Virus record (IMG/VR): IMGVR_UViG_3300043432_000200
Span: 1-38,016 of that record
Source: a virus
Lineage: Duplodnaviria; Caudoviricetes
Reading direction: 5' to 3' (one strand)
DNA length: 38,016 nucleotides
Every line of letters starts with the position of its first letter. The stretch's first letter is position 1. Both the position numbers and the translations under genes were made by a program. Below the pieces are notes generated by a model. The model had not been told where the DNA came from. It searched no databases and saw only the letters and a program-made list of their open reading frames with translations. Of the stretch, positions 1-38,016 are shown piece after piece.

Positions 1-32
1 GCAGTGGCGGCCACCAGGATAAGGGGGTTCAT
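1..32 (-). CDS. 5' end of a gene running off the window (MNPLILVAAT...)
   Basis: ATG at 32-30 overlaps the TGA of the upstream gene (ATGA coupling); only 10 codons visible. Confidence 0.4.
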   Translation of the reverse strand, partial: MNPLILVAAT

Positions 33-193
33 TCAGGGCACTCCTGCCAGTTGATGGTGTGCTCGTGCTCGGGGTCCACGCACTCGGGCGGGTCGAAGTC
101 CATGTCCCAGCTCACGGAGCACGTAGCGCAGGCCACGATGAGGCCGAAGACTCGGCCGGCGCGTCGGCGCTCCGCTGGCTGGTCCTGGTCCAT
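29..193 (-). CDS. small Cys/His-containing hypothetical protein (54 aa)
   Basis: MDQDQ...CATC...C..EHEH; start overlaps the upstream stop (TGATG); GC3-rich codons. Confidence 0.6.
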   Translation of the reverse strand: MDQDQPAERRRAGRVFGLIVACATCSVSWDMDFDPPECVDPEHEHTINWQECPE

Positions 194-480
194 CAGAAGG
201 GTTCGGTGTCCTGGGGCCGGTCGGGCTCGACGATGACGTCCCAGGTCTGGGCGAAGTCGTCGCCTGCCTTCACCCAGGCCGTCAGCTTCTGGCTGATGAG
301 GTGGCGCTGGGTCGGGCTCAGGTCCTGGGCGTGGGCCTTGATGGCCTCGGCCAGGAGGCCGCCGGCGATGCCCGCGCACCGGCTGACGGCCTCGCCGATC
401 CGCATCTCGGGCGGCGCCTGGTCGGGGGCGAGGGCGTGCCGGTCGACGAACGGGTCGAGCATGGTGGGGCTTACGGGCAT
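193..480 (-). CDS. hypothetical protein (95 aa)
   Basis: GGAGG RBS before ATG 480; own promoter at 512-540. Confidence 0.7.
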   Translation of the reverse strand: MPVSPTMLDPFVDRHALAPDQAPPEMRIGEAVSRCAGIAGGLLAEAIKAHAQDLSPTQRHLISQKLTAWVKAGDDFAQTWDVIVEPDRPQDTEPF

Positions 481-511
481 GGTTCCTCCGGTGGGTTCGG
501 GCTTCCGCCTG

Positions 512-541
512 AGCCTATCAGAGGGGTTGCCATCTGGCAAC
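512..541 (-). promoter_or_regulatory. sigma70-type promoter TTGCCA-N17-TAGGCT with the GTTGC-N6-GCAAC palindrome over the -35 box
   Basis: -35 at 540-535, -10 at 517-512, extended TG; palindrome at 526-541. Confidence 0.7.
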
Positions 542-747
542 TAGGGTGTAGCCCCCAGGGGCCCGCGGAGCATCGCGGCCAGCTCGGGCAGGCCGCACAC
601 GCGGCACACCATCCAGTCCCAGCGGGTCTCGCCCAACTGCGGAGAGTCGCAGCCGCACACTGGGTAGCGGCCGTCCGGGTTGGCGGTCCAGGTTTCGGTA
701 CCGCCGTCCACGCCTGCGACGGGGATGGGTTCGGGCGCGATGCTCAC
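541..747 (-). CDS. small zinc-binding hypothetical protein (68 aa)
   Basis: GTG start in a GTGA overlap; CGC...CRVC motifs. Confidence 0.55.
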   Translation of the reverse strand: MSIAPEPIPVAGVDGGTETWTANPDGRYPVCGCDSPQLGETRWDWMVCRVCGLPELAAMLRGPLGATP

Positions 748-1145
748 GTGGCCCTCCTCAGGGCTGCTCGGGCCGCCTCTTCGTCCCACTCGAAGGCGGG
801 CGCCGGGGCGGCCGTCTGCGGTCGGGCGTAGCGCGGCGAAGGGTCTTCCGCCTCGGCCTGGAGGTAGCGATCGAGAGCCCAGCGGCGGAGGGCCCGCTCG
901 GGCTCGCGGGCGTCGAAGTCCAGGTCGTTGGTAACGATCTCGTCCAGCTCGGCGATGGTCTTCAGGCGCTCGCTCCTGGCCGCCAGCTGGCCCCGCAGAG
1001 CGCCCGGCATCGACATCTCGGGCGGGGGCGGGCACAGGCCGGGCCCCGACCAGGAGGCCACGGGAGAGCGGTCCTGGACGGGCCCGGCGAGCCGCTGGCG
1101 GGCCTCGGGCGTCGTCAGCTTCTTCGATCGGGTCTTGGCCATCAC
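744..1145 (-). CDS. hypothetical protein (133 aa)
   Basis: 4-nt overlaps with both neighbours; GC3-rich. Confidence 0.65.
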   Translation of the reverse strand: MMAKTRSKKLTTPEARQRLAGPVQDRSPVASWSGPGLCPPPPEMSMPGALRGQLAARSERLKTIAELDEIVTNDLDFDAREPERALRRWALDRYLQAEAEDPSPRYARPQTAAPAPAFEWDEEAARAALRRAT

Positions 1146-1738
1146 ACGGCCTCGGGGAACGGGTCGGCGCTCACCCGCGGGACGAAGAGCGGGCGGGGCA
1201 CGCGGCGGTCAGCGTGCGCCGGGCCCGCTGAGGTCCTGAAGATGCCCTGGACGGTGCCCCGCTCGACGAAGGGGCGGATCCGCTCGCGCATGTCGTCGGT
1301 GCCGGGGCTCGGGGCATCGGTGCGCTTGAAGCCCACGGCGGCCAGCTGCTCCTCGCCCTCGAACTGCCAGAGGTGCTCATCGATGATCCGCTGGTTGCGC
1401 CGGTTGCCGGCGGCCGGGCAGAACTCCGTGCCGTCGGAACGGCGCCGGCGGTGGCCCGGCCGGCACCGGACCTCGCCCTCGAAGTCACAGGGCCCGGTCC
1501 AGTCGGCATGCACGCGGATCGGGAGCAGGCCGCGGCGGAGCGCCACCCAGTCCGCCAGGGCGTCGGCCGAGCGCTCAGGCGGGCGCGGGGCGGGCGTCGC
1601 GCTGCGCCCTCGGGGCACGCCGTTGGCGCCCGTGACGACCACGAGGGAGCCGTCGCCCTCCAGGATGAGCCGGTCGAAGATCTCCTCCACGCCCTCCAGG
1701 TCGTCCCAGGAGCGGGAGCCGAAGAAGACGGCGATCAT
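1142..1738 (-). CDS. SLOG-superfamily protein (DUF2493/YspA-like)
   Basis: FFGSRSW, VVVTGA, ADALA, ADW, AGNRRNQRI and SPGTDDM motifs; ATGA-coupled start at 1738. Confidence 0.8.
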   Translation of the reverse strand: MIAVFFGSRSWDDLEGVEEIFDRLILEGDGSLVVVTGANGVPRGRSATPAPRPPERSADALADWVALRRGLLPIRVHADWTGPCDFEGEVRCRPGHRRRRSDGTEFCPAAGNRRNQRIIDEHLWQFEGEEQLAAVGFKRTDAPSPGTDDMRERIRPFVERGTVQGIFRTSAGPAHADRRVPRPLFVPRVSADPFPEAV

Positions 1739-2040
1739 GCCGCCCCACCCCCGAGCCAGACGACGCCACCGGAGTAGTCCCCGTAGAGGGCCCGCTTGTG
1801 GTCGGCGAGATCGAGCAGGCCCCGCCAGCCGATGCCCTTCGCCGCGGCGAGGCAACGGACGGCCTCCAGCAGATCGGCCAACTCCTCGGGGTCACTGGCC
1901 GCGCGCCATTCGCCCAGCTCCTCATCGAGCTTGGCGTCGAGGAGCCGCACGTGTTCGGCATGGTCGACCACAGGGCGGAAGGGCTCGCGCTCGCCCTGGG
2001 CGGCGACCTTCGCCGGTATCCCATCACGTACGAGCTTCAC
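1735..2040 (-). CDS. MazG-like / PRA-PH-type all-alpha NTP pyrophosphohydrolase
   Basis: KLVRDGIP...KLDEELGE...EELADLLE...KRALYG signature. Confidence 0.85.
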   Translation of the reverse strand: MKLVRDGIPAKVAAQGEREPFRPVVDHAEHVRLLDAKLDEELGEWRAASDPEELADLLEAVRCLAAAKGIGWRGLLDLADHKRALYGDYSGGVVWLGGGAA

Positions 2041-2264
2041 CAGCGCCTCCCCGAGGACTTAGCCAGCTCGCGCCGGCGGGCGAGGTCGGCCCGCATGCTG
2101 GCGATGTGCTCCTTGGCCCGCTCGGGCATGGGGACCTGCGCCCGGTAGGCCGGGCCGGGGGCGGGCATGACGGGAGCGACCAGGCCGCAGCGCACGCACT
2201 CAGAGCCCTCCTCCACGAGGACCACGTCAGCGGCCGGGTGCGGGCAGTGACGGGGGTCAAGCAT
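2037..2264 (-). CDS. hypothetical protein with CxH/CxxC motifs (75 aa)
   Basis: Coupled to both neighbours; CPHP...CVRCG. Confidence 0.6.
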   Translation of the reverse strand: MLDPRHCPHPAADVVLVEEGSECVRCGLVAPVMPAPGPAYRAQVPMPERAKEHIASMRADLARRRELAKSSGRRW

Positions 2265-2742
2265 CGGCCGGCTCCTCCGTCATGCGCAGCGCGGCCGCGA
2301 GGGCGTCGACCTTGCCGGCGACCACGGGGTCGCCCGTCATGGCTGCGCGGGCCTGGGCGGTGCGCCGGCGCATCCCGGCGATCATGGCCTTCGCCCTCGC
2401 CTCGGACATGGGCGGGGCCTCCAGGGCGGGCAGCTCCGCCAGGGTCTCGGAGCGGGGGATGCCGTCCACGTCGTCAGGGTGGCACGGGGTCCAGCCGGTG
2501 CCGGGCAGGAACAGGCATCCGTTGCGCTCGACCACTCCCGCCGGCTGGGCGGGTCGGTAGGCGCGTTGGAAGGCGGCGATCGAGGGGAACTCGGTTTCGT
2601 CAGCCATGGCCCGCACGGCGGCCAGTGCCGTCGCGTAGTCCATGGGGGCGAGCTTCTCGGCCCAGACCGCGGCGCCGGGCCCGTTGGCTCCGAACGTGTC
2701 CTCGATGCGGGCGAGCATGGCGTCCAGCTCGGTGGGGTTCAT
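2257..2742 (-). CDS. G39P-like replicative helicase loader/inhibitor
   Basis: W...L..MDY..A..AV......FPSIA pattern; lies directly downstream of the replication initiator. Confidence 0.65.
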   Translation of the reverse strand: MNPTELDAMLARIEDTFGANGPGAAVWAEKLAPMDYATALAAVRAMADETEFPSIAAFQRAYRPAQPAGVVERNGCLFLPGTGWTPCHPDDVDGIPRSETLAELPALEAPPMSEARAKAMIAGMRRRTAQARAAMTGDPVVAGKVDALAAALRMTEEPADA

Positions 2743-3614
2743 GCGGTCAGCTCCTTGATGGTGGGGGTGGCGCTCAGGGCGGCCAGGAAGGGGTCCACGG
2801 GCGCCGGCTCGGCGTAGGGGTCGGCGGCGCCGGTGGCCGCGGCGTAGTGCGAGACCACGGCCTGGCGCTCGGCCGCCTTGCGGGCCCGCTTGCGCTCTGA
2901 TGCCGACAAGAACTGTGGTGCTTGGCCATTCGGCGGCCTAACGGATCGGTTCAGCTCGACCTCCATGGCGCCCGTGCTGATCGTGCTGGCCGTCATGGCC
3001 GCCGCGCGGACCTGCTCGGGCAGCCAACCGACATCGAGCAGCTTCTCGAAGATCTTCACCCAGGCGATGAACGGGGAGGCCGGGCGCGGGTCGCGGTTGT
3101 CGTAGACGTGCTTGGCGAGGGCCTCGGCCTCCATGCGCAGCGGAGAGGGCAAGCCCTCGGCGCCCGACGTCGGCGAAGCCGGCGGCGCAGGGGGTTTTCT
3201 TTCCTTGCTCTCGTTCTCCTTGGTCTCTTTCTTAGTGGTCCGCGTAGGTGCGGACCTGCTGGTCCGCACCGGTGCGGACCACTGGTCCGCGTATGTGCGG
3301 ACCACCTCGTGCACCGTGTAGAGGTTGCGAGCCCCGCCGGCGGGGCGCTCCACGTCGATCCACTCGGCGCGCTCCAGCTCCTTCAGGGCCCGGTCCACGG
3401 TGTCCACGCTCTTGCCCATCAGCTCGGCGACGCGCTCGCGCCCGGGGAAGGCGGCTCCCTCGGTGTCGCTGTCGGGCCGGTTGTCCACATACCGGTGGAG
3501 GATGGCGTAGGCGGTCTTGGCGTTCGGCGAGATCGAGGGGTCGAAGAGCAAGGCCTCGGGCACCTTGGCGAACTGCCCCGCCGTGCGCCCTCGGCGCACT
3601 CGCTCGTCAGTCAT
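2739..3614 (-). CDS. phage replication initiator with N-terminal winged HTH
   Basis: FAKVP..LLFDPSISPNAK..Y...AFPGRERVAELMGKSVDTVDRALKELE...W...R...NLY; AAGGAG 8 nt before ATG 3614. Confidence 0.8.
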   Translation of the reverse strand: MTDERVRRGRTAGQFAKVPEALLFDPSISPNAKTAYAILHRYVDNRPDSDTEGAAFPGRERVAELMGKSVDTVDRALKELERAEWIDVERPAGGARNLYTVHEVVRTYADQWSAPVRTSRSAPTRTTKKETKENESKERKPPAPPASPTSGAEGLPSPLRMEAEALAKHVYDNRDPRPASPFIAWVKIFEKLLDVGWLPEQVRAAAMTASTISTGAMEVELNRSVRPPNGQAPQFLSASERKRARKAAERQAVVSHYAAATGAADPYAEPAPVDPFLAALSATPTIKELTA

Positions 3615-3955
3615 GTGTGGCACTCCTTGTTGGTCTGGAGTGCCCCGGGGTCGCCGGCTACCATGGCGCTCGACGTGGGAACGTCCGAGCGCTGGGAGCC
3701 ACGAACTCCGAGTGCACTCTGTTGGTGGGGCCCTCCGGGGCCCCGCTGCGCGTCGAAGCGTAGCTCCGGGTGCCAGGCGTGGTCAGAGGGCTCGGCCCGG
3801 TAGCCGGTGGCATCAGGGCGGCCCTGGAGCCGCTCCAGCTCCAGGTAGGTGCCCGAGCCTCGGGGCCCGCCGATCAGGCGGAGCAGCTCGTCGTAGGTCG
3901 GGCAGGGGCCGTTGCGCTCCACGGGGGAGCGCCGGCGGGGCGTGCGGTCGGTCAC
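3611..3955 (-). CDS. hypothetical protein (114 aa)
   Basis: GC3-rich 5' half, GGAG upstream of GTG, stop overlaps the initiator ATG. Confidence 0.5.
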   Translation of the reverse strand: MTDRTPRRRSPVERNGPCPTYDELLRLIGGPRGSGTYLELERLQGRPDATGYRAEPSDHAWHPELRFDAQRGPGGPHQQSALGVRGSQRSDVPTSSAMVAGDPGALQTNKECHT

Positions 3956-4032
3956 GGTGGGCTCCGATCTGGCCGACCGGTGCGCTACGCTCCAGCCGGA
4001 CCTTCCTGGTGGGGGGTTTGCTGGCTTCTGGT

Positions 4033-4057
4033 CACCGCCCCCCGAGTGGGGGCGGTG
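4033..4057 (-). terminator. GC-rich hairpin downstream of the methyltransferase
   Basis: CACCGCCCCC-5 nt-GGGGGCGGTG, 10-bp stem; no U-tract. Confidence 0.5.
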
Positions 4058-4076
4058 GTCGTTGTGGGGCCCGAGC

Positions 4077-4946
4077 CTACGCCCGGGGCGCCTTCTTTCG
4101 CTGACGTCGCACGGGGCGCGTGTCGCGGTATACGAGCAGGCTGGAGTAGTTGGCGGACTCGTTCCACTGGCGCCGGCGGGGGTCCTGCCAGCGGGGCTTG
4201 AACGGGCGGTCGAGCTGGGCGACCAGCTCCAGGCCGGCGGCCGTGGCGCGGTCGTGAACGGCGCGGGTCTGGAACCTGACCTTCTTAGAGACCACCTGGT
4301 CCATGCACTTCACGAGGAGCTTGCCGCCGGGGCGCAGGAGCGGGCGGAGCCCTTGCATCGGTCCCCGGCCCGAGCCCGCGCAGTGGGCGCACGGGGCCGG
4401 CACGATGCGGAGGTTGAACCGGGCGAGAGCGGCGCCCACCTCATCGGGAGGCAAGCCGGCGGCCACCAGGGCGGGCGTTACCGACGCGTGCGGGGCCTCG
4501 CCTGAGCCGGCGCAGCGGACGCAGGGCGGCCACCAGGCGATGCCGTCGAGCATGTCGCCGATGCGGACCTCCCACTGCTTGCGCTCGTCCGCGCCGTACC
4601 GCTCGTCCACGCGGCCGTCGCTGGCCCGCTTCACCCAGCGGCTCAGGGGCGTGGTGGGCGTGCCGTTCAGCTTGTAGTCGGCGTCCTCGAAGATCGTGTC
4701 GAAGGTCTCAGGCTGGAAGGGCGGCCGGCGGAAGTCGCCCTGGACGCCCAGGGGAGCGGCGGCCGCCTTCAGGGGGACCTTGTCCATGCCGATGGCGCCC
4801 GGCTCCAGGTCGAGCTTGCGCCACCAGATGCCCAGGCCGTAGGTCGCGTCCAGGACGCGCCCGCGGACGTGACCCAGGGCCTGGGCGTCGGCGAGCAGGT
4901 CGGCGTTGGTGTGCCGGGGCTCCAGGCGGAGGATGGTGCGGCTCAT
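4077..4946 (-). CDS. SAM-dependent (DNA amino-)methyltransferase-like protein with a DnaJ-type Zn-finger insertion
   Basis: VLDATYGLG (motif I), GDFRRPPF..ETFD, DADY at the DPPY position, LLRPGGKLLVKCMD; two CxxCxGxG motifs. Confidence 0.75.
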   Translation of the reverse strand: MSRTILRLEPRHTNADLLADAQALGHVRGRVLDATYGLGIWWRKLDLEPGAIGMDKVPLKAAAAPLGVQGDFRRPPFQPETFDTIFEDADYKLNGTPTTPLSRWVKRASDGRVDERYGADERKQWEVRIGDMLDGIAWWPPCVRCAGSGEAPHASVTPALVAAGLPPDEVGAALARFNLRIVPAPCAHCAGSGRGPMQGLRPLLRPGGKLLVKCMDQVVSKKVRFQTRAVHDRATAAGLELVAQLDRPFKPRWQDPRRRQWNESANYSSLLVYRDTRPVRRQRKKAPRA

Positions 4947-5143
4947 GAGGCCCGCCGGGGCCAGGGCCGGCGCATGGCGTCGGACCGACGCTGGGCGCGG
5001 TTGTGGGCTGCGCGCTGCGCCCCCCTGCGACAGGGAGCGCAGCGGCAGCCCTCCAGCCACCCCTGCTCCGTTCCGTGCTCGGCCCGGAGGTTGGCCCTCT
5101 TGGTGCCGTACATGGGTCTGATGTCGGGGAGGTCCACGGTCAC
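4943..5143 (-). CDS. small actinophage HGT..G...GCRC..CR zinc-binding protein
   Basis: EHGTEQGWLEGCRCAPCR motif; coupled overlaps. Confidence 0.7.
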   Translation of the reverse strand: MTVDLPDIRPMYGTKRANLRAEHGTEQGWLEGCRCAPCRRGAQRAAHNRAQRRSDAMRRPWPRRAS

Positions 5144-5661
5144 GAGACGAGCTGGCGCCGGAAGCGGTAGATCGTCATGGGCGTGACGTCGAGGGCCTCG
5201 GCCATGATCCGGTCCGGCACCCCACTGGCGTCCAGCGCGGTGATGAGGTCCGCCATCTGCCCGAGCAGGTCGGCGGCCTTCGTGCTGAGGGCCGCCCGGT
5301 CGGCCTCGGCCTTGTCCATCTCGGCGCGGGCCTTCTCGATGAGGGCGTCCTCGCCCATCTTGGCGAAGGGCCGGCGGAGGCCCTTCTCCTCGGCGAGCCG
5401 GCGGGCCGCGAGGCCGCGGCCGCTCAGGCCGTAGACCTCCTTCAGCGGGCGGATGCGCTTGGCGATGGCCTCACGCGAGACGCCCAGGGCCCGGCCCGCC
5501 TCTTCGGTGGACACGCCCTTGAAGACCACCAGCTCCAGCAGGGCGGGGTAGGCGGTCGACGGGCTCCTCCAGAGCTGGAGGGCGGTGGAACGTTGCTTAT
5601 GCAGCTTCTTCAGCTTGCCCAGCTGGGAACGCTGCGTCTTGGTCAGGTCGGTGGTTTCCAT
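5140..5661 (-). CDS. transcriptional regulator with two HTH motifs (repressor candidate), leaderless
   Basis: GVSTEEAGRALGVSREAIAKR and GVPDRIMAEALDVTPMTIYR; first gene left of the divergence point. Confidence 0.75.
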   Translation of the reverse strand: METTDLTKTQRSQLGKLKKLHKQRSTALQLWRSPSTAYPALLELVVFKGVSTEEAGRALGVSREAIAKRIRPLKEVYGLSGRGLAARRLAEEKGLRRPFAKMGEDALIEKARAEMDKAEADRAALSTKAADLLGQMADLITALDASGVPDRIMAEALDVTPMTIYRFRRQLVS

Positions 5662-5668
5662 GGAGCCG

Positions 5669-5697
5669 ACTATATCGGACCGCTTGCAGTATGGCAA
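5669..5697 (-). promoter_or_regulatory. leftward promoter TTGCCA-N17-TATAGT (leaderless mRNA for the regulator)
   Basis: -35 at 5697-5692, -10 at 5674-5669, ATG 7 nt downstream, no SD. Confidence 0.75.
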
Positions 5698-5712
5698 CGG
5701 GTGGCGTAGACT
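5684..5712 (+). promoter_or_regulatory. rightward promoter TTGCAG-N17-TAGACT
   Basis: -35 at 5684-5689, -10 at 5707-5712; shares the TTGC-N6-GCAA palindrome with the leftward promoter. Confidence 0.75.
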
Positions 5713-5756
5713 CCTCCCCAGAGAAGCCCACCGACCGACCCACCAGGGGAGGCAAC

Positions 5757-6200
5757 ATGCCAGAGCCGTACACACGCTGTGCCCGATGCGGTACGACCTT
5801 CGCAGCCCACGGCGATCCTGACATCGGCCACTGCGAGGCCTTCACGCTGGCCGTCGATCCACCGCCCGACGGGGAGCTGGTCCACGTCCTCCGCGTGGAG
5901 GACGCCCAGCGGCTCCTCGCCGAGGCCGGCGCCGAGATGGGCGCCGTGGTCGAGAAGCTGGAGCGCCAGGTCCACCAGCTCTCCGCCGACCTGGAGTTGT
6001 GCATGGCCGCGCACGCCGAGGCCGAGGCCACGAACGAACTCTGGGGCGCGTTCGACTACGAGCTGCTCCTCTTGGCCGAGGCCGCCGAGATCGACACGGA
6101 GGGGCTCGCCCCCCTGGAGGTCGTCGACCGGTTGCGCTCGAAGGCGTACGACGAAGGATTCGAGGACGGGTGGAAGCCCGCGGAAGGAGGTGCCGCATGA
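5757..6200 (+). CDS. hypothetical protein with N-terminal CxxC...H...C and a coiled coil
   Basis: GGGGAGG RBS; CARCG motif; ATGA overlap with the next gene. Confidence 0.7.
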   Translation: MPEPYTRCARCGTTFAAHGDPDIGHCEAFTLAVDPPPDGELVHVLRVEDAQRLLAEAGAEMGAVVEKLERQVHQLSADLELCMAAHAEAEATNELWGAFDYELLLLAEAAEIDTEGLAPLEVVDRLRSKAYDEGFEDGWKPAEGGAA

Positions 6201-7051
6201 CCGGTACCCCTGCTCTGCCAGCCGACGTGGCCGCCGCGGCCGCGTCCGCCAGCCAGGAGTTGGCCTGGATCAAGGTGGCTGATCTGAGGATCGACCCCCG
6301 CTACCAGCGGCCCCTGGACGTGAAGCGCGTCCGGCGCATGGCCAAGGACTTCGACGTCGACGCGTTCGGCGTGCTCCTGGTCTCGCGCCGGGCCGACCAG
6401 TCGCTCTGGCTCATCGACGGCCAGCACCGCCAGTCGCTCATGTTCGAGATCGGCTACGGAGACCAGACGGTCGCCTGTCTGGTCTACGACGGGCTCACCT
6501 TCGAGCAGGAGGCCCGAGTCTTCCGGCTGGCGAACTCCGGCAGCCGGCCCAACGCCCTCGCCCTGTTCAAGGCGGCCCTGGCCGAGGGCGACCCCGAGGC
6601 CAACGACATCGACCGGACCATCCGCCGGGTGGGCCTCCAGGTCGGCTCCGGCGGGAACCAGCGCACCATCCAGGCCATCGCGGCCGTGCGCCGCGTCTAC
6701 CGCGAGGGCGGGGGCCTCATCCTGGAGCGGGTCCTGCGCCACATCGTGGAGGCCTGGGGCTCGAACTCCTCGAACTTCCAGGCCGACATCATCCTGGGCC
6801 TGGCGCTCCTGGAGAAGCGGTACGCCAAGCTGTCGGTCGACCGCGAGCGGCTCCGCCAGCAGCTGGCCACGGTGACCCCCGTCAACCTCCTGGCCACCGG
6901 CCGGGCCCGCAAGGACTCGGGCTCGGGCAACATCTGGGCGGACGAGATCCCCGACCAGGTGGTCAAGCTCTACAACAAGGGCATCCGCACCGAGTCCAAG
7001 AAGCTCCCCGCATGGGAGCGCCGGACCAACGTGCGGGAGGTCTGGACGTGA
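6197..7051 (+). CDS. ParB/Srx-like domain protein (DUF6551-like, DGQHR motif)
   Basis: LRIDPRYQRPL...FGVLLVSRR...LIDGQHR...EQEARVF...N. Confidence 0.8.
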   Translation: MTGTPALPADVAAAAASASQELAWIKVADLRIDPRYQRPLDVKRVRRMAKDFDVDAFGVLLVSRRADQSLWLIDGQHRQSLMFEIGYGDQTVACLVYDGLTFEQEARVFRLANSGSRPNALALFKAALAEGDPEANDIDRTIRRVGLQVGSGGNQRTIQAIAAVRRVYREGGGLILERVLRHIVEAWGSNSSNFQADIILGLALLEKRYAKLSVDRERLRQQLATVTPVNLLATGRARKDSGSGNIWADEIPDQVVKLYNKGIRTESKKLPAWERRTNVREVWT

Positions 7052-7638
7052 GCACAACGGCCGACGAGATCCGGGGCTGGCTCATCGAGGCCCAGGCCAC
7101 CGAGGACGCCACGCACATGCTGGTGATCTGCGACACCTTCGACCACTCGGACTTCCCCCGCACGGTGACGAAGGGTGAGGACGTCCGGGCCGTGATCGAG
7201 CGCGAGCGGTCCAAGACCATGCAGAAGGTGATGGAGGTCTACAGCCTGAAGCTGTCGCTCGACCGCCAGCTGGCCGAGCGCCGGGCCTGGCACCCCGAGT
7301 ACGCGCTCGATGAGGTCGCCGGCGCCCGGCTCCGCGACGAGGCCATCGAGCGCGTGGGCGAGGCCGCGCCGGTGCCGTTCATGGCCACGGCCCTGGACGT
7401 CATCCACCGCCTGGCCGTCGAGCGCCCGGAGCTGGCAACCGACGAGATCTGGGAGGAGTTGCACCGCATCGAGGCCGCCGAGGTGCCCGAGCCCCGGGCC
7501 CTCGGGGCGGTCATGCGCCAAGCCGTGGCCAAGGGCTGGGTGGTCCGCACCGATCGGGTGCGCCCCTCGAAGTTGCCTCAGCAGCACCGCCGGCCGCTGG
7601 CGGTCTGGCGCTCGAAGGTCCACGAGGTCCGGGCATGA
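7048..7638 (+). CDS. two-domain hypothetical protein; C-terminal winged-helix-like domain
   Basis: GTGA-coupled start; ATHMLVICDTFDHSDFP domain plus PRALGAVMRQA...HRRP..VWRS domain. Confidence 0.7.
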   Translation: MSTTADEIRGWLIEAQATEDATHMLVICDTFDHSDFPRTVTKGEDVRAVIERERSKTMQKVMEVYSLKLSLDRQLAERRAWHPEYALDEVAGARLRDEAIERVGEAAPVPFMATALDVIHRLAVERPELATDEIWEELHRIEAAEVPEPRALGAVMRQAVAKGWVVRTDRVRPSKLPQQHRRPLAVWRSKVHEVRA

Positions 7639-7826
7639 ACCCCTGGGGGTTTGCCACGGGCCTGCTCGTGGTGCTCGGCGTGGTCGGCCTGTACCTGCTG
7701 ATGGGCGCCCCCTGGGAGGCGTACCCCATCACGGCCGGGATTGCCCTGTGGGTGGTGGCCGTCTCCTATGCCGGCGGCAAGAGCGCCGAGTGGACCGTGC
7801 GCCAGCGGAAGGGGCGCCGGAGATGA
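7635..7826 (+). CDS. small two-TM membrane protein
   Basis: Two hydrophobic segments, basic C-terminus, ATGA overlaps. Confidence 0.7.
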   Translation: MNPWGFATGLLVVLGVVGLYLLMGAPWEAYPITAGIALWVVAVSYAGGKSAEWTVRQRKGRRR

Positions 7827-8479
7827 AGAGAGGGGGACCGCCGAAGCGCCGCAAGCCGCTCGCCCGTGGCGATTCGGAGCTGAAGCGGTCCCCCCTCGCT
7901 CGGGGCTCCTCAGAGCTGAAGCGCACGGAGCTGGCGCGCGACCCCGGCTATCGCATCCCGCAACGCTCGAAGAAGCGCGAGGGCGAGGTCGAGCGCCGGC
8001 GCGAGGTGGTGGCCGAGGTGATCCGCCTGGCCAACTACCGCTGCCAGTACCGGGCGGTCATCTGGGAGATCCCATGCGGCTACTTCCCCGACCGGCGGGC
8101 CCTGGAGGTGGACGAGCTGCGCGGGGGCTCGTGGCGCTCGACGGAGTACCTGGACCCCAAGCGGTGCCGCGCTACATGCCCCGCTCACCACGATTGGAAG
8201 ACGGACCACAAGCTCCTGGTGCTCGACCGCCTGGAGCGACTCGAAGGGAGTACCCCATGTCCAGGACCGGCGCCAAGCCCAAGCAGCGCCACGACGTCGA
8301 GCGGCTCGCGGCCACCTTCGGCTACGACGTCTCGACCACGAGCGGCGGGCACCTCCGGCTCCGCAAGCCGGGACGGCCAACCGTCCATCACAGCTCGACC
8401 GCGAGCGACCGCCGGGCCCTCCTCAACCTCAGGGCCCAGCTCCGCCGAGCCGACCAACAACGAACAAGGAGGTAGCTGA
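7823..8479 (+). CDS. HNH-like endonuclease with a long C-terminal extension overlapping the next gene
   Basis: Basic repeat N-terminus (LKRSPLAR), RCQ...C...EVDE...CPAHHDW; no in-frame stop until 8479. Confidence 0.65.
   Translation: MKRGGPPKRRKPLARGDSELKRSPLARGSSELKRTELARDPGYRIPQRSKKREGEVERRREVVAEVIRLANYRCQYRAVIWEIPCGYFPDRRALEVDELRGGSWRSTEYLDPKRCRATCPAHHDWKTDHKLLVLDRLERLEGSTPCPGPAPSPSSATTSSGSRPPSATTSRPRAAGTSGSASRDGQPSITARPRATAGPSSTSGPSSAEPTNNEQGGS
8257..8475 (+). CDS. HicA-like (dsRBD-fold) protein
   Basis: GYDVSTTSGGHLRLRKPG...SSTASDRRALLNLRAQLRR; GAAGGGAG RBS. Confidence 0.75.
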   Translation: MSRTGAKPKQRHDVERLAATFGYDVSTTSGGHLRLRKPGRPTVHHSSTASDRRALLNLRAQLRRADQQRTRR

Positions 8480-8480
8480 T

Positions 8481-8723
8481 ATGGAAACCGCCATCGGCCT
8501 GACGGTCGCCGGCGCCTACGTGGTGGGCGTCATCGCGACCATGACCACGGCCGTGCTCTGGGTGCTCGACCACCCGGAGGACCCCATCGCTGAAGCCGAC
8601 GACGGGCTCCTCATGGTCATCATCCTGATGGCCATCTTCTGGCCCGCCCTCCTCGTGGTGCTGGCCACCAGGTGGACGTACTACCGGTGCACGCGCCGGC
8701 CCGAGGTGGTGCGCCATGGGTGA
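8481..8723 (+). CDS. membrane protein (80 aa)
   Basis: AAGGAGG RBS; two TM segments, FWP motif. Confidence 0.7.
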   Translation: METAIGLTVAGAYVVGVIATMTTAVLWVLDHPEDPIAEADDGLLMVIILMAIFWPALLVVLATRWTYYRCTRRPEVVRHG

Positions 8724-8868
8724 GGTGTTCGAGTGGCCCGAGCCCGAGCCGTGGCCCGAGCCCGAGGCCGTCGACTGGGACCTGCTCCGCAAGATGGCCA
8801 TCGGCCTGACCGTCGCCATCCTCGGGGGCATGGCCTACGGCCAGCTCATCCTGGAGGCCACCACGTGA
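8716..8868 (+). CDS. small single-TM protein (50 aa; below the ORF track cutoff)
   Basis: MGEVFEWPEPEPWPEPEAVDWDLLRKMAIGLTVAILGGMAYGQLILEATT; fills the gap and its TGA overlaps the GTG of aroK. Confidence 0.6.
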   Translation: MGEVFEWPEPEPWPEPEAVDWDLLRKMAIGLTVAILGGMAYGQLILEATT

Positions 8869-9446
8869 GCCGACCCATCGCCCTCGTGGGCCTCCCCGGC
8901 TCAGGCAAGAGCACCGTCGCCCCGCTCCTCGCGGACCTGCTCGGCGTGCGCTCCTTCGACACGGACGCCCTGACCGTCGAGGCCATGGGTTGCTCGATCG
9001 ACGAGGCGTTCGACCTCAAAGGGGAGGCCTGGTTCCGATCGCACGAGCACGAGGTCGTTACGTCGCTCATCCTGCGCGAACGCTCGGGCGTGATCGCGGT
9101 CGCTGGCGGCGCCGTCGGGAACGAGTCGACGCGCACGGCCCTGGCCGCCTATTGCGACACGGTCTGGCTCCTCACCCCCGTGGCCGTGCTGGCCGCCCGG
9201 CTCGCCGGTACCACCGAGGTCCGCCCACTCCTGCGCAACGACACACGAGCCACCCTGGAGCGGCTCCAGGCCCAGCGCGGGGCCTGGTACGACCAGGTCA
9301 GCCACCACCACGTCTGGGCCGACGACGAGCCCGAGGGCGTCGCCCTCACGATCGGCGAGGCCATCGCCCTCGGGGGCCCCTCGTGCTGCGGCTCGACCGG
9401 CGAACGGTGGCACCCCTGTTCCATCACCCGGAGGCCCTACCGATGA
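8865..9446 (+). CDS. aroK: shikimate kinase
   Basis: Walker A GLPGSGKS, DTD, GCSI...F...GEAWFR..E, VIAVAGGAV, VWL, RPLL lid, R...Y. Confidence 0.85.
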   Translation: MSRPIALVGLPGSGKSTVAPLLADLLGVRSFDTDALTVEAMGCSIDEAFDLKGEAWFRSHEHEVVTSLILRERSGVIAVAGGAVGNESTRTALAAYCDTVWLLTPVAVLAARLAGTTEVRPLLRNDTRATLERLQAQRGAWYDQVSHHHVWADDEPEGVALTIGEAIALGGPSCCGSTGERWHPCSITRRPYR

Positions 9447-9805
9447 ACCCCACCGAGGACTGGGAGGCCCGCAAGGAGGCCGCCCTGCGAGCGTTCGACG
9501 AGGCGCTCGACTGGCACGAGCAGTGCATGAGGGCCGAGGGCGCCGCCCTGAAGGCGTACCGCTACGCGCTGGCGCGGGGCTGGCCGGTCGCGGTCGGGCG
9601 CACCGAGGCCGCCCGCAAGGACTGGGTGGAGGCTGAGGCCGCCGACGAAGAGGAGACGCTGAAGATCGCGGAGGGCGCCACCCGCGCCGCCATGGAGCTG
9701 GTCCGCCTGCGCCGCGACGAGTACGGCATGGTGCGCACCGAGATGGCGAACCAGCGCGAGGAGAAGGGGATCACGATGCGAGACGGAGGGTACCGAGGTG
9801 CGTGA
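9443..9805 (+). CDS. alpha-helical hypothetical protein (120 aa)
   Basis: ATGA-coupled, GGAGG upstream, GC3-rich. Confidence 0.7.
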   Translation: MNPTEDWEARKEAALRAFDEALDWHEQCMRAEGAALKAYRYALARGWPVAVGRTEAARKDWVEAEAADEEETLKIAEGATRAAMELVRLRRDEYGMVRTEMANQREEKGITMRDGGYRGA

Positions 9806-10598
9806 TTCAGTCCCGATGGCGGCCGATGGCGGGCAGGGCGATGACCGGGCCGAGGGCCAGGTGCAGGGCCACGAAGAGCCAGCCCAGGACCACGAGATCG
9901 ACGGAGCCCAGGGAGAGCTTCAGGAGAGCCCCCAGGAAGCAGAGGGCGGCGATGATGGCGAACATGCTGGGACCCTACCCGTGCGCCCCCCGTCACTGAC
10001 CGATCTGGGCGAGGCGTTCGAGGAGCTGGCCGAATGGATGGTCGGCCAGCTCGATGCCGACGACGAGCCCAGCGAAGGCCTGGTGGACCAGACGGTGGCC
10101 AATGCCATCCTCCGCCGCGTGGGGATGCTGGAGCGCCGCCTGGAGCTGCGCGAGGAGGTCTACGAGGCCGAGCGCCAGCGCCTGGAGCAGTACATCGAGC
10201 ACCAGCGCGCCACGCTCGGCGAGGCCATCGAGCGTGACCGCCACTGGCTGGCCGGGTGGCACAACGCGCAGCTGGGCCCGCACGGCCGCGGCCCCAAGAC
10301 CATCGAGCTACCGGCCGGGCGCCTGAAGGCCGCCAACCAGCAACCCGAGTACGTGATCGAGGACGTGGGCGCCTTCCTGGCCTGGGCCGAGGAGCACGCC
10401 CCCGAACTGGTGCGCCGGCCCGAGCCGAAGTTCCCCCCGCCGGCGCCGGACAAGGTGGCCATCAAGAAGCGGGTGGCCCCGGCGCTGAAGGAGCGCAAGG
10501 ACTGGCGCCCGGGGGACGTGGTGCGGTTCGAGGACGTGCCGGGGGTGGCGGTCACGATGCGCGGGCCGAAGTTCGAGGCCACGCCCGATAGGGACTAA
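9798..10598 (+). CDS. Mu Gam-like host-nuclease inhibitor (DNA-end binding); start uncertain
   Basis: Coiled coil followed by KTIELPAGRL...FLAWA...ELVR...PDKVAIKK...VPGV. Confidence 0.7.
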   Translation: MRDSVPMAADGGQGDDRAEGQVQGHEEPAQDHEIDGAQGELQESPQEAEGGDDGEHAGTLPVRPPSLTDLGEAFEELAEWMVGQLDADDEPSEGLVDQTVANAILRRVGMLERRLELREEVYEAERQRLEQYIEHQRATLGEAIERDRHWLAGWHNAQLGPHGRGPKTIELPAGRLKAANQQPEYVIEDVGAFLAWAEEHAPELVRRPEPKFPPPAPDKVAIKKRVAPALKERKDWRPGDVVRFEDVPGVAVTMRGPKFEATPDRD

Positions 10599-10602
10599 GG
10601 GG

Positions 10603-10631
10603 TTGCAATTTCGCACGGTCTATGTGATACT
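10603..10631 (+). promoter_or_regulatory. promoter TTGCAA-N17-GATACT (extended TG), leaderless
   Basis: ATG 6 nt after the -10; TTGC-N6-GCA at the -35. Confidence 0.65.
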
Positions 10632-10637
10632 TAGGAC

Positions 10638-10817
10638 ATGACGAAGAGCACCCCCGCCCCCCACCGCAACGGCCTCCGCCGGCTCCTCCAGGACCGCCGC
10701 ACGGTCGTCACCATCACGGCCGAGCACGACGGTCAGGTCGGCTGGCTGGCCGAGGACGGCACCACGGGCTCGACGCCCGCCTGCATCTTCTTCAAGGTCA
10801 CCACTCGGGCGGCCTGA
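10638..10817 (+). CDS. small hypothetical protein (59 aa; below the ORF track cutoff)
   Basis: MTKSTPAPHRNGLRRLLQDRRTVVTITAEHDGQVGWLAEDGTTGSTPACIFFKVTTRAA; GC3-rich; fills the gap behind the promoter. Confidence 0.65.
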   Translation: MTKSTPAPHRNGLRRLLQDRRTVVTITAEHDGQVGWLAEDGTTGSTPACIFFKVTTRAA

Positions 10818-10820
10818 CCG

Positions 10821-10858
10821 ACACGGGGGTTGCCTCAGTGCAACCCCCGTGTTAGACT
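10821..10858 (+). promoter_or_regulatory. promoter TTGCCT-N17-TAGACT inside a perfect 13-bp inverted repeat
   Basis: ACACGGGGGTTGC-CTCAGT-GCAACCCCCGTGT, then the -10 at 10853-10858. Confidence 0.75.
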
Positions 10859-10893
10859 GCCCACCAGAAGCCCCCACCACCGAAAGGACCGCC

Positions 10894-11127
10894 ATGGAGC
10901 ACTCCGCCGAAGAGATGGAAGCGGCGCTGGCCGAGATCATCGAGACCAGCGTCCTGGCCGAGGAGCCCGAGGGCGAGAACCTGTTCAAGGTCTCGACCTT
11001 CGAGGCCGAGGGCTACCTCACCACGGACCGAGGCCTGCGCGTCGTCTTCGAGAACGGCGCCGTCTACGAGCTGACCATCGTCCAGCGGGCGGCGCCCGAC
11101 CGCCGCTTCCCCCAGCTGGCCCTCTGA
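10894..11127 (+). CDS. acidic phage hypothetical protein (77 aa)
   Basis: GAAAGGA RBS; TFEAEGYLTTDRGL...NGAVYELTIVQ. Confidence 0.75.
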   Translation: MEHSAEEMEAALAEIIETSVLAEEPEGENLFKVSTFEAEGYLTTDRGLRVVFENGAVYELTIVQRAAPDRRFPQLAL

Positions 11128-11134
11128 CCACCTC

Positions 11135-11156
11135 GCCCCCGGCTCCGGCCGGGGGC
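11135..11156 (+). terminator. GC hairpin (terminator or attenuator)
   Basis: GCCCCCGGC-TCCG-GCCGGGGGC. Confidence 0.5.
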
Positions 11157-11180
11157 TCTACGCGTACCCCAAGGAGCACC

Positions 11181-12728
11181 ATGCCAGAGCCTTCACCCAC
11201 CCCTTACTCGTCCTTTACCGAGCCGCGCTATGACCCCGAGGAGGTGCGCGCCTGGTTCAAGGACACGGCCGAGCCCTGCCCCGAGATCCTCGCCCCCCTC
11301 CACCTGCTCCTGCCGATCCTGAAGCGCCGCATCGGGCCCGTGGGCAAGTCGGGCCAGATGAAGGCCCAGACGGACAAGCAGACGGGGGAGAAGAAGGGCC
11401 CCGAGTACCCCTTCCGCAAGATCGAGGACATCCTGAACGAGGGCCACGGGCCCCTCTGCGATCTGGGCGTCTCCTGGCGCAAGGTGGCGATCCTCCGCCA
11501 CGAGCTGAAGGCCAACGGCAAGGCCGAGACCTGCGTCATGGACGTGGAGTACGAGCTGGTCGGCCCGCTCGGTGACACGGTGCGCACGGTCGCCACCGGC
11601 GAGGCCACCGACTTCGGCTCGGACAAGGCCACGAACAAGGCCGACACGTGCGCCCGGAAGAACATGCTCGTGGACCTGCTCCAGCTGGCCACCGAGGACC
11701 CCGACTCGGAGCGGCCCGACCGCGTGGACGAGTCGCCCCACGTCCAGCGCGTCAGCGGCTCCCAGTGGGCGGAGGTCCAGGCCGCCATCAAGGCGCTGCC
11801 CGAGGAGACCCGCGCCGAGGTGAAGGAGTGGGCCGACGACAAGGGCATGACCGTGACCGGGGCGGGCCTCACGGTGGGCGACTACCGGAAGCTGAAGCCC
11901 TATCTGGCGGCCGTCAAGCGGCGCCTGGAGCAGGGCGGGCCGGACACGGTGAAGGCCGCCATGGAGAAGCTGGAGGAGTCGGTGGCCGCGGCGAAGGACG
12001 CCCGCAGTCGCCATCCGCAGCCGGCCGCCGGTGCGCCGGCCGCTCCCCGAGGCGAGGCCGCGGCCGATACCGCCGGCGACATCGACAAGCCGCCCGTCGA
12101 GCTGGTGACCGCCGAGCACGTCGCCACCCTGAAGACGGAGACGGCCAAGCTGAACAACGACCAGCGCGCCGGGCTCCTCTCGTGGGCCGAGGCCCAGGGC
12201 ATCAACGTGGAGGTGGCCGCCCTCCCTGAGTTGACGGTCGACCAGTTCACGGCCCTGATGCGAGCCATCCGCAACACGCTCCGTTCGGGCGAGATGGGCA
12301 CCGCCAAGAAGGCGGCCAGCCGGCCCGCCAAGAAGGCCGCCGGCCGGGCAACGGGCTCGACGAGCAAGAGCGCGAGCAGGCGGCCCCGCTCGACTCCCGA
12401 GCCGGACCCTGCGCCGGCGCCGCCGGCCGAGGACGAAGCGGCCGCGGCCGAGCGCAACCGCCTCCGGGCGGAGCTGATCGGCCGGGCGGAGCTGCTTCCG
12501 CCGGCGATCCAGGCGCAGTTCCTGACAGACCTGGCCGCGGCGAAGGGGCCCTCGGGCGTCCCCCTGGCCGATGCCATCGAGGCCTGCCCCCCGCCGTGGG
12601 ACCGCTGGCTGTCCACCGTCATCGAGCGCCTGGAGGCCATCGTGGAGGAGGCCGAGCGGGCCGAGGTCGAGGCCCTGGCCGATGAGGCCGACGCGGCGGA
12701 AGAGGCCGAGCAGGCGGCCACCACGTAG
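11181..12728 (+). CDS. ERF-family ssDNA-annealing recombinase with a long C-terminal extension
   Basis: IGPVGK...YPFRKIEDI...GEATDFGSDKATNKADTCARK..L..LLQLATED; AAGGAG RBS. Confidence 0.8.
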   Translation: MPEPSPTPYSSFTEPRYDPEEVRAWFKDTAEPCPEILAPLHLLLPILKRRIGPVGKSGQMKAQTDKQTGEKKGPEYPFRKIEDILNEGHGPLCDLGVSWRKVAILRHELKANGKAETCVMDVEYELVGPLGDTVRTVATGEATDFGSDKATNKADTCARKNMLVDLLQLATEDPDSERPDRVDESPHVQRVSGSQWAEVQAAIKALPEETRAEVKEWADDKGMTVTGAGLTVGDYRKLKPYLAAVKRRLEQGGPDTVKAAMEKLEESVAAAKDARSRHPQPAAGAPAAPRGEAAADTAGDIDKPPVELVTAEHVATLKTETAKLNNDQRAGLLSWAEAQGINVEVAALPELTVDQFTALMRAIRNTLRSGEMGTAKKAASRPAKKAAGRATGSTSKSASRRPRSTPEPDPAPAPPAEDEAAAAERNRLRAELIGRAELLPPAIQAQFLTDLAAAKGPSGVPLADAIEACPPPWDRWLSTVIERLEAIVEEAERAEVEALADEADAAEEAEQAATT

Positions 12729-12740
12729 ACGCTGGCGGAG

Positions 12741-12889
12741 CTAAGCGGGGCGCCGGGGGTAGTTCTTTCCCCTCGGCGTCGCGTTAGGGGCCCACCTGCG
12801 CACCGGCGGTCAGACGGCGCCGCGGTGTGTCAACGGGGGTGACCTCCCCCTCGAAGGGGGCCCGCTCCGTCAACCAGTCAGGCCGGTGC
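12741..12889 (+). ncRNA. candidate structured RNA in the convergence gap
   Basis: Several nested stems whose G-U wobbles favour the + strand; no credible ORF. Confidence 0.35.
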
Positions 12890-12914
12890 AACCGGCGGCC
12901 ACGGCAAGGGCCGC

Positions 12915-12943
12915 GCCGGCGGGGGACCGCAACCCCCGCCGGC
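12915..12943. terminator. hairpin between convergent operons
   Basis: GCCGGCGGGGG-ACCGCAA-CCCCCGCCGGC, perfect 11-bp stem 8 nt past the holin stop. Confidence 0.65.
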
Positions 12944-12951
12944 CCTGGCGC

Positions 12952-13200
12952 TCAGCTGGCTTTGGCCAGGCTCGCCGGCGAGATGGTGCCGTCGATGGCC
13001 TTGGCGATCCACGCCTTCAGGGCGGCGAGGCCCGCGACGTAGGCGGCCATGATGGCGCCGGTGACGGTATCCAGCGTGACCGTCTCGGCGCCGGTGATCT
13101 CCTTCGTGAAGGCGGCCAGGGCGGCAGCGATCACGAGCTGGACCACGGTGGAGACGATGCGCTCGATGGCGTCACGTGCCCACGATCCTGCGTTATCCAT
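12952..13200 (-). CDS. holin (r1t-like)
   Basis: W..DAIERIVST..Q, two TM helices, SPASL C-terminus; AAGGAG RBS. Confidence 0.7.
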   Translation of the reverse strand: MDNAGSWARDAIERIVSTVVQLVIAAALAAFTKEITGAETVTLDTVTGAIMAAYVAGLAALKAWIAKAIDGTISPASLAKAS

Positions 13201-13217
13201 GTTGATGATTCTCCTTG

Positions 13218-16200
13218 TTAGGCGGGGGACAGCTCATACGTCACCTTCCACAGTCTGGTGCCGTGGGACCACTCGTGGTGAATGGCCTCGATGAAGAAGT
13301 CCCCCGAGATCCCCAGGCCGGCGTTGCCCGAGGCCGTGACCGTGATCTTGTCCGACAGCCGGAGCGTGCGCGCCAACGTGCGCAGGGCGGTCGACTTCGA
13401 GGCGAAGTAACTCAGGGAGATGATCGGCCGGTCGTCGGAGAACTCCGTGAGCAGGTCCGCGCACCAGTCGGCCGCGTCCGCCTTGCGGTACAGGAGAGAG
13501 GGGATCGGGTCGTTGGTCCTGATGAAGTTGTGGTCGTCCTGGCTCGTCAGGTCCTCGTCGAACACGAAGAGGCCCTCGCCCCCCGAGGCCTTCGGCTCGT
13601 CGATCGTGGCCTTCTTCAGCGGCCCGTTGTAGCCCCGCACCGCCACGACCATCGTCTCGATGATCAGGTAGTCCGTGAAGACGTTCTCCCAGGCTCGGGG
13701 GTCCTCGGTGTCGGTGACGTCCTTCTTGTAGACGGATTCCACCCCGACCTCGTACGCGGGCGTGCCCACGACGGTGAGGCCCTCCAGGGCGTCGTAGTTG
13801 TAGCCGACCGGTGGGGGCGTGGTGAGGGGCCCCCACGTGAGGCCCGAGGAGGAGCCGATCATCCCCTGGAAGACGATGAAGAGCGCCGGGGCACGGTTCC
13901 ACCCGGGGGTGATCGGGTAGGCGTTGGTGCCCTGGCTGATGCGGCCCAGCTTGATGCCGTCGTTCGTGCCGTACCAGTCACGTATCTGGTAGATGTGGCA
14001 GATGGAATTACCCTGAGAAGTACCCTTGTAGAAGGTGACGGTAGAGCCGCTCTCGGTGCCGTCGCAGATCAGGGAGAAGACGCGGACCCCGTTGCCCTCG
14101 CGCTGCGCCAGCCGCCGGTGCATCTCCCACGGCGGAGGGGCGCCCCACTCCACGTCGGTGGCGTCCGCCGAGCCCACCGCGAACACGAGCAGGAGATCGC
14201 CAGGGAGCACCGTGGGGATGGTGATGTTGACCGTCAGGGCCGCGCCGCTGGAGTCGCTCTGGTTGTCGACGTCGACCACCGTGGGGGCCGTGGCCGCCAC
14301 CTGAGCGATGGCCCGGTTGACGATCTGGGCCTGCTGGTTCAGGGGCTCGATCTCCGAGTAGCCGTACTGGCCCGTGCCCACCGTGTCGGTGAACCAGGCC
14401 GAGGAGCTGACCGCGTCACGGAAGTGCCGATCCTCGAAGGTGACCGCGCCCTCCTGGGTCTCCTTGATGAAGCCCCGCTCGGACTCCTCCACGCGCCGGG
14501 CCATGTCCAGGGCCTTGCCATCGGGCACCGCGTGCGGGCCCAGGTTCGACAGGGAGGTGGTCGGGAGCGGATGCGGCGGATGGAGCTGGCCGGCGCGGGC
14601 GAAGATGTCGCCAACGATGCACCCGGCCGGTACGGAGTGGTTCGTGGTGTTGTCCGTCTCGCCCACGCTGCGCGTGATCCGCGGGGCCGCCACTTCGGCG
14701 AGGGCCGTGGCCGCGAGCGAGCCCTCGGCCTCCACCTCCACGACCTTCAGGTCGCCCGCCTTCACCGAGGTGCGCACGCTCTTGACGGTGCCCGTCCAGA
14801 TCACCCCGTCGATGTCCTGGGCCATGCGGTCCCAGACGTGGAAGTCGTCGAGCGACGGCGCGACGTCGCTGTGGGTCTGCCACTTCGCATAGAGCCCCGC
14901 CGAGGTGCCCGTCACGGCCCTGGTGAGGTGGCGCTCGGTGGTGTACTCCAGGGGCTGGCCGCCGACGTAGGCGGTCACCACGTTGCCGACTACCTGGAGC
15001 CCCAGGGTCATGTCGTCCCAGGGCTCGATGTTGAAGATGCCGAGCGAGGTGGCGACGCCCGCCTTCACCTCCTCGATGCGCACGCCCCGCGAGGCCGCCA
15101 CGTAGTACGCCCGCACGTAGTTCGAGGAGTCGAGGTAACGGGCCACGAGGCCCACGCTCCCGTCCTGGACCAGCATGGGGATGGACGCCTGGACGTAGTG
15201 GTCGGTCGTCCCGACGTCGACCACCTCCACGATGTCGGCGTTGTAGTAGGTGGTCTCCCGACCGCTCAGGACCTCGGCCGTTCCCGCCGGCGAGATGCCG
15301 AACCCCCCGTTGGCTCCCACCGTCCAGGTGTTGCTCAGGTCGTCGACCCCCAGGGAGGAGCTGACCGACCGGTTGAACCGATCGGAGGCCAGCTCGATGG
15401 GGTCGCTCACGTCGACCGCTGGCTTCAGCATCAGGATGAGGGCGCGGGAGATCTGGGAGGTACCGCCCGTGACCACCATGGACGTGGTGCTGAAGGTCTT
15501 GGCGTTGACGAAGCCGCCCTCGCGGTACTGGATGTCATGACTGGCGTCGCTGCCCGTCGTGATCGACGTGTCCGAGATCTCGGTGAAGAACTGGCCCGAG
15601 AGGGTCGCCACGCTCGTCCAGGCGTCCTGCTTCCAGCCCCAGAGCACGGTCGCCACGTTGTCCGTCGAGCCCACGAGCCCCGGGAAGGCGACGTTCTGGG
15701 CCGAGCCGTTCAGCTGCGCCGTGCTGTTGTCCAGCACCGCGCCCAGCTCCTTGTGCGTGCCCCGGAACGCGGCGATCTGGGCGATTGTGGTCGCGCCGGC
15801 GGCGCCGCCCGTGAAGGTCACGGTGGGGGCGCTGACGGCCTCGTGGACCACCCCGTTGTACGTGTACGTGCCGTCCGAGTAGTACCGGCCGAGCACGGTG
15901 CAGTTGCCCGAGGTGAGCAACGGCGCCCAGCCGCTCGGCGTGTCGACCGTGCCCGTGCCGGAGTTGCGGATCGAGGCGAAGCAGAGGAGCAGATCCCCAT
16001 TGGCCAGGCCCGTGGGGAGCGCCGGCGTCAGGCTGGCGTTGTCGGCCGAGGAGGCCGCCCCGATGCCCACGTACGTGGCGTAGCCGCCCGAGGGGGCGCC
16101 GAGGCTCTGCGTCGAGTCGCGGATGCGGAGCCGGCGGCCGTTCTTCAGACTGAAGGGCGAGGTGTTGAGGGCACTACTCGTGTTGAAGTAGCTAAACCGA

Positions 16201-16475
16201 TTGTCGTTGTTGTTCAGGGTGAGCCGGACCTTGGCGGGCCCGCTCTTGCCCGTGAGCGATGACGGGAAGTCGCGGCCGATCGAGGAGACCGCGCTCAGGA
16301 CGTAGCTGGTGATGTCCTCCACCGACTCGGACCAGTCGCCATCGTTGTCGAAGTCCCACTCGACCACGATGTCGCTGGCCACCGAGGCGCCGGCGCTCCC
16401 CGCCGTGTAGCTCACGGTGGCGGCGCCGCCCATGTCGATGCAGCCCTTGGGTGAGACCTCCGAGGTGGTCGCCAT
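13218..16475 (-). CDS. minor tail / tail-tip protein with inserted carbohydrate-binding-like domains (1085 aa)
   Basis: VEWDFDNDG...EDITSYV...IGRD...LTLNNNDNRFS N-terminus; C-terminal FFIEAIHHEW...YELSPA; GDLLL beta-domains; TGATG-coupled start. Confidence 0.8.
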   Translation of the reverse strand: MATTSEVSPKGCIDMGGAATVSYTAGSAGASVASDIVVEWDFDNDGDWSESVEDITSYVLSAVSSIGRDFPSSLTGKSGPAKVRLTLNNNDNRFSYFNTSSALNTSPFSLKNGRRLRIRDSTQSLGAPSGGYATYVGIGAASSADNASLTPALPTGLANGDLLLCFASIRNSGTGTVDTPSGWAPLLTSGNCTVLGRYYSDGTYTYNGVVHEAVSAPTVTFTGGAAGATTIAQIAAFRGTHKELGAVLDNSTAQLNGSAQNVAFPGLVGSTDNVATVLWGWKQDAWTSVATLSGQFFTEISDTSITTGSDASHDIQYREGGFVNAKTFSTTSMVVTGGTSQISRALILMLKPAVDVSDPIELASDRFNRSVSSSLGVDDLSNTWTVGANGGFGISPAGTAEVLSGRETTYYNADIVEVVDVGTTDHYVQASIPMLVQDGSVGLVARYLDSSNYVRAYYVAASRGVRIEEVKAGVATSLGIFNIEPWDDMTLGLQVVGNVVTAYVGGQPLEYTTERHLTRAVTGTSAGLYAKWQTHSDVAPSLDDFHVWDRMAQDIDGVIWTGTVKSVRTSVKAGDLKVVEVEAEGSLAATALAEVAAPRITRSVGETDNTTNHSVPAGCIVGDIFARAGQLHPPHPLPTTSLSNLGPHAVPDGKALDMARRVEESERGFIKETQEGAVTFEDRHFRDAVSSSAWFTDTVGTGQYGYSEIEPLNQQAQIVNRAIAQVAATAPTVVDVDNQSDSSGAALTVNITIPTVLPGDLLLVFAVGSADATDVEWGAPPPWEMHRRLAQREGNGVRVFSLICDGTESGSTVTFYKGTSQGNSICHIYQIRDWYGTNDGIKLGRISQGTNAYPITPGWNRAPALFIVFQGMIGSSSGLTWGPLTTPPPVGYNYDALEGLTVVGTPAYEVGVESVYKKDVTDTEDPRAWENVFTDYLIIETMVVAVRGYNGPLKKATIDEPKASGGEGLFVFDEDLTSQDDHNFIRTNDPIPSLLYRKADAADWCADLLTEFSDDRPIISLSYFASKSTALRTLARTLRLSDKITVTASGNAGLGISGDFFIEAIHHEWSHGTRLWKVTYELSPA

Positions 16476-16876
16476 CAGCGGGGCCCGATGTCTTCCACCC
16501 AGAATTGCCGGGGCGTCGCGCTGTCGGCGTAGAGGTTGAGGCCGGAGGTCCCCACGGCCTTCGTGGCGTGCACGCTCAGGTCGTACTCCCCATCGCTCGG
16601 AGTCCAGAGGGCCCGGCCGGTGATGCAATCCTCATTGATGCCGGTGCCGTTGCAGATAGCGGTCCCCAGTTTGGCGTAGCTGGTTCCGTCGATCCTCAGA
16701 TATATGTCCCACCGTCCAGCGGTGTCCATTGCCCAGTCAGCTACCAGGTTCACCGCGTAATAGCGGGAGCTGAGCGCCTGGAAGTTATTGATCTCGAAGT
16801 CCGTGTACGTGGTGTTGTAGTAAATCCCGGTTGCTTCGATCGAACCGAATTGCTCCTGAACTCCGAGATCCCACAT
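16475..16876 (-). CDS. tail-associated beta-sandwich protein (133 aa)
   Basis: Paralogous to the C-terminal domain of the upstream gene (PRQFWVEDIGPR); lower GC. Confidence 0.7.
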   Translation of the reverse strand: MWDLGVQEQFGSIEATGIYYNTTYTDFEINNFQALSSRYYAVNLVADWAMDTAGRWDIYLRIDGTSYAKLGTAICNGTGINEDCITGRALWTPSDGEYDLSVHATKAVGTSGLNLYADSATPRQFWVEDIGPR

Positions 16877-16878
16877 AG

Positions 16879-17712
16879 CTAGACGGTCCTCGGGCCAATG
16901 TCCTCAATCCAGAATTGCCGCGGCGTGGAGGCATCCCCGTAGAACGTGAGCGTGGAGCCGTTCACGATCTCGTACAGCTTGATGGTGACCGTGTACGTGC
17001 CGGTTGCCGGCTGCCAGAGCACGCCCCCGCTGACCACGCCCTCATTGATGTTGGTGCCGTCCGCCGAGGCGTCACCGATCATGGCGTAGTCGGCGCCCGC
17101 AACCTGGATGTAGAGATACCACTCGCCGGCGGCGACCGTCGCCACCCAATCGACATTGAGACAGATCTTGTAATTCCTGGAGCTGTCGGCGGCGAAGCTG
17201 GCCAGGCTGAAGTCGGTGGCGCCGGTGGCCGTGTAGCCCACCGAGGACGACGTGATGACCTGCGAGGCCTTGACGCCCGCGGCCCACGAGGTCGAGCTGG
17301 GGTCATCATCAAGCTGGAGCGTGGGCGTGACGTTGATGGCGTCGTTCAGCAGGCTGATGGAGATGGGCCCGCTGAACTGCTCGTAGTATTCAAGCTTGTT
17401 GTCGCTGGCCCTGATGACGTAATACCCGTAGATACTCTGGGCCGCCTGGTTGGCGCTACTGGTGAAGGTCTGCTGGGCGTAGGTGCCGATCGTGGGGTCG
17501 CCCTGCGTCGTCGTCCACGAGCCGCCCGTCAGGCTCTTGGACGTGTAGCCGGTGAAGGTGGCCTCGGTGAAGCTGCTCTCGGTGAGCGCCTTCTTCTGGG
17601 CCGCCGTGAGCCCTGACTCGACGTCGTTCTTGTAGAGCTTCAGGGTCTTGTTCGTCGAGAGGATGAGGTCCAGCCAGATCTCTTCGCCCTGCTTCACCAC
17701 AACGACGGTCAC
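16879..17712 (-). CDS. minor tail protein (277 aa)
   Basis: Immediately after the TMP; LKLYKND...FTEATFTGY...IYGYYV N-domain, PRQFWIEDIGPR C-terminus. Confidence 0.75.
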   Translation of the reverse strand: MTVVVVKQGEEIWLDLILSTNKTLKLYKNDVESGLTAAQKKALTESSFTEATFTGYTSKSLTGGSWTTTQGDPTIGTYAQQTFTSSANQAAQSIYGYYVIRASDNKLEYYEQFSGPISISLLNDAINVTPTLQLDDDPSSTSWAAGVKASQVITSSSVGYTATGATDFSLASFAADSSRNYKICLNVDWVATVAAGEWYLYIQVAGADYAMIGDASADGTNINEGVVSGGVLWQPATGTYTVTIKLYEIVNGSTLTFYGDASTPRQFWIEDIGPRTV

Positions 17713-20045
17713 AGTCGGCCCCCCGCCACTGCCATGCCGACCGACGAGCCGACGAATCCCAGGTTGGTCAGCTCGTCGCGCATGAGCCGGACCAGGTCAC
17801 GGTCGGAGCGGATCGAGCCGCCCACGTAGAGGTTGATCACGTTGCCCCCGATGGGTTGCGCTGCTGAGAGCATGGCCGCCGTTTGGCCCGCCGGCGTGAC
17901 CCGCGAGCCCTGGGGCAGATTGATCAGCTCCGGGCCGCGCTCGCCCACGAGGGCCAGGCCGCCGGTGATGCCGCCCTGTGCCAGGCGCCCGATGCGGGGC
18001 ACGCTGATCGTGTTGCCGCCCAGGGTCTTGCCCATGAAGTCCACCCGGGGGAGCGTGAAGGACAGGCCGTTCCACCGGTCGATCACCCAGTTGATGGCGT
18101 TGATGAATCCGTTCTTGATGCCCTCGAACATGCGCCCCGCGATGTTGCCGATGAAGGAGCCCAGTCCTTGCAGTAGCTCCCTGATGATGCCAACACCATT
18201 GGCCACTACGTTGCGAATGGTGTCCCACACGGCGCTGAAGATGTTCTTCACATTCTCCCAGGCGGCGCCCCAATTCCCGGTAATCAGGTTCAGCCCAAGC
18301 TGGATGATATTGGATATGATCTGCCAGACGTTGGAGATGATATTGCGAATCATGTCCCAGATGTTCTGGGCGATCTCGGCGATATGGCCGAAGTTCATGG
18401 CGATAACATCGACCAGGAACGAGATGATCGGCGTGATGAAATTGACCGCCGTCTCGACGGCCGAGTAGATGGCATTCCACACGGTCTGAACCGCTGGCAG
18501 CAGGGTCCCTTGCAGAAAGCCCATGAACGAGGCGAAGGCGTTCTGGATGAAGGGAACCGCCACGGTCACAATCCACGTGAAGGCCACCTCGACCGCGGCG
18601 CGGATGGCCTCCAGGATCGGGGGCACGTTGGCAATCAGCCACTCGACCACGGTCTGGACGCCCGTGCGGAACCACTCCCAGTTGTCGTAGGCGTACCGCA
18701 CGGCCGTGATCACGGCGAAGATGACGGCCACGATGGCCAGGAAGGGCCAGGTGGCAGCGATGACGGAGACGGCCAGGGAGGCCATGGACATGGTGAGGGC
18801 GACCACGGCGGCGACCACGAGCGTGCCCAGGATGTAGGCCACCGTGATGAGCAGGTTCTCGTTCCCCTTGATGTTCTCCCAGAACGGTGCGATGACATCC
18901 ATGGCCCGTTGGAAGGCCCCGCCGATGGCATCGAGGATCGGCGGGATGTTGGCCGCCATCCAGTCGAACACCAGGCGCGCGATGTACCCCACGCGCTCCA
19001 TGAATCCGGGGAAGCCCGAGGACGTGATGTCCCCGTCCCCCGCCTGGAAGGCCGCCACCACCGCCCGCATCCCGCCCACGAACTCATCCACGAAGTAGCG
19101 GACCTGAGCGGCCAGGTCGATGATGCGGTTCATCCACACGCCCGAGATGTTCGAGACCTCGGCGCCGTCGCCGGTGAAGGTCCCGATGAAGAGCCGGACC
19201 GCGTCCTTGGCCGTCTCGAAGGCCGGCGAGACCACCGAGGCGATGATCCGACCCACGTTCTCCATGGCCGGGAAGAACTGGCCGGTGATCACGCCCAGGA
19301 GCGCCGTGTAGGCGGGCAGGAGGGCGTTGCCGATCTTGGTCTTCATCTCGTCGAAGGAGGCCGCCGCGATGCGCGCCCGGTTGGCGGCGCTGTCGCTCGT
19401 GCGGGCGAAGTCGCCGGAGGCCGCGCCGGCGTTCTTGAGCATGATGGCGTCGACCGCAAGGGCCTTGTCCTTCTCGGTCAGCTCCTTGGCGCTCTTCTTG
19501 TGGGTCATGGCCAGGGCTTCTTCTTCGACCTTGGCGCCGTTCAGCACCGGCACGAACCGCTGAACCGCGTCGTACTCGCCCCGGTAGGCCGCCGTCATGG
19601 CGTCCAGGACCTCGGTGGGGTCCGCGTTGTGGAAGCTGGCGAAGTCGGTGGCCAGCTGGACGTTGGCCTGGCTCATCTTGCGGGCCTGGTCGGCCGTGAT
19701 GCCTAGCTGGGTGAAGAGGTTGCCCAGCGTGCCCGTGGCGTCGAGTGCCGCCTGCTTCGTCATGCCCAGGCTCTTGGGCGCCGTCTCCGCCCAGACCAGC
19801 AGCTCCTTCGAGGCCGCGCCGAAGATGGTCTGGTTCTTGCTGACGGTCTCGCCCAGGTCGCTGGCCTTGCTGATGGCGTCGCCGAAGAACTCGATGGCCT
19901 TGCCGGGAAGCTCGGCGATCATGCCGGCGGCCTTCTGGCCGATGCCCTGGAAGATGCCCTGGAGGACGTTGGCCTTCTGGGAAGCCGACGAGACGCCCGG
20001 CCCCGTCTCGTCGCGGGTGCGGACGATGATGTCAATGATGTTCAT
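17709..20045 (-). CDS. tape measure protein (778 aa)
   Basis: Ala/Gly/Ile-rich helices, LATDFASFHN, GDFARTSDSAAN, Trp-spaced repeats, LAQGG...VGERGPEL. Confidence 0.92.
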   Translation of the reverse strand: MNIIDIIVRTRDETGPGVSSASQKANVLQGIFQGIGQKAAGMIAELPGKAIEFFGDAISKASDLGETVSKNQTIFGAASKELLVWAETAPKSLGMTKQAALDATGTLGNLFTQLGITADQARKMSQANVQLATDFASFHNADPTEVLDAMTAAYRGEYDAVQRFVPVLNGAKVEEEALAMTHKKSAKELTEKDKALAVDAIMLKNAGAASGDFARTSDSAANRARIAAASFDEMKTKIGNALLPAYTALLGVITGQFFPAMENVGRIIASVVSPAFETAKDAVRLFIGTFTGDGAEVSNISGVWMNRIIDLAAQVRYFVDEFVGGMRAVVAAFQAGDGDITSSGFPGFMERVGYIARLVFDWMAANIPPILDAIGGAFQRAMDVIAPFWENIKGNENLLITVAYILGTLVVAAVVALTMSMASLAVSVIAATWPFLAIVAVIFAVITAVRYAYDNWEWFRTGVQTVVEWLIANVPPILEAIRAAVEVAFTWIVTVAVPFIQNAFASFMGFLQGTLLPAVQTVWNAIYSAVETAVNFITPIISFLVDVIAMNFGHIAEIAQNIWDMIRNIISNVWQIISNIIQLGLNLITGNWGAAWENVKNIFSAVWDTIRNVVANGVGIIRELLQGLGSFIGNIAGRMFEGIKNGFINAINWVIDRWNGLSFTLPRVDFMGKTLGGNTISVPRIGRLAQGGITGGLALVGERGPELINLPQGSRVTPAGQTAAMLSAAQPIGGNVINLYVGGSIRSDRDLVRLMRDELTNLGFVGSSVGMAVAGGRL

Positions 20046-20259
20046 CGCGCTCCCTGCTTCCCATCTCTTCTATCTGTATGAGCTTCAGCAGCTCGGCGTC
20101 CTCTTCCAGCAATGTGGTGAGCGTGTAGCCGCTGAACCGCTCCAGGATTCCGAGGATCAGCTCCGCTCTGGCTAGCTCGCCTGGCTTTGTGACGGGGGTT
20201 CCATCGGCAGTGACGCCACCGCCGATTGCTTTCCAGCGGGCGAGCTTTGACCCAAAGGG
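20032..20259 (-). CDS. tail assembly chaperone, frameshifted C-terminal part (gpGT-like)
   Basis: -1 frame of the chaperone opens at C CCT TTG and reads PFGSKLARW...EEMGSRERDEHH, overlapping the TMP start. Confidence 0.7.
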   Translation of the reverse strand, partial: PFGSKLARWKAIGGGVTADGTPVTKPGELARAELILGILERFSGYTLTTLLEEDAELLKLIQIEEMGSRERDEHH

Positions 20260-20696
20260 CCGGCGACCCCAGCGGCCGCCTGAGTCCAATACTGGACAAG
20301 CAGGAGGGCCTCATCGAGGTCCAGGGTCTTGATGCCCTCCAGCGACGCGGGCACGGGCACCGTGGTGGTCGGGGCGCCCTCGGGGCACTCCTCGCAGTCG
20401 GGCGCCGCGTGGGCGTCGCACAGCTCGTCTTCCAGGTTCCACGAGACGAGGGCCTGGGCGACCAGCTCGAAGACCTCGCCCAGCTTCTTGACGCCCTCGG
20501 GCGTGAATTCGGTGGCCAGCTCCGAGAGCGCGGCCAGATCGAGGATGGTCCCCACGGGAACCGACCGCATGAGCACTTCGAGCCCATCGAGCTGGGTCCC
20601 CTCGAAGTGGATGCGGAGCATCTTCGTCTTGCGCTTGTAGCCCGCGCGGCGCTGTTCCCTGTTGGGCTTCGCCGGCGGAGTTGTGGCCTCTTCCAT
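20172..20696 (-). CDS. tail assembly chaperone (gpG-like)
   Basis: Between the tail tube and the TMP; LVSWNLED...PVPASLEGI motif. Confidence 0.8.
   Translation of the reverse strand: MEEATTPPAKPNREQRRAGYKRKTKMLRIHFEGTQLDGLEVLMRSVPVGTILDLAALSELATEFTPEGVKKLGEVFELVAQALVSWNLEDELCDAHAAPDCEECPEGAPTTTVPVPASLEGIKTLDLDEALLLVQYWTQAAAGVAGPLGQSSPAGKQSAVASLPMEPPSQSQAS
20253..20259 (-). other. -1 programmed frameshift slippery heptamer C CCT TTG
   Basis: X XXY YYZ pattern in the correct phase within the chaperone gene. Confidence 0.65.
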
Positions 20697-20706
20697 GTTG
20701 TTGCTC

Positions 20707-21114
20707 CTAGGACCAGGTGGGGACGGTGCCGTTCGAGAGCACGCCCGGGGCCTGCCACGTGAGAGAACCGTCGTCGCCCCGGCTCAGCTTGTAATCGGTG
20801 TAGAGGACCTCGTTCGCCAACGTGTCGCCCGAGACGGTCAGCGTGGTGGTGCGTGCCACCGAGGTGCTGGGCACGGTCTTGAAGACCGCGTGGGCCTGGC
20901 CGGCGGCGTCGTTGAACACGCCGTTCAGGGTGATGGAGAAGTCCGCCAGGAGGAGGAGCCGCTCCATCGCGCTCTTGTCGATGCCCGTCGTGTTCTGGAC
21001 CTCGCGCGGGGTCGAGAACTCCAGCGACGTCACGTCGTTGATGATCGTGCAGACGGAGCCGCCCGAGTCGTCCACCGAGCACGTGGTCCAGCCGAGGCCG
21101 GTTTCCTTGGCCAT
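20707..21114 (-). CDS. major tail (tube) protein
   Basis: NDVTSLEFSTPREVQNTTGIDKSAMERLLLLADFSITLNGVF; position before the chaperone. Confidence 0.75.
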   Translation of the reverse strand: MAKETGLGWTTCSVDDSGGSVCTIINDVTSLEFSTPREVQNTTGIDKSAMERLLLLADFSITLNGVFNDAAGQAHAVFKTVPSTSVARTTTLTVSGDTLANEVLYTDYKLSRGDDGSLTWQAPGVLSNGTVPTWS

Positions 21115-21117
21115 GGG

Positions 21118-21582
21118 TTACCCTCCTTCTAGTGTCCGGCGCAGCCGGTCCTGGTGTTCGCCGAAGTCGTTCACCCACGCGTCCGGGCCGGAGTGCACGT
21201 GGGTACGGATGCCGTTGGGGTTGCCCCGCCAGTCGCCCCCGCGCACGAGGTACAGCTCAGGGCGCTCCAGGGGGACCGTGTGCTGCGAGGCCCGGAAGCA
21301 GGTCTGCCCCGGCTCGAAGATGAAGAGCAGGCGCCCGGTCGTCTCCTCGCGCTGCTCGATGAAGTGCCGGCGGATGCCGTCCACGTGGCCCCCGCAGACC
21401 TGACGCAGGAAGGCCTCGGTCTCGGGGTCCTCCACGGGCGTGGTCCAGCCGTGGAGGTGCTGCTCGCACTCCGCTTCCGCACAGGAAGCCGGGCGCCGGT
21501 GCGTCGAGACGGGCGCGCTGATGGCGTAGGTCTTGTAGGCGCCGGGGCCGAGTGCTGGGTTGACGCGGAAGGGGGCGGGCAT
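21118..21582 (-). CDS. tail-region hypothetical protein with Cys/His clusters
   Basis: SCAEAECE..LHGW, FEPGQTCF...H, GGDWRGNP. Confidence 0.75.
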   Translation of the reverse strand: MPAPFRVNPALGPGAYKTYAISAPVSTHRRPASCAEAECEQHLHGWTTPVEDPETEAFLRQVCGGHVDGIRRHFIEQREETTGRLLFIFEPGQTCFRASQHTVPLERPELYLVRGGDWRGNPNGIRTHVHSGPDAWVNDFGEHQDRLRRTLEGG

Positions 21583-21589
21583 GGTGGTC

Positions 21590-22345
21590 CTAGAAGGTCG
21601 GCGTGGCCCCGTTGCGGGTCACCTGGACGGCGAAGGTCAGAGCGGAGAACGTGCCGGTCACGTTCACGCGCAGGTACCGCTCGACGCTGGCGTTGGTGGC
21701 CGTGGCGATGCGCTCGGACGTGCGGCCCGTGGCCGCGGTGAAGACGGCGCCGGTGATGTCGGCGAACGCGTCGCCGGCGCCGTTGTCGGTGCTGCTCTGG
21801 ATGGCAACCGTGGCGCTCGTGCCCGTGAAGGCGAACACGTGGAGGTACGCCTGGAGGCCGAAGGCCGTGGTGCCCACCGCTGCGCCGTAGTCGTACGAGG
21901 TGAGGGCGCCGGCGGCCGTCAGCGTGGCGTCTGCGCCGGCGGTCAGCTGCTCGCCCCACTCCAGGCCGTAGGCGTTGCTCTGGGCCTCCACCTTGAACGT
22001 GAAGGCGCCGTCGTCGCCGCGGCTCCCGTCGTAGTTGATCTGCTTCGCCACGAGCGAGGCCGCGGCGTTGCCGATCGTGGTCCCCCGGAAGTAGCTGACG
22101 ATGACGTCGGCCGTCGGCAGGGGGGAGAAGACGGGATGCTCCTGGGCAACCGCATCGTTGAACCAGGAGGCCATGTTGATGCGGCCCGAGCGGGGCCCGC
22201 CCAGGCGCTCCATGCCGCTCTTGTCGATTCCCGTCACGCCGAGAGGCTCGTTCCCTCCGCCGATGTCGTCGATGGAACCGATGTCACCGCTCAGGTTGTA
22301 GCCGGCGACGTAGAGGTTGTCGCCCAGGCCGGTCTGCTTGGCCAT
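21590..22345 (-). CDS. second tail-tube-like protein with an extra C-terminal domain
   Basis: Shares MAKxTGLG, TGIDKSxMERL and SRGDDG with 20707-21114. Confidence 0.7.
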   Translation of the reverse strand: MAKQTGLGDNLYVAGYNLSGDIGSIDDIGGGNEPLGVTGIDKSGMERLGGPRSGRINMASWFNDAVAQEHPVFSPLPTADVIVSYFRGTTIGNAAASLVAKQINYDGSRGDDGAFTFKVEAQSNAYGLEWGEQLTAGADATLTAAGALTSYDYGAAVGTTAFGLQAYLHVFAFTGTSATVAIQSSTDNGAGDAFADITGAVFTAATGRTSERIATATNASVERYLRVNVTGTFSALTFAVQVTRNGATPTF

Positions 22346-22364
22346 TAGGCCGCTACCTCCTCGA

Positions 22365-22835
22365 TCATGGGGCTTGCGTCCAGAGGTCGGCCAGGATGAT
22401 CGGCACGTTCATCGTGAGCACCCGGAGCGTGCTGTTGTCCTGGTTGATGTATCCCGCTTCCGTGCGCATCGTGCGGCCCGCCTGCCCGAGCAGGTCGACC
22501 GCCATGGCGTTGCCGCCCAGCTGGAAGTCGCCGGAGTACGCGGCGTAGAGCAGGCCCATGGCCGCGGTCAGGTTGGGGTCGATGGCGTCGAGCGGCTCCA
22601 TGACCATGCGCGAGTACCCGCGGACGTTGTACGTGAACACGCCCGAGGTGATGGACAGGCCCGAGCCGCGGGGCGCCGGCTCGATGCTCTGGAGCCAGAT
22701 GGCCGCGGTCAGGCCCGTGACCGTCGGGGCGCCCACGGGCTCGTGCCCGTTGACGGCCTCGAACACGCCCAGGGTGAGGGCGTGCGATCGGAGGGCCTCG
22801 GTCAGCGTGTTGGGCAGGGAGGGGGAGAAGGTCAA
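22365..22835 (-). CDS. tail terminator/completion protein
   Basis: Synteny; FEAVNGHEP...IDPNL...YSGDFQLGG. Confidence 0.6.
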   Translation of the reverse strand: MTFSPSLPNTLTEALRSHALTLGVFEAVNGHEPVGAPTVTGLTAAIWLQSIEPAPRGSGLSITSGVFTYNVRGYSRMVMEPLDAIDPNLTAAMGLLYAAYSGDFQLGGNAMAVDLLGQAGRTMRTEAGYINQDNSTLRVLTMNVPIILADLWTQAP

Positions 22836-23227
22836 ATCAGGTACCTCTCCAGCATCCGGTCAACGACATCCGGCACCTTGCCGTCGACCTCCTTCGAGGC
22901 CCGCTCGAAGGAGTGGTAGCCCTTGAAGTTGGTGGTCTGGTTGCGACTCCCCACGCCCTCCAGCCACGGCCCGTAGACGACCTTGCCGTCGGTGATGGTC
23001 ATCTCGTCGCCCTGGCGTTCCTTCGTCACCCGGCTCCGGTAGTAGCCCGTGGGGTTGCGCAGAGAGCCGTCGAGCTTGTCGCGCACCACCTCCACCGCCA
23101 TGTCGCCGATCTCCTCCTCGATGGCGCGGATGGCCTTGCGCATCTGGGCGTGAATCGAGCCGTCGAAGAGCGGGCCCGAGACGTGGATCGTGTAGTCCCC
23201 GGAGACGTTCGGGCCGTAGCTGGGCAC
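22832..23227 (-). CDS. HK97 gp10-like neck protein
   Basis: PTGYYRSRV...VVYGPWLEG...FKGYHSF. Confidence 0.7.
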   Translation of the reverse strand: MPSYGPNVSGDYTIHVSGPLFDGSIHAQMRKAIRAIEEEIGDMAVEVVRDKLDGSLRNPTGYYRSRVTKERQGDEMTITDGKVVYGPWLEGVGSRNQTTNFKGYHSFERASKEVDGKVPDVVDRMLERYLI

Positions 23228-23228
23228 G

Positions 23229-24293
23229 TCACACGCTCCGCGTCAGGATCTGGCGCCCGTGCCGCTCCAGGACCTCGGCCTCGATGGTCGAGATGCCCCG
23301 GCCCGATAGCTCGCGCTGGTGGTCGCCCGAGCCAGCCACTCGGGCGTAGCCGGCGGACTCCTGGAGAAGCTCGTTGATGGAGTAGGCCAGGGAGAGGTCG
23401 CGCACGAGCGCCGGGGGCACGTGGCGGGTCACGGTGGCCGCGGAGTTGTGAGCGGCCAGGGTCGAGCCCTGGGCGGCGCGCGTGACGGTGACGCCCGTCA
23501 GGGCGTAGACGTCCACGCCCGCGGCGTGCGTGGCCAGCACGCTCCCGTCCTGGGCCCGCTTGACGGTCAGGACGTTGCCGGCGATGTCCACTACGCGCAT
23601 CCGCTCGGACTCGATGAGGAGGGGCTCGTCGATGCTAAAGGCGGTGCCGTCGGAGACGGTGAGGGCGACGTCGGCGTTGCTGGCCGTGAGGCCCGCGCCG
23701 CCCACGTTCTGGGTGGTGTCGACCATCGAGCGGCCGGTCACGATCATGCGCTCGTCGTCCACCCGGAGGAGGGAGCCGATGCCCACATCGGCCAGGGCGG
23801 TCCAGGTGATCGAGGGCGAGGTCGAGGTGCTGGCGGTCAGGGAGCCCGAGAGCGTGCCGACCGTCTGGGCATCGTCGCGGTAGCCGAAGAGGCCCAGCAC
23901 GGAGATGGCCCGCTGGTGCGAGCCGGAGGAGCCGAACGAGGACGAGCTGTCCAGGTCGGTCTCAATCGAGGTGTACGGGGGCCCGTAGTTGGCTGGCTCC
24001 AGAAAGTAGTCAGCGGACGAGATCGTGAGGCCGCCGGCGATGAGCGTGGTCACGCTGATCAGCTCGGCGCCGTCGAGCCAGATGCGCCAGGGCGTCGGGA
24101 ATGCCTCAGAGGGCCACGAGAAGTAGCGGGTGGCTATCTGGGGGCTGAAGCGCCGGCGGGTCAGGCCGTCCACCGCGTCACGGGCGGACTCGATCGCCCG
24201 ATCCACCCGGGCGTTGGCTCGGGCAGATTCGAGCACGTCGAGGGCCGCCTTCACCTCTTCCCTGGTGCAGTAGGTGGGGCCCGTGATACTCAC
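23229..24293 (-). CDS. head-tail adaptor with inserted beta-repeat domains
   Basis: YCTREEVKAAL...AIESARDAVDGLTRRRF...GLFGY; C-terminal VPPALVRDL. Confidence 0.75.
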   Translation of the reverse strand: MSITGPTYCTREEVKAALDVLESARANARVDRAIESARDAVDGLTRRRFSPQIATRYFSWPSEAFPTPWRIWLDGAELISVTTLIAGGLTISSADYFLEPANYGPPYTSIETDLDSSSSFGSSGSHQRAISVLGLFGYRDDAQTVGTLSGSLTASTSTSPSITWTALADVGIGSLLRVDDERMIVTGRSMVDTTQNVGGAGLTASNADVALTVSDGTAFSIDEPLLIESERMRVVDIAGNVLTVKRAQDGSVLATHAAGVDVYALTGVTVTRAAQGSTLAAHNSAATVTRHVPPALVRDLSLAYSINELLQESAGYARVAGSGDHQRELSGRGISTIEAEVLERHGRQILTRSV

Positions 24294-24320
24294 GGAAGCG
24301 ATTCTCTCACGGAGTGGCCA

Positions 24321-24653
24321 CTACTTGTGGACTGGGACGTCGGGGTTGCGCACGATCGGCGCCGGCGTCGGCTTGGGGGGCTTCCCCTTCCACACGGGCT
24401 CCATGCCCAACGCCAGCTGGGTGGGCGTCACCCCTGCGTGGTAGGCGTCAGCCATGAGCCGGTCGGCATCGGCCACCTTGGCGGGGTCGCGCATCCAGAC
24501 GTCAACGATCTGGCAGATGGGCGTCGCCACCTCCTCGATGACGTCGGCCGCCCGGCCCTCTCGTCGGGCGTTGGTCACTCGGCCGCGGACCGTGGCCTCC
24601 AGGGCGCCCTGACCGACCAGGGCCTCCACGTCGATGGGGGGCATCTTCGGCAT
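24321..24653 (-). CDS. hypothetical protein (110 aa)
   Basis: GC3-rich ORF in the operon. Confidence 0.65.
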   Translation of the reverse strand: MPKMPPIDVEALVGQGALEATVRGRVTNARREGRAADVIEEVATPICQIVDVWMRDPAKVADADRLMADAYHAGVTPTQLALGMEPVWKGKPPKPTPAPIVRNPDVPVHK

Positions 24654-24656
24654 CGG

Positions 24657-24821
24657 TCAGCCCTCGTCGCGCCAGCCGTCGAAGCGGCAGAACAGGACCC
24701 CATCGGGGCCCAGTTCCAGCGGCTCCCCGTCGTTCGGGCAGGCCTGGTGGCCGAGGCGCCGCTCGAACTCCTTCTCGGCGGCCGCCTCCTGGGCGATGTC
24801 GATCAGCTGCTGCCAGGCCAT
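24657..24821 (-). CDS. small zinc-ribbon protein (54 aa)
   Basis: MAWQQL...ACPNDGEPL...CRFDGW; TGATG coupling. Confidence 0.7.
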   Translation of the reverse strand: MAWQQLIDIAQEAAAEKEFERRLGHQACPNDGEPLELGPDGVLFCRFDGWRDEG

Positions 24822-24973
24822 CAGTCGGCCGCCTTGCGCGCCGCGGCCTTCTTGGCCGGGGCCGGCTCCTGCTCGGCGCCCTCCTCGTGGGCATCGGTGG
24901 CGCCGCACTGCGGACAGGCGGGCGCCCCCACGGAGTACCGCGTCGTGCACTTCTCGCAGACCATGAGGGCCAT
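24821..24973 (-). CDS. small zinc-ribbon protein (50 aa; below the ORF track cutoff)
   Basis: MALMVCEKCTTRYSVGAPACPQCG...; AAAGGGG RBS. Confidence 0.7.
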   Translation of the reverse strand: MALMVCEKCTTRYSVGAPACPQCGATDAHEEGAEQEPAPAKKAAARKAAD

Positions 24974-24986
24974 GGGTGTTCCCCTT

Positions 24987-25751
24987 TCAGGACGGGACGA
25001 GTATCAATTGGAAGGTGCATGTCACGGCGAGGTTGTCGGCCGTGGCTGCGATGACCTGGACGGCGATGTCCGTCCGGGCGGGCACCGGCGTACCGGCCGT
25101 GCTGATCACGGTGACGGGGTTGCCAGTGGCCACCGTGGTGGCGAAGGAGCGGAGCCAGATGCCCGAGCCGTAGAGGCGCGAGCGGAGAACCACCGTCATC
25201 TCCGCGGCGGCGACGGCGTTGTTGGAGGCCCCCACCTGAGCGCCGAGCAGCAAGCCCGTGGCGTTGGCGGGCACGGTGTAGATGGCCGCCGTAGAGCGGC
25301 TCCACCCAGCGATGAGCGAGGCGAAGACATTGGCCGTGGTCGTCGTGTGCTTGATGGTGATGGTGCCGGCGTTGGTGCCGCCCGAGCCGGCCGTCAGCCC
25401 GATGGCCTGGTTCACCCGCGTCCAGGTGGTCGACGTCACCACTTCGGTGAGCCCGTTCATGGTCACCGTCTCTGTCTGGGCGGCGCCGTTGGCGTCCAGG
25501 CCGTCCAGGTAGAGCGTGCGTAGGCCGGTGCCGGCGGCGGCGTCGTTGGCGCTCGACGAGACGATGGTCAGGGTCTCGGCCGCTCCTGTCGGGAAGCCCG
25601 TGTAGGAGCCGCCCCCCGCCCAGATGTCCTCCACCGCGGCCGTGGCGTCCACGTCCGGGTTACGGCCGTGCTTCTGGATGGTCGAGTACCCCGAGTGCCA
25701 CCCCAGGGAGATGCCGTAGAGGGCGTCGAAGCCGGGCCGGAGCGCCGCCAT
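24987..25751 (-). CDS. putative virion-associated beta-rich protein (254 aa)
   Basis: KHGRNPDVD...EDIWAGGG...SSSANDAAAGTG...GLDAN...ETVTMNG...RVN motif series typical of a widespread phage family. Confidence 0.7.
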   Translation of the reverse strand: MAALRPGFDALYGISLGWHSGYSTIQKHGRNPDVDATAAVEDIWAGGGSYTGFPTGAAETLTIVSSSANDAAAGTGLRTLYLDGLDANGAAQTETVTMNGLTEVVTSTTWTRVNQAIGLTAGSGGTNAGTITIKHTTTTANVFASLIAGWSRSTAAIYTVPANATGLLLGAQVGASNNAVAAAEMTVVLRSRLYGSGIWLRSFATTVATGNPVTVISTAGTPVPARTDIAVQVIAATADNLAVTCTFQLILVPS

Positions 25752-26101
25752 CAGTCGGAGGCCTCGGCCCCGAACTGCTCGACCAGCTCGGCCTTCGTGT
25801 AGGCCTCGGCCACGGCCGCGGGGTCGTCGCCAGTGACCGACGCGGCGTAGTTGACCCACTCGGCCTTCGACGCGCTGGGCGTCGGCCGGCTGGCAGGCGT
25901 GGGGGCCTCGGACGCGGGCTCGGGGGCGGGCTCAGGCGCCGGCGCCGGCTCGGGGGCGGGCTCGGGCGCCGGGGGCTCCGGAGCGGGCGTGGGGGCCTCC
26001 TGGGGCTCGTCCTCGGGCTCGATGGTGGAGCCGGCCCGGGGCTCGGGCGGTGCGGGGGCGTGGCGGTCGCTGGCGCCGCCGTGGACGGTGATCTTGGCCA
26101 T
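25751..26101 (-). CDS. Pro/Glu-linker protein with a C-terminal helix-extension-helix-like domain
   Basis: PEPAPEP linker; RP..SASKAEWVNYA...YTKAELVE. Confidence 0.7.
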   Translation of the reverse strand: MAKITVHGGASDRHAPAPPEPRAGSTIEPEDEPQEAPTPAPEPPAPEPAPEPAPAPEPAPEPASEAPTPASRPTPSASKAEWVNYAASVTGDDPAAVAEAYTKAELVEQFGAEASD

Positions 26102-26115
26102 GGTGCGTGTTCCCT

Positions 26116-27441
26116 TCAGACTCGTGTGCCACCGATGGCACGGAGGATGTAGTCGGCGAGCAACTGGCCGAGGAGCCGATGCCCGAGGTCGGACAGGTGG
26201 ACGCGGGCATTGTCGGGGTCCGAGGTGGAGGTGATGCCGTACGTGTCCGCCGTGGACGTACCCACCCAGCCAGTGATCTCGCGGAAGTCAAAGACGGCCG
26301 CGCCCCGGTCGTCGGCCGCCGCGCGGATGGCCTCGGCGTAGGCGTCGAAGCTCGTGGACGTCGTGCCCATGCCGTGGGGGATCTCCAGCAGGAACGAGGG
26401 CACGGGCAGGCTGGCGTTGGTGCACACGTAGGCGATGCGATCCATCACGGTCAGCAGGTTGCGCCGGAAGGTCGTAGGCGAGTCGCCGGCCGTGTGCTCG
26501 TTCGCTCCGAAGGCCATGGTCACGAGCCGGGGGGCGAGCGTGGGCAGGGCGTCCGTCCACCAGGTCGTCGCGCCGGACACGGCGAACGTGGCGGCCTTCG
26601 AGCCGAACCGCCCGGCGTTGATGCACCGCACGCCCGAGCCCGTGCGGGCATTGGCCGCTGACAGGGCGCCCTGGCTGCCCGAGGTGTTGCCGTTGCCCCG
26701 GAAGAACAGGATCCCCTCGATGCGCGGAGGGAACAGGGCGTCGGTCGCTGTGATGCGCACCGCGTGGCTGGCGTCGGACAGGGCACCCGAGTCCCAGAAG
26801 TTGCCTCCCGTGACGGCCGCTGGCGCCAGGCTGGGCACGTTCACGGATGCGCCGCCGTCGACCTGTACCCCGAACTTCCCGATGAGGGCCCCACCCGTGT
26901 AGAGCACCCAGAAGCGGTCGCAGGTCTCGGTGATCTCGATGTAGCCGCCGTTCGCGGCCGGGCCCACGGCCCCATACCCCAGGCCCGAGGTCTCGAACTC
27001 CGTCACGGTTCCCGAGGTCGTCCAGGTGGCGGCGTAGCTGAGCGATGAGTGCTTGGGCCGGTAGCCGGCGGCCGCGGAGTCGCCGGCGGCCGTCTGGAGG
27101 GCCGTGGCGGCCAGCTTCGTGTACCTCAGGTCTGAGGTGGTGGCGTAGAACCCCTGGGTGATCGAGTCGCCCATGGCCAGCCACGTGAGCAGGCCCGAGG
27201 CCATGGCCGTGCGGGCGGAGATCAGGCGCTCGGCCTCGGTGAGTCCGGGCACGCCCGAGCCGGGGAGGTTGTCGACCACGCCCTTCAGGCGCCCGTTGGT
27301 GTCGCGCTCCAGGCGCAGGTCGGGCTCGAAGGTGATGGCGCCGTCCACGATGGTGAGGCGCTGGCCGCGGTAGAGCGGACCGGCGGCCGCCGTGCTGGCT
27401 CCGTCGATCGTGGGCCCCGCGTCTCGTCCGATCTTCGCCAT
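26116..27441 (-). CDS. SGNH/GDSL esterase-domain protein (441 aa)
   Basis: Blocks GDSIT, NAGRFG, GANE and VHLSDLGH. Confidence 0.85.
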   Translation of the reverse strand: MAKIGRDAGPTIDGASTAAAGPLYRGQRLTIVDGAITFEPDLRLERDTNGRLKGVVDNLPGSGVPGLTEAERLISARTAMASGLLTWLAMGDSITQGFYATTSDLRYTKLAATALQTAAGDSAAAGYRPKHSSLSYAATWTTSGTVTEFETSGLGYGAVGPAANGGYIEITETCDRFWVLYTGGALIGKFGVQVDGGASVNVPSLAPAAVTGGNFWDSGALSDASHAVRITATDALFPPRIEGILFFRGNGNTSGSQGALSAANARTGSGVRCINAGRFGSKAATFAVSGATTWWTDALPTLAPRLVTMAFGANEHTAGDSPTTFRRNLLTVMDRIAYVCTNASLPVPSFLLEIPHGMGTTSTSFDAYAEAIRAAADDRGAAVFDFREITGWVGTSTADTYGITSTSDPDNARVHLSDLGHRLLGQLLADYILRAIGGTRV

Positions 27442-28127
27442 CAGGCTGCCACCACCAGGAAGTCGTCGAAGCTGACGGCGTCGGACTGGTTGGCGGCGAT
27501 GCCGGCGTTGGTGCCGGTGAGGCCCGCGCTCACGGTCCAGGTTCCTTGGCTGTACCAGGTGTTGAAGTCCACCTGGTCGGTGAGGAAGACCTCGCCGGCG
27601 GTGCCCACGACGGTCATCTTGGCGTAGAACGGGTCGTAGTTGTTCACCAGCTGAGCGACCGGATTCTGGAGCGTAGTTACGCCCGTGTAGCCGACGCCTG
27701 CCACCATCTCGAAGGCCCGACAGAGCCAGCCCCCGCCGGTCTTGGTGAGGTCGAAGAGGATGTGGTTCAGATTGTCGGTCCAACGGCCCACGATGCCTAC
27801 GTCGTTGCCCGAGAGGTTGGACGGGATGACCTTCATGGTGATGGTCACGTTCGTGGCGCCGCTATCGGCGTAGATGAACTCATAGCCGGGCGCCGGCGCC
27901 GCGGTCATGCGAACCGCGTTCGACACGATGCGCCACGTCGCGGCCGAGCCGCCCCAGACTTCGCCGGTCTCGGCCGAGCCGATGCCCGTGGCGTTGGCTC
28001 GGGTGAACGTGTCCGACACGAGCGGGCCCGCGGCGACGCCGTTAGGTGTGAGGTCCACCAGTCGCGCCCCGCCGCGGCCCACGGTGCGAGAGCCGGAGAA
28101 GCCGGACAGGAACAGGCGGGCGGTCAT
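27441..28127 (-). CDS. ConA/lectin-like beta-sandwich protein (228 aa)
   Basis: SDTFTRAN...GIVGRWTD..N...AGI...FDDF; fold inferred. Confidence 0.65.
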   Translation of the reverse strand: MTARLFLSGFSGSRTVGRGGARLVDLTPNGVAAGPLVSDTFTRANATGIGSAETGEVWGGSAATWRIVSNAVRMTAAPAPGYEFIYADSGATNVTITMKVIPSNLSGNDVGIVGRWTDNLNHILFDLTKTGGGWLCRAFEMVAGVGYTGVTTLQNPVAQLVNNYDPFYAKMTVVGTAGEVFLTDQVDFNTWYSQGTWTVSAGLTGTNAGIAANQSDAVSFDDFLVVAA

Positions 28128-28411
28128 GGGCTCTGGCGGCCCACCTGGAGCACGTTGGCGGTCTCGGTGGCGGCGGCCACGATGCCGTAGACGCCCGAGC
28201 CCCACGAGGGGACGTCGATGCTGATGGACTCGCCCACCGCCAGGGGGAAGCCCTGGGCCGTGGTCACGTCGGAGCCGCCGATGTAGATCGGGTTGGCCCC
28301 GCTGTTCTTGACGAGCAGGGAGCGCGTGCCCGTGATGTTGCGGTCGAGCAGGGTGGCACTCGTGCCCACCGAGACGGCCGCGGCCTTGACGGCGGTCGTC
28401 TGGATGCTCAC
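28124..28411 (-). CDS. small beta-strand virion-associated protein (95 aa)
   Basis: SVGTSAT...RSLLVKNSG..IYIGGSDVT..GFPL..GES. Confidence 0.7.
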   Translation of the reverse strand: MSIQTTAVKAAAVSVGTSATLLDRNITGTRSLLVKNSGANPIYIGGSDVTTAQGFPLAVGESISIDVPSWGSGVYGIVAAATETANVLQVGRQSP

Positions 28412-28671
28412 GCGTTGACCTCGGCCGCCTGGGCGGCGCGGAACTGCTCGATGACGTCGGTCGGGAGCGGGCCCTTGGGGCGGAGGGGGATGCCCTCGCC
28501 CTTGGCCCAGGCGCGCACGGCCGCCGCGTCCACCCTGGGGGCAGGCGCGGCGGCCTCCGCCGTCGGTTCCGGCTCGGTCTCGCCCGCCTCGGTGCGGTGG
28601 TCCACGTAGGGGCCCAGCTTCCCGAGACGGCGCAGGACATCGGCCGGCGACTGGAAGGCGCGGGGTGCCAT
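28408..28671 (-). CDS. Lsr2-like DNA-binding-domain protein
   Basis: AVRAWAKGEGIPLRPKGPLPTDVIEQF matches the Lsr2 C-terminal domain pattern. Confidence 0.75.
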   Translation of the reverse strand: MAPRAFQSPADVLRRLGKLGPYVDHRTEAGETEPEPTAEAAAPAPRVDAAAVRAWAKGEGIPLRPKGPLPTDVIEQFRAAQAAEVNA

Positions 28672-28673
28672 GG

Positions 28674-29126
28674 CTAGGCGGCCACCAGCGCGCCGGTGCC
28701 GTCGTACGGGTACCAGGTGCAATACCACGTGATGGCGCCGTCGGTGCCGGTCGAGACGTGCTCGATCTGGCCGATCGGGGCCACCACGGCGGCCCCGATG
28801 TCGATGGATGCGACGCCCCCGCGGATGATGCCGCTGGCGCCGGCGGGCGTGAGCATGTCGCCCACGGGCGTGTCGACGGTCCCCAGATCGGTGGCCGCGC
28901 AGATGTCCGTGGTGGTGCCCGTCGTCGGGTTGCTCTGAAGCTTGTAGGAGTTGGCGACGGTGATGGCCGTCGTCACCACCCCGATGAGGCTGGTCACGAC
29001 GACCAGCCCCCCGGAGATGGTGAAGAGCGCCACCGTGGAAGCCGCCAACGTCCCCGTTGCCTTGGACACGACAGGTGACCCGAGGGTCAGCATCCGTATC
29101 TGGTTGTTGGGGATGAGGGTGGACAT
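28674..29126 (-). CDS. putative capsid decoration protein, paralog B
   Basis: Highly similar to 29130-29591; located downstream of the capsid gene. Confidence 0.65.
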   Translation of the reverse strand: MSTLIPNNQIRMLTLGSPVVSKATGTLAASTVALFTISGGLVVVTSLIGVVTTAITVANSYKLQSNPTTGTTTDICAATDLGTVDTPVGDMLTPAGASGIIRGGVASIDIGAAVVAPIGQIEHVSTGTDGAITWYCTWYPYDGTGALVAA

Positions 29127-29129
29127 GGT

Positions 29130-29591
29130 TCAGGCCGCCACCAGCGTTGCGCCGTCATCGAGCGGGCACCACATGACGTTCCACGTGATGGCCCCGTCGG
29201 TGCCGGCGCTGACGTGCTCGATCTGGCCGATGGTCAGGGCCGTGTTGAGCATGCACGTCCCGTAGCCGATGCTGATGAGCTTGGGCGGGGCCGTGGTGGT
29301 GGCCAGCCCGAACTGGAGGACGTCGCCCGCGAGCGTGTCCGTGGTCCCGATGTCGGTCGCCGCGCAGAGGTCCTGCGTGTCGCCCGTCGTCGGGTTCAGC
29401 TGAAGCTTGTAGCTGTTCGCCACCGTGATCGACGTCGTCACGACGCCCCACATGGCGGTCACGAGCACGCGGCCGCCGGCGATGGTGAACAGGGGGACGG
29501 TGGTGGCAGCCAGCGTGCCCGTGGCCTTGCTGACCGGGCCGGAGCCCAGCAGAAGCGACCGGAGCTGGTTGCCCTGGATGATCGTGGACAT
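29130..29591 (-). CDS. putative capsid decoration protein, paralog A
   Basis: GGAGG RBS; VSKATGTLAA...ITVANSYKLQ.NPTTG.T.D.CAATD.GT...IGQIEHVS.GTDGAITW shared with paralog B. Confidence 0.65.
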   Translation of the reverse strand: MSTIIQGNQLRSLLLGSGPVSKATGTLAATTVPLFTIAGGRVLVTAMWGVVTTSITVANSYKLQLNPTTGDTQDLCAATDIGTTDTLAGDVLQFGLATTTAPPKLISIGYGTCMLNTALTIGQIEHVSAGTDGAITWNVMWCPLDDGATLVAA

Positions 29592-29605
29592 GGTGTGAGG
29601 ACCTC

Positions 29606-30106
29606 CTAGGCCAGGGGGGCGGCGAGGTTGGCCGGCGCCCGCATGACTTCGAGGTCGCGGAGCAGGTAGAGGATGGCGCAGTGCCGCGTGGCGTTGGTCC
29701 CCAGATCGGGGATGTCCAGCGACACGTAGTAGTAGCCGTCGCTCAGCTCCGTGGCGTCCACCTCGATGACGAGGAGCAGCTCCTCGGACGCGGCGCCCAC
29801 GTTCGTGATCTCGCTCGCGGCCGTCTGCGTGCCCTTGGTCCACGTCTCGTCACCGTCGAGCGTGGCCTCGGTCTTGTAGTAGTAGTGGTCGATGATGTCC
29901 AGGTCGGCGGTGGTGCCGCCGGTGGCCGCGGTGTGCTGCTGAAGGTCCACGTCGGTGATGTCGGTGGACGTGCCGGTGGTGATCACCACGATGGTGACGC
30001 CCCCGGCATTCTTCAGGCTCACGCGCTTGCCCGTGATGGCGCCCGCGACGGCATCCGTCGGCACGCAGCCGGTGGAGATGTCGAAGAGGCGACCGAGGCC
30101 TTCCAT
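29606..30106 (-). CDS. putative head decoration/accessory protein (166 aa)
   Basis: First gene after the capsid; VSLKN...LQQ...VIEVDATELSDGY.YVSL. Confidence 0.65.
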   Translation of the reverse strand: MEGLGRLFDISTGCVPTDAVAGAITGKRVSLKNAGGVTIVVITTGTSTDITDVDLQQHTAATGGTTADLDIIDHYYYKTEATLDGDETWTKGTQTAASEITNVGAASEELLLVIEVDATELSDGYYYVSLDIPDLGTNATRHCAILYLLRDLEVMRAPANLAAPLA

Positions 30107-30189
30107 TGTGCCTATCCCTTCCGGGCCGGGGCGTTACTGCCGACCCTTGGTGACGGGGCTCCGGACCGTCCGGCTACCCCGAGGACTAC

Positions 30190-30235
30190 CGCTACGAAGG
30201 TGTAGCGAAGCCGGTTCCGCTACGCCCGCGTAGCG
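30190..30235. repeat. two copies of the palindrome CGCTAC-N6-GTAGCG at the capsid gene 3' end
   Basis: 30190-30207 and 30218-30235. Confidence 0.7.
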
Positions 30236-31713
30236 AGCTTGACGAAGGGGCTCAGCGTGTTGGTGGACCCGCTGGCCGGAGTGATGGCGCTGTTCATCCA
30301 CGCCCGGCCGTCCACGCGCTCGATGACGCGATAGGCGGTCTTGTCGTTGCCGAACTTGTAGTGCGGCGAGCTGGTCGCGCTCATGACCTGACGGTCACCG
30401 ACCAGGTAGAAGCCCAGGTCCACGAAGTTGATATCGCCCACGGTGCCCACCGTCGGGGTCTTCTCGGTGAAGACCACGGGGCGGCCCAGGATGGTCATGG
30501 GCGGGCCGGCGGCGCCGTTGTTCAGCCAGACGGCCGAGCCGCCCGTGCCGACGCTGAGCGCCATCGTGGCCAGCTCGGGGAAGGTGTCGATGGAGCAGAT
30601 CCACACGGCCCGGCCGAGGGAGCTGGGCAGCATCCGCGAGTACATCTTGACGATGTTCTCCCAGACGACGGTGCTCGCGGCCTGGCCCGTCTCCTTGGTG
30701 ACCGACACGGCGGCGTTGGCGTTCAGGAAGCCCAGGGGCTCGCCCACGCCACTGCCATTGATGAAGGCGTCGTCCTCGTAGAACGCGAGGGCCTCGGGCA
30801 GCATCTGGTCGATGAAGCCCTGGAAGCTGATCACGCTGTCACTGATCAGCTCGTTCGGGACCTCGGTGTACATCGTCAGCTTCTTGGCGTCGAGCACGAT
30901 GCGCCCGAACGTCGCGGAGCTGTCGGTGAGGGCGGCGCCCTCCTCCGTCCAGTAGCCCACGAGGCCGCCGAAGATCGAGGAGACGCGGCTCGTCTCGTCG
31001 ATGGCCGGGAACGGCACCCGGAGCGACTCCATGGGAATCACCCGCGCCCGGGGCCGCACGATGGCGGACTCCAGGGCGACGGAGAGGAGGTCGGCCCTCA
31101 GGTTCTCGGGGATGAGGAATCCGCCCTCGCTCGGAACCGTCGAGCTGAAGGCGTTGCGGATGCGGCCCAGCTTCGCCTGGGTCGGCGCGTCGTGCTGGGT
31201 GTTGTGCCAGATCGTGCGGAAGTAGTCGGCCGAATTGGCGAACTCCGCATCGATGCGGGCGCCCATCGCCCGGGGGTTGTAGAGGCCGTTCGAGCGGGCC
31301 GGCTGGTGGTGCGCCACGATGCCGGTGGCCAGCTGCATGTCGGGACGGCCGATGCCCTCGGGCACCTGCTCCTTCAGCCACGAGGCCAGGACGCGCTGGG
31401 TCTCCTCGCGCACCTGGGTGGCGATGCTCTGGTCCTTGTCGAGCACCGTCCGGGCGTACCGGCTGATGAACTCCGCGAAGTCCTCCTTGTGGGCGAACAG
31501 GGAGCGGATCGAGTCCGGATCCTCCAGCATCGCTTCGAGCTGGGCCGGCGTGTTGGGGATCGGCACGCGCTTGGGGGCGACCGCGGGAGCCGTGGCCGTG
31601 GCCGGGCCGTTGAAGATGCGGCCGACGTCGGCGGGGTCGAGCCCCATCTCCTCCAGGCGCGCCGCCTGGCCCTTCGTGGCCTTCCTACGCCCGCGGGTGG
31701 GGCTGATGCTCAT
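30220..31713 (-). CDS. major capsid protein (HK97 fold) with an N-terminal delta/scaffold region
   Basis: SEGGFLIPE, WTEEG, VPNELISDS, FINGSGVGEPLG, TILGRPVVFTE, GDINFVDLGFY, ERVDG. Confidence 0.95.
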   Translation of the reverse strand: MSISPTRGRRKATKGQAARLEEMGLDPADVGRIFNGPATATAPAVAPKRVPIPNTPAQLEAMLEDPDSIRSLFAHKEDFAEFISRYARTVLDKDQSIATQVREETQRVLASWLKEQVPEGIGRPDMQLATGIVAHHQPARSNGLYNPRAMGARIDAEFANSADYFRTIWHNTQHDAPTQAKLGRIRNAFSSTVPSEGGFLIPENLRADLLSVALESAIVRPRARVIPMESLRVPFPAIDETSRVSSIFGGLVGYWTEEGAALTDSSATFGRIVLDAKKLTMYTEVPNELISDSVISFQGFIDQMLPEALAFYEDDAFINGSGVGEPLGFLNANAAVSVTKETGQAASTVVWENIVKMYSRMLPSSLGRAVWICSIDTFPELATMALSVGTGGSAVWLNNGAAGPPMTILGRPVVFTEKTPTVGTVGDINFVDLGFYLVGDRQVMSATSSPHYKFGNDKTAYRVIERVDGRAWMNSAITPASGSTNTLSPFVKLATRA

Positions 31714-31750
31714 AGTGCCCTCCTCGGGGCATAGGGGTACCGGTGGTCTC

Positions 31751-33409
31751 TCACCTGAGGGCCTCCTCGCGGATGGCCCTGGTCAGCAGGACCGGATCGG
31801 GACGGGGTTCGATCTCGGCCGCCGGCTCGGGCGGTGCGCCCTCGGGCGCCGGGGCCTTGTTGGCCTGGATGCGGATGGCGGCGGCGATGACGTCGCCGAT
31901 GTCCTCCCAGGCGTTGGTTGGGACGGTCTGGGCGGGGGCCGGCTCGGGCTCGCGCCAGTGGGCGGCCGGGCGCTCGGGCTCGGGGGCCGGCTCGACCACC
32001 TCGGCCGGCGCTGCCGCGGCCACCGAGGCCAGGGTCTCGGCGACCGTCTCGGCGAGCGAGGGCTCGGGGAGCGGCTCGGGGGCGGCGTTCCACTGGGAGC
32101 GGTCGACCTCGGGCTCAGGCTCGGGCTCGGGGGCCGGCGGCGCCGGCGCGGCCGCGGCCAGGGTCGCCACCATCTCGGCGAGCATGTCGCCCGGCGTGAC
32201 CTCGATCTCGATCTCGGTGCCCTCGGTCTCCATCTCGGCGCCGCAGTTGGGGCACTCCTCGGTGCCCTCGGGCATCTCGGTTCCGCACTCGGGGCACGTC
32301 ATCGTGCCGTCCTGGTTCACGGGGTCCGTGGCCTGCTCGGCGGCGGGCGCGTCGTCCACGAGCGTGCGGAGCGTGGCGCGGAAGTCCTCGGCGTCGAACT
32401 CGAAGGGGTCGACGGCGCCGGCGAACAGGGCCGCCTTCACGAGTCCGCCCGTGGGGGGCTCCAGCTCTGCGAGGACCGCCAGGACGTTGGTCGCCCGGCC
32501 GTGCTCCTGGGCGCGGTGGTCGTCCATGGCGGTCTCGGCGACCAGGAGGTCGCACTCGGGGCAGTGCCGCATCTGGCCCGTGGGCGCTGCGTGGGCGTCG
32601 TCGGCCGGGGCGTCGGCGGGATTGCCGGTGAAGACCTCGTCCAGCTCGTCGGGGAGAGGCTGGGCCGCGGCCATGACGCCCGAATCGGTGAGGGCGGGCG
32701 CTGCGCCGAGGGCGGGGGCCGGGGCGTTCTCGCGGCCGGCGTAGCTGAAGATCGACAGGTCCCACTTCGCTGCCAGGCGGGGGGCCTCCTCCTCGGGGGG
32801 CTGCTCCTGGCGGATGGGCTTGGCCACTCGATCGGCGAGGCCATCGGCGACGGCCTCCTCCGCGGTGTACCAGCTCTCGGCCTCCATCTTCTTGCGCCAG
32901 CTCTTCTGGCCGCCCCCGCACCGCTCGGCGTAGATGGCGGCGATGTTGTCGCTCTGGCGGTCGAGGAGGTCCGCCATCTCGCGCATGTCGCCGGCGTCGC
33001 CCACGCACATGCCGGAGCCGTCGTGGATCATCATCTGGCTGAACGGCTGCATGACGCGCTCGTCGGCGGCCTGGGCGATGACGCTGGCGATGCTGGCGGC
33101 CAGGCTGTCCACGTGGGCGGTCACGTGCGCCGGGTGGCTACGGAGCGTGTTGTAGATCGCGATGCCGTCGAAGATCTCCCCACCGGGGGAGTTGATGCGG
33201 AGCGTGATGGCGGGGGCCGTGATGGACTTCAGCTCGGCCAGGAAGTCCTGCGCCGTGTGGCCAATCCACCCGATCTCGTCGTAGATGAAGACCTCGGCGG
33301 GCTGTCCATCGGTGCCGGCGCTGTTGCGGATGCGGTACCAGGAAGGGGCCGTGGCGTTGCGGACGGCGGCCATGGTCTTCAGGCGTGCACGGATCTTGTC
33401 ACGGTTCAT
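31751..33409 (-). CDS. ClpP-type head maturation protease with a long acidic/Pro-rich Zn-ribbon C-terminus
   Basis: IYDEIG, RINSPGGEIFDGIAIYN, SLAASIAS (Ser), MIHD (His), ESWYTAEEAV..GLAD; AAGGAG upstream of ATG 33409. Confidence 0.92.
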   Translation of the reverse strand: MNRDKIRARLKTMAAVRNATAPSWYRIRNSAGTDGQPAEVFIYDEIGWIGHTAQDFLAELKSITAPAITLRINSPGGEIFDGIAIYNTLRSHPAHVTAHVDSLAASIASVIAQAADERVMQPFSQMMIHDGSGMCVGDAGDMREMADLLDRQSDNIAAIYAERCGGGQKSWRKKMEAESWYTAEEAVADGLADRVAKPIRQEQPPEEEAPRLAAKWDLSIFSYAGRENAPAPALGAAPALTDSGVMAAAQPLPDELDEVFTGNPADAPADDAHAAPTGQMRHCPECDLLVAETAMDDHRAQEHGRATNVLAVLAELEPPTGGLVKAALFAGAVDPFEFDAEDFRATLRTLVDDAPAAEQATDPVNQDGTMTCPECGTEMPEGTEECPNCGAEMETEGTEIEIEVTPGDMLAEMVATLAAAAPAPPAPEPEPEPEVDRSQWNAAPEPLPEPSLAETVAETLASVAAAAPAEVVEPAPEPERPAAHWREPEPAPAQTVPTNAWEDIGDVIAAAIRIQANKAPAPEGAPPEPAAEIEPRPDPVLLTRAIREEALR

Positions 33410-33464
33410 GGTTCGGTTCCCACTCCTTGCAACATCCGCACTGTCAGTGAATGGTACAGCACCT

Positions 33465-35867
33465 CTACTCCCAGTACGGGACGAACGTCCCGCGGCAACG
33501 TGCGCGCCCCTCGCACTTCCGATAGCCCCCGAACGGGTACTCGGCCTGGACATCGGCCAACGTGTCGAACCGTCGGCCGTCGATCTCGGCGCACGGCCCG
33601 CAGGTGTTCTTGTCGCGCACCTCATCCGCCAGGAAGTAGCCGGCCGGCGCGCCGTCGGCCTCCGCCTGCTCCAGGGTCGCCGCGCGGCCCTCGTTCTCGG
33701 CCGCCCAGATGGCGGCGCTCAGCTCCGACCCCAGGGTGGCCGTGGTCAGGCCCTCCAGGTGCGAGCGCACACGCTGGGCGACCTCTCGGCCCGTGGCGCC
33801 CGGTGACCAGACGCGCAGGGCCTCCCGCGCGGCCGAGGAGGTGAAGGCGTTCGTCAGGTTCTTGGCCGTCAGCATGGCCGCGGCCCTCAGGTCCTCGGCG
33901 AGACCCGCCAGCACCCGGGCCGGGCGGGGCAGGGCGCCGTAGAGCACGAGCGCGCCCCGGTCGGCGGGGGGCTCGATGGGCACGGCGGGGGCGATGCTCT
34001 GGCCCTGCTCGGCGGCCAGCTCTGCCATGCGCTGGGCGCCGGCGGCCGCCTGCTCGAACATGGCGTCGGCGAGCATCGCGGCCCCGACGTCGCTGGAGGC
34101 CGTCAGCTCCGCCAGGGCCGCGGGCTGGGCGGCGTCGACCACGCTCTCGATCTGACCGACAAGCTCGTCGATCTGGGCGCCCGTGACCTCGCGGGACCAG
34201 CGGGCCACGAGGGCGTCGACGCGGTCCTCCCAGTCCTCGCGGGTCGGCTCGGCGTCGGCCTCCACCTCGGCGCGCAGGACGTGGCGGATGATGGCCCCGA
34301 GGTCGGCGCCGGCGGTCAGCTCTCCGGCGATGTGGACGTGGCCGAGGGCGCCGGGGGGCGCCGGCTCTGCGGGGGCACGTCGGGAGGGCACGGTGCCGGG
34401 CGGTGCGAGCGCCGGGCCCTCGGCCGGTGCCGGCTCTGCGCCGGGTGGCAGGACGGGCGCGGCGGGCTCGGGCGGAGGGGTCTGGTTGGACGAGACGGCG
34501 CCGGGCGCGCCGGGCGGGGGCGGGGCGTTGGGGTCGATGTCGGCGCCCGCTTCCACGAGCATGGCCCGAGCCTCTTCCCACGTGAGAACGGTTCCCACTC
34601 CGAGGTAGACCTTCTGGACGGTCTCGACCAGGGCCCGCATGTCGGCGCCAGGATCGGCGGCCGGAGCCTCGGGGGTGCTCGTGGTGACGGAGCCCAGGTG
34701 CGTGATCTCGGGCAGGCCCACCGCTTCGAGCACGGCGGCCGGCTCGAAGCCGGCGTCGACCAGGGTCTTGGCGGCGTTGGCCCGCGCCGTCAGCTCGGCG
34801 TTGTCCGCCTCCCTGTTGGCGGGCACGGGGTCCACGTAGTCGAACTCCAGGCCGGCGGCGCCGGGCCCGTAGAGCGGCAGGAACTCCTCGTTCAGGGCGC
34901 CCTTGATGCGCTCCAGGCGGGGCACGAGCAGGCTCTCGGCGAACCAGGCGCGGGAGGCCTCGGCCGTCGCCCGGTTGACGTCATCCACATCCCCCACGGC
35001 GAACTTGGGGATACCGAAGGCCTCGCGGATGACATCCCTGGACACGCTACGCAGCTCTGCGAACTGCATATCCCGCTGGCTGAAGCCCCGCTCGACCCAC
35101 TTCATGCCGGACTCGATGAGCGCCACGCGGTGGGCGGCCGCCACGCCGCGGTGCTGCTCGGCCCACCGTTCGCGTAGCTCGTCGAACTCCGCATCGCTCA
35201 GGCGCTTGTCAACCTCGATGATGCCGCCCGGCTCTGAGGAGTTAAGGAAGAAGTTCCTATTCCATTCACTCGTGTACCTTGTCGCATCAAGGTCCACGAG
35301 CACCGCTTGCACAGGCCCCATCCCCCGGTAGGGGTCCAGGGGGTTCGGCATCCTCAGCTGGATGACGTCGCGGGTCTCCAGGGGGACCAGGCCGCCGTCG
35401 GGCGTCGTGTAGACGTACCCGCGGATGAAGTCCACGGGGTCCGGCACCGGCGTGATGCGGTCCGGGCGAACGGGCCAGATCTCCAGGGGGAGCGGACTGG
35501 CCGGGTTGCGGGCGATCACCCACCAGCCCTCGCCCGTCAGGTCGACGTGTTGCTGGACGGTCTCGGTGAACTCCTGGCGCGGCATGAAGGGGTTTGGCTT
35601 GTTCCACACGTCGAGCGCCGCGTGCCGTGCCACCTCTGCCCGATCCTCGGGCTTGCCGCTGGCCGCCGTGCGGTAGAGCTTCCACTCCACGCGGCTCGTG
35701 TTGTTGGCCAGCGCGGTGATGATGGCGAACAGGGTCCCCACCGAGCCCATGGCCTTCATCTGCTGTTCGGCGTCGTTGCGCTGGGTGAACGGCAAGGCGA
35801 TCGAGCTGGCGCGCCCGACGTACGGGACCGGTGCCCGGTTGAACAGAGAGCCCAGGGGGCTCCTCAC
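33465..35867 (-). CDS. HK97-family portal protein fused to a Mu gpF-like minor head domain
   Basis: NKPNPFM, LTGEGWW, PVRPDRI, YRGMGPV, FFLNSSEPGGII, DMQFAE, AFGIP; C-terminal DKNTCGPC..IDG...CRG. Confidence 0.92.
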   Translation of the reverse strand: MRSPLGSLFNRAPVPYVGRASSIALPFTQRNDAEQQMKAMGSVGTLFAIITALANNTSRVEWKLYRTAASGKPEDRAEVARHAALDVWNKPNPFMPRQEFTETVQQHVDLTGEGWWVIARNPASPLPLEIWPVRPDRITPVPDPVDFIRGYVYTTPDGGLVPLETRDVIQLRMPNPLDPYRGMGPVQAVLVDLDATRYTSEWNRNFFLNSSEPGGIIEVDKRLSDAEFDELRERWAEQHRGVAAAHRVALIESGMKWVERGFSQRDMQFAELRSVSRDVIREAFGIPKFAVGDVDDVNRATAEASRAWFAESLLVPRLERIKGALNEEFLPLYGPGAAGLEFDYVDPVPANREADNAELTARANAAKTLVDAGFEPAAVLEAVGLPEITHLGSVTTSTPEAPAADPGADMRALVETVQKVYLGVGTVLTWEEARAMLVEAGADIDPNAPPPPGAPGAVSSNQTPPPEPAAPVLPPGAEPAPAEGPALAPPGTVPSRRAPAEPAPPGALGHVHIAGELTAGADLGAIIRHVLRAEVEADAEPTREDWEDRVDALVARWSREVTGAQIDELVGQIESVVDAAQPAALAELTASSDVGAAMLADAMFEQAAAGAQRMAELAAEQGQSIAPAVPIEPPADRGALVLYGALPRPARVLAGLAEDLRAAAMLTAKNLTNAFTSSAAREALRVWSPGATGREVAQRVRSHLEGLTTATLGSELSAAIWAAENEGRAATLEQAEADGAPAGYFLADEVRDKNTCGPCAEIDGRRFDTLADVQAEYPFGGYRKCEGRARCRGTFVPYWE

Positions 35868-36142
35868 TGGTCGGCCTCACCTCGGCCGAGGTACTCCAGC
35901 ACGAGCAGGCTGGCAGCGCCGGCGAGCGCCCCCAGACGGGCGTCGGTGGTCCAGGCGGCCCACGTGGCCAGGCCAGCACTCGGCCACGTGTAGGCGGCCG
36001 TGCGCACCTGCGCCCAGCGGGGGGCGTGGTGGCCGAGCCAGCGGCCCACGGTCGCGAGCACAGGGTCGCGCCGGCGGGCCTTCTGGCCGTTGGTCGTCGC
36101 TCCTCGTGAGGTCTTGAACTCCGACACGAGGATTGACGCCAT
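35864..36142 (-). CDS. small membrane protein preceding the portal, leaderless
   Basis: Two hydrophobic C-terminal segments; TACGCT 6 nt before ATG 36142; GTGA overlap with the portal. Confidence 0.7.
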   Translation of the reverse strand: MASILVSEFKTSRGATTNGQKARRRDPVLATVGRWLGHHAPRWAQVRTAAYTWPSAGLATWAAWTTDARLGALAGAASLLVLEYLGRGEADQ

Positions 36143-36148
36143 GGGTGG

Positions 36149-36210
36149 AGCGTACATCGCGGGGGGCGCTCATGAGCCCCCTGTGGCCTGCATGAACCCC
36201 TATGGGCCTA
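36149..36210 (-). promoter_or_regulatory. candidate late promoter: -10 TACGCT plus two 20-nt direct repeats
   Basis: CATGAGCCCCCTGTGGCCTG (36171-36190) and CATGAACCCCTATGGGCCTA (36191-36210). Confidence 0.5.
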
Positions 36211-36531
36211 CCGGTAGACGTGCGGCTCGGCGTGCTTCGAGACCACCAGGGCGTTGTTCAGGGTCTCCTCGCCCGCCCAGATCACGCCCAGCCACCGGGC
36301 GTAGACGTCCTCCCGCTGGCTCTCGACCTCGATCTCGACGTGCTCGGCCAGCCACGCCTTCGTGAAGGCCGTGGCCTCAGACCCACCCGGGGCCGTGGCC
36401 TCGGGGCAGTTGATCCCCACGAGACGGAACCGCTGGCGCGCCCAGACCCTGAAGCCCAGGTCGACGTCCAGGTCGACCGTGTCACCGTCGACCACACGCA
36501 CGAGCGTGGCCGGATAGCGCCGGGGGTTCAC
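36208..36531 (-). CDS. thermonuclease (SNase-like) protein
   Basis: RVVDGDTVDLDVDLGF...RFRLVGINCPE...DVYARWLG...LNNALV. Confidence 0.88.
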   Translation of the reverse strand: MNPRRYPATLVRVVDGDTVDLDVDLGFRVWARQRFRLVGINCPEATAPGGSEATAFTKAWLAEHVEIEVESQREDVYARWLGVIWAGEETLNNALVVSKHAEPHVYR

Positions 36532-36773
36532 TCGCCGGCCGCCGGATCGACCCCACCCTGGTCGAGCGCCACGGCCTTCTTGGCTCGGGCGAGCGAGTCC
36601 TCCAGGTGCGTCACGGCCAGGCTCTTGTCGCGGCCCGGGGGGAGGATGTGAGCCAGGGCCCGGCCGTAGGCGATGGCCGCCTCGGTGAGGTCATCGAGGG
36701 CGGAGTGGATGCCGGGCGTCCGCGGGGGCTGGTTGGTCAGTCGGTGGGCGATCTCGGCCTCGGTGATGTCCAT
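36528..36773 (-). CDS. Acb2/Tad1-like helical hairpin protein (possible anti-defence signal sponge), leaderless
   Basis: LPPGRDKSLAVTHLEDSLARAKKAVA resembles the P.sRE.SLA.T.LEE family motif. Confidence 0.6.
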   Translation of the reverse strand: MDITEAEIAHRLTNQPPRTPGIHSALDDLTEAAIAYGRALAHILPPGRDKSLAVTHLEDSLARAKKAVALDQGGVDPAAGE

Positions 36774-36791
36774 GCGCCCACCGTAGTGCGG

Positions 36792-37172
36792 TCAGCCCCG
36801 CCCGTAGCAGGGGTCATAGACGGCCCGAGGGGGGACCAGCTCGGCGCCGGCCGGATAGAGGTGGAGGCCCTCGCCCACGAACGCCCACCCGTTGTTCGAG
36901 TGCACGAGCATGCGGCCATCGGGGCACACCTTGGCGGTGGCCCCGTTGATCTCGTCCAGACCCGTCAGCGGGTTGTGGCACGGGCGCTGAAGGTCGTCCA
37001 CGCCGTTCACGGGCTGGCCCTCGCGGTAGGTCTCGGCGCACGAGCGGAGGGCCACGGTCGCCGGCGCTGCGGTCATCGGCGCCGGCGACGGCGGGGGGTC
37101 ATCGGCCGCAGTGGCGCACCCCGCGCCGAGGAGGAGGGCGGAGAGGGCGAGCGCACGCCAGACGTTGGTCAT
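36792..37172 (-). CDS. lipoprotein, leaderless
   Basis: Signal peptide with lipobox LLLGAGC; four further Cys; TAGGGT 6 nt before ATG. Confidence 0.75.
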   Translation of the reverse strand: MTNVWRALALSALLLGAGCATAADDPPPSPAPMTAAPATVALRSCAETYREGQPVNGVDDLQRPCHNPLTGLDEINGATAKVCPDGRMLVHSNNGWAFVGEGLHLYPAGAELVPPRAVYDPCYGRG

Positions 37173-37189
37173 GCGGCCACCCTACCGAT

Positions 37190-37360
37190 GGCCCCGGAGA
37201 GCCTCGCCCAGGGGCCCCTCCAGGGCGCCGGGGTCGGGGCCGTGGGGGAAGGTGGGGCCATGCCGTCGTGCGGTCGACCTGGGCGAGGCCTAGCCGGGCG
37301 CCAGGGGAGGCAACCGACCAGCGGGCGAGCCCCGGGGAGAGGGGAGGGGTTCCCGCGTCC
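37190..37360 (-). ncRNA. candidate sRNA with three C-rich loops (6C-RNA-like)
   Basis: Putative promoter CTGACG-N18-TACGGT (37396-37367); hairpin loops UCCCCUCUCCCC, CCUCCCC and CCACCUUCCCCCAC; 12-bp stem 37201-37212/37278-37289. Confidence 0.45.
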
Positions 37361-37392
37361 GGCCCCACCGTACCCCTTGCGCCGGCTCGGCG

Positions 37393-37650
37393 TCAGCGCA
37401 CGTAGCCGCCGCGGGCCGCCCTCGTGCGCAGGGTTCTGGCCAGCTCGCGCCGCACGCTGGCCGCCTGCTCCTCGGTGAGGGCGTAGTCGCCGGCGCGGCC
37501 GCCGATGAGGCCGTCGTCCAGAGACTCGGCGAGGTCCTCCAAGCACTGGAGCTTGAACGCCCGGCGGGCCTCGATGGTCGAGCGGTACTTGGTGCCGGGC
37601 CGGCGGATGCCATCCCAGCGGCCTCGAAGCATGGGGGGAAGGTTGCTCAT
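37393..37650 (-). CDS. hypothetical protein (85 aa)
   Basis: GGAGG RBS, ATGA coupling. Confidence 0.7.
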   Translation of the reverse strand: MSNLPPMLRGRWDGIRRPGTKYRSTIEARRAFKLQCLEDLAESLDDGLIGGRAGDYALTEEQAASVRRELARTLRTRAARGGYVR

Positions 37651-37817
37651 GCGGGGGTGACCTCCATGTCGGGGTAGCGGTCGAGGCGCTTGCCGCCCTC
37701 GAAGATGTAGGTGAAGAGGCCGTCACCGACGTTGGCGCGGCGCACGGAGTGGAAGGTGAGAGCGCCGTGGTAGGGGTCCTTGATGGTGGCGCCGGGGGTG
37801 AGGTCTCCGTAGGTCAT
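37647..37817 (-). CDS. small beta-rich hypothetical protein (56 aa), leaderless
   Basis: MTYGDLTPGATI...; ATG 6 nt after TATTCT. Confidence 0.7.
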   Translation of the reverse strand: MTYGDLTPGATIKDPYHGALTFHSVRRANVGDGLFTYIFEGGKRLDRYPDMEVTPA

Positions 37818-37823
37818 GTAGAG

Positions 37824-37863
37824 AGAATAACATGGGGCCTGCTCGATTGCAAGCCCCATGTTA
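37824..37863 (-). promoter_or_regulatory. promoter TTGCAA-N17-TATTCT inside a 15-bp (one mismatch) inverted repeat
   Basis: TAACATGGGGCTTGC-AATCGA-GCAGGCCCCATGTTA on the minus strand; -35 at 37852-37847, -10 at 37829-37824. Confidence 0.75.
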
Positions 37864-38016
37864 GAACTACCGGCCGTAGGGGTAGGCCTCGGGCTCGCTC
37901 GGCCGGGCCTTCGTCCACGAGCCGCCAGCGAACACCCGGTGGAAGTCCTCGGCCGTGGCCAGCCGGCTGCCCCACCATCATGGCGCTTGCGTCTCCTTGG
38001 TGGGGGGCTTCCTTCT

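Follow-up and report, generated by a model that had tools for sequence, protein, structure and literature searches.

The DNA analysed here (the window) was a whole linear virus record of 38,016 nt, with 70% G+C and an estimated completeness of about 78%. Genes for a portal, a protease, a capsid, a tape measure protein, an Lsr2-like protein, a replication initiator, a ParB-like protein, Erf and a Gam-like protein were annotated in it, and relatives of the capsid were found chiefly in genomes of Streptomyces and of other actinobacteria, and also in phage Dagobah. By this set of virion and replication genes, together with the capsid relatives, the record is assigned to a tailed phage infecting actinobacteria. 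Among the 62 ORFs scanned, neither a terminase nor an integrase was detected, and the single terminase match returned by a search with the 85-aa gene described below was spurious. The head-tail module was the sole part that the phage had in common with 23 prophage loci and with Dagobah. Two tandem paralogs of about 150 aa (28674-29591, minus strand) showed 75–78% DNA identity over parts of their length, and most relatives gave one match to them.

Upstream of the portal gene lies a minus-strand cassette with genes for proteins of 56 and 85 aa, a gap, and then genes for a 126-aa protein, an 81-aa Acb2/Tad1 protein, an SNase-type nuclease and a 92-aa protein. The gap (37173-37392, 220 nt) separates the 85-aa and 126-aa genes, both on the minus strand. 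The following genes of the cassette are referred to below:

37393-37650, minus strand: 85-aa gene directly upstream of the gap, with its ribosome-binding site (RBS) at 37652-37665.
36792-37172, minus strand: 126-aa gene downstream of the gap, leaderless (TAGGGT-N6-ATG), with its own promoter extending to 37184.
36528-36773, minus strand: leaderless gene of an 81-aa Acb2/Tad1 hairpin-domain protein (PF24729, 30.2 bits, cut-off 27), adjoining the SNase-family nuclease gene.

Four of the cassette genes carried a TAnnnT box 6 nt before the ATG, so that the neighbours of the gap, which an earlier note on this DNA had taken to be leaderless, do have that appearance. The Acb2/Tad1 protein is likely an anti-defence nucleotide sponge, and the product of the 126-aa gene would be secreted or lipoprotein-like, as judged by eye from its N-terminus. 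Searches with the 126-aa gene recovered only itself among 56 candidates, with no homolog. For the 85-aa gene, four short orphan homologs could be aligned, their genomic context being absent, searches for further loci carrying it came back empty, and the comparison with 401 genomes gave two weak matches, both within long frames. Contigs of a public run (X1), which may be the source sample, spanned 37013-37277 and 37248-37810 with zero differences, and a contig of a second public run (X2) spanned 37334-37512. At the end of the record (37976-38016), the contigs of X1 and X2 diverged from it at 37976 and ran into a plausible gene start; the final 41 nt may be a chimeric end.

The absence of a convincing ORF in the gap, claimed in the earlier note, was borne out with a codon model. 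All five ORFs touching the gap scored negative, the 30-aa ORF 37169-37261 at -10.9 bits and the other four at -26 to -86 bits, against +15 to +49 bits for the five flanking genes (plus the nuclease) scored alongside. By codon score the gap is non-coding, and translation of the 30-aa ORF, which that note had named as a competing explanation of the region, is argued against. Nine runs of at least four C were counted in the gap, a number reached in 39 of 3000 shuffles, and they form the densest 200-nt cluster of such runs in the contig. Another gap, at 3615-4076, has 10 such runs in 462 nt; it is poorly coding, holds several hairpins, has four TANNNT boxes ahead of the replication gene, and is possibly a further ncRNA or regulatory leader. 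As for relatives of the gap at the DNA level, an exact 20-nt pattern gave zero hits in viral contigs, blastn against phages and plasmids returned short chance pieces only, and the matches listed for 27 fetched loci, like those to four whole records, were at chance level; no sequence similarity to cultured phages was found. The features located in the gap were:

37367-37396, minus strand: putative promoter, with CTGACG at 37396-37391, an 18-nt spacer and TACGGT at 37372-37367; start predicted at about 37360.
37321-37356, minus strand: hairpin 1, with the 12-nt pyrimidine loop UCCCCUCUCCCC (37345-37334).
37290-37321, minus strand: hairpin 2, of 12 bp including three G-U pairs, with the loop UCCCCU (37308-37303).
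37301-37321, minus strand: antisense stretch, with 14 nt perfect (37301-37314), a 3-nt mismatch opposite AUG and 4 nt perfect (37318-37321).
37200-37290, minus strand: hairpin 3, long and imperfect, with the perfect 12-bp inverted repeat 37278-37289/37201-37212.
37244-37376, minus strand: alternative long helix of 37376-37361 with 37259-37244 (14 of 16 pairs), in a read-through transcript only.
37230-37257, plus (template) strand: quadruplex-type motif with four runs of at least four G, the only such motif in the window.

The promoter elements CTGACG-N18-TACGGT were present on the minus strand as claimed beforehand, with the -35-like CTGACG sharing bases with the stop codon of the 85-aa gene; a sigma-70 consensus scan called no promoter in the gap. 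The -10 box (TACGGTGGG / TACGGTGG) was common to the gap promoter and to the leaderless promoter at 36785. The motif TASGGTGG occurred at three sites in the window, all within the cassette, and the other two lay 6 nt before leaderless ATGs. Three sites are not an unusual count (19 of 100 shuffles), and it is the placement alone that counts. TANNNT is rare in this genome, with 39 boxes seen versus 126 expected. The -10 box is the best sign of a promoter in the gap, and the start site near 37360 is the one that it would imply. The 126-aa gene has a promoter to itself, and so the gap does not have to serve as its leader.

When the predicted RNA starting at about 37360 was folded, three consecutive hairpins were obtained (166 nt, z -1.6, not significant), and the fold of a 241-nt region around the gap gave a z of +0.2. 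Hairpin 1 alone reached only z +0.45, the register of its CCCC/GGGG stem being ambiguous. Hairpin 2 (-19.9 kcal/mol, z -2.16, 2 of 200 shuffles) was kept in all folds except that of 241 nt. Its loop had been drawn earlier as CCUCCCC on a weak stem, a drawing that has to be replaced by UCCCCU on a 12-bp stem. Together, hairpins 1 and 2 make up about 67 nt with C-rich loops, and the pair folded no better than shuffles (z -0.13). The most significant structure of the gap was hairpin 3 (z -3.3, a value of -3.3 or lower being reached by 5 of 200 tiles); the window contains three 12-bp repeats of the kind that closes it, and within it the C-rich stretch 37242-37255, the third of the gap, is partly open. 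The third loop proposed in the earlier note was recovered as written only if 37225-37280 was folded alone, and folding of the whole RNA leaves open only about ACCUUCCC. No U tail and no run of three U follow hairpin 3, and an intrinsic (U-tailed) terminator was rejected, there being no U tract after the GC-rich hairpin. The top fold among the 200 tiles (z -9.9) was found elsewhere, at 3231-3325 within the replication initiator gene, where repeated palindromic units likely represent an origin.

The 5′ arm and the loop of hairpin 2 contain the complement of the RBS of a gene starting at 5757, which opens the rightward operon (ParB-like, Gam-like and Erf genes). The features of this target region were:

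5684-5763, plus strand: predicted target, with a TTGCAG-17-TAGACT promoter inside a TTGC-N6-GCAA palindrome, a leader, the RBS (5743-5756) and the gene start.
527, 5684, 10603, 10830 and 37839: TTGC-N6-GCAA palindrome at five putative promoter regions, where it overlaps the -35 boxes.

Gene 5757 (5757-6200, 147 aa) gave no Pfam, PHROG or PDB match and only Atlas matches below 0.9, and its structure model, mostly helices, had a pTM of 0.30. Searches gave three homologs and one locus, and none was found in metagenome contigs, cultured phages or the 401 genomes. The palindrome is common to the divergent promoter pair at 5662-5756 and was found at four further putative promoters outside the 5684 region, two of them with one mismatch; it is likely the operator of the leaderless HTH gene 5140-5661. 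A leader motif, GAAGCCC-N(0-12)-CCACC, was observed at 490-505 (minus), 5723-5744 (plus), 10867-10881 (plus) and 37999-38011 (minus), four copies versus 0.23 expected. Three of them stand directly behind operator-linked promoters and ahead of an RBS, and the motif is possibly an antitermination or protein-binding tag. Genes 5757 and 11181, both on the plus strand, have identical first 11 nt (ATGCCAGAGCC, Met-Pro-Glu-Pro).

A single syntenic phage record (G001), the only one brought back by an Erf alignment, carries the HTH gene, the palindrome, the divergent promoters, the target gene, Erf and the virion genes in order. Two copies of the palindrome and the promoter of the target region were kept in this relative, and its target RBS keeps GGAGG only. 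This record, 55% complete, breaks off within the portal gene, about 2 kb short of the position of the gap, and lacks the cassette. No second copy (at least 12 nt) of its target RBS was found in its 26 kb, from which the cassette is missing. If a matching hairpin arm and loop existed there, they would read approximately GGGCACCUCCAGG.

The 14-mer of the RBS before ATG 5757 was present, as had been reported, in exactly two copies (5743-5756 and 37301-37314), and the antisense match extended to 18 of 21 nt. The caution given with that claim, namely that a 14-mer could by itself be due to chance and that its position was what deserved notice, proved well placed. The bare repeat is ordinary: the window contained 109 exact repeats of at least 14 nt, 108 of 183 tiles of 207 nt contained one, and the longest repeat of the gap was an unrelated 15-mer. 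Landing on an RBS is rarer. It was seen in 8 of 1500 shuffles for this strand of the gap, and at least one gap-to-RBS hit over all ten gaps and both strands was obtained in 48 of 1500 shuffled genomes (about 3%). Against 58 start regions, the next best target of the complement after the 14 nt of gene 5757 had 9 nt; a complement of at least 14 nt to a start region was found in 20 of 3000 shuffles and in 7 of 366 real tiles, among them the present one. GGGGAGG occurs in only 2 of 59 start regions of the phage.

With real foreign sequences as the background, the gaps of this phage gave one hit on 580 foreign RBSs, and 38,241 nt of foreign gaps gave none on the RBSs of this phage. Among 27 related loci, 24 cross hits were counted, about 0.1 per genome, with automatic gene calls and with related RBSs included. 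The match between gap and RBS is uncommon but not decisive, with a chance rate from 3% (shuffles) to about 10% (real foreign sequences), to be read with a 14-nt threshold fixed after the match was seen and a window selected out of a very large scan. An exposed seed complementary to a distant RBS was found, the loop that holds the seed being more than 90% unpaired in the predicted fold.

Binding energies were predicted with a script combining RNAduplex and accessibility rather than with IntaRNA. The duplex of the RNA with the 5757 region was calculated at about -40 kcal/mol, and the net value after opening costs was merely -11 to -13 kcal/mol (rank 1 or 2 of 58), because most of the complement sits in a stem. 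A best target at least as good as 5757 was obtained with 67 of 73 shuffled RNAs, the energy for gene 5757 specifically was reached by 3 of 73, and the opposite strand of the gap had a target at -15.5 kcal/mol. The net binding energy in this model is unremarkable, and thermodynamics adds little. For hairpin 1, 9 nt can pair with codons 2–5 of gene 7823 at -16.7 kcal/mol, the best of the 58, an energy equalled in 6 of 73 shuffles.

The gap was also compared with known RNAs. Rfam gave no match over the whole window at the gathering threshold, and at E≤10 in 36700-38016 two chance matches near the gap (E 5.8 and 7.2) and no 6C RNA. An RNA anti-CRISPR was rejected, the only CRISPR-DR20 match being at chance level and outside the gap. 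The earlier note had called the RNA 6C-like and proposed an Infernal search against the 6C family; that search was run without a match, and the description holds for the mode of action, not for family membership. No match to the 6C covariance model (RF01066, gathering 47 bits) and no six-C run were found in the gap, where the longest C run is 5, most are of 4, and loop 1 holds nine C interrupted by U. In the available text of PMC5014011, 6C is defined by at least six conserved cytosines in each of two loops. Two weak matches (15.5 and 13.5 bits) were obtained elsewhere in the contig with a model that can miss divergent members, since its cut-off was reached in none of 14 control genomes, C. 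glutamicum included.

According to the portions available of PMC6486639 and PMC10470900, actinobacterial C-rich loops repress by pairing with RBSs without chaperones. The candidate RNA of the gap resembles 6C/B11 (RF01066) in its actinobacterial setting and in C-rich loops predicted to pair with G-rich RBSs chaperone-free (PMC6486639, PMC10470900 and PMC5014011, as far as available). It differs in its three domains spread over about 165 nt, where 6C has a core of two loops and about 80 nt, and in being phage-borne with a long complementarity to one target, where 6C pairs over short stretches with many. In its logic it is nearer to the C4 antisense RNA of phages P1 and P7, described in the accessible part of PMC5320573 as a phage RNA with trans-acting loops that partly occludes an RBS and controls phage genes. 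No a′/b′ sites and no tRNA-like processing site were seen in the gap, however, and its target is no known antirepressor operon. Membership in the C4 family was rejected, with no Rfam C4 match and three consecutive hairpins instead of a three-stem cloverleaf.

Streptomyces scr5583 and scr1434 also have stable stems and C-rich loops, as stated in the available part of PMC3765725. RNAs with anti-SD loops of the RNAIII/RsaE type likewise have C-rich loops on stable stems. Both groups, unlike the gap RNA, are host-encoded and conserved across species, and no sequence match to the gap was found with them. Abundant RNAs from non-coding gaps have been described in the actinophages WC1, D29, L5 and Kampy (PMC10986025); no function is known for them, and the available text of that report names no RBS target. 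An actinophage sRNA with a mapped RBS target was found neither in the phage and actinophage sRNA literature, subscription papers lying outside this search, nor in the accessible part of the supplement to a 2025 review (PMC12197685).

Taken together, the gap is a real and unusual non-coding feature of this single genome, with a plausible anti-RBS role. The reading that we favour, tentatively and with a probability of somewhat under 0.4, is that the gap yields a phage small RNA directed against the RBS of gene 5757. The putative promoter of the gap would give rise to a structured RNA of about 165 nt. Its hairpin 2 would nucleate, through the open loop UCCCCU, on AGGGGA in the Shine-Dalgarno region of that gene; the 5′ arm with its G-U pairs would unzip, and the duplex would grow across the spacer and beyond the start codon (14 + 4 bp), lowering the translation of the gene. 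Gene 5757 opens an operator-controlled rightward operon, and therefore such an RNA would brake an early module. Gene 7823 may be a further site, reached through hairpin 1. The sequence itself, the complementarity, the lack of coding signal and the placement of the motifs are observed, the folds and energies are predictions, and the transcription of the RNA, its ends and timing, its pairing and the repression are inferred. The trans-acting mechanism claimed in the earlier note is partly supported: a C-rich structured RNA with a loop-centred complement agrees with the anatomy and with a modest statistic. If real, the RNA would supply an actinophage sRNA with an RBS target and would imply that phages use the chaperone-free C-loop pairing of their hosts.

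Among the alternatives, the one that survives best, although still rather doubtful, is that the gap is the structured 3′ end of a two-gene early message from a promoter before 37817, acting as a U-less terminator or as a Rho-loading or nuclease-blocking tail that insulates the next gene, the 14-mer being a coincidence. The two genes need an end, and the strength of hairpin 3 and the 3–10% chance rate of the match would both fit this explanation. So would the excess of C over G on the minus strand (79 to 52). In the available text of PMC6742748, only 194 of 1,640 3′ ends of S. lividans had a U-rich motif, and alternative terminators in the form of C-rich stem-loops have been suggested (PMC6486639, available portion). 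A transcript end leaves unexplained, however, the neighbour-like -10 box that opens the gap, the loop-centred seed and the second 14-mer described below.

It is unlikely that the gap encodes a real C-rich sRNA directed mainly at host mRNAs that have G-rich leaders, as a 6C-like takeover or a decoy, with the match to 5757 being incidental. Three C-rich single-stranded stretches, the leaderless neighbours and the Acb2/Tad1 anti-defence gene in the same cassette agree with a host-directed RNA, and a complementarity of only 6 nt marks the targets of B11 in the accessible part of PMC10470900. Against it, the runs are of four to five C interrupted by U, not poly-C.

Very little weight can be given to a cis switch, in which the long helix 37376-37361/37259-37244 would compete with hairpin 3 in a read-through transcript and set the read-through into the 126-aa gene: this helix does pair at 14 of 16 positions and crosses the 12-bp helix of hairpin 3, but its fold has a z of -0.5, the 126-aa gene has its own promoter and no Rfam match was obtained. 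Equally improbable is a translated 30-aa ORF (37169-37261) coupled to the 126-aa gene, or a gap that is a decaying gene remnant. The stop of this ORF overlaps the next ATG (ATGA) and its GC3 is 0.86, but its codon score is negative, no Shine-Dalgarno motif was seen by eye before its ATG, and it covers less than half of the gap, excluding hairpins 1 and 2. The least probable explanation is a DNA element, a template-strand G-quadruplex pausing the polymerase or tuning the promoter at 37184. The gap has the only four-tier G motif of the window, with the second-highest G4Hunter-like score, but a coding stretch at 34512 outscores it, and G runs arise automatically opposite C-rich loops.

A second, mirror-image case was spotted by browsing the list of repeats:

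12834-12850, plus strand: further hairpin with a complement to an RBS, GGGGG-UGACCU-CCCCC, within the structured tail that ends the rightward operon.

Here, 14 nt (12834-12847) are complementary to 37652-37665, the RBS of the 85-aa gene directly upstream of the gap, and they are laid out as in hairpin 2, with the 5′ arm, the 6-nt loop and two bases of the 3′ arm. The predicted energy on this RBS was -12.5 kcal/mol, rank 1 of 58. The hairpin belongs to a strongly folded multi-hairpin tail (12729-12951, plus strand) between convergent operons; folding of the tail gave z -3.7, a 144-nt fold z -4.2, and a 48-nt fold another structure. This gap has no TANNNT box and therefore would be a 3′ tail. 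Rfam gave no match at 12600-13100. Two gap-to-RBS hits in one genome were obtained in 1 of 1500 shuffles, and the five self hits inside the 27 related loci were all terminal-repeat duplicates of Dagobah, which were dropped, with none otherwise. The RBS at 37652-37665 is partly self-complementary, stems of five G and five C are common in this phage, and the long gap at 12834 is absent from the syntenic relative, which has a short hairpin only.

A reciprocal RNA circuit, in which the gap RNA would block the first gene of the rightward operon and the operon tail would block the 85-aa gene, is improbable. If true, two operator-controlled modules 25–31 kb apart would shut each other off at the RBS, and the circuit would serve an actinophage as an RNA toggle, for timing or for immunity. 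Cross-repression of this kind, by RNA only, would be unusual, and the case for it at present comes from a single genome.

Two further observations concern the region of the rightward operon. A 72-aa protein (8257-8475, plus strand) gave a weak HicA-like match (E 0.002, below the cut-off), and a similar gene was found at the matching place in the syntenic relative. Antiparallel to the operon, at 9807-9965 on the minus strand, a 52-aa ORF with a good codon score was observed behind a leaderless TAGGGT promoter.
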